Below the pieces are notes generated by a model. The model was not told where the DNA came from, made no database searches, and saw nothing but the letters and a program-made list of their open reading frames with translations. The translations under genes were made by a program, and so were the position numbers. A stretch of 53,152 nucleotides of DNA from a virus (lineage: Duplodnaviria > Caudoviricetes): the IMG/VR virus record IMGVR_UViG_3300032271_000411, positions 1 to 53,152 of that record. The stretch is one strand, 5' to 3'. Positions 1 through 53,152 of the stretch are shown here, one piece after another (the stretch's first letter is position 1; the number at the start of each line of letters is the position of its first letter).

Positions 1-1
1 A

Positions 2-3000
2 AATCCTTGGTCACAGACAGTCAATGATATCTACCAGCAAGAGCTTGGTAGGCAGGCTGATGCAAGCGGGATGGCCAACTACACAGCTTTTCTCAATCAG
101 GGCATGACTGGTGAGCAAATAAGGGATCAACTCAGGTCAAGTACTGAGGGTCAGTCTTATGGTGGTGCCTTGCAACCAGTAGTAGATGCGGGTTTTTATC
201 AGCAAGCGCCGTTGACGCCTGACGCGCAATGGGAGTATCAGCCGGGTTTTACTGACGATAGCGCGGGTTACTCTAATTACACCGCGCCATATTATTTAGA
301 TGTTAATTCGGGCGCAAGAAGGGAAACAACCCCAGTTGACGCCCCACGGTCAGACGTTGTTGACCCGAACAATTTGGCGCAGCACTTAGCGCCAAACTAT
401 GAAGGAACGCCGACGCAGTTTTATGATGAACAAGGCAACTTAAAAGGTGTCTTGATTGATACGGTTAAGGCGGGTTTAGGCGCAAAAGAAGGCAGTCTGA
501 TTCTTGACCCTGCATCGCTTGGGCTTGCCCTCAAGCCGGGCGAAAAACCAACTATCAATAGTGCAATTCAAGCGCGCAACGAGCAAGGTCAATTATTATT
601 TGTTGACCCGATTACAGGCGGGTCTACGATCTATAACACTGGCGTGCCCATGCCCACGGGCAGCACGTTGAAAGATAAGATGTACATCAATGACCCCGGC
701 AAGCGAGGCGGTCAAATCCCCACGGATATGTCGCAGGGTGCATTACTACTCGCCGCTACGATGGCCACAGGCGGTGTGGGCGGTGCGTTGTTAGACGCTG
801 CAGGGTTTGGTGCTGGTGCTGCAGGGGGATTAAGCGACGTTGGCGCTGCTAATTTAATGGGCGGGTCATTATCCGATGCGGGTGCCGCTGCAACAATGGG
901 CGGCACGGTTGCGGATACTGGCATCAACTGGGGAGCTGCCGCTACGACTGCTGCAAAGACTGCCGCAATTAACGCGGCCGTGACAGCGGCACAGGGCGGC
1001 AAACTTAATGACATTTTGAAAGCAGGTGCATTAGGCGCTGTGGCAGGTGGCGCAGGTGTCGCAGGTGCTGACTTCTTAGGCGGTGGCACACTCGCTCAGA
1101 TTGGCACACAGACAGCCGTGGCAACAGCAATTGCCGCGGCGTCGGGCAAAGACCCTGTGCAAGCAGCAATTAGCGGTGCTTTAAGCGCCACGGTTGCCAA
1201 CCTAATCCCTTCTGGTACGGCAGACATCCTAAACGGCGCAGGCATTACGGATCCGAGCATTCAAAAGGCTGTTAACTCGGCCATCTCTAGCTCTGTCATC
1301 ACGGCTATCAGGGGCGGTGACATCGGTACGGCTGCGCTCATGGGCGCAGTCAACTCAGGGCTTGCGAGTGTTGCGGGCATGATCGGCAACAGCCAGGTCG
1401 TGCAAGATATCAAAGCTAATATTACAAACGCACTTACATCAACTGTTGATGATATCAAGTACGGGATAGGGGCGACAAACGCTCAGGCGCTACCAGTTGA
1501 GGGCTCGAACAGAGCAAACGTTGGCACAGAATTAGACACCCAGACGCAGCCTGACGTACTAAACAGTATTTTTCAGCAGGACGCGCAAGACGCGATGAAC
1601 CGCAATATGCCTGCGGCACCGCCTTTGGTGCAGGCTGCAATTAACCAGAACACAAGCAACCCAGACGAATTAAATCAGTTCTTTTCTAACTACACGCCTA
1701 ACGTGGGTGCACCGTTAGGCACGGTTGCAAATGCCGCAACGAGCGACGTCAACCCACCTGCGTTGTCGTCTGGTGATGAGTACGTCTACTACAAAGATGC
1801 TCAGGGCAACGAGGTGTATGGGCCAAGAAGCATGGCACCCAACATTGTTGATACCTCACCTTCTCAAAGCGGTTTGGCAACATTTGGCCAGGGCGTGGCC
1901 TCTGCCTTGGATAACACGGTGGGCGCTATTTTGCCGACTGTCGCTCAGATGGCGTCCTATCTTGGCTTGCGAACGGGCGATCAAATCGCCGAGTTGACCG
2001 CGTCGCTTATTGGCAAAGACTACCAAGCTAACCCCGAGCTAATGCGCGAGATATCCAACAGGGTCGCTGAGGCAATTAGCAATCCGTTTGGTAAGGCGTT
2101 TGGCGTGACCAACACCCCAGGCTACGCGGGCGAGGCAAGTGGCCAAGTCTTGCGTTTTATTAGCGAGAACCTAGACAAGGGCGCTGATTACCTGTCTGAG
2201 AAGACAGGCTTGCCCGCGGGCGATATTCGGCTAATGACCGATGCAATCTTGATGCGCCCTGGCACTGCGCTGTCTACGGCTAGAGAGGCCGGTGCGGCCG
2301 TCAAGGACGTTGGCCGCGGCTACGCTGATGCAGCCACAGGGATCGTAAACGAAAGTCCAACAGGGGCTTACAACCTTGGCGCAAGCGTTGCTGATCTGAC
2401 TCGCGCACCAGACACTAGCCTGATGCGTGGCGAGAGCCCCACAAGGAACATTAACCTTGGCGAGATAATTGACGAAGCGCCGTCTTACGTGAGCCCTGAG
2501 AGGCTCTCAGCGCCCGCGCCTGCTTTGGGTTACAGCCCGACAGAGGTGGCCGCCGCCCCTAGAGACGTTGCAAGCATCTTTAATGATGCGTTTGAAGCGG
2601 CTGATCGGATCCCAACCTATGACGTGAGGCCACAACCAACGGCAATGCCTGCCACGCAGCTCGCGCCTGAGTCTCGCGGTGCGCTGCCTACAACCTTTGC
2701 AGAGCCTGCTATTAGGCCGATTGACTTGGGTCCTAATATCAACTCAGACACTGCCCTTAGTATTGTTGCAGAAGGAAGAACCTTAGACCAAGCAATATCT
2801 AAAGGCTTGACCCCTGAGCTTCAAACTCAAGCAAAGTCGTACATTGACAACACTTATACTCAGGTCGCAGATAAGCCGCCATCGTCAATTTCCTCTGCAT
2901 TTTTTGATGACATATTTTTCAGTGGCGCAGGGTCAGAGAAGACGACTAAAGCAATCTCTGATGTGGTCAACAACCCTGCCGCCCCACCTGAAGTCATCTT

Positions 3001-4285
3001 AAAGCAGGTTGATGAGGCAACTAGCCAACTTCAAAACCTTGACGAGCAACTGCCCGCTAAGTTGGCAATGCTCAGCAACGCATCCAAGCTCGGAATCACG
3101 CCCGCTGAGGCAATTAAGCTCGGGTTGCTAAATAACAACGGTACGAAGACTGAGTTAGGTGAGAAAGTTTCACCAGAGCCTCAGCCTCAACCTCAGCCAC
3201 AGCCACGGCCGCAACCACAGCCTAAGCCTCAGCCATACCCTGAGCCTGTAGCGCCACTTACCCCTGTCAAGCCTGCCTTGCCGGTTAAGCCACCGCTGCC
3301 GCCCATCCCTACGCCACCTAGTGTCAACCCACCAGCGCCTGGTGTCAATCCAGTTAACCCCGTTGTCAACCCAACGGTTAACCCCGTCAACCCGCCTGCG
3401 GTTGATGTCAACCCGCCTATCCCAACACCGCCACCCTTGGTGCAGGCAGCGATCACGCCACCAAAAGCATCAGCGCCCGCTACTACAATGACGCCATCGT
3501 ATATGTATGGCACAGGCACTCAGGGCACAACGATCGGGGCGCTGCCCGGTAACTTACAAGCTACATTCCTGCAAGGTGCGAACGTGAAAGAATATAACCC
3601 CTTTGAGAATTACAACCAATATCAGCAGCTAGGCATGCCAGCCCCTATACATGCTGCACAGGGTGGGGGAGCCCTGCAGCTCGCGCAGATGCAGCAAAGC
3701 GTCGCGGGGATTGACCCTAGCCTCTACAGCGTGCTTCAAAAGCGCCAAGCACCCAATTACTTCACCTACGGCGCAGACACCTCTGGGGGCAGTCCTACGA
3801 CGTTTGCGGGTAGCCAATTGATGGGCAAACCCACACCCGGCATCCCCGTCATCCCAACGGGTCAAAAGGCAGGATCAGATTGGCTTTACCAAGGCTCGGG
3901 AACAAACCCATTAGCGATGGCGGGCACAGGTATACCAAGTCTGCCAGGCGGGATGATGGCCAAAGGTGGCCAGGCGCACGAAGGCGGCGAGGGTGAGCAC
4001 ATCCCCGAGTTTGTGACGGGCGCGACCGGACACTACGTCAGAGGCCGAGGCGACGGGCAGTCAGACGACATCCCCGCGATGTTGGCCGACGGCGAGTACG
4101 TCTTTGACGCATCAACCGTTTCAACGCTTGGTAACGGTTCGAGCGATGCAGGTGCCAAGCTTTTAGATGCGTTTCGTGAGTCGTTAAGAGAACATACAAG
4201 GTCAGCACCCGCTGATAAAATACCACCCAAGGCTTCGCCTCTTGAGTATATGAAAGAAGCGCTCCAACACGTAGGAAGGAAATAA
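2..4285 (+). CDS. Large internal virion/ejection-type protein, 5'-truncated; N-terminal DUF4214-like segment, Ala/Gly-rich hydrophobic region, Pro-rich linker, C-terminal GxGDGxSDDIPAMLADGEYV domain
   Basis: Frame is open from base 2 (TVNDIYQQELGRQADASG precedes the ATG at 71); C-terminal motif resembles that of many tape-measure/virion protein C-termini; sits in a virion gene cluster. Confidence 0.6.
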   Translation, partial: NPWSQTVNDIYQQELGRQADASGMANYTAFLNQGMTGEQIRDQLRSSTEGQSYGGALQPVVDAGFYQQAPLTPDAQWEYQPGFTDDSAGYSNYTAPYYLDVNSGARRETTPVDAPRSDVVDPNNLAQHLAPNYEGTPTQFYDEQGNLKGVLIDTVKAGLGAKEGSLILDPASLGLALKPGEKPTINSAIQARNEQGQLLFVDPITGGSTIYNTGVPMPTGSTLKDKMYINDPGKRGGQIPTDMSQGALLLAATMATGGVGGALLDAAGFGAGAAGGLSDVGAANLMGGSLSDAGAAATMGGTVADTGINWGAAATTAAKTAAINAAVTAAQGGKLNDILKAGALGAVAGGAGVAGADFLGGGTLAQIGTQTAVATAIAAASGKDPVQAAISGALSATVANLIPSGTADILNGAGITDPSIQKAVNSAISSSVITAIRGGDIGTAALMGAVNSGLASVAGMIGNSQVVQDIKANITNALTSTVDDIKYGIGATNAQALPVEGSNRANVGTELDTQTQPDVLNSIFQQDAQDAMNRNMPAAPPLVQAAINQNTSNPDELNQFFSNYTPNVGAPLGTVANAATSDVNPPALSSGDEYVYYKDAQGNEVYGPRSMAPNIVDTSPSQSGLATFGQGVASALDNTVGAILPTVAQMASYLGLRTGDQIAELTASLIGKDYQANPELMREISNRVAEAISNPFGKAFGVTNTPGYAGEASGQVLRFISENLDKGADYLSEKTGLPAGDIRLMTDAILMRPGTALSTAREAGAAVKDVGRGYADAATGIVNESPTGAYNLGASVADLTRAPDTSLMRGESPTRNINLGEIIDEAPSYVSPERLSAPAPALGYSPTEVAAAPRDVASIFNDAFEAADRIPTYDVRPQPTAMPATQLAPESRGALPTTFAEPAIRPIDLGPNINSDTALSIVAEGRTLDQAISKGLTPELQTQAKSYIDNTYTQVADKPPSSISSAFFDDIFFSGAGSEKTTKAISDVVNNPAAPPEVILKQVDEATSQLQNLDEQLPAKLAMLSNASKLGITPAEAIKLGLLNNNGTKTELGEKVSPEPQPQPQPQPRPQPQPKPQPYPEPVAPLTPVKPALPVKPPLPPIPTPPSVNPPAPGVNPVNPVVNPTVNPVNPPAVDVNPPIPTPPPLVQAAITPPKASAPATTMTPSYMYGTGTQGTTIGALPGNLQATFLQGANVKEYNPFENYNQYQQLGMPAPIHAAQGGGALQLAQMQQSVAGIDPSLYSVLQKRQAPNYFTYGADTSGGSPTTFAGSQLMGKPTPGIPVIPTGQKAGSDWLYQGSGTNPLAMAGTGIPSLPGGMMAKGGQAHEGGEGEHIPEFVTGATGHYVRGRGDGQSDDIPAMLADGEYVFDASTVSTLGNGSSDAGAKLLDAFRESLREHTRSAPADKIPPKASPLEYMKEALQHVGRK
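3172..3440 (+). repeat. Low-complexity coding repeats (PQ)n, PVKP, (VNP)n
   Basis: PEPQPQPQPQPRPQPQPKPQP and VNPVNPVVNPTVNPVNPP in the translation. Confidence 0.9.
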
Positions 4286-4287
4286 TC

Positions 4288-5448
4288 ATGGCTGACCCAA
4301 CAACGCTTGATCCAACGACTGCGCCAGTCTCTCCATTGACTGCGGCAGCCGGCACACCTACAACTACGCCTGGGGCAACTTTCAACGCCGCGACGGGTCC
4401 AAACCTGACCGCTGCGCCATCTAACTATGTGACCCCGCCACAGTTGGGCACGCCGTCTTCACCTTCGAGTGGCACGTTCACGCAAGGTGCGGCGCTGCCT
4501 AACATCACCACCACGCAGCAACAGGCTACGGCCGCCCCTGCCTGGTACATGGACTACTTGAACAACTTGGCGAGCACGAGCACCCAAGCGGGTCAAAACG
4601 CTCAGTATGTCGGTGCGCAACCGTTGCAGCAGCAAGCGTTTAATCAGACGGCCGCAAACGTTGGCAACTATCAGCCAAACTTAGATGCCGCTAACGCGCT
4701 TACGATGAATGCCGCAACGACTGCTGCCCCGAGCTTAGCGGGTCAGTACATGAACCCGTACCTGAGCAATGTCGTAGACGAGGCAGGGCGCTTAGGTTTG
4801 CAGAACATTCGCAACACAATCTCACCCCAAGCGACTGCGGGTGCCGTGGGTAGTGGTCAGTTTGGCTCAACCCGTGGCGCTAACGTGCTCGGCCAGAACA
4901 TCACAAGCGCCCTGCAGAACTTAGGCGGGCAGCAACAAGGCCTGCTCGCAAGCGGTTACCAGAACGCAATCACTGCAGCTCAGGCTGACTTGCAACGCCA
5001 AATGGCGGGCGGCTCTCAAATGGGTGCTTTGGGCACTACAACGCAACAGCTCGGCATGGGCGACGTGAATGCGCTCTCTACGATGGGCGGCCAACAGCAG
5101 CAGATGGCTCAGAACGAGCAACTGTTCCCGTTACAGGTTGCAGCCCAACAGGCAGCGCTCATGAAAGGGTTCACAATTCCAACGTCTGTATCGTCTACGT
5201 ACACAGGGCCAATCCCTGGCGCGTACCAAGCCTCACCACTGCAGCAGATTGGCTCGTTAGGTGCAGGCATTACTGGGCTGTTCTCAAGTGGTGCTGGTGG
5301 CTCGCCTTCGCCATTTGCTAATTTGGTTAGCGGGATTAGTAATTTGTTTCCAAGTTCAAATACAACTACAACAAACGGAACGCCGGCAAATTCAACTTAC
5401 GACGCTGCTGCAGGCGTGAACTTTACAACTCCAGGCACTTACGGTTAA
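4288..5448 (+). CDS. Putative DNA ejection/pilot protein
   Basis: Gln/Gly/Ala-rich, YMNPY and GxFGSTRG motifs typical of podovirus internal proteins; AAGGA RBS. Confidence 0.55.
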   Translation: MADPTTLDPTTAPVSPLTAAAGTPTTTPGATFNAATGPNLTAAPSNYVTPPQLGTPSSPSSGTFTQGAALPNITTTQQQATAAPAWYMDYLNNLASTSTQAGQNAQYVGAQPLQQQAFNQTAANVGNYQPNLDAANALTMNAATTAAPSLAGQYMNPYLSNVVDEAGRLGLQNIRNTISPQATAGAVGSGQFGSTRGANVLGQNITSALQNLGGQQQGLLASGYQNAITAAQADLQRQMAGGSQMGALGTTTQQLGMGDVNALSTMGGQQQQMAQNEQLFPLQVAAQQAALMKGFTIPTSVSSTYTGPIPGAYQASPLQQIGSLGAGITGLFSSGAGGSPSPFANLVSGISNLFPSSNTTTTNGTPANSTYDAAAGVNFTTPGTYG

Positions 5449-5458
5449 GGAATAAATC

Positions 5459-7324
5459 ATGGCTCTCCCAACAGCAACAGCACTCCCACCGGTGCCAACA
5501 GGAATCGGTGCGGCTGAACCTGACATTCAGAAGCAATACTCTGAGTCGGTTAATAAAGTCCTTGCCGCGCTCGAGAACCGAGGCGGCACTAACTGGTTTC
5601 AAATTGCAGGCGCGTTAGCAAACCCCGGTCGCACAGGCAGCGCCTCTGAGGCGTTTGGTCGCGCTATGGATGTTGTAGGTCAGCAGCGCCAAGAAGAAGA
5701 GAAAAACGCTTTGCCAGTGGCTCAAATGCGTGCCCAGTTGGTTGGGCAGAAGTATCAGATGCAAAAAGAGCAAGAGTCTGAAAAAGCATTGCTTGGCGCA
5801 CTTGGCGGCGGTAATGCGGCTGACATTATGCAAACCATTTCATCACCCCAAGGCGCGTTCGGCAACCCCCAACTGTACCAATCCTTAGTGCGTGCGCAGA
5901 TGTTGGCAAAGCCAGGCACTGAAGCAGCGGCTAAAATTGACAAATTACTTAAAACGCAACAAGAAATGCTTGAATTAGGCATCAAACAAGGCACGTTAAG
6001 CACTCAACAGGTTGAGTCTGTTTATAAATACGGCGCACAGCCAGGCAATACGGGCAGCGCTTCAGGCGTCGCTACACCAACATCTCAGGCAACAACAGGG
6101 CAACCAAATGCTGCGGCTAATGGTTCACAACGCGCAGGAATGCCTGAATTTGAGGGTGAGCCAACGCCAAGAGATAGCGTAATCAATACAATTGCAAACA
6201 CATTTAAAATTGACCCTAAAAACATTTCTACAACGCGCACGCGCGAGGAGCAGCAAAACATTTTTGATCGATGGAAAAAAGGCGAAAAAGGTTTGTACAT
6301 GCCTGTTGATCCATCAAAATTCCCCAATCAAAAAGAGTTTCATTCAAATGCGATTGATGTACCCACGTCGGTTGATGAAAAATGGATGAATACAAACGGA
6401 TGGTATCGCCCATTTCCTAAAGACGATCCGGTGCATTATGAGCCGATCGTTAAGGGCACGGATACGTCCAATGCTGCGCCCGCGGCATCAACGAGCACGC
6501 CTACAACGGGCGGCTGGACTAAACTGTCTAATACTCAATATCAATTGCCAAGCGGCACAATCGTGCCATTCCCGCCAGGCACGCCGCAAGGAATCATCAA
6601 CGAACAAATGTCAAAAGCGGCGCTTGAAGAGCAAAAAACTTATCAGGAAAACTTGCGCAATATGGGCAAGGCTGAAATTGAATCATGGAGCAAAAAGAGA
6701 GCTTCTTTGATCGACGCCAATCCAAACCAACTTACCACTCAAATCGGTGATTTAACCAACACAATTAAAATCTTATCAAACCCAAAATTTGAAAGAGTGG
6801 TTGGTTTGCTACAAGAAAAAGACCCCACCACTGACGGCACTATTATGGGATCAATCATCAACGGCATCCGCAGTGCAGGCGCAGGCGCTCAAGAGGGGTT
6901 GAGAATTGGTAACTATGGCAGCATTTCGGCACCTGTTGAGGAAATGATGCGCACACAAAAATTTTCTAAAGAAGAGCGTGCCGCATTTAATGAAGTGCGT
7001 AGAACTATTGCCAGTGGGCTTATTGCAAGCATTCAAGGCGCAGGTCGCGCACTAGGCATTAACCCAACTGATTCTGACCGTATTTTGTATGAGTTGGCAT
7101 CTGCATCTACTAGTAATCTTGCTGCTAATACGATTTACTGGGCGCAACAAAGGCTTGTTCAAACGCAATTTGAATATTCTGCAGTAAAAGGGTTGAGTAC
7201 TTATATTGGCAAACATCCTGCTGAATATTTTACCAATCCAAAGTCTCCCTTTGCGCAAGCTCAAAAAGAATATGAAGAAAAAATTGCCAAAATTCAGTCA
7301 AGATCGCCCGGCGCTCAGGAGTAA
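5459..7324 (+). CDS. Internal virion protein with a putative M15-like Zn-peptidase insert
   Basis: STTRTREEQ...FHSNAIDV...GWYRP...DPVHYE resembles M15 motifs; AAGGA RBS. Confidence 0.5.
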   Translation: MALPTATALPPVPTGIGAAEPDIQKQYSESVNKVLAALENRGGTNWFQIAGALANPGRTGSASEAFGRAMDVVGQQRQEEEKNALPVAQMRAQLVGQKYQMQKEQESEKALLGALGGGNAADIMQTISSPQGAFGNPQLYQSLVRAQMLAKPGTEAAAKIDKLLKTQQEMLELGIKQGTLSTQQVESVYKYGAQPGNTGSASGVATPTSQATTGQPNAAANGSQRAGMPEFEGEPTPRDSVINTIANTFKIDPKNISTTRTREEQQNIFDRWKKGEKGLYMPVDPSKFPNQKEFHSNAIDVPTSVDEKWMNTNGWYRPFPKDDPVHYEPIVKGTDTSNAAPAASTSTPTTGGWTKLSNTQYQLPSGTIVPFPPGTPQGIINEQMSKAALEEQKTYQENLRNMGKAEIESWSKKRASLIDANPNQLTTQIGDLTNTIKILSNPKFERVVGLLQEKDPTTDGTIMGSIINGIRSAGAGAQEGLRIGNYGSISAPVEEMMRTQKFSKEERAAFNEVRRTIASGLIASIQGAGRALGINPTDSDRILYELASASTSNLAANTIYWAQQRLVQTQFEYSAVKGLSTYIGKHPAEYFTNPKSPFAQAQKEYEEKIAKIQSRSPGAQE

Positions 7325-7329
7325 TAAAA

Positions 7330-8862
7330 ATGTCTGACAAATTTGATCCCTTGTCTATTAATCCCAATGATTTTTTAAAAGATCCATATAAGAACATACC
7401 CTCTGTCAATACGGGCGATTTTATTGCTGCCGATCAAGCGAATTTAGCAGAAACCACGCCGCGCGAACCGCCTAGTCAATTGGGGCGTGCGGCGGCTATT
7501 GGGGCAGGCGCTGCTGCGGGGGCGGCTAGTCAAGCGCGTAATATGTTGCATTTTTCAGATGTACCAAAAGAATATGACATCAAATCTTCTGCTGTTGACA
7601 CAGGAGGCATGGGCAAGCCGTTAACCAATTTTCAGCTCATGTCACAGCCGGGTCAACAAGCAGAGCTTGAGCGGCTCAAGATGCGTGATTTGCTTGACCA
7701 GTACCGTTCTGACGTGGGTGTGTCAGACGTCACTACGCAAAGCCTGCGCACTCGAGAGGAGGCCGCTCGTCGTGCCTTAGAGATGGCGCGCCAAGGCGAG
7801 CAAAATGCCCTGACACGGTTTGTTACGCTCGGCGGTGGAAAAACCGCGCCTGAGTCACGTTTAGATACTGCTACGAGGGCGATCACCGCGGCTAATCCAC
7901 CCGCGCCATCTCTTACAGTGCCTGGGGTAACGGTTAACTATGGCGACATGTACCCAAGCCCTACGGGGGGCTCGGCGGCGCGCGAGATATCACAGCACGA
8001 ATCAGCGCATTATCGCAGCTTGTCGCAAGGCGATCAGATGAAAATGGTTGATCGTCTTGCCCAAGAGTTGGGCGTTGGCAAGGGCTATGTGCAAATGATG
8101 CTTGAGGCGGGTGAGCATGAGCCAACAGTCACGGGGCGCGTGCTACTACCCGCCAAGGACATGAATGTTATTAACGCTAGTCAAACCCCTGAGCAGCAGG
8201 TCGCGGCGACCCTGACCCCTGCTGAAAGGGCGGCAAGAGAAGCTGAGGCGGCGCGGTTACTGCAACAGCAACAAGCCGAGGCGGCTCGCGCTGCACAACA
8301 ACAACTTATTGATGACCTTCGATTCAACGAGTCAGATCGCGTCCTGAGAGAGAACCAAGCGGCGCGCACTGGTGCGGCTAAAGGCGCAACAACTGCTGCA
8401 GACAAATTATTAGAAGACTTGAGTTTGCAAGGCATTGTGAGCGAAAAACACAGACCATTTATTGAGACACAGCAAGCACGCATGGTTGAAAAACGTGGTG
8501 CTTTACCACCCTTTGGCCCTGCAATTGAAAAGACTGCTCGAGCATTGCCAATTGTGAGTGGCGTAGTCAATGCGGCATCTGCAGCAGAGTTAATGCATGA
8601 CGCATACCGACGCAAAGAAAGTGGTGATCCGCTTGGGGCATTTATTGCAGGGGCAGGTGCTACCTTGCAATTGCCACCGCTTTTGAAAACCACTTTAGCG
8701 TCGGCTTTAATGGGGATTGGTATTGACATTGGTACCACCGCGGGGCTACATTATTATGATAAATACGCGCCAGAAATTCATCAATTCCTGCAAAAACAAA
8801 TCGGATTGCCAAAATCTTTTGATCCAAGCAATTACTCCGTTATGCCAGGCATGAAAAAATAA
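7330..8862 (+). CDS. Putative internal virion protein
   Basis: 510-aa ORF closing the + strand operon, AGGAG RBS, followed by a terminator. Confidence 0.5.
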   Translation: MSDKFDPLSINPNDFLKDPYKNIPSVNTGDFIAADQANLAETTPREPPSQLGRAAAIGAGAAAGAASQARNMLHFSDVPKEYDIKSSAVDTGGMGKPLTNFQLMSQPGQQAELERLKMRDLLDQYRSDVGVSDVTTQSLRTREEAARRALEMARQGEQNALTRFVTLGGGKTAPESRLDTATRAITAANPPAPSLTVPGVTVNYGDMYPSPTGGSAAREISQHESAHYRSLSQGDQMKMVDRLAQELGVGKGYVQMMLEAGEHEPTVTGRVLLPAKDMNVINASQTPEQQVAATLTPAERAAREAEAARLLQQQQAEAARAAQQQLIDDLRFNESDRVLRENQAARTGAAKGATTAADKLLEDLSLQGIVSEKHRPFIETQQARMVEKRGALPPFGPAIEKTARALPIVSGVVNAASAAELMHDAYRRKESGDPLGAFIAGAGATLQLPPLLKTTLASALMGIGIDIGTTAGLHYYDKYAPEIHQFLQKQIGLPKSFDPSNYSVMPGMKK

Positions 8863-8888
8863 CCTCCACAACCGTTCAGGGTTGCTTT

Positions 8889-8916
8889 GCCCCGCCTAAA
8901 CAGCGGGGCTTTTTTT
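8889..8916 (+). terminator. Intrinsic terminator between convergent arms
   Basis: GCCCCGC-ctaaaca-GCGGGGC followed by T7. Confidence 0.85.
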
Positions 8917-9139
8917 ACTCAACTTTGTCAGACAGGCGGCGATAGTCAAGCAAGGCGCGAGCGACTTCGTGGTTAAGCGACTTAACCATGTTCACGCAAG
9001 CCCGGCGCTCGTCTTCTCGCACTGCACGTTCAACGGCGCGGCCGTACTCAAACACGTCTACGTCGTTGGCGTACATGCCCTCTGGGTCTTCGTTCTCGCA
9101 TTCTAAGAAGATGCCTTTGATCTCGATATTGCTCAACAT
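8915..9139 (-). CDS. Hypothetical protein (ERxAC-type motif)
   Basis: ORF coupled to the upstream gene. Confidence 0.65.
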   Translation of the reverse strand: MLSNIEIKGIFLECENEDPEGMYANDVDVFEYGRAVERAVREDERRACVNMVKSLNHEVARALLDYRRLSDKVE

Positions 9140-9330
9140 TACTTTGGTTCCTTTGTGAATTGAAGGGCGGTCTCACTGCGCATAGCCAGAGACTTGTAGT
9201 AATCCCATTTGGCAATCGTTTCAGGGTCTTTTGAAGGTGGCACCCAGTTAGCGCAGCGCTTCCAAGTACGCTGCACGCTCGTTGCCGTGGCCGGTGAGTA
9301 AGCTTTATGGTGCATAATAGAATTATCCAT
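9139..9330 (-). CDS. Hypothetical protein
   Basis: GGAG RBS before ATG at 9330; TAATG overlap with the next gene. Confidence 0.6.
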   Translation of the reverse strand: MDNSIMHHKAYSPATATSVQRTWKRCANWVPPSKDPETIAKWDYYKSLAMRSETALQFTKEPK

Positions 9331-9352
9331 TTTACATTCTCCAATCGTTAAC

Positions 9353-9733
9353 ATGAAATTAAAAGATTACTTAAAAAAGCATGGTACTACGGGTAAATTG
9401 GCACAGGAAGTAGGGGTAACGCGCACCTGGCTGTCTTTGGTTGCCAACGACCACAGGTTAGCGAGCGCCATACTTGCGGTCAAAATTGAACGGGCAACCA
9501 AGGGCAAGGTCACCCGCAAGGATCTGCGAGCTGACCTGTACGACAAAAAGGTCGTCGTACCAGACGGCCTAAACGAGGTCGCACGCTCAATATTCGTCAA
9601 ACTCATTGAGCACCCAACCATTGATCGTACGGTCGTTGAGAGCATCAAGCACGACCCCGAGATGGTTGGGTTAGTGCTCGACGCATTCTTTGAAAAACGT
9701 GGCGAGTTTTACTTTGCACGTTCTTTGGCCTGA
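9353..9733 (+). CDS. Cro/YdaS-like HTH transcriptional regulator
   Basis: MKLKDYLK...LAQEVGVT..WLS...IERATKGKVTRKDLRADLY matches the YdaS/Cro-like pattern. Confidence 0.75.
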   Translation: MKLKDYLKKHGTTGKLAQEVGVTRTWLSLVANDHRLASAILAVKIERATKGKVTRKDLRADLYDKKVVVPDGLNEVARSIFVKLIEHPTIDRTVVESIKHDPEMVGLVLDAFFEKRGEFYFARSLA

Positions 9734-9852
9734 AGCATGGCGCGGGCGATGACGTAGCAGTCGTTAGCGTCCTTTTCTTCCTCGCCCTTATCCCAGTTCA
9801 TCTTGAGCATCGCAAAGAGCGCGTAAAGGTCTAGCAGGTCGTCTTCGGTCAT
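9709..9852 (-). CDS. Small hypothetical protein (47 aa, MTEDDLLDLYALFAM...CYVIARAMLQAKERAK)
   Basis: Translated by hand; ATGA overlap with 9849..10223; resembles 22421..22609. Confidence 0.6.
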   Translation of the reverse strand: MTEDDLLDLYALFAMLKMNWDKGEEEKDANDCYVIARAMLQAKERAK

Positions 9853-10223
9853 TTCTTTAACCTGTTGCGGATGGCTTGGGCACACTCAGTCACATACCCG
9901 ATATAGCCTGTTGGCCCTTCACCGCCATCTTCCATTCGTTGGGCTATGCCATCGGCAATCTTGGCGCACTCTTCGCGTTCAATAGCAATTGCAGTTTTGG
10001 TCGTGTCAATCGCCACCTGCATGATCTCGGCACGGGCGACCGCCAGGGCTTGGTCAAACTCTTCTTGCGTGAACAACGTAGCGCCTGTGCCGCGTGCAAA
10101 AAACTTCTTCTGAAAATCGGTTAGTTCTTTCATTTTTTTAAATATCCATAAGATGACAAAAATTACTAAGATAGCGCCATAAAACCAAAGCATCCATTCG
10201 CCTAGCTGGTGGGGGATGTTCAC
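9849..10223 (-). CDS. Hypothetical protein (EREECAK motif), start uncertain
   Basis: Coupled ORF in the leftward operon. Confidence 0.6.
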   Translation of the reverse strand: MNIPHQLGEWMLWFYGAILVIFVILWIFKKMKELTDFQKKFFARGTGATLFTQEEFDQALAVARAEIMQVAIDTTKTAIAIEREECAKIADGIAQRMEDGGEGPTGYIGYVTECAQAIRNRLKK

Positions 10224-10573
10224 TTCATTTCCCTACCAAGCTCTGCCGCTGCTCTAACGATTGCTCTGCGTGTGGCGGCATAGGGGTCGTTGCCCTTTAG
10301 TTGATTTAGCGTTTCCATTGACGAAGAATCCTTATCAACAACCCATCCCGCCATAACTTTTGTGTCGTAAATATCAATAAATAAACCCAACTTCACAGCC
10401 AGTCGCAGAGCCTCGCAATCATCAACCAACGGATTCCAGTAGTCTTCACCGTTCCAGATGGCTTCATCACGCCCGTAGCGAATGTCAAGCATCGAACCTT
10501 TCAGGTCGTTATATTCAATCTTTTCATACCCCGCAGCCTTTGCCGCGAGTTCTAACAGTTCACGGTCGTTCAT
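10220..10573 (-). CDS. Conserved phage hypothetical protein (WNPL..D..ALRLAV / ATRRAIVRAAAE family)
   Basis: Recognisable proteobacterial phage motif; 4-nt overlaps on both sides. Confidence 0.75.
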   Translation of the reverse strand: MNDRELLELAAKAAGYEKIEYNDLKGSMLDIRYGRDEAIWNGEDYWNPLVDDCEALRLAVKLGLFIDIYDTKVMAGWVVDKDSSSMETLNQLKGNDPYAATRRAIVRAAAELGREMK

Positions 10574-11061
10574 GTGTTTTTCTCTTCTAAAAATTCGCTG
10601 ATTTCAGTGATCAATTCCGCTCTTGTTAATTTGCTTTCAAAGAATTCACGACCCTCATTGACTGACAGACCGACCCATTCTTTGCGTGATGGTGCGTTGT
10701 TGGCACGATTAAATTGAAAATTTGCAAATGCAACTAACCCATCAATTGCAAAAACAGTTTCACGGTCTAAATCATCCCAAGGTTTTGCATTATTTCGCTG
10801 TCTTAATTTCTTAGCTGTATTTTCGGCTCGTTCAACCGATTCGCTTTTCAATATAGCCACAGGCTCTTGCTCAGGCTTGGCTAACTCAATCGGCTCACCA
10901 TTCAGCAGTTTTTTCATTTCTGCAAGCGTGGGAATTTTGCCTACTGGCTCAGGCTTGGCCAACTCAACTTCAAGTGCTTCGATAGCTTTAACTATTGAAT
11001 CACTTCTGTACAAGCCGCCATTTAACGCGTCCAACGCTTGTTGTAATAATTTATGGTTCAT
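10570..11061 (-). CDS. Modular hypothetical protein (ELAKPEQEPVA...WVGL)
   Basis: Coupled ORF; shares blocks with 11058..11576. Confidence 0.7.
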   Translation of the reverse strand: MNHKLLQQALDALNGGLYRSDSIVKAIEALEVELAKPEPVGKIPTLAEMKKLLNGEPIELAKPEQEPVAILKSESVERAENTAKKLRQRNNAKPWDDLDRETVFAIDGLVAFANFQFNRANNAPSRKEWVGLSVNEGREFFESKLTRAELITEISEFLEEKNT

Positions 11062-11576
11062 GTGTTGAGTTCCTTTAAACGGGCTTCAATGGCATGGGCA
11101 AAAGCATCTGTTGCGCCAGTATCTTTATGGTTAGCAACCCACAAATCAAGAATTTCTTCATCGGTCAGCCCGACCCACGGCCTGGTTGGCCGTGCAGTAG
11201 CCGCCTTGACCGCATCGACAAGCCACGTTGGCGGGGCTAGGTTAGCTTTCTCACGGTTACTAGCAAGGTAGGCAGACCAACGACCAATACACTCCCAAAG
11301 GTGCGATACAGGCTCTTGTTCGCAACATGGATTGTTTGTACACATTCCGACTGTTTCATCGTAGCCACACGCTGTAGGCTCTTGCTCAGGCTTTGCTAAC
11401 TCCTTAATGGAGTCGCACCAGCAAGGAATACCGTCTGTTATGTGTTCACGATTTAAAAGTGCCACGATTCGTCTAGTCAATTCCCTGCGGCTACGCTTTC
11501 CGCCATTTTCGTCCCATGCAACGATAGTTGTGTAGATTTGGTCATACGCTTGCTGTAATAGTTCACGATTATTCAT
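11058..11576 (-). CDS. Modular hypothetical protein (ELAKPEQEP...WVGLTDEEI...AIEARLKELNT)
   Basis: Coupled ORF, AAGGA RBS. Confidence 0.7.
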   Translation of the reverse strand: MNNRELLQQAYDQIYTTIVAWDENGGKRSRRELTRRIVALLNREHITDGIPCWCDSIKELAKPEQEPTACGYDETVGMCTNNPCCEQEPVSHLWECIGRWSAYLASNREKANLAPPTWLVDAVKAATARPTRPWVGLTDEEILDLWVANHKDTGATDAFAHAIEARLKELNT

Positions 11577-11607
11577 TGTTATTCCTTGTTATTCCTTGTT
11601 ATTCCTT
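11576..11607 (-). repeat. 3x 10-bp tandem repeat (AAGGAATAAC on minus strand), a triplicated RBS
   Basis: (TTGTTATTCC)3 directly visible. Confidence 0.9.
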
Positions 11608-11690
11608 AAAAAATCAATAACCGCATAAACAGTAAGACCAAGTAGTCCAATCATTAAGACAGAAAACAAAATCAAAATGGCTAGGTTCAT
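11589..11690 (-). CDS. Small membrane peptide (33 aa)
   Basis: MNLAILILFSVLMIGLLGLTVYAVIDFLRNNKE; ATGA overlap with the upstream gene. Confidence 0.55.
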   Translation of the reverse strand: MNLAILILFSVLMIGLLGLTVYAVIDFLRNNKE

Positions 11691-11914
11691 TTTTTATTCC
11701 TTGCTAAGATGTTCCAACATTCTGTCAACGCATCAGAAGCATCTTCAATGTAATCAAAGTCTGCTTCAAGGTTTAAACTCATTGCACAATGCTCATCATT
11801 TGTTTGAGTGCAAGTCACGTACAGCGTTTGCCATGCGTGACCATACATTTCAGATGCTGCCGTTGAATCTATTTTGACGGGGCTATTGCAGACGGGACAT
11901 GGCAGTAGGCTCAT
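11687..11914 (-). CDS. Zn-finger protein, Lar (restriction alleviation)-like
   Basis: LLPCPVC...C...C...WN pattern. Confidence 0.55.
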   Translation of the reverse strand: MSLLPCPVCNSPVKIDSTAASEMYGHAWQTLYVTCTQTNDEHCAMSLNLEADFDYIEDASDALTECWNILARNKK

Positions 11915-12393
11915 TTTTCCACCTCTGCCTTAGCGATTGCTGCCAATGCTTTTTGTTTGTCATCCCAAGAAATCATTATTTCTTGGTCAAATATTTGATC
12001 AGTTAAACATTTCAACGCCTCAAGCAACTCAGGCGCAGCGGCAATTAGTTTGGCGTTAGCTTCACCTTTTTCGTTTTGCGGCCCATCAACCGTGGCAACT
12101 TGACGCTGAGAATATCCCTCACCCGCATAAATAAAAAAACATTCAAAACCATCTTCAGGTGTTGATGCTGTGGCAGTCCACGGTGCTGCTGTGTGCTTGC
12201 TCATTTTGTCACCTTTGTTCGTTTGAGATATTCTTTGCGGGTTAGACCACGCCACAGGTTTTAATTTCCGTAATTCATTAGCAGCTGCAAGGGCTTCGTT
12301 TACTTCCCTTAAAGTATGCGGATACTGTCCGTGTGCTTCAAATAAAAACTCAACTTTTCTAAGAGCCGCAATAATTAAATCAATCTTGTCCAT
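11911..12393 (-). CDS. Hypothetical fusion protein; internal start at 12204 (MSKHTAAPW...ANAKLIAAAPELLEAL family)
   Basis: MDKIDL start at 12393; the C-terminal half is a common phage family with its own RBS/ATG. Confidence 0.65.
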   Translation of the reverse strand: MDKIDLIIAALRKVEFLFEAHGQYPHTLREVNEALAAANELRKLKPVAWSNPQRISQTNKGDKMSKHTAAPWTATASTPEDGFECFFIYAGEGYSQRQVATVDGPQNEKGEANAKLIAAAPELLEALKCLTDQIFDQEIMISWDDKQKALAAIAKAEVEK

Positions 12394-12634
12394 TATTGCC
12401 CCTTGCTCTAATTGCATCGGCACAATGAACATTTGCTTCATTAAAATCAGGAGCGTTATATCTACTTTCACATACCCGAGCACAAGCCTCACGCTCTGAA
12501 AAAATTGCCTGTCTGATTCCTGCTTCAATTGCTTGCATAGCTGCTGCTTCGCAATCCTTGAAGCCTTTGTCATACATCTCCATGAGCATTTTGTTCAAAT
12601 CTTGAGATAGCTCTGTTTTCATTTGCTCATTCAT
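12380..12634 (-). CDS. Hypothetical protein (EREACA...ADAIRARG family)
   Basis: Motif and coupling. Confidence 0.7.
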   Translation of the reverse strand: MNEQMKTELSQDLNKMLMEMYDKGFKDCEAAAMQAIEAGIRQAIFSEREACARVCESRYNAPDFNEANVHCADAIRARGNNGQD

Positions 12635-12903
12635 TTTTCACCCTTAAAAATATTTTCAATGTCTTTTGCTAAAACTCCAACTTGCCAGGCAACTGATTTT
12701 GCACAGTCCATTTCATACTCATCGGCGGCAAACTGTTCTGCCTTACCAACAATCGCCATAGATTTATTTTTTGCAAGTTGAGCGCATTCATTAGCTACTA
12801 GCTCTGCAAAAAGCTCAAGTGAATGATCGCCACATTGCCAGAAACATCCTAGCGTGTTGGTTAGCCCTGCCCATTCAGCTAATTGTTTAATTTTTTTGTT
12901 CAC
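12631..12903 (-). CDS. Hypothetical protein (IKQLAE.AG...LE.FAELV..EC)
   Basis: GGAGG RBS, GTG start, coupled. Confidence 0.7.
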   Translation of the reverse strand: MNKKIKQLAEWAGLTNTLGCFWQCGDHSLELFAELVANECAQLAKNKSMAIVGKAEQFAADEYEMDCAKSVAWQVGVLAKDIENIFKGEK

Positions 12904-13097
12904 TTTTCCACCTCCAGTGGTACGTCACGCCATTCCCCATCGGGCTGCAGCCATCCGTTATCTTCATAATCCCAAAATTGCTGAAGTATTTTTACTTTTT
13001 CGCGCCGTGCAAAATATGCATTTCCTTGAATATATTGACCTATAGGCACAATAATCTCGCGCTCAACAAGGCGCAGTTTGTTGGTAGGTAATATCAC
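12900..13097 (-). CDS. Hypothetical protein (LQQ.W...GEWRDVP)
   Basis: GGAGG RBS, coupled. Confidence 0.7.
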   Translation of the reverse strand: MILPTNKLRLVEREIIVPIGQYIQGNAYFARREKVKILQQFWDYEDNGWLQPDGEWRDVPLEVEK

Positions 13098-13399
13098 AAT
13101 ACCTCCGCTGACTTTAATTGGCCTGTTACCCCATCAAATGCGCATCTGATACGATTTTTTCCTTTTGTATCAATGTTTACAAACGATTCTGAGAATCTCA
13201 ACCCTACCAAACTGTTTGACTCTAAATAAAAAACCTTAACGATGTCTGGTATTGGCTCAGGCTTGATGCGGTAGTTGTGATCGTCTAACCAACGTGGGCT
13301 ATCAACATCATCCCAACGGTCTTCAAACTGATGATGATGTTGAATCTTCGCCCCATCAGCCCAAGCGTGTATGAGGTCTGCGTGTTTATGCTTATTCAT
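13094..13399 (-). CDS. Hypothetical protein (HKHADLI.AWADGA.IQ...YRIKP)
   Basis: Common phage motif; start reassigned to MNKHKH. Confidence 0.7.
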   Translation of the reverse strand: MNKHKHADLIHAWADGAKIQHHHQFEDRWDDVDSPRWLDDHNYRIKPEPIPDIVKVFYLESNSLVGLRFSESFVNIDTKGKNRIRCAFDGVTGQLKSAEVL

Positions 13400-13565
13400 T
13401 TTCAGCCTCTGCTTTAAGCCAATCAACGTAGTGAAACAACGCATCAACCACATCTGGCTCTAACGCCACCACACGATTTTCGTGATCGTTGACGGCCAGC
13501 CAAACGTGATAACCGTCAAAGCTCGCGTACACTCCGTCACCTAAATATTTATTTAATTCGCTCAT
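13392..13565 (-). CDS. Hypothetical protein (YLGDGVYASFDG)
   Basis: Start reassigned to the ATG overlapping the upstream stop. Confidence 0.7.
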   Translation of the reverse strand: MSELNKYLGDGVYASFDGYHVWLAVNDHENRVVALEPDVVDALFHYVDWLKAEAENE

Positions 13566-13774
13566 TTCGTCACCTTTGTTTGTTTGAGATATTCTTTGCG
13601 GGTCAGGCCACGCCACTTTATTACTCCTAATGGCATGTTAGAAATAAAACCTATGCCATCCCATTGCAACTTGGTTGTTGCTATAAAACTTCCTAGCACT
13701 ATGCAGTAGCATTCGTAAACACCGTTACGCACTGGGTGAATATCTCGGGGGTACCATCTTGTGCAACCTTTCAC
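13562..13774 (-). CDS. Hypothetical protein (T.W.P....PVR.GVYE...WRGL)
   Basis: Common phage motif; coupled. Confidence 0.7.
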   Translation of the reverse strand: MKGCTRWYPRDIHPVRNGVYECYCIVLGSFIATTKLQWDGIGFISNMPLGVIKWRGLTRKEYLKQTKVTK

Positions 13775-14025
13775 AAATCCACCCCACTTAATGTATGTTG
13801 CAACGCCAGATAGGCATATAAAATCTGTTGATGATGTTTGCTCCCTTCAAGTAACGATTGCGCTAAGTCCAACGATTCTTTTGCCTGCTCCATGACAGAC
13901 TTAAACTCACGGGCTGCAGCCAAGGCTTGTGCTATGTGCATGAAATAACCTGCTGGGTAAACAACACCTTTAATAGGGTGCTCTGCAGATAAAAGCGCAT
14001 CAATAATTAAATCAACTTGTTTCAT
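13771..14025 (-). CDS. Hypothetical protein (N-terminus paralogous to the 12393 gene)
   Basis: MKQVDLIIDAL...ALAAARE versus MDKIDLIIAAL...ALAAANE. Confidence 0.65.
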   Translation of the reverse strand: MKQVDLIIDALLSAEHPIKGVVYPAGYFMHIAQALAAAREFKSVMEQAKESLDLAQSLLEGSKHHQQILYAYLALQHTLSGVDL

Positions 14026-14414
14026 ACAATCCCCGCCCAGTTATCGTCAATGTAATTTTTAAACGCAGGGCTAGGTTCATCCCTTGCTCTGATTAAATAG
14101 GCACACTCTTGTGCTGTTTTATCCCGCACATACTTGTTACCGCCGACAGTTGACTTGTTATTTTGAACCTGACCATAATGGATTGTCTCAAGGCACAGCG
14201 CTGCACAAGCCTCACGCTCGGCTAACACCGCCTCTTCAATCAGGTACTTTGGGTTGCCCCATTGTTGTGTTTTTTCAGGCCTGCTTAACTCTGCTTCTAT
14301 TCTTGAAATAATGTTTAGATAGTGCCCAGTTTGACCTACAGCAAACTCTCGGCCATTCATTAACGAACGCATTGCATCACGGGCAAGTTGTAATAAATCA
14401 TGTTCTAAAGTCAT
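14022..14414 (-). CDS. Hypothetical protein (EREACA motif)
   Basis: Coupled ORF. Confidence 0.65.
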   Translation of the reverse strand: MTLEHDLLQLARDAMRSLMNGREFAVGQTGHYLNIISRIEAELSRPEKTQQWGNPKYLIEEAVLAEREACAALCLETIHYGQVQNNKSTVGGNKYVRDKTAQECAYLIRARDEPSPAFKNYIDDNWAGIV

Positions 14415-14599
14415 CTCTCACCCCCAAGTATCTCAACGGCCTTGCGACCCAGTTCAAGCGTTATCGCCTGGCGCAGCCTTAGGATCTCGTCTGAATAGTT
14501 AGAACACGTTTTCATCAACGACTTGATTTGCATATCTTGGTATTTGATATGGCTCTCAAGTTGATCAACCATTGTTTGATTCTCGCGTTGCTCTTTCAT
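14411..14599 (-). CDS. Hypothetical coiled-coil protein
   Basis: Coupled ORF. Confidence 0.6.
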   Translation of the reverse strand: MKEQRENQTMVDQLESHIKYQDMQIKSLMKTCSNYSDEILRLRQAITLELGRKAVEILGGER

Positions 14600-14854
14600 T
14601 CAAAATCCCCTCAAAATTTCAATAGCGGCCTTAACATCAAACTCGGTGCCAGATTGCAACGCGGCCAGAGCGGCACGACCCCGTGCTCGAAGTCGCACGA
14701 TGTCAGCGGCGTACTCGTGGATGTTGGTGTGCAGCGCCTCATTGGATTTTTGTAAATCTCGAATAAGTGTCGCGGCCTCCTCTTGTTCTCCGTGAGTCAT
14801 AAAAAACCCGTTCTCCAGGTTGCGCAATATTTTGTTAGGGCTCAATGGGTTCAT
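14600..14854 (-). CDS. Hypothetical protein
   Basis: Coupled ORF. Confidence 0.6.
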   Translation of the reverse strand: MNPLSPNKILRNLENGFFMTHGEQEEAATLIRDLQKSNEALHTNIHEYAADIVRLRARGRAALAALQSGTEFDVKAAIEILRGF

Positions 14855-15126
14855 GGTTTCAATCCAAAGGGGTTGTGGGCATAAAAGTTATTTGTCTCTG
14901 TGCGTGGCACTTCAACTGGCTTAATAAAAATAAAAGATGGCTTTGTAAAAGTAACTGAACGGTTTTTAAGACTGCCATGCTTGATCAACTGTTTAGATAG
15001 AGTTAAGTTTTTAAGTATTGCGCCAGTCATTCTCTTGCTTAAATCTAGCATTTCAACAATTTCATTCAAAGTGCGCGGTATAGCGCAAAACTCAAGTATC
15101 TTTTTTTGTGACTCAATGATGTTCAT
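14851..15126 (-). CDS. Putative winged-helix DNA-binding protein
   Basis: KILEFC..PRTL.EI.EML.LS...LKNL....L pattern. Confidence 0.5.
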   Translation of the reverse strand: MNIIESQKKILEFCAIPRTLNEIVEMLDLSKRMTGAILKNLTLSKQLIKHGSLKNRSVTFTKPSFIFIKPVEVPRTETNNFYAHNPFGLKP

Positions 15127-15292
15127 TTTTCATACACCTATCAAACGTGTCGCACTTGACTGGGTGCAAGCACCGACAGGCGTGCTTAAACGGGTCTACA
15201 GGCGGCTTGTAACGGGTAACCCATACCCAAGCTAGGCATAGCACGATTAGCGCTACAAAACCCACCACAACCATTAAATCTATTTGTCCCAT
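15113..15292 (-). CDS. Small membrane protein (59 aa, Cys-rich tail)
   Basis: Translated by hand: MGQIDLMVVVGFVALIVLCLAWVW...; GGAGG RBS. Confidence 0.55.
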   Translation of the reverse strand: MGQIDLMVVVGFVALIVLCLAWVWVTRYKPPVDPFKHACRCLHPVKCDTFDRCMKNEHH

Positions 15293-15453
15293 ACGCGCCT
15301 CCCGTCGGGGTAGACGAGCGAGCTCGCAACCCGCGAGGGTTGGTCGAGAACCTTTAATGAGTCTGGCCGCATGGCAACCTGGGCGAGGGTGAGCCCCTTG
15401 TAGGGCGGGCGGTCAAACTTATCAATCTTTTGGACGTCCTTTGGTTTTTTCAT
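15280..15453 (-). CDS. Small hypothetical protein (57 aa, MKKPKDVQKIDKFDRPPY...MRPDSL..L..PSR)
   Basis: Translated by hand; fills the gap in the operon. Confidence 0.6.
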   Translation of the reverse strand: MKKPKDVQKIDKFDRPPYKGLTLAQVAMRPDSLKVLDQPSRVASSLVYPDGRRVWDK

Positions 15454-15455
15454 GA

Positions 15456-15542
15456 TCAGTTTGTCCAGATCAAAAAAATCATTATGACAACAAAGCCCAG
15501 GAACCCGCAGGCCTCTTTGAGGATAAAGCGCCAGTTACGCAT
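15456..15542 (-). CDS. Small hydrophobic peptide (28 aa)
   Basis: AGGAG RBS within the repeated hairpin module; MRNWRFILKEACGFLGFVVIMIFLIWTN. Confidence 0.5.
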   Translation of the reverse strand: MRNWRFILKEACGFLGFVVIMIFLIWTN

Positions 15543-15589
15543 GTAATCTCCTAGCCCCCCGAGGGGGGTAATTGGTTTATGTTAAAAAT

Positions 15590-15904
15590 CTACGCACAAA
15601 TCCTGCAGGCGTAGCGCTCACAGTCATTCGTGTCATGGTGGTACTTGCGACCAAAAATAGGCACAGGGGTATCAAAATACTCAACGTCGTAACCCTCGTC
15701 GTCGATGTGGCAAACCTCATCCTTGCCAATCCAAGAATCCTTTGCCGCAACCACAAACATTGCCTCGCCGTTGCCAAAATTCAATGACTCTTCAACTTGG
15801 GCTGCGACTGCTAACACTTCCGCATCTGTAAAACTCTTTTGCTTATGCAGATCAGACAGGTGCATGCGGATTTCTTTTAAGCCTTGCTCATTTACTGTTT
15901 TCAT
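15590..15904 (-). CDS. Hypothetical protein
   Basis: AAGGA RBS. Confidence 0.65.
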   Translation of the reverse strand: MKTVNEQGLKEIRMHLSDLHKQKSFTDAEVLAVAAQVEESLNFGNGEAMFVVAAKDSWIGKDEVCHIDDEGYDVEYFDTPVPIFGRKYHHDTNDCERYACRICA

Positions 15905-15913
15905 GTCGGATCC

Positions 15914-16042
15914 TTAGTTACTAGTGATCTTGGTGGCCAACAACTGGCGTGCCTTGATTGCCGCCTCGGACTTCGGGTCAGCGTCTCGCAAGAGCTCCAA
16001 GACAACTGAGAGAAGGGTCATACTCCATTCTTGTAATGCCAT
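15914..16042 (-). CDS. Small hypothetical protein (42 aa)
   Basis: Translated by hand, MALQEWSMTLL...; AGGAG RBS. Confidence 0.55.
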   Translation of the reverse strand: MALQEWSMTLLSVVLELLRDADPKSEAAIKARQLLATKITSN

Positions 16043-16075
16043 GTCGATCTCCTAGCCCCCGCAGGGGCGTTTGTT

Positions 16076-16369
16076 TTAATGTTCAAAGGCAACGCAAACG
16101 GTGCAGCCGCTGCGTACGCAATCGTGGTTCTTTTTGTACTTGATGGCGTCTAAAGAAGTCGGTGGGTCTACTAGGTCGTAGTCTTCGTCTTTAATTTCAA
16201 AGTATTTGGCTCCAGTTCCGCAGCCAGTGTGCTCAAGGCCACGCTCAGTTTCGGCTGATGTTTTGCGGAATTTAGGCAAGCCTGTTACAGGTGACAAGCC
16301 TAATGGGCGTTTGCACTCTAGCCCTAGCTTGGTGTTGTCAAAGTGTTTGCAGTCAATACAAAGTTTCAT
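16076..16369 (-). CDS. Cys-rich hypothetical protein (CIDCKHF...CG..AKYFE)
   Basis: Motif, RBS. Confidence 0.7.
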   Translation of the reverse strand: MKLCIDCKHFDNTKLGLECKRPLGLSPVTGLPKFRKTSAETERGLEHTGCGTGAKYFEIKDEDYDLVDPPTSLDAIKYKKNHDCVRSGCTVCVAFEH

Positions 16370-16403
16370 GATCTGTCCTAGCCCCCCGAAGGGGGCGGTT
16401 GGT

Positions 16404-16712
16404 TTATTTCTTTGGGCTTACGCGGATGTCGGCACGGCCTTCTTTGCGGAAGGTATCCAAGACTGCGTCGCTGATGCCGTACTTCTCGCACACCGCGGCG
16501 TAGTCAACTGAGCCGGTTACGGGCACGAGTTTGACTTCAACGCTGTGCAGCTCGCCTGCGTGTTTGCCTTCGCCGTACTTGTTGGCGATGTCGCCTTTCA
16601 TTTGTTTGACTTGCTCGGCCAAGGCCTTAGCTTGCTGGTCGAGCACATAGAGTGCGTCGATGTCGCTTGCAAGGGTCAGTGCCAAATTCTCGGTGGTAGT
16701 AATTGCGTTCAT
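16404..16712 (-). CDS. Hypothetical protein, first gene of an early operon
   Basis: GGAG RBS, downstream of the promoter. Confidence 0.7.
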   Translation of the reverse strand: MNAITTTENLALTLASDIDALYVLDQQAKALAEQVKQMKGDIANKYGEGKHAGELHSVEVKLVPVTGSVDYAAVCEKYGISDAVLDTFRKEGRADIRVSPKK

Positions 16713-16780
16713 GGTGTAGCTCCGGTCTGTGAATCAGGTTGAAGGTTTGGTTAATGCGTTTTTTACTGCTTACTGCTGAG

Positions 16781-16825
16781 ACAAATATTAACACGATTAA
16801 CAACAAAAACACACAATGTTTATAC
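16781..16825 (-). promoter_or_regulatory. Putative early promoter (extended -10 TGTTAATAT)
   Basis: AT-rich; 15/16 match to the promoter at 26877-26892. Confidence 0.55.
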
Positions 16826-16842
16826 TTTGTTGTAATAAAGAA

Positions 16843-16992
16843 TCACTTCTTTATAACTAAACCTTTTTTAATGTAGTACAGGATCTGTGCGCTCATTGTG
16901 CGTGTTTCTAGTTCACAGGCCGCCTGCAACTGAGCCAGAATCGACTCTGGCAGGCGCACAGTAACGAATTTCTCTTTAAGTTCTTTCTTCAT
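16843..16992 (-). CDS. Arc-like ribbon-helix-helix DNA-binding protein (49 aa)
   Basis: Translated by hand: FVTVRLPESILAQLQAACELETRTMSAQILYYIKKG. Confidence 0.7.
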   Translation of the reverse strand: MKKELKEKFVTVRLPESILAQLQAACELETRTMSAQILYYIKKGLVIKK

Positions 16993-17338
16993 TTAAAAAC
17001 TCCAGTATTTGTGCCTTGGCGTGTTCAGCACCTTTGCCCACAATAACATGGTATCCCACACTTTGTAAATAATCGATCATGCCAAACTGTTCGTCGCTTA
17101 CCGCGCCGCCCTTAGTTCGCTTCATCTCAACCCACAACTTCCACTCTGGCACAAACAAGTCGGGGATACCAGGCACCACACCCTCGACCTTTAACTTGCC
17201 GGCCGTGGCCTTGCTGCGAGCGCCACCATTGGGCACCGCAAAAATTAAGACGTTGGGGTAGCTGCGCCTGAACCATTGCACAAGCGTGGATTGTTCGACG
17301 TGCTCAGAGGGCACGGCAGTTTTTTTTAAAATGGGCAT
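16976..17338 (-). CDS. VRR-NUC domain nuclease
   Basis: SEH.EQ...AVPNGG...GV.PG.PDL....W.EMK..KGG..S.EQ. Confidence 0.85.
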   Translation of the reverse strand: MPILKKTAVPSEHVEQSTLVQWFRRSYPNVLIFAVPNGGARSKATAGKLKVEGVVPGIPDLFVPEWKLWVEMKRTKGGAVSDEQFGMIDYLQSVGYHVIVGKGAEHAKAQILEFLNEERT

Positions 17339-17508
17339 TCAAACTCCCACTTGTCGCACGCGTCAACGGTGGCCGCAAACTCCTCGGGCGGTTCTGTCTT
17401 GTAAATCTCACATACACCGACGCGGCTATAGTGATGACAAGTGTGGCAGCACTTTGGTTCTTTTAACTTTTCGATCTCAAGCAAAAATATCGGTTTCTTG
17501 TGGCGCAC
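17326..17508 (-). CDS. Small Cys-rich protein
   Basis: CCHTCHHY...C...C..W...PF; overlaps both neighbours. Confidence 0.65.
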   Translation of the reverse strand: MRHKKPIFLLEIEKLKEPKCCHTCHHYSRVGVCEIYKTEPPEEFAATVDACDKWEFECPF

Positions 17509-19117
17509 GTTTCCAGCTCCTCGTTAAGATTTGATAAAACTTACCATCGAGTTTAAATGTAATCAATGACGGCGGCCGCGCTTTGTTCATCCGGTCTGCA
17601 ATAAAAAACAACCCCTCATCTTGGCTCATACTTTCGATGCCCGCAAGAGACGCCCCCGAGGCCTGAGCCAAGGTGTAGAGCGTGCGCATAGCTTTTTCGC
17701 CCGCATAGCCCATGTAGCCAATCGTCAAGTACTCGGTGACCGGCTTATCGCTCAAGCTACCGTAATACGTCACAGAAAGCATTGATTTGCCTGACGTGCG
17801 ACTGATCTGCTTGCGCCAGACCCAAGTCAAGACAGCGAGCTCACCGTTAGGTTTGATCCCCATGATGTCGTCGTTGTGCAAAGTAAACTTGCGCTCTGGC
17901 GGGGCAGGGAACTGAAAGCCACAGTTAGGGCAAACCTTCACCGAGATATGGCAGATCTCATGGCACTCGCTGCAGACCTTGGTTGGTGGGTCACCCTCGC
18001 CCTCGCCTTTCTTTTTGCTTGGCTGCACGTTGGTGACTGGACCGTGCTGAGCAACCACCCCGGCAAAGTCGAGCACCAGGCAGTGATCGGTGTGGCTCTT
18101 TGGGCGCATCCCGCGGCCAGCCATCTGAACGTACAAACTCGCGCTCATGGTTGGACGCAACATTACGAGCAGGTCAATGTCAGGATGATCAAAGCCAGTG
18201 GTCAGCACATTGGCGTTGGTGATTGCTTGAATCTTGCCGGCCTTAAAGTCATCGAGAATCTTCTCACGGTCTTTTTTGTGCGTTTTGCCTGTCACGCACT
18301 CGCTCGTTATCCCATGCTCGTTGAGCAGGTGTGAGATATGATGCGCGTGGTCAACACCTGCGCAGAAAAATAGCCATGCTTTACGATCGCCTGCACGCTT
18401 AAGAACCTCTTCAACCACCTCGCGGTTGTTCTTTTCTGTGTCGATCGCCGCTTGCAACTCGGACTCGATAAACTCGCCGCCTCTCTTGTGCACCCCAGAG
18501 GTGTCTAGGCGCAGCGCTGTGCGCGTTGAGCGTAGCGTTGATAGATAACCACCCTCAACTAGCTCCTCGATGCTCACAGGCTCTATAAGCGCGTCAAAGA
18601 TGGCAGGCTTGTCGGTGATCAGGCCGTGGCCTAACCTGAAAGGGGTCGCGGTCAAGCCAATCACGCGCAGGTGCGGGTTGATGACGGTCAGGTCAGTAAT
18701 CAGTTTGCGATAACTGCCCTCGTCGTTGTGGCTCACCAGGTGACACTCATCAATAATAATGATGTCGATGTGACCGAGCTGCTCCGCACGCTTGCGAATA
18801 GACTGAATACCCGCGAACGTAATCTCTTTGCCAAGATCCTTTTTGCCTATGCTGGCGCTGAAGATCCCCAAGGGTGCATCAGGCCAGTGCTCGCGCATCT
18901 TGTTGGCGTTTTGTTGGATCAACTCCTTGACGTGGGTGAGCATTAAGACCTTCGTCTCAGGGAAGTCTTGCAAGGCGTTCTTGCAAAAAGCCGCGATCAT
19001 GTGGCTCTTGCCAGAGCCGGTAGGTGCAACAATGCACGGGTTGCCTTCCTTGTTCTGCTCAAACCATGCGTAGAGTTGATCTAGGGCGCGTTGCTGATAC
19101 GGGCGTAGGGTGCTCAT
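17477..19117 (-). CDS. Superfamily 2 DNA helicase (SSL2/YejH-like) with Zn ribbon
   Basis: LRPYQ, PTGSGKS, DECH, TATP, TTGFD, QMAGRG, CxxC..CxxC. Confidence 0.92.
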   Translation of the reverse strand: MSTLRPYQQRALDQLYAWFEQNKEGNPCIVAPTGSGKSHMIAAFCKNALQDFPETKVLMLTHVKELIQQNANKMREHWPDAPLGIFSASIGKKDLGKEITFAGIQSIRKRAEQLGHIDIIIIDECHLVSHNDEGSYRKLITDLTVINPHLRVIGLTATPFRLGHGLITDKPAIFDALIEPVSIEELVEGGYLSTLRSTRTALRLDTSGVHKRGGEFIESELQAAIDTEKNNREVVEEVLKRAGDRKAWLFFCAGVDHAHHISHLLNEHGITSECVTGKTHKKDREKILDDFKAGKIQAITNANVLTTGFDHPDIDLLVMLRPTMSASLYVQMAGRGMRPKSHTDHCLVLDFAGVVAQHGPVTNVQPSKKKGEGEGDPPTKVCSECHEICHISVKVCPNCGFQFPAPPERKFTLHNDDIMGIKPNGELAVLTWVWRKQISRTSGKSMLSVTYYGSLSDKPVTEYLTIGYMGYAGEKAMRTLYTLAQASGASLAGIESMSQDEGLFFIADRMNKARPPSLITFKLDGKFYQILTRSWKRAPQETDIFA

Positions 19118-19968
19118 TTTAAGAGTCTCCATGCTGTTGCTGCCACTGCAGGAACTTGTCCATTTCCAATCGCTTTAAGTCTGTCCACCCGAGCGGCCAT
19201 CCGATCAACCACTCGACCCACGTCGGGTTCAATTGACCACCATCCTTGCTTTGATTGTCCGTGTGTTGAACTGCGACGTCCAATGTATCCCAACTCACTT
19301 TCCCGTTGCGAATCCTGCCCCCTATGTAACCCCCCTTGTGATCCCTCGTTGATGGTGTCGGCCATCTTCCGATCGCTGACCAGTTGACCGCCGTCGCTAG
19401 CGCATTGCCCTGCTGAATTCCCCTCGGATTGTTCAGGTTCATGCCTGGTCCGTTTGTCGATGCTGTTGGCGTAGGCCATAATCCAGATTCTTTCTCTTTT
19501 ATGTGGTGCACCAACGTCGGCCGCAGATACAACTCCCCACCGACTGTCATACCCCATTGAGGTAAGGTCTGCAAGGACTCGTTCAAGTCCTCGAGTAACG
19601 AGCATTGGACTGTTCTCCACAAACGCATATCGTGGTCGAACCTCGCCAATAATCCGTGCCATCTCTCGCCACATGCTTGAGCGTTCTCCGTCAAGGCCTG
19701 CTCCGTTTCCTGCGACTGAGATGTCTTGGCATGGAAACCCGCCAGATATGACGTCAACAATGCCTCTCCACGGGCGTCCGTCAAAGGTTCTACAGTCATC
19801 CCAAATCGGGAAAGGCGGGAAAATCCCGTCGTTTTGCCGTGCGACAAGTACGCTTGCGGGGTAGGGCTCCCACTCGACTGCGCACACGGTTCGCCATCCA
19901 AGGAGGTGTCCACCGAGGATTCCTCCACCAACGCCTGCGAAAAGAGCCAACTCATGTAGCTTCTCCAT
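19114..19968 (-). CDS. C5-cytosine DNA methyltransferase, catalytic chain
   Basis: LFAGVGG (I), GGFPCQD (IV), ENS (VI), H.RER (VIII), RLKAIGNGQVP (X). Confidence 0.9.
   Translation of the reverse strand: MEKLHELALFAGVGGGILGGHLLGWRTVCAVEWEPYPASVLVARQNDGIFPPFPIWDDCRTFDGRPWRGIVDVISGGFPCQDISVAGNGAGLDGERSSMWREMARIIGEVRPRYAFVENSPMLVTRGLERVLADLTSMGYDSRWGVVSAADVGAPHKRERIWIMAYANSIDKRTRHEPEQSEGNSAGQCASDGGQLVSDRKMADTINEGSQGGLHRGQDSQRESELGYIGRRSSTHGQSKQGWWSIEPDVGRVVDRMAARVDRLKAIGNGQVPAVAATAWRLLK
19119..19955 (-). CDS. Nested alternative-frame partner chain of the methyltransferase
   Basis: 278 codons open; WPTP repeats and LNPTWVEWLIGWPLGWTD (motif IX-like). Confidence 0.7.
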   Translation of the reverse strand: MSWLFSQALVEESSVDTSLDGEPCAQSSGSPTPQAYLSHGKTTGFSRLSRFGMTVEPLTDARGEALLTSYLAGFHAKTSQSQETEQALTENAQACGERWHGLLARFDHDMRLWRTVQCSLLEDLNESLQTLPQWGMTVGGELYLRPTLVHHIKEKESGLWPTPTASTNGPGMNLNNPRGIQQGNALATAVNWSAIGRWPTPSTRDHKGGYIGGRIRNGKVSWDTLDVAVQHTDNQSKDGGQLNPTWVEWLIGWPLGWTDLKRLEMDKFLQWQQQHGDS

Positions 19969-20972
19969 TATTTGATTATCCGTGCGCCCATTGTTGACCG
20001 CAGGTCATCAACAAAGGCATCGTCGCTTACGCACGCCTCAACATTGGCCACAATCTCGCCCGAGTGATATCCAACCTGGCTATTCTCAATGTCACCATGC
20101 GGGGTGTGCCATATCACGCCGTACTCACTCGCGGTGTACTTCCAAGGCACCAAATCTGGGTGAATGACATGGGCAACACAACCAGTGCGTTGTTCATCAA
20201 CGCTTAGCGTGTGCTCGTATCTTTCGCAGAGCCATGTGCCGTCTTCTTTGGCCGTCGAATGTGCGCAGGTGCGGCAGTTGACCTCTTTGGTCATCTTACT
20301 TTTATGGCAAAAATCATGCGCCGCGCAAAACCGGCACTCGTACCAAGTGGGATCTGTACTGATAGGGGGCGGCAGCCTGGCGTCTTTGACCAAGCGATGG
20401 CCACGCTCGAGCGCCTTAGTGGCCACGGCCTTGTCAAACTGTACTCGCTCGGTGTAGATACGATCGTCATCTTTGCATACCGAGAAGTACAACGCTCGCT
20501 CTAGTTTTAGCCCCATCATGTAAAGTTGCATCTGAACGTAGTGCGTAAACTTAGATTTCTCAACGCCGTTCTTTTCAAGATCAGTGAATGACTTTAGCCC
20601 GTGGGTCTTGATCTCAAGCACATGAAGCTTGGTTGATTCAATCATGCCTGACATGATGACGCCGTCAACGCTGCCGCTAACGTGACAGCCAAAGTCAACG
20701 CGTGACTGGTTAGCACCCGTCTTTTGCACGTCCATGCCGATGGCGCGTAAGTCAGCCACGACGGTTGCCTCTTCGTTCTGCCCGCGGCGAAACAAGCGCA
20801 GGATTCTGCCTTTAAAGGGCTCGACCACCGCCCAATGAAAAGAAAGCCAAAGCCACCGGTCGCAAGGATGCCCCAAAGTACTACACCCCATATGCGGGCG
20901 GGGTGGCTCTTGAATTGATTCATGATGGGCGTCGATTGCGGCTACCGTGCGGTTTAGTTCTGGAAGTTTCAT
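19968..20972 (-). CDS. Cas4-like PD-(D/E)XK exonuclease
   Basis: S.LGHPCDR, GSVDG, LEIKT, QMQLYM, ECRFC..HDFC. Confidence 0.82.
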   Translation of the reverse strand: MKLPELNRTVAAIDAHHESIQEPPRPHMGCSTLGHPCDRWLWLSFHWAVVEPFKGRILRLFRRGQNEEATVVADLRAIGMDVQKTGANQSRVDFGCHVSGSVDGVIMSGMIESTKLHVLEIKTHGLKSFTDLEKNGVEKSKFTHYVQMQLYMMGLKLERALYFSVCKDDDRIYTERVQFDKAVATKALERGHRLVKDARLPPPISTDPTWYECRFCAAHDFCHKSKMTKEVNCRTCAHSTAKEDGTWLCERYEHTLSVDEQRTGCVAHVIHPDLVPWKYTASEYGVIWHTPHGDIENSQVGYHSGEIVANVEACVSDDAFVDDLRSTMGARIIK

Positions 20973-20996
20973 AAAAAAAAGGGGCTCGCGCCCCTC
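20973..20996 (-). terminator. Terminator-like hairpin abutting the exonuclease ATG
   Basis: Minus strand: AGGGGC-gcga-GCCCCT-T7-ATG. Confidence 0.7.
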
Positions 20997-21001
20997 CCTG
21001 T

Positions 21002-21265
21002 TCAGGTTGATGTGTGAGTTCTAGAACTGTTAACAAAACGCGCCAAGCGTTCTGCTGCCCACACATCAGTCAGTTTGCGGTACTCGGGCGAGCCATCTAC
21101 CCAAAAATCATTAGGGTTTTTGGTTTTCATTTTCACAACCACTTCGTCAATCTTTTGTATAGCCTGTTGATGGCATTCCTCGTTCTCTTTATCAATTGAC
21201 CGGTCGGAGTTTCTAAAAGCGCGCGCGGCGCGTCCGGCATCAATTAGGTCTTGTGTGTAAGTCAT
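21002..21265 (-). CDS. Hypothetical protein
   Basis: AAGGA RBS before ATG at 21265. Confidence 0.6.
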   Translation of the reverse strand: MTYTQDLIDAGRAARAFRNSDRSIDKENEECHQQAIQKIDEVVVKMKTKNPNDFWVDGSPEYRKLTDVWAAERLARFVNSSRTHTST

Positions 21266-21321
21266 GGCAATCCTTTGTGTTAAGGGATGTGAGTTCAACT
21301 CACACCCTTGTGTTGATGGTT

Positions 21322-21798
21322 TTACTTCTTGACCCAAGGCGGTGTGGCTTTCGCCGCCGCTTTAGGTGCCGCAGCCGCAGCCATCGGCATCGCACCCCCC
21401 GAAAGCGACTTAAACCCCTTCACGTCATTACTATCGCCGTACTGCTCGCTCTTGCGAACATCCAACTTTACCTGTAACTGGCCGCCAATAAACTGGTCGG
21501 TGTCGTCTATGCGTGCCAAACCGATCGCGCGCATTAACTCGCCCATCTGTTGGTAACCGATCGCCTCGGCCGTTGGGTTGGCGTTCTTGATGTTCAGGTT
21601 GCCAAAGACGACACGCCCCTGGTGGCTTGGTCCTGTGATGTCGTAACGAATAGCGATGTACTCGCCTGTACCTGCCTTGGTAGCCTTCACTTCAGCGCCG
21701 CCAATGGTCGCGGTGTACCAGCCGGCCGGCAAAGGCTCGAAGTTGCGCTCGCTCTTTGGTAATTCTGATTCGACGAAGGGTTGATTTAGTTGTGCCAT
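21322..21798 (-). CDS. DUF669-family single-stranded DNA-binding protein
   Basis: FEPLPAGWY.A.I..AE.K.TK.G.G...N.VK.F; PPW C-terminus; near the AAA_24 ATPase. Confidence 0.8.
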   Translation of the reverse strand: MAQLNQPFVESELPKSERNFEPLPAGWYTATIGGAEVKATKAGTGEYIAIRYDITGPSHQGRVVFGNLNIKNANPTAEAIGYQQMGELMRAIGLARIDDTDQFIGGQLQVKLDVRKSEQYGDSNDVKGFKSLSGGAMPMAAAAAPKAAAKATPPWVKK

Positions 21799-21816
21799 GA
21801 TATTTATTCCTTAAAA

Positions 21817-22041
21817 TTAAAAAGTGGTGGGTCTTGCAACAGCGCGGGTCAATGCCATCAAACCTTTTTGCAATTCGGTTTGACCAATACTGACCCACCG
21901 TTGGTCAATATCCTTTGTGTCTTGCAATTGTGAAATGATTACTTGGATTGCTTTGCCAGTACTTTTAATCATGTTCATCAATGCAATCTCCTCCTCGTTC
22001 AGTTCTCGATAGCCTTCTATTTTTCGATGTTGGTTTTCCAT
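21817..22041 (-). CDS. acb2: Anti-CBASS Acb2-family cyclic-nucleotide sponge
   Basis: MENQHRKIEGYRELNEEEIALMN.IK...RW.SIG.T.LQ.G.MAL.RAVA.P..F closely follows the Acb2 sequence pattern as I recall it. Confidence 0.85.
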   Translation of the reverse strand: MENQHRKIEGYRELNEEEIALMNMIKSTGKAIQVIISQLQDTKDIDQRWVSIGQTELQKGLMALTRAVARPTTF

Positions 22042-22046
22042 GATAT

Positions 22047-22424
22047 TTATTCCTTAACAATGATTTTGAATGTTGGGCGACCGGCCGTGGTGGTGATCGC
22101 ATCGAGCAGGGGCTCGGTGATGCTCGGGTCTGCAGACTCCCATTGATCACTTACGATCGTGGGTGTCCACTTGAAAAGACTAGCCAAGTGATCGCTAAGC
22201 CCATGCTCGGCGGCTAGTTCCTGCAGGCGCTCGGCGTTGACCTTGCGAGTCATGCGCCCAACGATCTTGACCAAGAACCCATCAGGTGTCGGGAAGTTCT
22301 TTGTGCCTTCCATTGTGGGGGCAACGTTGAATTCCTTGACCATCTGGTCCTCAAGGTCGCGACGAACCTTTATGGCCGTCTCTTCTGCTTGTTTGGCGTT
22401 TAGCCATGCTTGATATAGGCTCAT
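22047..22424 (-). CDS. Conserved phage protein of the recombination module
   Basis: W..AK..E..A...RR.LED...F.W.P....RP.F.I; typical neighbour of AAA_24/DUF669. Confidence 0.7.
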   Translation of the reverse strand: MSLYQAWLNAKQAEETAIKVRRDLEDQMVKEFNVAPTMEGTKNFPTPDGFLVKIVGRMTRKVNAERLQELAAEHGLSDHLASLFKWTPTIVSDQWESADPSITEPLLDAITTTAGRPTFKIIVKE

Positions 22425-22609
22425 TTTTGTTCCCTTACTTTTAGCATTGCATCGGCAATTCGGTAAGCCTGCTCAGCAATTTCAACAGCGCTTGCGTAGC
22501 TGTCTTCATTCTCTGCAGATTCTGTGTAGATTGCGGGTAACACCTTAGCGGCTAAATAGTCGCGCATTGCAATCTTTGTTGGAAAAACAATTGGTCGTTC
22601 ATCGCTCAT
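22421..22609 (-). CDS. Hypothetical protein (MRDY.AA...AY.IADAML..R family)
   Basis: Motif, coupled. Confidence 0.7.
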   Translation of the reverse strand: MSDERPIVFPTKIAMRDYLAAKVLPAIYTESAENEDSYASAVEIAEQAYRIADAMLKVREQK

Positions 22610-23280
22610 ACCCCACCCCCCATCTTTTCAATAATCGCGCCAAAGTCAGCGGGCTCCCAAGCGTCGAGTTTTCCTGAACGATCCTTGGCCAACCAAAGCC
22701 CGTCTGAGTCGCATAACAGAGCCCTTTGACTCACGCCGTCGGCGTCCTTTTCAACGCGCAGGGCAAGAACCAAGTCAAAGTAGTAAGGCAGGGATTGCCC
22801 CGTTTGCTTGCCTGGCATGCTTGGTGCGTACAGGATCCTCCCCATCTCATCGGCCGTCTTCTCGACCTTAGCGGTCATGAGAACGTGGCGGCCTGACAAG
22901 TCGCGAAAGGCGCGGATGATATCGGCCATCTGCTCGGCCATCGCCCCGTAAGCAGCACGCGGATCCTTGCTGCTTTTCTTTTCAGTGTTAAGCACCACCT
23001 CGGCAATCTCACTGATTGAGTCCAACACCACCGAGTCAAACTCTTTGCCCGCTCCCTCGTTTAACCACTCGTAGGCCTCCCAAAGGTCAGCCATCGTGCT
23101 GATCTCCAAGAACGGCAGGTTTGCATCTTTAATTGACAACAGCCCGCCCTCTGCCGAAAGAATGACAGGGTTAGGCATGGTGGCCGCGAGCGTAGTCTTA
23201 CCCGCCCCCGCCTGCCCGTAGACCAGCGCCTTGACGCCGTTGCCCGATAAATCGGACGTCGATTTTAAGTTGATAGCCAA
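22606..23280 (-). CDS. AAA_24 / Sak4-like ATPase (recombinase)
   Basis: YGQAGAGKTT, SAEGGL, VVLDSISE, AKDRSGKL; TTG start with AGGAG RBS. Confidence 0.85.
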   Translation of the reverse strand: MAINLKSTSDLSGNGVKALVYGQAGAGKTTLAATMPNPVILSAEGGLLSIKDANLPFLEISTMADLWEAYEWLNEGAGKEFDSVVLDSISEIAEVVLNTEKKSSKDPRAAYGAMAEQMADIIRAFRDLSGRHVLMTAKVEKTADEMGRILYAPSMPGKQTGQSLPYYFDLVLALRVEKDADGVSQRALLCDSDGLWLAKDRSGKLDAWEPADFGAIIEKMGGGV

Positions 23281-23334
23281 GATGGCTCTCCTATGTTGTT
23301 ATCCCGCCGATCAGACAATCTGTTGGGCGATTGG

Positions 23335-23393
23335 TTGAATTATTCCACAAATAAAAGTATATTGTCAACTGTATTATTTAATTGAGGTGCAAT
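23335..23393. promoter_or_regulatory. Divergent promoter region
   Basis: Minus-strand TTGACA (23363-23368) with AATAAT 18 nt downstream; AT-rich gap between divergent operons. Confidence 0.55.
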
Positions 23394-23579
23394 ATGTTGA
23401 CTTTAGATGAAATCCGCAAGAAGTTGCAAGACAGAAGTATTCCCTATGTGGCCGCTCAAACTGGGCTAAGCTACAACACCATTCGAGACATTCGCAACAA
23501 ACCTGACGCTAACCCGACCTATAACGTGTTGGCCGCTTTAAATAGTTATTTCGAACAAGCCAAGGAGGCGGTCAAATGA
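23394..23579 (+). CDS. Cro-like HTH regulator
   Basis: L.DR.I..VA..TGLSYNTI..IR.....NPTY; GAGG RBS. Confidence 0.75.
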   Translation: MLTLDEIRKKLQDRSIPYVAAQTGLSYNTIRDIRNKPDANPTYNVLAALNSYFEQAKEAVK

Positions 23580-23791
23580 AAACAATGATTCGTAATAAAT
23601 TTTCATTTAGTTTTTTTAATGAAGAATCAGCGTTTTATTTTGACATTCATCAATTGAGTGAACACGCTACAGAGATGATTTTTAAAATTGAAAATGTAGA
23701 CGAAAAAGTATTTTTTGATGCGACTTTGACAGAGGAGGAAGCTATCGCGCTGCGTGACTTTTTGAACCATGCATTACCTATAACAAAATGA
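23576..23791 (+). CDS. Hypothetical protein
   Basis: AAGGAGG RBS, ATGA overlaps. Confidence 0.65.
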   Translation: MKTMIRNKFSFSFFNEESAFYFDIHQLSEHATEMIFKIENVDEKVFFDATLTEEEAIALRDFLNHALPITK

Positions 23792-25752
23792 GGCACAGCG
23801 ACATGGCTGTTCAAAGCAAATTAGAGGCGGCACTCAGCTACGCCTCTTGGGGCTGGCACGTGTTGCCAGTTGTGCCCAATGAAAAAATCCCCGCAACTGC
23901 GCACGGCGTGCACGACGCAACGACTGACCCGGCACAGATTAAAGTATGGTGGACCCAAAACCCAGACTTCAACATCGGTATTGCCGCGGGTCACATCAGC
24001 AACATCGTCGTGTTTGACATCGACCCGCGCAACGGTGGCGACCTGTCTTGGGAGACGTGGCTTAGCGAGCACGGCGCGGCACCCGACGGCGCGTACCAGT
24101 TAACTGCGGGCGGCGGTCAGCACTACATCAGCGTATATCGCGACAGTATTAAGAGCTGCAAACTGCGCGAGGGCATCGACCTGCTTTCAAACGGTCGATA
24201 CTTCTTGGCGAGCCCTTCAACGATTAACGGGCGTACCTACGACTGGGAAGCGTCGAGCGATCCGTTCGAGGGCGTGGCACCGTTTCACATTCCTGAGCCG
24301 TGGCTCGCAGCGCTCTCTGTGCGCAAGGTCATCGTCAACGCGCAGAGCTCACTCATCGAGGGCAACCGCAACGCAGGGCTTACCGCAATCGCGGGGTCTC
24401 TCAGGCGCTTAGGCATGACCGAGCCAGAGATACTAGCCGCATTAAACGCCACGAACGAGAACCGGTGCTCGACCCCGCTGCCGGCCTCTGAGATCAGACA
24501 GATTAGTCGATCAGTTGCGCGTTACGAGCCTGAGTTTGACATGGCCGGCGACACCGCGCTTGGTGCCCAGGCGGCTCAGAACCTACTTAAAAAGCAAGAA
24601 GATTACGTTCACCCTTTAGCTCAATTCGTTAACTATGACTTAACGAACATGAAGCCCCGCGAGTACATCTTAGACGGCATCATCGGTATGGGGTTGACTC
24701 TCATCGCGGGTGCCGCGGCCGCCGGAAAGACCACGCAGTTAGTGCCCCTCGCGTGCAGGATTGCGCACCTGTGCGAGCCCGATGACCCGCTCAAGCCTTT
24801 ACTTAGGCGCAAGATCATCTACATCACAGAGGACAGCGCCCAGGTGATCAACATCCTGCGCTCGATGCGCGAGTCTGGGCATCTAGGGGGCGCAAGCCAG
24901 GAAGAGATGCATGAGTACTTTAAGATCGTTGACGCCAAGCGCCTGCCGGTCGCTGAGATCGTTAAGGTCGCCGAGACTTACCTCGCAATGCTCACCGAGA
25001 ACATAAGCCCCGTGACGGGCGAGGTGCACATGACCGTGCCGTGGCCGGTGTTTGACACTAGCAGCTCAACGATTGATTTAGAGAACGAGAGCGACAACTC
25101 AGTCGTTGGGCGTGCCCTAGCGGTGCTTAAACAGCGGTTTCAGGGCGTGCCGATGGGTATTGTGGGTCACATAGCCAAAGCGCTCAAACGCGCCGACGTG
25201 GCTGATTTTAGTGCCCGCGGGGCTGGTGCCTGGGAGGCCGATGCAAATCAGGTGATTTATCTGATCAAAGAGGACGATGGCACACGCTGGATGGAGATCA
25301 AAGACGCTAAGCATCGCTTTGTCGCTAAAGTTGACGGCATCAAGTTCGAAGCAGTTGTGAATAAGATTAAGACTTTTGACATGTTGGGCAACGAAGTTGA
25401 AGAGACTCTGATTCATGGTCACCCCGTAGCGATTGAGACGGGCGGCAAGAAAGCATTAAAAGAGCAGAAAGAGCAGGACAAAAAGCGCGGCGAGGCGGCT
25501 GCGAAGCATTTAGAAAAGGCAAAATATGAGGATTTGGTGGTCAATGAGTTAGCCTCTCTACAGCCACATGAGTACCGAACAATGAACGAATTGGTTGATT
25601 TATTGCCTATGGGCAAGGGCAATGCGCTTGATTTTATTAAAGGCATGGCGCGTCAAAAGTTGATCTCGATGATTGATTTGCCGTTTCCTGAAGAGATCAT
25701 AAAAAGAGCTAATTCTCATCGTACAATTTTCACAAAGTCTCACGAAGTATGA
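23788..25752 (+). CDS. Bifunctional primase-polymerase + PriCT-1 + AAA_25/RepA-like helicase
   Basis: GW.V.P...K.P, ATTD, NIGI, DIDPRNGG, GG.H; EGNRN; Walker A GAAAAGKT; ARGAGAW. Confidence 0.88.
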   Translation: MRHSDMAVQSKLEAALSYASWGWHVLPVVPNEKIPATAHGVHDATTDPAQIKVWWTQNPDFNIGIAAGHISNIVVFDIDPRNGGDLSWETWLSEHGAAPDGAYQLTAGGGQHYISVYRDSIKSCKLREGIDLLSNGRYFLASPSTINGRTYDWEASSDPFEGVAPFHIPEPWLAALSVRKVIVNAQSSLIEGNRNAGLTAIAGSLRRLGMTEPEILAALNATNENRCSTPLPASEIRQISRSVARYEPEFDMAGDTALGAQAAQNLLKKQEDYVHPLAQFVNYDLTNMKPREYILDGIIGMGLTLIAGAAAAGKTTQLVPLACRIAHLCEPDDPLKPLLRRKIIYITEDSAQVINILRSMRESGHLGGASQEEMHEYFKIVDAKRLPVAEIVKVAETYLAMLTENISPVTGEVHMTVPWPVFDTSSSTIDLENESDNSVVGRALAVLKQRFQGVPMGIVGHIAKALKRADVADFSARGAGAWEADANQVIYLIKEDDGTRWMEIKDAKHRFVAKVDGIKFEAVVNKIKTFDMLGNEVEETLIHGHPVAIETGGKKALKEQKEQDKKRGEAAAKHLEKAKYEDLVVNELASLQPHEYRTMNELVDLLPMGKGNALDFIKGMARQKLISMIDLPFPEEIIKRANSHRTIFTKSHEV

Positions 25753-25761
25753 GAATGTGCT

Positions 25762-25946
25762 GAATACCACATGATACCACATGACACTCTTTTCACTAAA
25801 TAATTCTTTATTTCCATGTGGTATTTTGGATGTGGTATCCCTAAAGGGAAATACACGATACTACATGGGTCTGAAGCCCCCATGTAGTATTGTAAATCGA
25901 AGTCTGAATACTACATGAAAAAAGATGAATACCAGAATACTACATA
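25762..25946. repeat. Iteron cluster, putative replication origin
   Basis: Eight copies of ATAC(C/T)ACAT in both orientations directly after the primase gene. Confidence 0.75.
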
Positions 25947-25973
25947 GTTTTGCTTTACAAACGAAACGTATAC

Positions 25974-25997
25974 AAAAAACCCCCATTTCTGGGGGTT
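25974..25997 (-). terminator. Intrinsic terminator
   Basis: Minus strand: AACCCCCAG-aaa-TGGGGG followed by T6. Confidence 0.75.
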
Positions 25998-26026
25998 AGC
26001 TTAGATTTAATTTAGGGTTGATTTAT

Positions 26027-26200
26027 TTACTTACGGGCCTCAATCACAATCGTTGGCAACAGACTCTTGGCGTATGCCACGGCCGCTGACTTACTGTGAA
26101 AGGTTTCGCTTTCATCGTATTGATGATTTTCCTCATTGTAGGTAGACACATTCCAATATTTATTATATTTATCAAACCACACCTCAATTTTCTTGATCAT
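26027..26200 (-). CDS. Small hypothetical protein (57 aa)
   Basis: Translated by hand, MIKKIEVWFDKYNKYWNV...; AAGGAG RBS. Confidence 0.65.
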   Translation of the reverse strand: MIKKIEVWFDKYNKYWNVSTYNEENHQYDESETFHSKSAAVAYAKSLLPTIVIEARK

Positions 26201-26214
26201 TTGATCAACTCCTT

Positions 26215-26403
26215 TTAATAATCAGATTTCAAAACAAGTTTGCAAATTTCAGCTTCAGCAAGCAAGTCATCATGTTTTTGAAGTTGAACAGCAGCCTGTA
26301 CAGGCTCATCAAAAATGTGTTTCCGCAAAACGTACTCATCGTAGTGTTTCTTGGCTTGAACTTTGCAATTTACTAAGCGGGTAAATAATTGAGCTTTTGT
26401 CAT
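26215..26403 (-). CDS. Hypothetical protein
   Basis: AAGGA RBS. Confidence 0.65.
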   Translation of the reverse strand: MTKAQLFTRLVNCKVQAKKHYDEYVLRKHIFDEPVQAAVQLQKHDDLLAEAEICKLVLKSDY

Positions 26404-26429
26404 GTCATTTCCTTTGGTTCGTTATGGGA

Positions 26430-26657
26430 TTAATTATCAAAAGCTACGCAAATCACGGCGCAACCATGCGACTTGCAGTTGTGAGACTTCAGGGCACGCA
26501 GAAAAGCATCCTCACGCTCGCGGGCGATCGTTGAGCCCCACTTGGCAGGTGTAGCACCTGCAAGCAACTCGTCGCAGCGTGGGCAGCCCTTTGTCTTCTT
26601 GCCAAAGACCACGCCGCCGCAGGAATGTTTAGTTGTTGTGCTTTTTGCCCATGCCAT
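26430..26657 (-). CDS. Cys/His-rich putative Zn-binding protein
   Basis: HSCGG..FG....GCPRCDEL..G...H.C...GC...C.AFD; GGAG RBS. Confidence 0.7.
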   Translation of the reverse strand: MAWAKSTTTKHSCGGVVFGKKTKGCPRCDELLAGATPAKWGSTIAREREDAFLRALKSHNCKSHGCAVICVAFDN

Positions 26658-26659
26658 GA

Positions 26660-26830
26660 TTATTCTCCAAACAGTGATGAGATGACGCGCTTGGCTTCAG
26701 CTTTAAGCTCTTTGTTGCTGACCTCTGAGAAGTCAACGCCGTCACACATCAACTGCATGTGCACGTCAAAGGCCTTGCCCTCGTCTAACTCGGGGAACAT
26801 CTTCATCAAGTCTTTGGTTACTTTGTTCAT
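26660..26830 (-). CDS. Small hypothetical protein (56 aa)
   Basis: Translated by hand, MNKVTKDLMKMFPEL...; GGAG RBS. Confidence 0.65.
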   Translation of the reverse strand: MNKVTKDLMKMFPELDEGKAFDVHMQLMCDGVDFSEVSNKELKAEAKRVISSLFGE

Positions 26831-26876
26831 CGTCTTGCTCCGGTCAGTTTATCTGGTTGGTGTGGTTCGCCCACAA

Positions 26877-26990
26877 ACAAATAGTAACACGAAAAAACAC
26901 ATTGTGTTAAATATTTACAATTATTTTCTAGGTGTTTTCCCTAGTTTTGATAAAAATGTTGTTTTTAGTGTGATTTTGATACAATTTGAA
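26877..26990. promoter_or_regulatory. Divergent promoters: leftward TTAACA-N18-TACTAT; rightward extended -10 TGATACAAT before terS
   Basis: Consensus-like hexamers in an AT-rich gap. Confidence 0.55.
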
Positions 26991-26991
26991 A

Positions 26992-27327
26992 ATGGAAATT
27001 GAAAAACAACCTAAGAAAACCAAGGGCGGTGTCCGTGAAGGCGGCGGTCGTCCTAAGGGCGTGCCTAATAAGGCCACAACGCTCGCCAGAGAGGCCTTCG
27101 CGGCCTTCGTGGATGGGAATGCCCACCGCATGCAGGAGTGGCTTGAGCAGGTCGCTGTCGATCCTAAGCATGGTCCGAAGGTTGCCATTGAATTAGTGCT
27201 GCAGGTCAGCGAGTACCACATCCCTAAGTTGGCTCGCACTGAACACGTTGGCGACGGGGGCGGCCCTGTTGAGATGCGCGTGTCTCTAATTGAGAAGATT
27301 GCAGCCCGACGGCTCAAAGATGGCTGA
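26992..27327 (+). CDS. terS: Terminase small subunit (putative)
   Basis: GG.R.G.GRPKG.PNK.T N-terminus, H.G.GGGPV C-terminus, directly upstream of terL. Confidence 0.7.
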   Translation: MEIEKQPKKTKGGVREGGGRPKGVPNKATTLAREAFAAFVDGNAHRMQEWLEQVAVDPKHGPKVAIELVLQVSEYHIPKLARTEHVGDGGGPVEMRVSLIEKIAARRLKDG

Positions 27328-28714
27328 AGAGCTGGTCGAGCTCAGCATTGAAGAGCTCGTCATGCTCGACTGGCGTGAGTCTTGGTTTGATACCGCACGC
27401 CCCAAACAGATCATGCCCGACGGCGATTGGTGGACGACCTGGTTGATCTTGGCCGGCCGCGGTTGGGGTAAGACAAAGACCGGTGCCCAGGCGCTCGGTT
27501 GGTACGCGGCCACAAACCCCAACACCCGCTGCGGCATCATCGCCCCCACGACCAACGACGTCCGCGCCGTTTGCCTCGAGGGCGAGTCTGGCTTGATGGC
27601 GGTGCTTCCGCCTTCAATCATATCCGGATACAACAAATCATTGCTTGAGGTCACGCTCAAGAACGGCTCTATCATCCGCGGGTTCTCGGCCGAAGAGCCG
27701 TCGCGTCTACGTGGTCCACAGCATCACATCGTTTGGTGTGACGAGGCGGCCGCCTGGCAGTACCCCGACGAGGCGTGGTCGATGATGAAGTTTGGCTTGC
27801 GGCTTGGCCAGAGCCCGAAGGTAATCGTGACCACGACCCCCAAGCCCATCGACTTGGTTCGCCAGTTGGTGGACGAGGCCGAAGACGAGGACAGCTCAAC
27901 GATCATGACCACGGGCTCGACCTTCGAGAACGCCGATAACCTCGCCAAGTCATTCATCGATGAGCTCGCGCAGTTTGACGGCACCACGCTCGGCCGCCAA
28001 GAGCTGTACGCCGAGCTGATCTCTGAGCTCGAGGGCGGTATCGTCAGCGAGAGCTGGTTCAAGCTCTGGCCGGCCGCCAAGCCCCTGCCTCAGTTCGAGT
28101 ACGTCGTACAGTCGTACGACTGCGCGACCTCGGACAAGACCTCCAACGACCCGACCGCCTGCGTGGTGCTCGGGATCTTTCGCCCGTCGCCCGACAAGGC
28201 CATGTCCGCGATGGTGATCGACGCCTGGTCGGAGCACATGCTCTACCCTGACCTGCGCCCTAAGGTCATCGAAGAGGCCACCTCTATATATGGTGACGAG
28301 AACGAGTTCGGGAACGGCAAGAAAGTTGACTTGATCCTAATCGAGGACAAGTCCGCGGGCATCTCGCTCATCCAAGACCTGCAACGCGCCAACCTACCCG
28401 TGCGATCCTACAACCCAGGGCGTGCCGACAAGACCATGCGCCTGAACTTAGTCGCCCCGCTCATCATGCGCGGGCGCGTCTACCTGCCCGAGTCTGAGGA
28501 TCGACCAGGCAAGCCCCGCAAGTGGCTCAACCCCTTTGTCACCCAGGTCTGCTCCTTCCCCAACGCCAAGCACGACGACTACTGCGACGCGCTTAGCCAA
28601 GCCCTGCGCGTGCTGCGCGACATGAACTTCATTGAAATTGACCCGGTTGTGCATTATGATGACGAGTATGACGAGGATCGACGGATCCGGCGTGAGAATC
28701 CCTATGCGATGTGA
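27320..28714 (+). CDS. terL: Terminase large subunit
   Basis: AGRGWGKT, LRGPQ, WCDE, TTTP, QSYDCA, IEDKSAG, FPNAKHDD.CDA. Confidence 0.95.
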   Translation: MAEELVELSIEELVMLDWRESWFDTARPKQIMPDGDWWTTWLILAGRGWGKTKTGAQALGWYAATNPNTRCGIIAPTTNDVRAVCLEGESGLMAVLPPSIISGYNKSLLEVTLKNGSIIRGFSAEEPSRLRGPQHHIVWCDEAAAWQYPDEAWSMMKFGLRLGQSPKVIVTTTPKPIDLVRQLVDEAEDEDSSTIMTTGSTFENADNLAKSFIDELAQFDGTTLGRQELYAELISELEGGIVSESWFKLWPAAKPLPQFEYVVQSYDCATSDKTSNDPTACVVLGIFRPSPDKAMSAMVIDAWSEHMLYPDLRPKVIEEATSIYGDENEFGNGKKVDLILIEDKSAGISLIQDLQRANLPVRSYNPGRADKTMRLNLVAPLIMRGRVYLPESEDRPGKPRKWLNPFVTQVCSFPNAKHDDYCDALSQALRVLRDMNFIEIDPVVHYDDEYDEDRRIRRENPYAM

Positions 28715-28717
28715 TCT

Positions 28718-30508
28718 ATGACAAATCCACTCGATTACACGATCCAAGACCCCGAGGCTATGCGCTACGCGCTTATGCAAGACTCGAGCTACCGCGGGGG
28801 CGGCGCTGTGCGCATGGCCGACGGCGGTATCCTTGACGGCCACCCCGTTTTTCAGACAGCGCAGACGCCCTTCGCCGAGTACCGGCACAGCATCGGCATG
28901 AACCACGGCGGCATGCACTTCGATGAGGGCGGCCAAGTAACGGGCTACGGTTCAGACGTGCCACAATTAGATGATCGTGGGCACTTAATCCGTGCACAGC
29001 CAACGGCTGAGCAGCGACTGCTTGACCGCGGCATTGCCCCTGAAGGTATGTCTGACTCTCAGTATGCGCAGGCGCAAATTGATCGAGGCAATACAAAGCC
29101 TGGGCACATCGCCAATGCGCTAACGCGCATTTTATCTATTCCCGAACATCTGATTGGCTCTAGTATGGGGCTTGACCCAATGATGGGTCTGATCGGCAAG
29201 ACAGGCGAACTGCATAGCATACCTAAGGCTGGGCAGTACGCAGCGAGCCGAGTTGCGCCATTTGCTAAAGACACCGCCCAGATGGCTGCTGAGTTGTATG
29301 AGCGTGGACAGATGCCCGGCATGGTTGCGCCTGCGTCATATGCAATATCTCCAGAAAAAGCTGCGACGCGCATGCAAGCAAAGTCAATCATTGACCCGCA
29401 ACGCATGGCGTTCCCTGGTATTTACAGCCACCCATCCGAGATCGCCGCCGAGGCTGCCTCACGGGTCGCCCCCGAAAGCCCCAACCTCAAACGCGTCTTT
29501 GGCGTGAGCCGCGACGATTTATATGAGATCGGCAAGGACTTGCGCGGTAACTTGCCTGGCACGCTGCCTGGTGCTGCGGCCAAACCTAAGGGCTCAACGG
29601 CAGCAGAGAGGGTCATGTCAGACAAGAACGTTCAGCGCATCTTGGACGTCAACGCCGAGGCCGAGAAGTATCCCGAGCTCGTGCGTGGTATGGATCCTTG
29701 GTATGTCATGACACCGTACTACAAGCGCATGGTTGAGTTGCTCGGTCCAGAAAAAGCGGCGATCGAGTACCGATTACAAAATACCCTCATGGGCATGGCC
29801 TCGCCTGGCTCTGAGGTTACCACCGAGATCCCGCGTGGCTCGGCTGCCTACTTCCTGCAAAAGCAGGGCAGGTGGCCTGAGTTTATGAAAGACATAGGAA
29901 TTGCCCAAGATAAAAGAGAGGCCGCGGGTGTGGCCTCAGATATCATCGGGGTGCCAGGCCACGTCTATCATCGGACGGCGCAGGCCGGTCCAATGGACAA
30001 GTTCTTGAGCACTGGTGATTTCACCATGACCACGCCAAAGGTGCCGATGTATATCGAGGCGAGTGGCGTGCCAGAGACTGGCTTTCAGACACGGACACCT
30101 GTTGGCGACGCGCACTGGTCGCGTGCTGTTGGCTTGGCCGACACTCGAGGTGCAAAGACCAGCAAGGGCAAAGAGGTTGTGCCAGGCGGTAGCGTGAGCA
30201 ACCCCGAGATGGCCCAACTCGCGCCTTGGTGGCGCGACAAGATTGCTGCCCAACTAGGTATTGAGTCTGTGCCCGCACAGGCGCGAACATGGGGGGCGTT
30301 CTCTGGCCAAACCGGTGTGACCACGCCAATCGGTTCGCCTAAGCTCGAGATGATTGCTGACCAAATTGCTATGACAGCAAAGCGTTTAGGCGTAAGCATT
30401 GAAACCGCCCGCGATATGGTTATGACAGGACAGGCACGAATGGGTAAAAAAGACGGCGGCGAAGTATCCCTCGATCAAATGCGCCACGAACTAACAAAGG
30501 CTAAATAA
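28718..30508 (+). CDS. Late protein with GG-motif repeats and a possible HhH-GPD glycosylase-like domain
   Basis: MADGG/FDEGG/KKDGG motifs; WY...ASP...PKV..Y...VGDAHWSR...AQARTW. Confidence 0.45.
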   Translation: MTNPLDYTIQDPEAMRYALMQDSSYRGGGAVRMADGGILDGHPVFQTAQTPFAEYRHSIGMNHGGMHFDEGGQVTGYGSDVPQLDDRGHLIRAQPTAEQRLLDRGIAPEGMSDSQYAQAQIDRGNTKPGHIANALTRILSIPEHLIGSSMGLDPMMGLIGKTGELHSIPKAGQYAASRVAPFAKDTAQMAAELYERGQMPGMVAPASYAISPEKAATRMQAKSIIDPQRMAFPGIYSHPSEIAAEAASRVAPESPNLKRVFGVSRDDLYEIGKDLRGNLPGTLPGAAAKPKGSTAAERVMSDKNVQRILDVNAEAEKYPELVRGMDPWYVMTPYYKRMVELLGPEKAAIEYRLQNTLMGMASPGSEVTTEIPRGSAAYFLQKQGRWPEFMKDIGIAQDKREAAGVASDIIGVPGHVYHRTAQAGPMDKFLSTGDFTMTTPKVPMYIEASGVPETGFQTRTPVGDAHWSRAVGLADTRGAKTSKGKEVVPGGSVSNPEMAQLAPWWRDKIAAQLGIESVPAQARTWGAFSGQTGVTTPIGSPKLEMIADQIAMTAKRLGVSIETARDMVMTGQARMGKKDGGEVSLDQMRHELTKAK

Positions 30509-30510
30509 TT

Positions 30511-33054
30511 ATGGCAACCCAGATGCCCATCCCGCAGGACTATGGCCGTTTTGTGCCCCCGATATCAGAGGGATCAGAAGAGTTTGCCAACACCGCCGAG
30601 GTCGATCTGTTTGACCAGGCCGACGTTCAAGAGCAGGACGACGGCTCAGCGATCGTGCGCCTAGAGGACGATGATCTATTAGGTCCTGATGACTCGCCTG
30701 ACTTCTACGAGAACTTGGCTGATGTCATTGACTCGTATGACTTAACAGGTGTAGCGCTCAAGTACCTTGAGCTCGTTGAGAAAGACAAGTCAGCCCGCGA
30801 GGGGCGAGATAAGCAGTATGAGGAAGGGTTGCGTCGCACGGGGCTTGGCCAAGACGCGCCAGGCGGTGCCTCGTTTATGGGGGCAAGTAAGGTCGTGCAC
30901 CCCATCATGGCCGAGGGCTGCGTAGACTTCGCCGCCCGCGCCATCAAAGAGCTCTTCCCGCCTGACGGTCCAGTGCGCTCAAAGATTCTGGGCGAGGTGA
31001 CTGAGCAAAAGACTGCGATCGCCGAGCGCAAGCGCGATTACATGAACTACCAGTTGACCGAGAAGATCGAAGAGTACCGCGACGAGGAGGAGCAGTTGCT
31101 CACCCAGTTGCCGCTTGGTGGCTCGCAGTACATGAAGATCTGGTACGACGAGTCTAAGCGCCGCCCCTGCGCTGAGTTCTTGCCGATTGATAACGTGTAC
31201 CTGCCATTTGCCGCGGCCAACTTCTACACCGCAAGTCGCGTGACCGAGGTCAACGACATCACCCAGGACGACTTTGAGGCTCGCGTCTCGAGCGGGCTCT
31301 ACATTGACTTGGACATCTATCGCGCCTCGCAAGAGCCAGAAGAGTCAAAGCCAGAAAAAGCCAACAACAAGATTGAAGGCCGCAACAGCGAGGCCGATAA
31401 CATTGACGGCGTGCGCCGCGTGTTTCACATCTACACTTGGATGGAACTCGAGGACGACAAGAAGAGCAAGGGCGAGCGTGCCCCTTACATCTTGATGATT
31501 GATGAGTTGTCGTCCGAGGTCGTGGGGCTTTACCGCAACTGGGAAGACGGCGACGAGTTGATGTCAAAGCTCGACTGGATCGTTGAGTTTAAATTCATCC
31601 CTTGGCGAGGTGCTTATGCTGTCGGTCTGCCTCATCTTATTGGCGGCCTATCTGCCGCTCTTACTGGTGCTTTGCGTGCTTTACTTGACTCTGCGCACAT
31701 CAACAACGCCCCCACGATGCTCAAGCTCAAGGGCGGCAAAGTCTCGGGGCAAAGCATCGTCGTTGAGCCCACCCAAGTCACGGAAATCGAAGGTGCGCCA
31801 GGCGTAGACGACGTACGCAAGATTGCCATGCCGATGCCGTTCAATCAGCCCTCGGCCGTGCTGTTTCAGTTGCTTGGTTGGTTGACGGACGCCGCTAAAG
31901 GCGTGGTCACAACCGCCGAAGAGAAGATCGCCAACGTCACCTCCAACGCCCCCGTTGGCACCACGCAAGCGCTCATCGAGCAGGGCGCTGCCGTATTCTC
32001 GGCCATCCATGCACGGCTTCACACAAGCCAGGCGCGGGTGCTCAAGATCATCGGGCGCTTGAACCGTTGGTATCTGGACGACAACCCAGACGAGATGAGC
32101 CGCGAACTTGGCGTCACCTCAAAAGACTTTGAGAAGAACTCGGACGTGGTGCCGGTCTCTGACCCGCATATTTTTGCCGAGTCGCAGCGCTACGCCCAGG
32201 TGCAAGCGCTGGCCGCACGCGCCCAGGCTAACCCTGACCTCTACAACCGGTTGGCTGTTGAGAAGCGGATCCTTAAACAGATCAAGCTGCCCGACATCAA
32301 CGAGGTTTTACCTGACCCGCAGGACGTAAAAGAAATGAACCCGGCGCTTGAGAACGTCGCCATGACACTTGGCAAGCCTGTCGGTGCGTTCCCGAACCAA
32401 GACCACCTCGCCCACCTGCAAGTCCACCTTGACTACGCCAAAGACCCGATGTACGGGGCAAGCCCAATTATCGCGCCGGTGTTTACCCCACAAATGCTCG
32501 AGCATCTCAAGCAGCACTTGACGCTCTGGTACCTGAACACGATGGACAAGTATGCGTCTGACGCGTTGGGCGAGTCGTTTGATATCCTGAAGGTTCAGCC
32601 AATAATGCGGGAAGCCCAACAGCTACTTGCGGCGAGCTCGCAACATGTGCACCAGGACACGCAGCAGCAGTTTGCAGGCGTAGTGCCTGTCATGCAGCAG
32701 ATGATCCAGACCCTTCAACAACTCAAGTCGCAGCAGGCACCGACTGACCCAAGCGTGCAAGCCTTGGTTCAGACTCAGATGGCTGAAACGAACCGTAAAA
32801 CGCAAGCCGATCAAGCCAAAATTCAACTTGACCAGGCCAAGCTGGCTGCGGACGTCAAGGCCAAGCAGGAAAAGAACGTCGCTGACGAGCAAATCAAGGC
32901 GGCCGAGCTCACCCACGACATCAACTTGCTGACGCTTGAGCAGCAACATGAGCAGCAACGTCAACAACTTCAAGCGCAACAGCAGCAACAAATTGCAGCA
33001 CAGCAAGCAGCACAACAATCTCAACCTCAAGAAGTACCACCGCAAGGAGTTTAA
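30511..33054 (+). CDS. Portal protein
   Basis: Size, position after terL, HP.MAE..V.F.A.A..ELFP..GPV, APVGTT.AL.EQG, Gln-rich helical tail. Confidence 0.88.
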   Translation: MATQMPIPQDYGRFVPPISEGSEEFANTAEVDLFDQADVQEQDDGSAIVRLEDDDLLGPDDSPDFYENLADVIDSYDLTGVALKYLELVEKDKSAREGRDKQYEEGLRRTGLGQDAPGGASFMGASKVVHPIMAEGCVDFAARAIKELFPPDGPVRSKILGEVTEQKTAIAERKRDYMNYQLTEKIEEYRDEEEQLLTQLPLGGSQYMKIWYDESKRRPCAEFLPIDNVYLPFAAANFYTASRVTEVNDITQDDFEARVSSGLYIDLDIYRASQEPEESKPEKANNKIEGRNSEADNIDGVRRVFHIYTWMELEDDKKSKGERAPYILMIDELSSEVVGLYRNWEDGDELMSKLDWIVEFKFIPWRGAYAVGLPHLIGGLSAALTGALRALLDSAHINNAPTMLKLKGGKVSGQSIVVEPTQVTEIEGAPGVDDVRKIAMPMPFNQPSAVLFQLLGWLTDAAKGVVTTAEEKIANVTSNAPVGTTQALIEQGAAVFSAIHARLHTSQARVLKIIGRLNRWYLDDNPDEMSRELGVTSKDFEKNSDVVPVSDPHIFAESQRYAQVQALAARAQANPDLYNRLAVEKRILKQIKLPDINEVLPDPQDVKEMNPALENVAMTLGKPVGAFPNQDHLAHLQVHLDYAKDPMYGASPIIAPVFTPQMLEHLKQHLTLWYLNTMDKYASDALGESFDILKVQPIMREAQQLLAASSQHVHQDTQQQFAGVVPVMQQMIQTLQQLKSQQAPTDPSVQALVQTQMAETNRKTQADQAKIQLDQAKLAADVKAKQEKNVADEQIKAAELTHDINLLTLEQQHEQQRQQLQAQQQQQIAAQQAAQQSQPQEVPPQGV

Positions 33055-33056
33055 TC

Positions 33057-33338
33057 ATGTCTGACGCAATTTCGCAGCACAAACGTATGGCAATGGGCGA
33101 GTCCGTGCCCTTGGCAGGCGGCAAATCAGTGATCCAAAAGTATGCCAAGGGCGGCGCAGTGATGGCCGAGAGCAAGGCAGCTAACTTACCGGCCAAGGGT
33201 GGCGCATTGCAACCCGTCAAGGCGACTGGCGAGAAGATCGCAACCTTCAAAAAGGGTGGCGTTGTGCCTAAGAACGGCATGGGCTTGAAGATAATCATCG
33301 GTGTTCCTGCGCGTAAAGCCGCCGGCCGTGGTCGTTAA
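33057..33338 (+). CDS. Small basic protein with four GG motifs
   Basis: LAGGK, YAKGGAV, PAKGGAL, FKKGGVV; AAGGAG RBS. Confidence 0.7.
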   Translation: MSDAISQHKRMAMGESVPLAGGKSVIQKYAKGGAVMAESKAANLPAKGGALQPVKATGEKIATFKKGGVVPKNGMGLKIIIGVPARKAAGRGR

Positions 33339-33519
33339 CCCAGTCAGCGAGCTAATCGGCAAGATAAAGGAGCGGCGCTTAGAGCTAGCGCTCTCCCTTG
33401 CTGACGGCTACGCGATCAACATTGAGTCTTACCACCGGATGGTTGGCACGTATCAAGGGCTTGGTGAAGCCCTGGACATACTTGACAGTATCTTGAATGA
33501 TGAGGACGAGGATTTGTAA
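33328..33519 (+). CDS. Hypothetical head-module protein
   Basis: L.DG.A...ESY..MVG..QGL..A; start uncertain (GTG). Confidence 0.7.
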   Translation: MVVNPVSELIGKIKERRLELALSLADGYAINIESYHRMVGTYQGLGEALDILDSILNDEDEDL

Positions 33520-33962
33520 ACGCCTTTAGCAAGCGGGGGTGTCTACTGGTAAGGGTCGTTACCTCAAACGCCTAGCTTTAGGGCTGACGCTTCGGAATAG
33601 ACGAGGGTCAACACGCATAGGGGTTGCTGGCTGACGAGCAGCATCAGACTGAGTCCAAAGGGCTGTGACAAGGCCAGCCACGGTTTGATGTACAAAAGGC
33701 AGTCCCTAGCCGTGTTGGTATGTGAAAGCAGATGCTGTTGGATTGCTAAAAAACCTTAACCGATATTCTAATGTCGGTGGCTACAGCACCCGCCATCTAA
33801 GCGCCTGCTGATCACAGGGGCAGTGCAGCGAGTAATTTACCAACACGGGATTGTCCATCGTAAATGACAATGTAGCGGCTTGCGGGCGAAATCTGAACAG
33901 AACAATGAGAGCTGTGTATCTCAGGCAAGGAACGACAGTGACACCTCGGAAAGACGAGGATA
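33520..33962 (+). ncRNA. Putative multi-module structured RNA (family not identified)
   Basis: No ORF in the track; many stems with G-U pairs, a possible pseudoknot, a GAA/AGUA motif, two related CG-GAA(U)AGA-CGAGG hairpins. Confidence 0.6.
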
Positions 33963-34012
33963 ACCGCGCCGAATGGCGCTTTTAACCAAGTGCCGAATGG
34001 CGCTTTAAGGAG
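33961..34012 (+). promoter_or_regulatory. Tandem duplicated hairpins before the groES RBS
   Basis: GCGCC-gaat-GGCGC and AGTGCC-gaat-GGCGCT, then AAGGAG. Confidence 0.6.
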
Positions 34013-34017
34013 TAGGT

Positions 34018-34428
34018 ATGAAGGACTTTGAAACCCTCGATGAGGCGTTCCCGCAGTGCGTACATGGCATCACACCACTAGGTGCCCGAGTGTTGTTACA
34101 ACTCAAAAGCGTCAAAAAAGCCAGTAAAGGCGGCATCATCCTAGTAGAAGAAACACGCGAAACTGAGCGTGCGCAGTCAATGATTGGCAAGGTCTTAGCG
34201 CTTGGTCCAATCGCATTCAAAAACCGTGACACTTTATCTGAATGGGGCGAAGGCATCTGGTGCCAGGTCGGCGACTACGTGCGCGTACCCCGTTGGTCAG
34301 GCGATCGGTTCACAGTGCCCAACCCAAACGACGCAGAAGACCAAGTTTCACTGCAAATCCTGAACGATTTTGAGTTATGGGCGAAGGTTGACCCTGACCA
34401 AGTCTTAACAATGAGGCAATTTGTATGA
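34018..34428 (+). CDS. groES: Co-chaperonin GroES-like protein
   Basis: PLG.RVL.......SKGGIIL......G.V.A.GP...VGD.V...ILND. Confidence 0.85.
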   Translation: MKDFETLDEAFPQCVHGITPLGARVLLQLKSVKKASKGGIILVEETRETERAQSMIGKVLALGPIAFKNRDTLSEWGEGIWCQVGDYVRVPRWSGDRFTVPNPNDAEDQVSLQILNDFELWAKVDPDQVLTMRQFV

Positions 34429-35381
34429 CACCCACTGATAAAGCAGAGATGCAAGTCGCCGAAGAGCAGGATGGCTCGGCCGTTGTGCACCTGGAGGACG
34501 GCGAAGCGCCCGAGGCCGAAGAAAAACCCGAACTTGCCGAGGGTGGCGAGGTTGAAACCAACGACGGGCTTGATTCTGACCCCGATCGGGAGCAAATTCG
34601 CGCCGCTCGACGCGAAGAAAGACGGTTAAAAAAGCAAATTCATCGCGAAAAGACTAAAGAATCTAGTCACCTTATCAACAATTTGCGCACACAAAACCAG
34701 CAACTCTCGGAGCGCCTCGCGCACCTTGAGAAACGCACCTCTGGGGCTGAATTAGCCCGTGTTGACAAGGCGATTGACGATACCGAAGTCCAGATTGAGT
34801 ACGCAAAGATGAAAATGCGTGAGGCCGTCGCCAATCAGGACGGTGACGCAGTCGTCAAGGCTCAAGAGCTAATGTACGAGTCGCAACGCAAGGTCGAGTC
34901 GCTTAAATCTATCAAAGATCAGGCAACCCGGCAGATGTCGCAGCCACCCAAGCCCACAATGAACGTGCCAGACCCGGCTGTTCAGCGTAACGCCGCGGAT
35001 TGGATGGAGCGCAACCCGTGGTATGACCCACAGGCCAAGGACATGGACTCGGAAATCGCGCAGCGCTTGGACAAAAAGCTCACCGACGAGGGTTATGACC
35101 CCTCTTCGCCCGATTACTGGGATGAGCTCGATGAACGTGTCTCAAAGTACTTGCCGCATCGCATGAGTGGTGCTGCGCCGCAACGCGCCGCAACGCAGCG
35201 CCCCCGCGTGACAGGCTCAGGGCGCGAGTCCGCACCAACCGGCCGCGCTAACGAGTTCCGTCTTTCGGCTGACCGCGTGCAGGCCATCAAAGACATGGGC
35301 GCTTGGGATAACCCCGATCAACGCGCAAAGATGATCAAATCCTACGCAAAATATGACCGTGAAAACAAAGGAAGGAACTAA
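34425..35381 (+). CDS. Putative capsid scaffolding protein
   Basis: Acidic N-terminus, coiled coil, W..RN.W, G.DP.S.DYW.ELD; upstream of the capsid genes. Confidence 0.65.
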   Translation: MTPTDKAEMQVAEEQDGSAVVHLEDGEAPEAEEKPELAEGGEVETNDGLDSDPDREQIRAARREERRLKKQIHREKTKESSHLINNLRTQNQQLSERLAHLEKRTSGAELARVDKAIDDTEVQIEYAKMKMREAVANQDGDAVVKAQELMYESQRKVESLKSIKDQATRQMSQPPKPTMNVPDPAVQRNAADWMERNPWYDPQAKDMDSEIAQRLDKKLTDEGYDPSSPDYWDELDERVSKYLPHRMSGAAPQRAATQRPRVTGSGRESAPTGRANEFRLSADRVQAIKDMGAWDNPDQRAKMIKSYAKYDRENKGRN

Positions 35382-35383
35382 TC

Positions 35384-35911
35384 ATGGATAACCGTTTAAA
35401 ACGCAGCCCAGGCGAGAGCCGCAGCAACCGTACCGAGCAAGACGCATCACGCGCAGCGCCTGAGGAGAACTTTCCGATCGTGCGTGAGCGTCGCCGTGCG
35501 CGTAACGAGTTTCAGCAAACCGTGTTGCCAAATATCCCAGAGATCCCAGGCTTTCACCTCTGTTGGCTTGCGACAAACAGCCAGTATGACCCGATCCATC
35601 GCCGGTTCTCGCTAGGTTACGCGCCTGTGCGAGCAGACGAGATGCCGGGCTACGACATGTACAAGGTCAAAGAGGGCGATCAGTCTGGCCACATCATGTG
35701 CAACGAGATGCTGCTTTGCAAGATGCCGATGGACATTTACCAAGACATCATGCTCGAGCATCACCACTTCCAACCGATGGATGAGGCCGATAAGATCCGC
35801 ATCGATCAGGAGCAGCTTGTCAGCCAACGCGACCGCTCAGGCAAGGCAATGGGCAGCGTTGAGGGTGGCTTGCCAGATGACAGTAACGTGAAATTGCCAC
35901 ACTTTAGTTAA
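35384..35911 (+). CDS. Conserved hypothetical head-module protein
   Basis: P.IPG....W......R...GY.PV...E..LCK.P. Confidence 0.7.
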   Translation: MDNRLKRSPGESRSNRTEQDASRAAPEENFPIVRERRRARNEFQQTVLPNIPEIPGFHLCWLATNSQYDPIHRRFSLGYAPVRADEMPGYDMYKVKEGDQSGHIMCNEMLLCKMPMDIYQDIMLEHHHFQPMDEADKIRIDQEQLVSQRDRSGKAMGSVEGGLPDDSNVKLPHFS

Positions 35912-36086
35912 CTTGCTTTACTTTTAAAAAATTAGTATTAAAATATGCTGCATATGGATACCCGCTTTGTAAAAAGCAGGTATCCACACCAAATTTAGTC
36001 CTAAAAATCATGTTCTAGATGATTTTGCCTGTAGCTTTGAAGAAAGCGAAAACATTATCCCTTTAACTGTTTTTTAGGAGCATCCT
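35912..36086 (+). promoter_or_regulatory. Promoter and structured leader of the capsid operon
   Basis: TTGCTT-N17-TATTAA; three hairpins; AGGAG RBS. Confidence 0.5.
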
Positions 36087-36674
36087 ATGAGTGCAACTAA
36101 CGCACCTTTTGGCCTGCGACCTGCGTATTTCCCAACTGGATTGGAACGCGCACAAGCCTTGGCTAATGGTATTACATCGGGCTACGCTAGCAACATCCTG
36201 AAAGGTCAGGCTGTTCAGTATTCGCCTAACGCTGGCGTCATCTTGCCGGTTCTCGACACCACAACCAACAGCGGTTTAGTCTCTGGTGCCTTCGCAGGCG
36301 TCGAGTGGACTGACACAACTGGCCGTCGTCGTGTATCTAACTACTGGCCTGCAAACACTGCGTATATCGCAGGTAGCTGCATCGCCTATTTCTACAACGA
36401 TCAACAGATCGTGTACGAAATCCAGACTGACGGCACTATGGCTCAAACTTCGGTCGGTAACGAAGCGAACTTGAGCAACTTTGCTGCCGGCTCTAACACA
36501 ACTGGTCTGTCACAGATGACTCTGTCGGCATCGCTCGTTGGTTCAGGAAGCACTGGTCAGTTCCGTATTGTTGATATTGCACCTTACCCAGATAACAACT
36601 GGGGCGACGCTTATGTGATCGTTCGTGTACAGGTCAGCAACCCTCAATTTGTGGCTGCTAAAGCCGCTATCTAA
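36087..36674 (+). CDS. Capsid decoration/cement protein (putative)
   Basis: N.NAPFGLRP start, G.F.G.EW, GN..TG.S; directly upstream of the major capsid gene. Confidence 0.65.
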   Translation: MSATNAPFGLRPAYFPTGLERAQALANGITSGYASNILKGQAVQYSPNAGVILPVLDTTTNSGLVSGAFAGVEWTDTTGRRRVSNYWPANTAYIAGSCIAYFYNDQQIVYEIQTDGTMAQTSVGNEANLSNFAAGSNTTGLSQMTLSASLVGSGSTGQFRIVDIAPYPDNNWGDAYVIVRVQVSNPQFVAAKAAI

Positions 36675-36685
36675 GGAGAACTGAT

Positions 36686-37600
36686 ATGGCAGCTCCAATG
36701 CGCAGTACCGACTTTCGAAGTATCGTTGAGCCAATCCTCAACGAGTGCTTCGATGGCATCTATGACCAACGTGCCGATGAGTGGAGCACAGTGTTCCGCG
36801 AGCAAATGGGCATCCCACGCAACTACCACGAAGAGCCCGTCTTGTACGGCTTCGGCGCGGCTCCTCAGTTACCTGACGGCAGCCCCGTCTCGTATCAGCA
36901 GGGCGGCGTGCTGTTCCTCCAGCGCTATGTGTACAACGTCTATGGCTTATCCTTCGCGTTGACCTAAGTGTTGGTTGAGGACGGCGATCACATCCGTATC
37001 GGTCAGGTCTACGCCAAGCACTTGGCGCAGTCGTTGATTGAAACTAAAGAACTGCTCGCAGCTAACGTATTGAACCGTGCGTTCAATAGCAGCTACGTCG
37101 GCGGCGATGGCGTCTCACTCACCAACACCTCGCACCCAATCGTAAACGGCGTGTTCAGCAACCAATTGGCTACTGCAGCCAACTTGTCGCAAACCTCGCT
37201 TGAGCAGATGCTCATTCAAGTGCGCCAGGCCGTGGACAACAACGGTAAGAAGATTCGTCTTCAGCCGTTCAAGTTGATCGTTGCCCCAGGTAACGTGTTC
37301 CAAGCCGAAGTTCTGTTGAAGTCTGTGCTTCGTACCGGCACCGCCAACAACGACATCAACCCAGTCAAGTCGATTGGTCTGATGCCTGAGGGCGCTTCGG
37401 TACTGAGCCGTTTGACTTCAGCCACCAACTGGTGGGTGCAGACTGACGCGCCAGAAGGCCTGAAGTTGATGATGCGCCGTGGTCTTGAAAAGACTATGGA
37501 AGGCGACTTTGAGACTGACTCAATGCGCTACAAAGCAACAGAGCGGTACACGATTTCGTGGACTGATCCTCGCGCAGTGTACGGCACGCCAGGCGTGTAA
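36686..37600 (+). CDS. Major capsid protein (Mu gpT-like family), interrupted by an in-frame TAA at 36965-36967
   Basis: Two abutting same-frame ORFs (93+210 aa); YGL.FALT*.L.EDG, GGDGVSL....HP, EGDFET...RYKATERY...W.DPR..YG.PG; AAGGAG RBS; terminator follows. Confidence 0.85.
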
Positions 37601-37607
37601 AGTAACG

Positions 37608-37638
37608 GGGGCTAGTCCAAAAGATTAGCCCCTTTTTT
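37608..37638 (+). terminator. Intrinsic terminator after the capsid gene
   Basis: GGGGCTAGTC-caaaa-GATTAGCCCC followed by T6. Confidence 0.85.
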
Positions 37639-37675
37639 CTATCAACCGAGTGGTTCAAGCCACAGGAGATTTAAA

Positions 37676-38923
37676 ATGCCCCAATATTCAGACGACCTAT
37701 TCTTAGGTCCTGCACCGACTTTTATGGGTACTGGCATTCGCCCGTACACCACTACTGCTACCGGCGGCACAGGCGGCACCTCGTCAACAACGCTTACAGT
37801 GACAGCCGTGGGCTTTGGCTCACCAATCGTTTTAGGCATGTTTGTTGACGGCACAAGCGTCACAGACGGCACTTACATCACAGCGTTTGGCACAGGCACC
37901 GGCGGCGTCGGCACCTACACGCTGAACCAAGCCATTAACGTGGCCAACACAACCGCTTTGACGTTGCACAACAACACGGCCTTTGATAACCCATCGCCGA
38001 TGAGCCTGGGCGTTGGCCCACTTGGCCGCATCTACGTTTGGGATGTTACCCCCCAGGCGTTGGTTGCAAACAACATCGCAGCATCACAAACTCCGGTTGC
38101 CGCAGCGTCTTTGACTTTGACTGCAGGCACCTCTGTTCGCTCGGTGACAACCACCGGCGGCGCAACTGTTTTACAACTTGACCTGCCACGCGCTGTAAAA
38201 GTAACCACCGGCACTGCCACTGGCTCTGCTTTGGCAAGCGTTGCAACAACTGGTACAGGCGGTCAAATCTCTTACACCTCGAACGCAAGCGTGTTCACAG
38301 GTCAACGAGTGACTGTGTCTGGCACAGCAGGCGGCACAGGTTCAATTACCGGCTACACAAACCCAACGACCTACATCCTGACCGCTGTCACCGCGACAAC
38401 CGCGACCTTGACCACCACCGCAGGCGCTGCTGTTGCCTCAGTAGCAGGCACGATCACGGGATTGACTTTCACCCTCGGCGCTGCACCGCAGACCGTTACG
38501 GTGTCTGGCTTTGACTACTACGGCCAGGCCATGAGCGAGGCGATCACTTCTAGCGCCGCGGTCAGCACAGCCGTTAACGGTAAGAAAGCCTTTTACCTGG
38601 TGAGCTCAATCACAACCTCTGGCGCTACTGGCACCGCTTTGACTGTCGGCACAACTGACATTCTCGGCCTTCCAGTTCGTGTCACAAACGTGGCCTATGT
38701 CGCAAGCGTTAAGAGCAACAACGCTTTGGCGCAAGATGGCGGTCAATTCACTGCCGCTGACACTGCAACCGCAACAACCACCACTGGCGATGTGCGCGGC
38801 ACTTACGTACCCGCCACAGCCTCTGACGGTATCGTTCGCACTGTCATGGGTGTCTTGCTGCCAGCAATCGCTGTTGGTCCAAACGCAACCCGTGTTGGCG
38901 CACTCGGCGTCACACAAGCCTAA
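37676..38923 (+). CDS. Virion structural protein (Thr/Gly/Ala-rich)
   Basis: Composition, position, AGGAG RBS. Confidence 0.6.
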   Translation: MPQYSDDLFLGPAPTFMGTGIRPYTTTATGGTGGTSSTTLTVTAVGFGSPIVLGMFVDGTSVTDGTYITAFGTGTGGVGTYTLNQAINVANTTALTLHNNTAFDNPSPMSLGVGPLGRIYVWDVTPQALVANNIAASQTPVAAASLTLTAGTSVRSVTTTGGATVLQLDLPRAVKVTTGTATGSALASVATTGTGGQISYTSNASVFTGQRVTVSGTAGGTGSITGYTNPTTYILTAVTATTATLTTTAGAAVASVAGTITGLTFTLGAAPQTVTVSGFDYYGQAMSEAITSSAAVSTAVNGKKAFYLVSSITTSGATGTALTVGTTDILGLPVRVTNVAYVASVKSNNALAQDGGQFTAADTATATTTTGDVRGTYVPATASDGIVRTVMGVLLPAIAVGPNATRVGALGVTQA

Positions 38924-38933
38924 GGGGTAGATC

Positions 38934-39557
38934 ATGGGTTTCAAAGAAATGAAAATGATGAAATCAACTGAGCCCTCCGTTGATGAAGCCGGTAAAGGCA
39001 TGAAGAAAGGCGGTATGCCGATGGTCATGAAAGACGGCAAAAAAGTACCTGCTTTTGCTGCCAAAAAAGGCGGCATGTCTAAGATGGCTATGGGCGGCGG
39101 TATGCCTATGGGCGCTCTGTCGGCCGCCGCAGCCCCTGCGATGGGCGCACGCCCACCAATGGGTCGTGCAATGCCTATGCGCAAGCCTGACCCACGTCAG
39201 GCCATGATGGAAGCTGCAATGGCTCAAAAGGCCGCTCAGTCTCCAATGATGCGCAAGAAAGGCGGTATGGCCGAAGGCGGCGCTGAGACCAAGTCTGAGA
39301 TGAAGATGGACAAAGCTCAAGACAAGGCCATGATCAAGAAAGCCTTTAAAGAGCATGACATGCAAGAGCACAAGGGCGGCAAGGGCACGAAGCTAAAACT
39401 TCAGGCCGGCGGCGTTCCTAAGTACGCAACTGGTGGTGTCGTTCAAAAGTATGCGACCGGTGGCGTTGTGCAAAAGTACAAAGACGGCGGTCATGTGGCA
39501 ATGGCTTGCAAAGACGGCGGTGGCTTCAAAGCCAATAAAAAAGGCGGCTGCTTCTAA
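38934..39557 (+). CDS. Basic Met/Lys-rich protein built of about eleven GG motifs
   Basis: MKKGG, AKKGG, RKKGG, MAEGG, KYATGGVVQ x2, YKDGG, CKDGG, NKKGG. Confidence 0.7.
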   Translation: MGFKEMKMMKSTEPSVDEAGKGMKKGGMPMVMKDGKKVPAFAAKKGGMSKMAMGGGMPMGALSAAAAPAMGARPPMGRAMPMRKPDPRQAMMEAAMAQKAAQSPMMRKKGGMAEGGAETKSEMKMDKAQDKAMIKKAFKEHDMQEHKGGKGTKLKLQAGGVPKYATGGVVQKYATGGVVQKYKDGGHVAMACKDGGGFKANKKGGCF

Positions 39558-39565
39558 AGTCAAAT

Positions 39566-39592
39566 ATGGGGGCTTAATCGCCCCCATGTTTT
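39566..39592 (+). terminator. Putative terminator
   Basis: ATGGGGGC-ttaatc-GCCCCCAT-GTTTT. Confidence 0.65.
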
Positions 39593-39621
39593 GCAAAAAT
39601 CTTGAATTTAATAGGTGAGTC

Positions 39622-42285
39622 ATGTCACAAATCGTTTCGTACACTGCCCCGTCCAGTCAAACGGACAACCAATTACGCACGCAAATCTCCTCACGTTCTG
39701 CGGCATACGATCCGGTAGACAAACTGCGCGTGTCTCAGCCCCAGGCTTTGATTGACACCGACTTTGAGTACGGCACGCAGCCAACCAAGTGGGAATCTAT
39801 CAACCTTCAAAACAACCGTCAGGGCGCGTACATCATCCCTCAGGTTTACACCACGGTTGACAATAGTGCCTCGAATAAGGGCGTCCAAACGACAAGTGGA
39901 AGTCGCACTGTTTCCGTATTTATGGCAAACACTGGCGCTTATGTGGTCGGCACGCCTATCTTTATTTTAGGTGCCACAAACCCTAACATTAACGGCTGGT
40001 GGTTGGTCACAACGGTCAGCACCAACGTATCGGTATCGTTCCTGATTGACGCAAACGCGACAGCCACGACCAACGTGTTTAACCCCGGCAAGTCGTACGT
40101 TTATCCCGGCAACTTCTACAGCAACTGCGGCTTTCAAGTCGGTTCAAACTGTATCACCGCAAGCGCGACCACAACCCCCCTTTGCACAACCACTTACCCT
40201 CACGGGTTGAACGTAGGCGACTACGTCTACATGAGAGGTTTTGCGGGTGACTTAAACGTCAACGGCGCATGGATTGTTGCTACAACGCCAACTGCGAGCA
40301 CCTTTACCTTTACCACTGCGACAGCGGTCACAAGCCCAACAAACAGCGCAGGACAGGCCAACGTATTTATGCGCCCCGCGGGTTGGGTTGAGTCACGCCC
40401 CTACGATGGCGGCGTTGCGTTCTCGGCCGGCGGCACGATCACCAACCAACAACTGATTCGCCAGACCCGTCGTTATTTCCGCTACCAGTCAGGCAAGGGT
40501 ATCCAGTTCTCAACTGGCTCTGCGCTGCAGCCAACGTTGTTTCAACCGGTCTTAACGGCCTCGGGCACCACGGTAACCGTGACGACCTCTGCGCCGCATA
40601 ACCTTGCTGCAGGCACAACAATCCAAGTGTCGGGTGCTACTCCAAGCGGGTACAACGGTATTTTTGTCATCGGCACTGCAGGTTTTTCAAAGACCACTTT
40701 TCAGTACACGACAACCTTTGCTAACACACCAACGTCAACACCTGCGATCGGCAACTCGATTCGAGTTAACCCAACGCTGTGGTATGGCGCTCAGAACTCT
40801 GTGGGTATCTTCGACCAACAAAACGGGATCTTCTTCCAGTTTGATGGCCAACAGTTAAACGCGGTTGTTCGTAACTCGACCATTCAAACCGCAGGGTATT
40901 GCCAGGTGACGCAGGGTAATGCGACCGTCACGGGCGTGGGTACAAACTTCACCACCGCGCTCACGCCTGGTCAGTTTTGCGTCATCCGCGGTCAGTCTTA
41001 CCGAGTCATTGCGATTGCAAGTGACACCTCATTGACGATTGCCCCTGAATACCGTGGCAACTCATACGATTCGACCAACTCGCCCAACGGCGGCTACATC
41101 ATGTCGGTAACCACTGACACGAAGTACCCACGCTCGACTTGGTTTGATCCAATGGACGGCACAGGCCCATCGGGCTACAGCATTGACCTGACCCGCATGC
41201 AGATGTGGTACGTCGATTACTCTTGGTACGGCGCAGGATCAATTCGTTGGGGCTTGCGCGGCAAAGATGGTGCGGTGACCTATTGCCATCAGGTGCAGAA
41301 CAATAACGTGCAATACGAGGCTTATATGCGCTCGGGCAACCTGCCTGCGCACTATGAGTCAAGCGGACTGACTCCTACGTCTTTCTTGACCGCCTCAATC
41401 GGCACTGGCGACACCACAATCCCCGTGGCTGATACAAGCCTGTTTAACTCAAGCGGCATCGCTAAGATTACGGCGAGTGGCACGTCAGGTGCGATTGAAT
41501 ACGTCACCTACACAGGCAAAACGTCAACATCATTGACGGGCGTGACTCGAGGCGCGACAGGCGGTGCAGCGGCGACAGCATTTACTGTCACCAACCCACA
41601 GACCGCCTATGTGACTATTGAATACGCAACCGCTGACTCTGTGCCTTCAATCTCGCATTGGGGCTCATCGGTCATCATGGACGGCCAGTTCAACGACGAT
41701 AAATCGCTGATCTTTAACTACGGCATGACAACACCTTTGGCTGTCTCGGCCGCGGGTTCGTATGCCTTGATGGCCATCCGGATTGCCCCCTCGGTTGATA
41801 ACGGCACAACGGACGTTCTTGGCTTAAAAGAAAACATCAACCGCATGCAGTTGCAGCTTGACTCTGTGTCAATTATTGCGTCAACGCAACAGGTGCTGAT
41901 TAACTTGGTGCTGAACGGTCGCCTTGCGGCAGCGTTCTCTGGCACTGGTGCCGTGACGTCATTCGTTTCACCACAACAGCTCGCAGGCGGGTTCACCTCT
42001 TCGCTAGCTCAGATTGCGGTGAACGGGGCAACTGGAACAACAGCGACCATCACAGGCGGTGAGTCTTTGGCGGCGTCTTATGTGCCGATCGGCATCAATA
42101 CCTTGGACTTGTCTCAGGTTCGTGACTTGGGTAATTCGATCTTGGGCGGCGGGGTGAATAACACCGTACCGACAACCCAGGCGGGTCTGTACCCAGATGG
42201 CCCAGACATCTTGTATGTTGTGGCCACCACCACGGGTGCCGCAAACATCCAAGCGCGTCTGTCTTGGAAAGAGGCTCAGGCTTAA
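39622..42285 (+). CDS. Large virion structural protein with beta-rich repeats
   Basis: DFEYG.Q.TKWE, repeated HGL..GD.V...G....NG units, QTRRYFRYQSGKG, SWYGAG. Confidence 0.65.
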   Translation: MSQIVSYTAPSSQTDNQLRTQISSRSAAYDPVDKLRVSQPQALIDTDFEYGTQPTKWESINLQNNRQGAYIIPQVYTTVDNSASNKGVQTTSGSRTVSVFMANTGAYVVGTPIFILGATNPNINGWWLVTTVSTNVSVSFLIDANATATTNVFNPGKSYVYPGNFYSNCGFQVGSNCITASATTTPLCTTTYPHGLNVGDYVYMRGFAGDLNVNGAWIVATTPTASTFTFTTATAVTSPTNSAGQANVFMRPAGWVESRPYDGGVAFSAGGTITNQQLIRQTRRYFRYQSGKGIQFSTGSALQPTLFQPVLTASGTTVTVTTSAPHNLAAGTTIQVSGATPSGYNGIFVIGTAGFSKTTFQYTTTFANTPTSTPAIGNSIRVNPTLWYGAQNSVGIFDQQNGIFFQFDGQQLNAVVRNSTIQTAGYCQVTQGNATVTGVGTNFTTALTPGQFCVIRGQSYRVIAIASDTSLTIAPEYRGNSYDSTNSPNGGYIMSVTTDTKYPRSTWFDPMDGTGPSGYSIDLTRMQMWYVDYSWYGAGSIRWGLRGKDGAVTYCHQVQNNNVQYEAYMRSGNLPAHYESSGLTPTSFLTASIGTGDTTIPVADTSLFNSSGIAKITASGTSGAIEYVTYTGKTSTSLTGVTRGATGGAAATAFTVTNPQTAYVTIEYATADSVPSISHWGSSVIMDGQFNDDKSLIFNYGMTTPLAVSAAGSYALMAIRIAPSVDNGTTDVLGLKENINRMQLQLDSVSIIASTQQVLINLVLNGRLAAAFSGTGAVTSFVSPQQLAGGFTSSLAQIAVNGATGTTATITGGESLAASYVPIGINTLDLSQVRDLGNSILGGGVNNTVPTTQAGLYPDGPDILYVVATTTGAANIQARLSWKEAQA

Positions 42286-42287
42286 TC

Positions 42288-42803
42288 ATGCCAAGCAAAT
42301 CACCTGCTCAACACAGGCTGATGGAGGCCGCCGCCCACACTAAAGGTGGGTTTGGCGGGGTTCCTCAGAAAGTCGGCAAAGAGTTTGTTAAGGCCGACAA
42401 GATGAAAGACGGTGGCGGCTTGTACGCCAACATCCACGCCAAGCAAGAGCGCATTGCTCACGGCTCGGGCGAGAAGATGCGCAAGCCTGGCAGCGCCGGT
42501 GCACCTACGGCCGATGCCTTTAAAGAGTCTGCAAAGACTGTGAAAAAGGCTAAGGGTGGCGGTGTATCATTGGCCGTTGGGCGTGGCGAGAAGCTACCCA
42601 CCAAGCAAGGCGCAGGTTTAACCGCCAAGGGTCGTGCAAAGTACAATAGCGAGACAGGTAGCCACTTGAAAGCACCGCAGCCACAAGGCGGTAGCCGCAA
42701 GGATTCATTTTGTGCCCGCATGAGCGGTGTAGTTAAGCACGCAAGCGGTGATGCGCCACGCGCAAAAGCCTCACTCAAACGCTGGAAATGTCCGGGGTGG
42801 TAG
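42288..42803 (+). CDS. Basic three-module protein (C-terminal DUF6321-like)
   Basis: MPSKS..Q.RLM.AAAH / GLYANIHAK..RI..GSGEKMRKPG / GLTAKGRAKYN...SFCARM...SLKRWKC; start at ATG 42288. Confidence 0.65.
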   Translation: MPSKSPAQHRLMEAAAHTKGGFGGVPQKVGKEFVKADKMKDGGGLYANIHAKQERIAHGSGEKMRKPGSAGAPTADAFKESAKTVKKAKGGGVSLAVGRGEKLPTKQGAGLTAKGRAKYNSETGSHLKAPQPQGGSRKDSFCARMSGVVKHASGDAPRAKASLKRWKCPGW

Positions 42804-43862
42804 ATGTCAACTAGCGGCACAGTCTCTCAGACCACGATCTCTGTACAGCAACTCATTGATCACGGGGCTCGTCGCGCAGGCAAGCTCTCTGAAGAGTTGA
42901 CTGTTGAGCAGGTACAAGCGTCTAAGCAGAGCTTGTACTACCTGCTCTCAAGCCTAAGCAATTACGGCGTCAATTACTGGGCGATCAACAAAGTTATCGT
43001 TGGTCTGCAGCCCGACAAGTACGAGTATTTCTTGCCGCTCGGCACGGTTGACGTGCTCAACGCCAACTACCGCACGCTCACCAACGTCAACACGGGTGCC
43101 TACAGCACGTCAGGCGTGACCCTGAACGCCTTTAACGGCGTGGGCGACCTGATATGCCAACTGAGCAGCAACACGGGCGCTATCGGTATCGCAAACGGTA
43201 CGAGCAGCCCTGTCTACATCAGCACGATCGGCATCTTGCCCGCGGTATCAGGCTCGGTGACCGTAAACCTGCAGTATTCGATGGACGGCACGACTTGGGT
43301 GACGGTTTACGCCCCCGGTGCGGTCACATGGACTGCAGGCACTTGGATTTATTATGACCTTGACCCCTCTGCAACCGCCCCTTTTTGGCGTATTCAGCAG
43401 GTTTCTGGTGTCAATATGGGGTTCTACCAAGTAGTATTTGGCACAAACCCCACGGCAATCAACATGTCACGCATGAACCGTGACGACTACTCAAGCCTGC
43501 CTAATCGTTCGTTTACGGCGCTCAGACCCTTGCAGTACTGGTTTAACCGCACGATCCCACAGCCAAACATGGAAGTCTGGCCGGTGCCTAACAACATTGG
43601 CCCTCAGATCGAGCTCTGGCTGAACCGTTATGTCCAAGACGTGGGCGACCTAAGCGGCCAGATTGAGATTCCACAGTATTTTTATATGGCTATTCAATGG
43701 GGCTTGGCGCACCAAATGGCGTGCGAGCTGCCCCAGGTTGACCCTGCGCGTATCCAGTACTGTGAGGCACAGTACGAGAAGCACTTCATGCTGGCACAGA
43801 ACGAGAACCGCGACAAGTCGCCCATTATGATCTCGCCTAATATCAGCATGTACACAAGATAG
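42804..43862 (+). CDS. Putative head-tail adaptor/tail protein with a beta-sandwich insert
   Basis: MSTSGT start, R..Y..LPN.....RP.QYW, WP.P, GLA..MA. Confidence 0.6.
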   Translation: MSTSGTVSQTTISVQQLIDHGARRAGKLSEELTVEQVQASKQSLYYLLSSLSNYGVNYWAINKVIVGLQPDKYEYFLPLGTVDVLNANYRTLTNVNTGAYSTSGVTLNAFNGVGDLICQLSSNTGAIGIANGTSSPVYISTIGILPAVSGSVTVNLQYSMDGTTWVTVYAPGAVTWTAGTWIYYDLDPSATAPFWRIQQVSGVNMGFYQVVFGTNPTAINMSRMNRDDYSSLPNRSFTALRPLQYWFNRTIPQPNMEVWPVPNNIGPQIELWLNRYVQDVGDLSGQIEIPQYFYMAIQWGLAHQMACELPQVDPARIQYCEAQYEKHFMLAQNENRDKSPIMISPNISMYTR

Positions 43863-43871
43863 GGGTATGAA

Positions 43872-44213
43872 ATGCCTCGCTTTTTGAATACAATTGGTAA
43901 CAGTAGTTTGAGTGTTTTCATATGCGACCGTTGCAAGATGAAAAGACCCTATAGCGATATGCGTGCAGACGGAAACATACCCGCTATAAAGGTTTGCTCT
44001 GAGTCGTGTAGCGACCAGTTTGACCCATATAGGTTGCCGGCTAGGCAGTCTGAAAAGATTACGATACGTTTTCCTCGCCCAGATGAGGATGTTGCAGAGA
44101 CGCATAACAACATAATCCTTGACCCTGATATTCAGAACAAAGATGATGTTGGGATTGCAACTGAGCAAGCGAATACGCCGAATGACGGCAATCTTGATAT
44201 TTTGAGTCCTTAA
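43872..44213 (+). CDS. Zn-finger hypothetical protein
   Basis: ICDRC..K...VC...C.D.FDP...PRPD. Confidence 0.7.
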   Translation: MPRFLNTIGNSSLSVFICDRCKMKRPYSDMRADGNIPAIKVCSESCSDQFDPYRLPARQSEKITIRFPRPDEDVAETHNNIILDPDIQNKDDVGIATEQANTPNDGNLDILSP

Positions 44214-44214
44214 T

Positions 44215-46152
44215 ATGGCAGACGTTCGGATAAGCGCACTACCAGCAGCTCAGGCCATCACGGGCACTGAGCTCGTGCCTGTTGTGCAGAACGGCTTGAC
44301 GGTTCAGACTACTGTCGCAGCGATCACCGCAAGCCCGTCGCTCACGCAGCCATTCTTGACTGTAAGTCAGCAATCAACACTGCCCAACAGCCGGTACTTT
44401 TCAACGGGTGCCGGTATCGGCATCACAGACGGTGGCGCGCAGGGCGCGTACACGATCAGCTTGAACGGCACGAGCGGCTCATTAGAGGGCGCAGGCACGG
44501 GCATCGTTGTAAAGACTGCTGCTAGTACCATCACGGCGCGATCGTTCGCTGTGAGCGGTTCTGGGCTATCCCTCGCCAACGGTAGCGGGGTAAGCGGAGA
44601 TCCAACGCTATCTTTGACCGGCTTGGCGCTCGCCTTGGCCAACACAGTCGGCACAGGGCTGTTGGCCGTTAACGGCTCGGCGCTCACGCCGCTTACGATT
44701 ACAGGCACGTCCAATCAGATTACGGTCACGAACGGCAACGGCGCGAGTGGCAACCCAATTATTAGCATTACCTCAAACCCGGTGCTGCCTGGTACGGCCG
44801 CTGTGCAAGTGCCCTCGGGCACGACCGCGCAACGCGCAGGCGCTATCGGCTCGTTCAGGCTTAACCTAGACACAGGATTATTTGAGGGCTATAACGGCTC
44901 TTGGAATTCCTTTGCGGCGGGCTCGGGCGTTACCTCGGTAGCGACAGGCACGGGGCTCACGGGTGGTCCAATCACGTCTACGGGTACCATTTCGATTGAC
45001 TCGACGGTGGTTACGCTTACTGGCACCCAGACGCTCACCAACAAAACTATTAGCGGCGCGAGCAACACGCTTAGCAACATCGCTAACGGATCGCTGACCA
45101 ACTCGTCAATCACGATTAACGGGAACGCGGTAAGCCTTGGCGGCTCGACCACGGTGACCGCGGCAGCGCCCTTTGCGCTTACAATCGGTACAGGGCTCTC
45201 GGGCTCAAGCTACAACGGCTCAGCGGCTGTGACTGTGGCGATCGCTAGTACAACGGTCACGGCTGCGGCTTACGGCTCTGCGTCGAGCGTGGCGACCTTT
45301 ACGGTCAATGCTCAGGGTCAGTTAACTGCGGCTGCAACAACAGCGATTGCGATTACAAATTCGCAGGTGTCGGGCTTGGGCACCATGTCCACGCAAAACG
45401 CCAACGCCGTGGCGATTACGGGTGGCACGATTAACGGCACGTCTGTAGGGGCGACAACTCGCTCGACGGGCGATTTTACAATCCTTAGTGGCAACACGGT
45501 TACTAGCACCACGCCAGTGCTGAGCTTTAACGCCACAAACACCATTGCGTCTTTTGGTACATCAACTGCGAGCTCGTACAACCAGTTGATTATTCAGAAC
45601 CAAAGCAACAGCGCGGGCGCTTCAACCAATTACGTTGTTTCAAACAACATAGGCACAGATTCAACGTATTACGGCGAATTTGGCATGAACTCCTCGACGT
45701 TTAGCGCGTCTACGCCGGTTGATTTTTATAGCCTGAACAACGGCATTTATTACTCAGGCCATGACGGCGACGTGTCGGTTGGTTCAGGCAACGGGTTCAA
45801 GACCTATTTAACGTACGGCACAGTCGGTCAGTCATCGCACGTTATTAACGCAACGGGCGCAATCGGGTTCACGACGAACCTTGGCACGACCCCTGCGCTG
45901 TCGGGCACGACTGGCTACGGCACAGCCGGCCAGCCCATGCTCTCAGGCGGTTCGGGCGCACCCCCAACGTACGGCACCTTAGGGATTAGCGGCGGCGGCA
46001 CAAACTCAACGGCGACTGCGACCGCGGGTGGGGCTGCTTATGGAACAGGCACGGCTTATGCGGTTACGGCGGCAGGTACTGCAGGTCAGGTTTTAACATC
46101 TACGGGTGCGACAGCGCCGACTTGGTCAGGTATCTCTGGCGGCACATTCTAG
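44215..46152 (+). CDS. Tail fibre protein
   Basis: MADVRISALP start, P.GTTAQR, GVTSVATGTGLTGGPIT..GTI, GGT repeats. Confidence 0.8.
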   Translation: MADVRISALPAAQAITGTELVPVVQNGLTVQTTVAAITASPSLTQPFLTVSQQSTLPNSRYFSTGAGIGITDGGAQGAYTISLNGTSGSLEGAGTGIVVKTAASTITARSFAVSGSGLSLANGSGVSGDPTLSLTGLALALANTVGTGLLAVNGSALTPLTITGTSNQITVTNGNGASGNPIISITSNPVLPGTAAVQVPSGTTAQRAGAIGSFRLNLDTGLFEGYNGSWNSFAAGSGVTSVATGTGLTGGPITSTGTISIDSTVVTLTGTQTLTNKTISGASNTLSNIANGSLTNSSITINGNAVSLGGSTTVTAAAPFALTIGTGLSGSSYNGSAAVTVAIASTTVTAAAYGSASSVATFTVNAQGQLTAAATTAIAITNSQVSGLGTMSTQNANAVAITGGTINGTSVGATTRSTGDFTILSGNTVTSTTPVLSFNATNTIASFGTSTASSYNQLIIQNQSNSAGASTNYVVSNNIGTDSTYYGEFGMNSSTFSASTPVDFYSLNNGIYYSGHDGDVSVGSGNGFKTYLTYGTVGQSSHVINATGAIGFTTNLGTTPALSGTTGYGTAGQPMLSGGSGAPPTYGTLGISGGGTNSTATATAGGAAYGTGTAYAVTAAGTAGQVLTSTGATAPTWSGISGGTF

Positions 46153-46161
46153 GAATAAATC

Positions 46162-47055
46162 ATGGCACAGACAGGTTTCACCCCGATTCAGCTCTACGTT
46201 TCAACGACCGCAGCGGCCGTGCCTTTGGCTGCCAACTTGGCGGCCGGTGAGTTAGCGCTTAACAACAACGACGGCAAGCTCTTCTACAAAGACAGCGGCG
46301 GTGTTGTTCAGGTCATTGCCACGAAGGCTACCGCTGCGGGTGTGACATCATTCACCGCCGGTACAACCGGCCTCACACCTAGCACCGCAACGTCTGGCGC
46401 TGTCACCCTCGCAGGTACGCTTGCCATCGCTAACGGCGGCACAGGGCTCACCGCGCTTGGCACAGGCGTGCAGACTGCTATCGGTATCAACGTCGGCACT
46501 GCAGGCGCTGTGTTGGTCAACGGCGGGGTCTTAGGCACACCGTCAAGCGGTACGGTTACGAACCTAACGGGTACGGCCTCGATCAACATCAACGGCACGG
46601 TCGGTGCTACGACCGCATCTACGGGCGCGTTCACAACCCTTGCCGCGTCGTCAACGGTGTCAGGCACAGGCTTTACGACTTACTTCGCCTCGCCACCAGC
46701 GTTGGGCACGACTGCACCTGCTGAAGTTAAAGTTACAGTTGGTTGGGCGGCTAATACCGCGCTGACTGATGCCGCTACGATTGCTTGGGATACCAACAAC
46801 CAAGTTGCGACCTTCACCTTCGTATCGACCAACCGCACCTTTGGCGCACCAACTAACTTGAAGAACGGTGCTTTCTACGCTTTGGCGGTTATTCAAAACG
46901 GTGGGTCAAACACGTTGACATGGAACGCTGTGTTCAAGTGGGCTGCGGGCGTTGCACCTACGCTCTCGACTGCTGCGGGCGCAAAGGACTACTTCACCTT
47001 CCGCTCTGATGGCACAAACCTGTATCAACAAGGTATCTCACAGGCGGTGGCGTAA
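46162..47055 (+). CDS. Tail fibre-like protein
   Basis: L.AGELA.N..DGKL.YK, LAIANGGTG, LTDAATI.WD, P.LST.A.A.D. Confidence 0.75.
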   Translation: MAQTGFTPIQLYVSTTAAAVPLAANLAAGELALNNNDGKLFYKDSGGVVQVIATKATAAGVTSFTAGTTGLTPSTATSGAVTLAGTLAIANGGTGLTALGTGVQTAIGINVGTAGAVLVNGGVLGTPSSGTVTNLTGTASININGTVGATTASTGAFTTLAASSTVSGTGFTTYFASPPALGTTAPAEVKVTVGWAANTALTDAATIAWDTNNQVATFTFVSTNRTFGAPTNLKNGAFYALAVIQNGGSNTLTWNAVFKWAAGVAPTLSTAAGAKDYFTFRSDGTNLYQQGISQAVA

Positions 47056-49496
47056 TGTTTCCGATATTTGCGGGTAACTCTGCGGTTACTGGCTACAACC
47101 TCACACGCTCGCTGCGGTTTCGTAGCGCAGCTACGGCGTATTTAGCTCGTACACCTGCTACAACCACTAATCAACAAACATGGACATGGAGTGGTTGGGT
47201 TAAGCGCGGTGTATTGTCAAGTGGAACAAGTCAAACATTATTTAATGCTTCGGTTGACGCAAGCAATTTTACTGAACTGCGTTTTACAGACACAAGTAAT
47301 GGAGTTTTTGAGTTTACTTATGTTGTGGGTGGAGCCGATACCGCACGGTTAACTACTACGCAAGTATTTCGTGATCCATCGGCTTACTATCACGTTGTTT
47401 TTGTGGCTGACACAACGCAAGCTACAGCCGCAAATCGCTTAAAACTTTACATAAACGGTGCACAAGTTACAGCGTTTAGCACAGCAACTTATCCAGCGTT
47501 AAATGCAAATTTATATGTAAATTCAGCCAACACGCATGGTATCGGCGTCACCCGTGCTGTAGGTAGGTATTACGACGGCTACCTGACCGAAATCAATCTT
47601 ATCGACGGTCAAGCCCTAACCCCATCATCATTTGGCTCAACCAACGCTACAACGGGCGTATGGCAACCCGCTAAGTATTCAGGCACATACGGCACAAACG
47701 GTTTTTATCTCCCTTTCACAGACAACTCTGCGCTGACCACAAGCAGCAACGTAGGCTTGGGTAAAGACTTTTCAGGTAATGCTAATTACTGGACTACGAA
47801 CAATATCAGCTTAACTAGCGGTGTGACGTATGACAGTATGCTTGATGTGCCTACGTTGACGAGTGCTACGGCGGCTAACTTTGCTGTGTTGAATCCATTG
47901 GATAAGGAGGGAGCGCCAACTTTTAGTAACGGCAATTTGTATGCGGCAGGGGTGTTTAAAACACGTTCAACAATGGCGTTGCCTACCGGCGTAAAAACGT
48001 ACGTTGAGATTTATCAAACCGGCACAGCATCAACAGTAGATGTATTTTGTGGTTTGATATTGTCTGCTGCTGTGTTCTCCGGCGCACACGCAAACCCCGG
48101 TGTTAACTGGTACGCCAGCGACACAATATACGGTCAATTAAATGGTTCAACCGCATTTTCTTTTGCCGGTACTTTGGCAGGCGGCGCAATTCTTCAATTA
48201 GCTTATGACGGGTCAACCGGAAAAGTTTGGCTCGGCATTAACAATACTTGGTACACCTCTGCGGGCGCAACGTCAGGAAATCCTAGCGCGGGTACAGGCG
48301 AATTTGCTACGTTAAGCACTAGCGCATCATGGTCTGTGTATTGCGGCAGCAGTACAGGCTCACAAACTATTACTGCTAAGTTTGGGCAAAACGGTCAATC
48401 ATACACACCCCCCACAGGCTTTGTAGCCCTGAACACATACAACTTGCCGACAAGCACCATCTTGGCGGGTAACAAGGTGATGGATGCTACGTTGTACAGC
48501 GGTAACTTGATTGGTCAAACAATTACTAACGCTGCTGGGTTTAAACCTGATTTAGTATGGGTTAAGTCACGCTCGGCTGCTACAGATAACAAGTTAACCG
48601 ACTCTGTACGTGGGGCAACACTTGCATTGGTATCTAACTCTACTGCTGCTGAAACAACTGATGTAACAGGCGTTGTATCGTTTAACTCAAATGGTTTTAC
48701 GCTTGGTACAAGCACAACGTATAACAATACGGGTGCTACTTATGTCGGCTGGCAATGGCAAGCAGGGCAAGGCTCAACATCAAGCAACACCAACGGCTCA
48801 ATCACATCGACTGTGAGCGTTAATGCGTCTGCTGGGTTTAGCGTGGTGACGTACATGGGTACGGGTGCTAATGCGACTATTGGACATGGGCTAGGTGTTG
48901 CGCCAGCAATGGTCATTACAAAATCAAGAAGTGCGGTATCTGATTGGGGTGTCTATCATTCTTCTTTAACATCAGCTTCTTATTATTTAAGGTTAAACAA
49001 TAATTTAGGTCAAACGCTCGACACAACATATTGGAATGGCACAGCCCCAACATCGTCAGTATTTAGCGTAGGCGGTGCTGTTGCGGTTAATTCTAGCGCA
49101 GCAACTTATGTTGCTTATTGCTGGACGCCTATTGCGGGATATTCAGCGTTTGGTTTATGGACAAATAATAATTCAACAGATGGAACATTTACATATACAG
49201 GATTTAGACCAAAACTAATAATGTTGAAAGAAACGGCTGCGGGTGAAAGATGGTTTATGTATGACAGCGCAAGACAAACCTATAACGTAACGCCCCCATC
49301 TAGCACTAATCTTGTACCAAGTGATTCTAGTGCTGAAGGCACAAATGCAGCTACTACTGCAACAATTGATTTGTTGTCTAACGGCTTTAAAATTCGCACA
49401 ACAAACCCAGCAAGCGGTGAAATTTCGTTTGGCACAAGAAGTTATATCTACGCCGCATGGGCAGAAAACCCATTCAAAAATTCTTTAGCGAGGTAG
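47055..49496 (+). CDS. Receptor-binding/tail protein with ConA/LamG- and SPRY-like domains
   Basis: SLRF, WTWSGWVKR, FRDPSA.YH, YGTNGFYL, PP.GF.AL, GF.PDLVW.K.R, YAAWAENPFK. Confidence 0.8.
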   Translation: MFPIFAGNSAVTGYNLTRSLRFRSAATAYLARTPATTTNQQTWTWSGWVKRGVLSSGTSQTLFNASVDASNFTELRFTDTSNGVFEFTYVVGGADTARLTTTQVFRDPSAYYHVVFVADTTQATAANRLKLYINGAQVTAFSTATYPALNANLYVNSANTHGIGVTRAVGRYYDGYLTEINLIDGQALTPSSFGSTNATTGVWQPAKYSGTYGTNGFYLPFTDNSALTTSSNVGLGKDFSGNANYWTTNNISLTSGVTYDSMLDVPTLTSATAANFAVLNPLDKEGAPTFSNGNLYAAGVFKTRSTMALPTGVKTYVEIYQTGTASTVDVFCGLILSAAVFSGAHANPGVNWYASDTIYGQLNGSTAFSFAGTLAGGAILQLAYDGSTGKVWLGINNTWYTSAGATSGNPSAGTGEFATLSTSASWSVYCGSSTGSQTITAKFGQNGQSYTPPTGFVALNTYNLPTSTILAGNKVMDATLYSGNLIGQTITNAAGFKPDLVWVKSRSAATDNKLTDSVRGATLALVSNSTAAETTDVTGVVSFNSNGFTLGTSTTYNNTGATYVGWQWQAGQGSTSSNTNGSITSTVSVNASAGFSVVTYMGTGANATIGHGLGVAPAMVITKSRSAVSDWGVYHSSLTSASYYLRLNNNLGQTLDTTYWNGTAPTSSVFSVGGAVAVNSSAATYVAYCWTPIAGYSAFGLWTNNNSTDGTFTYTGFRPKLIMLKETAAGERWFMYDSARQTYNVTPPSSTNLVPSDSSAEGTNAATTATIDLLSNGFKIRTTNPASGEISFGTRSYIYAAWAENPFKNSLAR

Positions 49497-49498
49497 TT

Positions 49499-49996
49499 AT
49501 GTTTGCAATCATCTCCAACGGCGTTATCGCCCTCCTAGTACCCGCTGGCACAGCCTTTGAGTGGGATGACATTCAATACCCTGCCAACTGGTGCAACCTG
49601 TCTAGCCCCGAAGAAAAAGCGGCTATCGGCATGGTCGATGTAATCCATGAAGCACGCCCAAGCGACACCTATTACTGGGTCACAGAAGCTCCCCCAGTCA
49701 TCGCAAACGGTATTGTCAAGATTGGGTACACCAAGACACCCAAAGACCTTGTAGCCCTCAAAGCGCAAGCCACAGAGCAAGTCAATCAAGCTGCCGGTTC
49801 AATCCTCGCACCAAGCGACTACATGGTGATTAAAGCAACGGAAACCGCAAAGCCAATGGATGCGACTTGGAGTGCATGGCGCGAGACGATTCGTGAGCAA
49901 GCGCGTAGTCAGAAGGCTGCGATTGCTGCTTGTGCGAGTGTGGAGGCGCTGGCTGCGTTGAGTCAGGTGGTTTGGGCTGGTGAGCCAAATGCTTAG
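49499..49996 (+). CDS. Tail fibre assembly chaperone-like protein
   Basis: YPANW, L..SDY.V.K..E....W..WR..IR; follows the fibre gene. Confidence 0.6.
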   Translation: MFAIISNGVIALLVPAGTAFEWDDIQYPANWCNLSSPEEKAAIGMVDVIHEARPSDTYYWVTEAPPVIANGIVKIGYTKTPKDLVALKAQATEQVNQAAGSILAPSDYMVIKATETAKPMDATWSAWRETIREQARSQKAAIAACASVEALAALSQVVWAGEPNA

Positions 49997-50600
49997 GTCT
50001 GTCGCACTTTGGTTTGTCAAGTCAATCGGTCTGATCTTTCTGACTCTTTTGGCTTATCCACTTGCGCCATTTTTAGCTTTATTTGTCACGCATGAAGAAG
50101 AATCAGAGGTTACGGGATTTCTCTCTCTCTACCCCAACAAGCCCCGTGAGTTTCTAATCCCGTCATTACGTATTTGGCAAAGCCCAGACGCACCCCTTGA
50201 TGAGTGGTGGTACGGCGACTACCCAAGCCCCCTGAAGGCTAAATACAATCAGTCCTACTACGACTCTCACTTTTGGCTGCGCTACGTTAGCCGCATCTTT
50301 TGGCTATGGCGCAACGCTGCTTATGGCTTTGGCGCACGTTGGGGTTATTCGACGCAAGGTATGTTTGCCCTCTACACAAAAGACAACGATAAAGACTGGA
50401 AGTCAGGCAAGAACGTTTACAGTTTCTGGAAAGTTTGCAACACGGACGGTGACATAGGTTGGCTGCTACGCGCCCAGGTATATTTTTACAAAGACCGATG
50501 CGTTGAGATTATTTTTGGCTATAAGTTACTCGGCGACACAGTCGGTGGTAAAAAGCTAGTTGCAATTCAATTCTCACCATTCAAAAAATACCCGGAGTAG
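49989..50600 (+). CDS. Membrane-anchored hypothetical protein
   Basis: N-terminal TM helix, WQ.PD..LD, WLWRN.AYGF. Confidence 0.65.
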   Translation: MLRSVALWFVKSIGLIFLTLLAYPLAPFLALFVTHEEESEVTGFLSLYPNKPREFLIPSLRIWQSPDAPLDEWWYGDYPSPLKAKYNQSYYDSHFWLRYVSRIFWLWRNAAYGFGARWGYSTQGMFALYTKDNDKDWKSGKNVYSFWKVCNTDGDIGWLLRAQVYFYKDRCVEIIFGYKLLGDTVGGKKLVAIQFSPFKKYPE

Positions 50601-50602
50601 TT

Positions 50603-50752
50603 ATGAACATCTCGACCGATCTGATTAACGCAGTCTTGAATTACCTTGGTAACCGGCCTTACGTTGAGGTCGCGAACCTGATCACAGCCATTCAGGCTGA
50701 AGCTGCAAAGGTGCCCGCGCCTGAGCAAATCGAACAACCCATTCAAGACTAA
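50603..50752 (+). CDS. Small hypothetical protein (49 aa)
   Basis: Translated by hand: ...YLGNRPYVEVANLITAIQ...; GGAG RBS. Confidence 0.65.
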   Translation: MNISTDLINAVLNYLGNRPYVEVANLITAIQAEAAKVPAPEQIEQPIQD

Positions 50753-50769
50753 TACTTCAGAGGCAAGCC

Positions 50770-51024
50770 ATGACGTTGCAAGAGATTATCAATACAGGGA
50801 TCGGCGCGGCATTGGCTGCTATCGGTTGGTTCGCTCGCACGATCTATGACTCGTTAAATGAGCTCAAGCAAAACATTGACGATCATAAGCTGCACATCAG
50901 TGAGCAGTACGTCAAAAAATCTGAAGTTGACAATCTTCGTACGGAAATGGACAAGCGATTTGATCGTTTAGAACAAATGATTGCTCGCTTGTCCGACAAG
51001 ATTGATCACAAGGCCGACAAGTGA
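50770..51024 (+). CDS. TM + coiled-coil lysis-region protein
   Basis: One TM helix, then coiled coil, YV.K, DHKADK end. Confidence 0.6.
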   Translation: MTLQEIINTGIGAALAAIGWFARTIYDSLNELKQNIDDHKLHISEQYVKKSEVDNLRTEMDKRFDRLEQMIARLSDKIDHKADK

Positions 51025-51242
51025 ACATTTTTACCCACCTCCTCACTGGCAAAGATAATGTTACGTATGACATTGCCCGTGTGGCGTGGTTAATCAGCCT
51101 TGTGGCGGTGTTATTGGTTGCGGGCTATCAAGTGGTCATGCATGGCGCTGTGAGCTTGAGAGAGCTTGCTGAGTCGCTCGGTATTGTGTCGGCCTCGGGT
51201 GGTGCGTCGGTCTGGGCTAAAAAAGATGCGGAGCCAACGTAA
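51021..51242 (+). CDS. Putative holin
   Basis: Small, two hydrophobic segments, in the lysis cluster. Confidence 0.5.
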   Translation: MNIFTHLLTGKDNVTYDIARVAWLISLVAVLLVAGYQVVMHGAVSLRELAESLGIVSASGGASVWAKKDAEPT

Positions 51243-51652
51243 TGTTTCCTATCCCTAGTCTTTTATGGATGAAGATTGGCATAGCCCTAGCGCTATGCGC
51301 AGCCATGTATTTTTTAGGCTGGAACCACGAGCATAAAAAGCTAGTGGCCTACCAGGCAGAAGTTGCCGCCGTGGGCAAGGCGCAGGAAATTGTCAATCAA
51401 GCAAAGGCCAAGGAACATGAAACTATATCAACTTCAATCGCAAATCAATATGAAGCTCGCCTTAGTGCTGTTCATAGTTATTATGCTGAGCGGGTGCTCG
51501 ACACCGGTGCCAGTCGCGGTAGTGTGCCCCCCGTACCCAAGCCCACCTCTTGCCCTGTTAGCCCCGCCCCCGACGCAGGACTTGTTAGACGCTGTGCTGA
51601 AACCACGCTCCAACTGACCGAGTTGCAGAACTGGGTACGGAGTATCAAATGA
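51242..51652 (+). CDS. i-spanin (Rz-like)
   Basis: N-terminal TM, coiled coil, QL..LQ.W end; contains a nested lipoprotein ORF. Confidence 0.75.
   Translation: MFPIPSLLWMKIGIALALCAAMYFLGWNHEHKKLVAYQAEVAAVGKAQEIVNQAKAKEHETISTSIANQYEARLSAVHSYYAERVLDTGASRGSVPPVPKPTSCPVSPAPDAGLVRRCAETTLQLTELQNWVRSIK
51450..51617 (+). CDS. o-spanin (Rz1-like lipoprotein) nested in Rz
   Basis: MKLALVLFIVIMLSG-C lipobox, Pro-rich mature part, different frame. Confidence 0.8.
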   Translation: MKLALVLFIVIMLSGCSTPVPVAVVCPPYPSPPLALLAPPPTQDLLDAVLKPRSN

Positions 51653-51861
51653 GCGTTGCTGACCGCATTACTGTGATCTGCTGCGTCAGCCTAGCCATTG
51701 TATTGATGAGTACAGTTTGCGTAGTTTTAGTCGGGCTTTTTGACGAACGCGTAGATAATGCAGAGGTTTTTAAACTGATTAACCCCGCTTTCAATATGAT
51801 CGTCGGGGCATTTGTTGGCACTATAGCCGGTATAAAAATAGGAAAAGATGATGCTAAGTAA
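51649..51861 (+). CDS. Two-TM membrane protein (holin candidate)
   Basis: Two hydrophobic segments; overlaps the endolysin start. Confidence 0.55.
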   Translation: MSVADRITVICCVSLAIVLMSTVCVVLVGLFDERVDNAEVFKLINPAFNMIVGAFVGTIAGIKIGKDDAK

Positions 51862-52387
51862 CTGGGATAATGCTTTTAATTTAATGCTAAAAAGCGAGGG
51901 CGGCTTTACTGATGACCCACGCGACCCCGGCAATCACCTACCAGACGGCCGCCCAGGTTGCACTAATTTTGGAGTGACTCAGACCGCTTGGGAAGAATAC
52001 GTTGGCCACAAGGTCAGCGTTCAAGACATGCGTGACTTAACGCACGAGATAATTAGCCCGTTTTATAAGCGCAAGTACTGGGATATGTGTCGTTGCGACG
52101 ACTTGCCCTCAGGCATTGATTATTTGGTTTTTGACTTTGCCGTGAACGCAGGGCCAGGGCGTAGCGCCAAGATTTTACAAACTGCTTTGGGTGTAACGCC
52201 TGATGGTGGTATTGGTTCAATGACGCTCGCTGCTGTGGCACAACATAGCCCGGAAGATCTGATTGCAAAGTTCAGCCAGGCTAAAGAGGACTTTTACCGC
52301 AGCTTGAGCACTTTCTCAACATATGGTCAGGGATGGCTTAACCGGGTGGCAGACGTAAAGATCAAGGCAAGCTCGATGCTCGGGTAA
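51848..52387 (+). CDS. Endolysin, glycoside hydrolase family 108 with PG-binding domain
   Basis: EGGF.DDP.DPG, TNFGVT, Y...YW, FDFAVNAG, DG.IG..T, GWLNR. Confidence 0.92.
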   Translation: MMLSNWDNAFNLMLKSEGGFTDDPRDPGNHLPDGRPGCTNFGVTQTAWEEYVGHKVSVQDMRDLTHEIISPFYKRKYWDMCRCDDLPSGIDYLVFDFAVNAGPGRSAKILQTALGVTPDGGIGSMTLAAVAQHSPEDLIAKFSQAKEDFYRSLSTFSTYGQGWLNRVADVKIKASSMLG

Positions 52388-52480
52388 ATTGTGGTTTTAA
52401 ATTAGCAGGATAAAGGCTAAAATGTCAATTCAAGCGCTTTGGGATAAAACGCACTCAAATTCACTTTTGTGGGTGGCGCT

Positions 52481-53110
52481 ATGACCGCGAGCTTCGTTTT
52501 AACCTATGACAACTTAGTCACAACGATCGAGCAGTATCTCGAGCGTAACGACGCCGCCGTCGTCTCTCAAATCCCCGTCTTTATTACCCTGGCTGAGTTT
52601 GAAATCGCTCAGCAGATCAAAACGCTTGGCCAGATCGAGGTTGCGCAAGGCGTGATGTCGGTGGGTAACCCGATCATTCAAAAGCCCGCCCGGTGGCGCA
52701 AGACCGTGTCAATGTCGGTCACCTCGAACGGCGAGAAGACGCCAGTATTCCTACGCAAGTATGAGTATTTGACCAACTATAGCGCAGAAAGCACGGCCGG
52801 CCTGCCCCTGTATTACGCGGATTACGACTACGACAACTGGTTTGTGTCGCCGGTTCCTGACCAGGCGTATACCTTTGAGGTGCTCATTTATCAGCGCCTG
52901 CAGCCCTTGTCCTCAGCAAATCAAACGAACTGGATCACAAACAACGCCCCCAACGCGATGCTCTTTGGAGCACTCTTGCAGGCGGTGATCTACCTAAAAG
53001 ACGATGCACGTCAAATATTCCAACAAAAGTACGACATGGCAATGCAGGCGCTTAAAGCCGAGGACGTGACTCGCGTGGGTGACCGCTCAGCAATCGCTGT
53101 GGACTCTTAG
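52481..53110 (+). CDS. Head-tail adaptor/tail tubular protein (putative)
   Basis: Y..L...I..YL.R.D...IP.FI.LAE, P.YYA, P.PD..Y, P...L.GAL. Confidence 0.7.
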   Translation: MTASFVLTYDNLVTTIEQYLERNDAAVVSQIPVFITLAEFEIAQQIKTLGQIEVAQGVMSVGNPIIQKPARWRKTVSMSVTSNGEKTPVFLRKYEYLTNYSAESTAGLPLYYADYDYDNWFVSPVPDQAYTFEVLIYQRLQPLSSANQTNWITNNAPNAMLFGALLQAVIYLKDDARQIFQQKYDMAMQALKAEDVTRVGDRSAIAVDS

Positions 53111-53118
53111 AGGTAACT

Positions 53119-53152
53119 ATGACCAACACCTACGTCAACCCGATCACGGGTC
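53119..53152 (+). CDS. Start of the next tail-module gene (3'-truncated)
   Basis: GAGG RBS + ATG ACC AAC ACC TAC... Confidence 0.5.
   Translation, partial: MTNTYVNPITG

Follow-up and report, generated by a model that had tools for sequence, protein, structure and literature searches.

A late-operon gap in a freshwater phage as a probable mosaic of portable structured non-coding modules

In the late operon of a freshwater phage, the gap of 498 nt (33520-34017) between a 72-aa gene and a GroES-like gene is probably not one dedicated RNA machine but a mosaic of non-coding modules that are portable, structured and on the sense strand. Positions are those of the window, the whole stretch of 53,152 nucleotides that was analysed (Table 1). 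As an earlier note on this DNA had proposed, several modules are present, and at least three of them (the 5' module with its hairpin H, M1 and M2) have helices that appear to be maintained by compensatory changes in other phages. Within the gap, a 354-nt cassette lies between direct repeats of H; neither the nearest relatives nor the contigs of other runs have it. Comparison between phages indicates that M1, M2, the hairpin hp2 and H are kept as helices in this way, with a G·U bias to the + strand, that M2 belongs to a large family absent from Rfam, and that the modules recur elsewhere in related freshwater phages, mostly between genes for Enc34-type ssDNA-binding proteins and DNA-polymerase-like genes, or after a cro-like gene. 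Functionally, we suggest that they may serve as portable, dispensable cis-acting message elements.

One gap yielded three conserved non-coding modules (M0-H, M1 and M2), two of which are each present in over 100 contigs of uncultured phages and none of which was found in Rfam 15, in the cultured-phage records tried or in the literature searched. The occurrence of M2 after genes of the ssDNA-binding-protein type and at sigma-70-type transcript starts points to a general way in which these phages handle early and replication messages. The locus would also extend the picture of mosaicism, built mainly on protein-coding morons, to non-coding RNA cassettes that a repeated hairpin would allow to move from one genome region to another. 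In the window itself, the cassette would be an accessory late-operon insertion, a more modest role than that of a dedicated switch.

Table 1. Features of the gap and of the genes around it (positions in the window)
Feature	Position	Strand	Basis or remark
Portal gene (847-aa ORF), 5' of the 72-aa gene	30511-33054		PHROGs portal match
Upstream gene, 72 aa	33301-33519	+	ORF list; PHROGs, no match
5' module (M0)	33522-33606	+	Widespread, >119 viral loci (13-mer scanned together with hp2 loop)
Invariant 13-mer GCCUUUAGCAAGC, opens 5' module	33522-33534	+	Window, L008-type relatives, >119 viral loci
hp1, stem 33536-40/33561-65 (GGGGU/ACCUC), conserved loop GGUAAGGGUC at 33548-57	33536-33565	+	By eye
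hp2, stem GCCU/GGGC, conserved loop AGCUUUA	33570-33584	+	14 distinct stems
Cassette H'-M1-M2-M3, 354 nt	33585-33938	+	blastn against 80 related loci; X18 contig
H', diverged left copy (UGAC, CUUCG-GAAUAGA-CGAGG), left cassette boundary	33585-33606	+	Repeats D2/D6
M1	33609-33718	+	Copies at other genome sites: L083 (92% identical), L084/85 (81%)
M1 conserved CAACACGCAU	33609-18	+	
M1 conserved AGCCGUGUUGG	33708-18	+	
M1 stem	33619-26/33700-07	+	Counts over 16 distinct copies
M1 inner helix	33641-51/33681-91	+	
M1 hairpin	33661-65/33675-79	+	Covaries
M2	33706-33848	+	Model R1, 90.4 bits; 90% identical copy in L082/L341
M2 closing stem P1, 14 positions, one mismatch	33710-23/33835-48	+	
M2 GAAAGC	33724-29	+	
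M2 stem P2, AGAUGCUGUU against GGGGCAGUG	33733-39/33819-25	+	
M2 apical domain, 79 nt	33740-33818	+	One other variant
M2 UGCAGCGAGUA	33824-34	+	
M3, cassette tail; starts like a shortened M1 5' end (GGAUUG)	33849-33938	+	
H, right copy (UGACA, CCUCG-GAAAGA-CGAGG)	33939-33959	+	Identical to single copy in L008-type relatives
Two tandem 5-bp hairpins, GCGCC-GAAU-GGCGC + UUUU and GUGCC-GAAU-GGCGC + UUU, then RBS AAGGAG	33966-34012	+	
GroES-like co-chaperonin gene	34018-34428	+	Pfam Cpn10, E = 1.3e-7; PHROGs co-chaperonin GroES, E = 5.2e-9

The gap and its 354-nt cassette

Homologues of the portal and 72-aa-gene region keep the same order in most of 80 related loci, and scaffold-like and structural genes (the capsid genes) follow the GroES-like gene; the gap is sense to this late operon, as had been claimed. 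It had also been called the longest non-coding stretch of the genome, which holds in that 33520-34004 is the window's longest stretch without an ORF of at least 50 aa, and fails at a 70-aa limit, where 25753-26429 exceeds the gap. No tRNA or tmRNA was found in the window, and a consensus scan gave neither a promoter nor a terminator in the gap. The same scan placed one weak promoter-like site, at chance level, inside the upstream 72-aa gene.

The description of the region as free of ORFs is sound in substance, the only ORFs in the gap being of 27-44 aa and none of them convincing. That the cassette codes for one or more small proteins, for example through a 29-aa ORF (33722-33811) or a 44-aa ORF (33851-33985), is in our judgement scarcely credible. 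The 29-aa frame is indeed open in both long M2 variants, that of the window and that of L082/L341, which differ in it by four silent and four replacing codons (read by eye). Against coding, the ORF has a GTG start without a ribosome-binding site, its frame shrinks to 15 codons in L086-type copies and does not exist in the majority M2 class, which has no start triplet, and + strand stop-to-stop frames within the cassette reach at most 52 codons.

In blastn searches of the gap against the 80 related loci, matches were limited to 33520-33606 and 33939-34017, and the gap measures 63-66 nt or 148-150 nt in the closest relatives. A contig of run X18 joins 33584 to 33939, skipping exactly the 354 nt, one of run X20 has the 63-nt form, and in one of run X2 the stretch 33624-33840 is replaced by 71 other letters. 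The contigs from RNA libraries (X18, X19, X20), which may contain DNA, are present in small shares and hold flanks or shorter forms only, and those that reach the gap show neither strand nor transcript ends; stretches that they leave uncovered carry no information. The two related hairpins of the earlier note were recovered as members of the direct-repeat families D2 and D6, 353-354 nt apart; that H' and H bound an insertion or deletion of 354 nt is a point absent from it, as are the portability of the modules, typically found in replication or early regions of related phages, and the placement of H within promoter spacers in most relatives. At up to three mismatches, H has no match in the phage genome other than 33939-59. 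The cassette may have arrived, or relatives may have lost it, through recombination between H copies, a process that would resemble the promoter-stem-loop cassettes of T4-type phages. Since the nearest relatives are without it, the cassette may be a neutral passenger here.

At the 3' side of the cassette, M3 has a homologue in L108 alone among 340 loci (96% over 33841-33945), in the same placement, with a P1-type hairpin on one side and an H copy on the other. All close relatives, also those of the 63-nt form, retain the tandem hairpins that follow, with pairing-preserving changes such as AUGCC/GGCAU in L021.

Comparative evidence for helices

Support for structure appears to come, in part, from comparison with other phages and not from folding energy, which is not special against shuffled controls. 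More specifically, the whole gap folds with z = -1.85 on the + strand and -2.04 on the - strand (4 of 100 shuffles fold equally well on each), and its core, 33600-33945, with z = +0.07 on the + strand (49 of 100 shuffles as good) and -1.59 on the - strand. Because these scores lie near those of the shuffles, folding energy was rejected as evidence.

The strings and complementarities quoted in the earlier note were all found where it had placed them, and the arms 33609-27 and 33699-717 (19 nt) are 79% complementary. Over 16 distinct copies of M1, the pairing of TAGGGGTTGC with GCAGTCCCTA is kept in 128 of 128 cells at its eight core pairs, with two or three pair types at six of the eight core positions, and the pairing of GCATCAGACT with GGTTTGATGT covaries. 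RNAalifold on four long-type M1 copies gave 38 pairs, nine of them changed on both sides. These comparisons suggest that M1 is a nested branched hairpin with compensatory changes. Two further pairings proposed for this module fared worse: the pseudoknot arm TGGCTG/CAGCCA competes with a local hairpin, which covaries instead, and CAACACG/CGTGTTG never covaries, several copies carrying an uncompensated C-to-G in the CAACACG 5' arm (L115, L121, L179, L208 and also L096/97).

Both losses weigh on the idea that the region works as a riboswitch-like switch between conformations, based on a pseudoknot and mutually exclusive helices, or as a self-cleaving ribozyme; we regard this idea as very unlikely. 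CGUGUUG (33711-17) can indeed pair with CAACACG at 33609-15 or at 33841-47. The M2 family is also aptamer-like in its closing stem, invariant internal loops and variable tip, and among the matches listed a ribosome-binding site often lies a few bases downstream and tandem copies occur. However, the pair of alternative partners on which the switch was built lacks compensation in the CAACACG arm, and the M2 closing stem persists even where a tetraloop replaces the M2 body. The genes downstream of 104 M2 copies among the matches listed are of many unrelated kinds, unlike those of a metabolite sensor, and there is no conserved terminator or sequestering helix. No Rfam 15 ribozyme or riboswitch model matches in the window even at E <= 10, and nothing else points to a ribozyme.

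For M2, the complementarity of CCGTGTTGGTA (33710-20) to TACCAACACGG (33838-48), 11 nt at 100%, proved to be its extended closing stem; CCGTGTTGGTA occurs in the genome at the two arms and one chance-level site only. A two-anchor pattern scan of viral contigs gave an M2 family of at least 120 loci, and M2 is the sole match in the window to covariance model R1, built from 10 sequences with the window among them. M2 has the features of this family, namely a covarying closing stem flanking GAAAGC ... UGCAGCGAGUA and, after GAAAGC, RRAUGCUG, which pairs with CAGUG before CAGC through a tandem U·G/G·U; RRAU follows in 104 of 120 distinct copies among the matches listed.

The numbers for P1 and P2 come likewise from the matches listed. 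Positions 1-4 of P1 are paired in 102, 101, 100 and 97 of 103 copies (shuffle maxima 64-78), and in the true register 468 of 515 cells are paired (0.91), a share that falls to 0.51-0.60 in slid registers. In a MAFFT alignment of 53 listed copies, the covariation score is 0.395; shuffles score 0.136, with none of 500 reaching the observed value, and slid registers give 0.045-0.116. Consistent with the strand preference that the earlier note had read from G-U pairs, G·U outnumbers A·C by 25:5 in P1 and by 235:19 in P2 over the 103 copies.

The loop E signature that had been picked out, GAAA (33724-27) opposite AGTA (33831-34), is invariant in all collected M2-family copies, an invariance of GAAA/GAGUA that is partly by construction, the scan pattern having contained both strings. 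As in the sarcin-ricin or loop E (bulged-G) motif, GAAA faces GAGUA (33830-34) beside two G-C pairs, a likeness in sequence signature alone; that of M2 sits in a phage message hairpin with a variable closing stem and second stem, whereas the known one is in ribosomal RNA. The family combines the covarying closing stem and a second stem with the loop-E-like GAAA/GAGUA, two G-C pairs and a GGA/CA loop, and its tip is variable.

In the 5' module, the stems of hp1 vary (UGAAACA/UGUUUCA, GGUCGG/CCGACC) while the loop string RUAAGGGUC stays, as read by eye. For hp2, 10-12 of the 14 distinct stems are paired at each of five positions, in several pair types (shuffle means are 5.8-6.7 of 14 at positions 2-5), and the H family has 50 of 50 cells paired over 10 distinct stems. 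The 13-mer, which may be boxA-like, precedes hp2 and H in 68 copies among the matches listed. In 55 of these 68 M0-H copies, H exactly fills the 17-nt spacer from TTGACA/TTGGCA to a hexamer of the CAGAAT/CATAAT/TAGAAT type, and for most relatives this would place H between the two boxes of a sigma-70-type promoter; some of the conservation may therefore act at the DNA level. In the window, the hexamer 17 nt after the GUGACA of the right H is TAACCG, and a -10 box is therefore absent.

Taken further, this promoter-like placement raises the question of whether the conserved elements act mainly on DNA, with H a promoter or recombination site and the cassette selfish or neutral, its RNA having no role here. 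The exact filling of the spacer agrees with such an account, as do the direct repeats that bound the cassette, the natural variants that differ by whole modules and the promoter-stem-loop cassettes of T4-type phages, in the available parts of their descriptions (PMC2839356, PMC4122927). We nevertheless consider it improbable, because stems change sequence yet stay paired while loops are fixed, unlike the usual evolution of protein operators, and because G·U pairs far outnumber A·C pairs and P2 has an invariant tandem U·G/G·U at its base, features that fit RNA from one strand but neither duplex DNA nor cruciforms. In addition, neither H copy in the window has the -10 hexamer.

The likeness to the T4-type elements (PeSL) is itself partial. 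According to the available parts of PMC2839356 and PMC4122927, repeated promoter and stem-loop units flank variable segments and mark where close relatives differ by insertion, deletion or replacement, as here; their payload is small ORFs, whereas here it is structured non-coding RNA, and their stem-loop follows the promoter, whereas here it lies inside the promoter spacer, in a different phage group. In our locus, H repeats flank the 354-nt indel and H is promoter-like in the 55 of 68 relatives' copies listed, with the window copies lacking a -10.

Settings in other genomes

Records of 9 of 30 relatives hold pieces of the cassette (E <= 0.1), and layouts of the modules at other sites were examined in L083, L082 and L086. 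The upstream gene in relatives encodes an Enc34 ssDNA-binding protein (PF10991, E = 6.8e-42), for which tblastn gave no match in the window. The phage has its sole copy of the modules in the late operon, and its replication set (primase-polymerase, helicase and Cas4-type nuclease) differs from that of the relatives with modules in the replication region. The M2 copy of L082/L341 lies directly 5' of a DNA-polymerase-like gene. M0-H-M1-M2 arrays follow a cro-like gene in L094, L096, L097 and L105, the M0-H array comes directly after a cro-like gene in most copies among the matches listed, and L108 carries two H-bounded units and M3.

Among the matches listed, members of the M2 family begin a few bases after a stop of the ssDNA-binding-protein type or after a -10 box, a start codon usually lies about 20-30 nt downstream, and ACC directly follows P1 in 47 of 101 copies. 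The M2 of the window is without this usual setting: it comes after M1 and before M3, H and two hairpins, the next start is 170 nt away and the tail is GAUU. Copies in L161, L166, L179, L194, L198 and L227 start 6-10 nt after TATAAT-type hexamers. M2 directly follows genes of at least two unrelated Pfam families, Enc34-type ssDNA-binding proteins and DUF669, and the ORFs upstream of some copies, with a tail ending ..PF, are presumably of the classical SSB type.

A metagenome scan for more long M2 variants gave a single contig, identical in type to L082, and blastn of cultured phage records with 33400-34100 and with one majority-class M2 copy gave no match. In bacterial genomes, the exact M2 pattern was found on five contigs, from Burkholderiaceae, Polaromonas (two), Limnohabitans and Terrimicrobiaceae MAGs, and the model matched four of the five genomes that carried it. 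Among 151 genomes of the family of the Limnohabitans MAG, the one match was the centre genome itself, and beyond the seed the genomes searched therefore yielded no copy of the motif. The literature searched held nothing on the M2 motif, although supplements of papers may list further motifs, and the string GCAGCGAGUA led to unrelated papers only.

In line with the earlier note, which could name no Rfam family, the 4227 covariance models of Rfam 15 gave no match at or above the gathering cut-off in the window. The stretch 33300-34200 had only two chance-level matches (E = 2.7 and 5.7), and the modules in 38 related loci had none at module positions. Among ribozymes, the hammerhead, twister, pistol, hatchet, HDV-like and hairpin class models gave no match at E <= 10; CUGACGAG in M1 is, by reading, not accompanied by the other parts of a hammerhead core. 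The STAXI motif near ssb genes is, in the accessible part of PMC2864571, a different pseudoknot repeat with an Rfam model of its own, and that model does not match the modules.

Possible roles in the message

The reading that we prefer, a mosaic of portable modules, would have the cassette read through as part of the late message. The modules may then influence the message in cis, through its stability, processing or read-through, with the invariant internal loop possibly presented to a protein or to RNA polymerase. At its late-operon position, the cassette would be accessory and not essential.

A more specific role, resembling that of lambda nut or HK022 put, would be that of a processive antitermination leader, in which the 5' module, M1-M2 or both modify RNA polymerase and allow read-through of the U-tailed hairpins at 33966-34006 and of later terminators into the capsid genes. 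In lambda-type nut, a boxA is closely followed by a boxB hairpin to which an N protein binds; here the invariant 13-mer, rich in U, precedes a 5-bp hairpin whose loop is purine-rich, and we presume that the 13-mer and H may be likened to boxA and boxB, although about 55 nt with two hairpins separate the 13-mer from H and the loop has 6-7 nt. In the part of PMC9378689 that was available, putL immediately follows the PL promoter, putR is found downstream of cro at about 270 nt from the start site, and put is an element of about 70 nt with two stem-loops that binds the beta' zinc-binding domain. The stem-loops of put form a V, and put suppresses terminators with no need of protein factors. Two stem-loops joined by conserved single strands make put comparable to M1 with M2 (same part of PMC9378689), and the modules of relatives are similarly placed, after an early promoter (TATAAT-type hexamers at six loci) or after a cro-like gene (four loci). 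M0-H also stands directly before two U-run hairpins in the window and in L008-type relatives.

Size and shape differ, however: M1 with M2 spans 200-240 nt in an architecture different from that of put, and M2 consists of a single long, irregular hairpin (75-145 nt). Relatives with a 63-nt gap keep both U-run hairpins and none of the modules, the terminator scan called neither hairpin, and most M2-family copies among the matches listed lie between two genes with no terminator nearby. Antitermination is on this evidence an unlikely role.

We also considered, with little confidence, that M2 might stand for a novel class of functional RNA in freshwater Burkholderiales phages, acting directly on a host machine, with M0-H and M1 as companion parts of one portable control system. 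M2 could in that case be a protein-independent modifier of RNA polymerase, or else imitate the acceptor end of a tRNA and bring in RNase P or a different tRNA enzyme, such that phage messages would be cut or marked right after ssDNA-binding-protein genes. Such mimicry is suggested by the closing stem followed by ACC in the 47 of 101 listed copies.

Like the Betaproteobacteria-1 RNA (RF02932), the modules would be conserved structured RNAs of unassigned role, and they match neither RF02932 nor other Rfam models. The only real Rfam matches lie in relatives, away from the modules: RF02932 lies about 700 nt downstream of the M0-H-M1 array in L107 (95.6 bits), and int-alpA is found in L176.

Insertion and deletion at the gap

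The late gene block of the record, a 53,152-bp genome of an uncultured virus (estimated completeness 91%), lies on the + strand and contains the gap under study (see table). The earlier note had called it the longest non-coding stretch; it is the longest in the window without an ORF of at least 50 aa. Its ORFs are of 27-44 aa only, on either strand, and a reading of the cassette as small genes is unlikely. No tRNA or tmRNA was found in the gap, which is without an Rfam match at gathering score and has just two chance-level matches at E <=10; membership in any described family cannot be claimed. The strings and complementarities quoted by the earlier note are all present, but folding energy gives no clear advantage over shuffled controls: z is +0.07 (+ strand) and -1.59 (- strand) for the core (33600-33945) and -1.85 (+) and -2.04 (-) for the whole gap. 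Energy does not single the region out, which taken by itself would count as a refutation in the terms that the earlier note had set, and the case therefore rests wholly on comparison with other phages.

Features of the window around and within the gap
Feature	Position	Strand	Remark
Second ORF-poor stretch	25753-26429		no ORF of at least 70 aa; GC ~0.42-0.46; between primase-polymerase gene and packaging genes
Terminase gene	27290-28714	+	late block
Portal gene	30511-33054	+	late block
Small gene, 93 aa	33057-33338	+	between portal and gap
Small gene, 72 aa	33301-33519	+	immediately 5' of gap
Gap	33520-34017	+	ORF-poor, before capsid genes
H, left copy	33585-33606		direct copy, flanks the 354-nt extra segment
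M1	33609-33718		
M1 main stem	33619-33626/33700-33707		8 pairs
M1 local hairpin	33661-33665/33675-33679		GGCUG/CAGCC
M2	33706-33848		
29-aa GTG ORF	33722-33811	+	inside M2
M3	33849-33938		cassette tail
H, right copy	33939-33959		direct copy, flanks the 354-nt extra segment
GroES-like gene	34018-34428	+	3' of gap; scaffold-like gene and virion proteins next

A portal-based search gave 276 relatives, from which 80 loci were kept (portal identity 58-97%), and nearly all share the gene order around the gap. The genes of 93 and 72 aa, read in different frames with 38 nt in common, are both kept across relatives, and no family match was found for either. The gap itself is an insertion-deletion hotspot, with three other forms between the 72-aa and GroES-like genes: 63-66 nt holding two tandem hairpins and a ribosome-binding site only (L005, L006, L007, L010, L013, L019, L021, L022, L027); 148-150 nt (L008, L012, L016, L063, L015, with L014 of the same type); and ~280 nt (L002, L004), in which a small ORF of ~72 aa (MIKIKEVAIKTHDGKIH...) stands in place of the RNA modules, so that the site takes coding as well as non-coding inserts. 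When the window gap was compared with the 80 loci by blastn, matches fell at its ends only (33520-33606 and 33939-34017), and in relatives both overlap on one hairpin, H; the window thus carries 354 extra bases between direct copies of H, which are the two related hairpins noticed before. Contigs from public sequencing runs vary in the same way: 33584 is joined to 33939 in X18; 33518 is joined to 33962 in X20, with four other letters between; and in a deep DNA contig of X2, from the study of the probable source sample, 71 other letters substitute for 33624-33840. Being contigs, these attest the existence of the forms, not transcription. By tblastn coordinates, ~290-470 extra bases also lie between portal and 93-aa gene in L004, L014, L015, L019 and L054, and between GroES-like and scaffold gene in L010.

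In 9 of 30 relatives whose whole records were searched, cassette pieces occur at other genome positions: M1 (33609-33725) in G003 (92%) and G010/G011 (81%), M2 (33708-33845) in G001 (90%), and shorter versions in G004/G005. There the modules lie in sense orientation, 3' of a 187-aa gene of the Pfam Enc34 ssDNA-binding family (E = 6.8e-42) and directly 5' of a gene whose translation, read by eye, has a DNA-polymerase exonuclease-like opening; Pfam gave no match for a 388-aa fragment of the latter. No Enc34-type homologue was found in the window, whose replication set differs (primase-polymerase, helicase, Cas4-type exonuclease). Elsewhere the gene 5' of the array is a cro-like HTH gene or one for a small membrane protein, and one locus, L108, holds two consecutive H-bounded units, its M3-H end being 96% identical to the window. 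The portable pieces and these units indicate that the modules behave as H-delimited cassettes, a likeness to PeSL units, and in the window they form an accessory cassette within the head operon. Module boundaries, portability and insertion or deletion at H are shown by these records; gain or loss probably proceeded via recombination at H.

Hairpin H and module M1

A scan for the 13-mer of the 5' module, GCCUUUAGCAAGC, with the loop of its second hairpin, hp2, matched at least 119 viral loci. Among the matches listed, hp2 and H occur together in 68 distinct copies; the H stem comes in ten versions (50/50 cells paired) around a constant loop, GAAAGA or a 7-nt variant, and hp2 stems differ between copies with pairing retained. 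In 55 of these 68 listed copies H takes up, to the base, the 17-nt spacer from TTGACA/TTGGCA to a CAGAAT/CATAAT/TAGAAT-type hexamer, a unit that is by its motifs a predicted sigma-70-type promoter. In 11 of the 68, those with M1 next, the start of M1 replaces the hexamer, and both window copies are of the promoter-less kind. The dominant class of 5' module with H (e.g. L094, L233, L240) follows a cro-like gene and has a conserved ~100-150 nt (TGAATTGTTGTCGTG...AAGCCGTTTTAGTCTGTAGCC...) 3' of the H-spacer promoter, resembling a further small RNA unit.

Sixteen distinct M1 copies were aligned by their invariant flanks only (ACGCAU left, AGYCGUGUUG right). All 128 of 128 main-stem cells form standard pairs; 6 of 8 positions have two or three pair types, and position 6 is an invariant U·G. 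For the long type (four distinct sequences), RNAalifold returned a nested fold in which 9 of 38 pairs are changed on both sides and which includes the previously noticed helix GCAUCAGAC/GUUUGAUGU (GCAUUGAUC/GAUCAAUGC in L084). A local hairpin in this fold (GGGUA/UACCC in L084) occupies the CAGCC that had been paired with UGGCUG, so the proposed pseudoknot is unsupported. The outermost pairing, CAACACG/CGUGUUG, is invariant in the long type; the 5' arm is CAAGACG in L115, L121, L179 and L208, with no compensating change opposite, and it is therefore not counted as a helix. The switch between alternative partners is likewise unsupported: the M2 closing stem is preferred over the alternative pairing with the M1 5' arm, mainly because that stem persists in L083 and L084, which are without the M2 body and keep it around a 4-nt loop with one G·U to A-U change.

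The M2 family

Ten distinct M2 copies of the window's clade formed a first set. Their consensus has a closing stem (P1), GAAAGC facing GCAGCGAGUA, and a further stem (P2), with 7 of 28 pairs changed on both sides. The loop E/sarcin-ricin signature reported earlier is present here at the level of sequence. A wider scan with two invariant strings spaced 40-70 nt apart found at least 120 viral loci. RRAU directly follows GAAAGC in 104 of 120 distinct copies among the matches listed, and the ten-copy model gave 89 matches at E <=1 in 100 of the listed M2 loci.

Since the scan pattern fixed both strings, independent evidence for the helix comes from the bases adjoining them. In 103 listed copies, aligned by the two anchor strings only, pairing between the four bases 5' of GAAAGC and the four 3' of GAGUA holds in 102, 101, 100 and 97 cases (shuffle maxima 64-78), with four to six pair types; the paired fraction of cells is 0.91 in the true register and 0.51-0.60 in slid ones. 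In a MAFFT alignment of 53 copies scored over 14 named pairs, 87.7% of cells are paired and 99 are changed on both sides against 34.5 expected; the covariation score is 0.395, which none of 500 shuffles reaches (0.136), and slid registers give 0.045-0.116. G·U exceeds A·C in both P1 (25 vs 5) and P2 (235 vs 19), so that it is the + strand of the window that folds, as had been proposed. This bias weighs against a reading of the conserved elements as acting in DNA only, which is weakened. The structured non-coding modules of the gap are real and conserved, and one is a member of a large family of phage RNAs that is as yet undescribed. The earlier suggestion of an ncRNA cluster, switch or ribozyme stands, through covariation, for the modules; its switch and ribozyme, like the pseudoknot, lack support.

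In the window's M2 copy the closing stem, at 14 positions with one mismatch, is longer than usual, and the 79-nt tip recurs only in L082/L341 among the matches listed. In these two long variants (window, L082/L341) the frame of the 29-aa ORF within M2 stays open; it has four silent and four replacing codon differences, and is without a ribosome-binding site.

Genomic settings and possible role

Sufficient upstream sequence was available for 98 listed M2 copies, and in 68 of these a long ORF stops no more than 60 nt upstream. Among these listed ORFs, 15 have the C-terminal end (I/V/L/A)P(F/L), which we take for the characteristic tail of classical SSB proteins; 12 have ..PPWAKK or a similar end (two of two tested are Pfam DUF669); and 8 have an acidic tail with W, resembling the close relatives' Enc34-type gene. 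Six M2 copies begin 6-10 nt 3' of a TATAAT-type hexamer, with a TTGACA box or a terminator-like hairpin further upstream. A start codon usually lies ~20-30 nt after GAGUA, the downstream genes being of diverse kinds; ACC stands immediately 3' of the closing stem in 47 of 101 listed copies (nearby triplet rate 1.3%), and some listed copies are in tandem.

We infer that the cassette would be transcribed by read-through within the late message, where the invariant internal loop might mediate a cis role on message fate. Module placement resembles that of put and nut elements; for antitermination, an improbable reading, the support is positional only. The structural and evolutionary part of our explanation is very probable and the functional part, a cis role, doubtful; taken together, they leave the whole somewhat favoured.

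The M2 motif is rare in the bacterial genomes searched, and blastn with one majority-class copy found no match in cultured phage records. Runs holding the window sequence are lake and freshwater metagenomes; together with MAG titles and a Betaproteobacteria-1 RNA in L107, this suggests freshwater Burkholderiales as hosts. That RNA (RF02932, L107 2200-2316, relative G010) is full-length, scores 95.6 bits and lies ~700 nt downstream of an array of 5' module, H and M1. Before it lies what appears to be a small RNA unit, which has a TTGACA-16-TAAAAT promoter (~2041-2070) and a U-tailed terminator (~2100-2196) of its own. Small peptides rich in Cys, whose N-terminus is signal-like (e.g. MKYLIALWL...CTYN.YCS.GQCVYCTTCCYGGNCNTTCN), recur beside M2 copies, downstream in L125, L134 and L135 and upstream in L123, L142, L157, L177 and L199.
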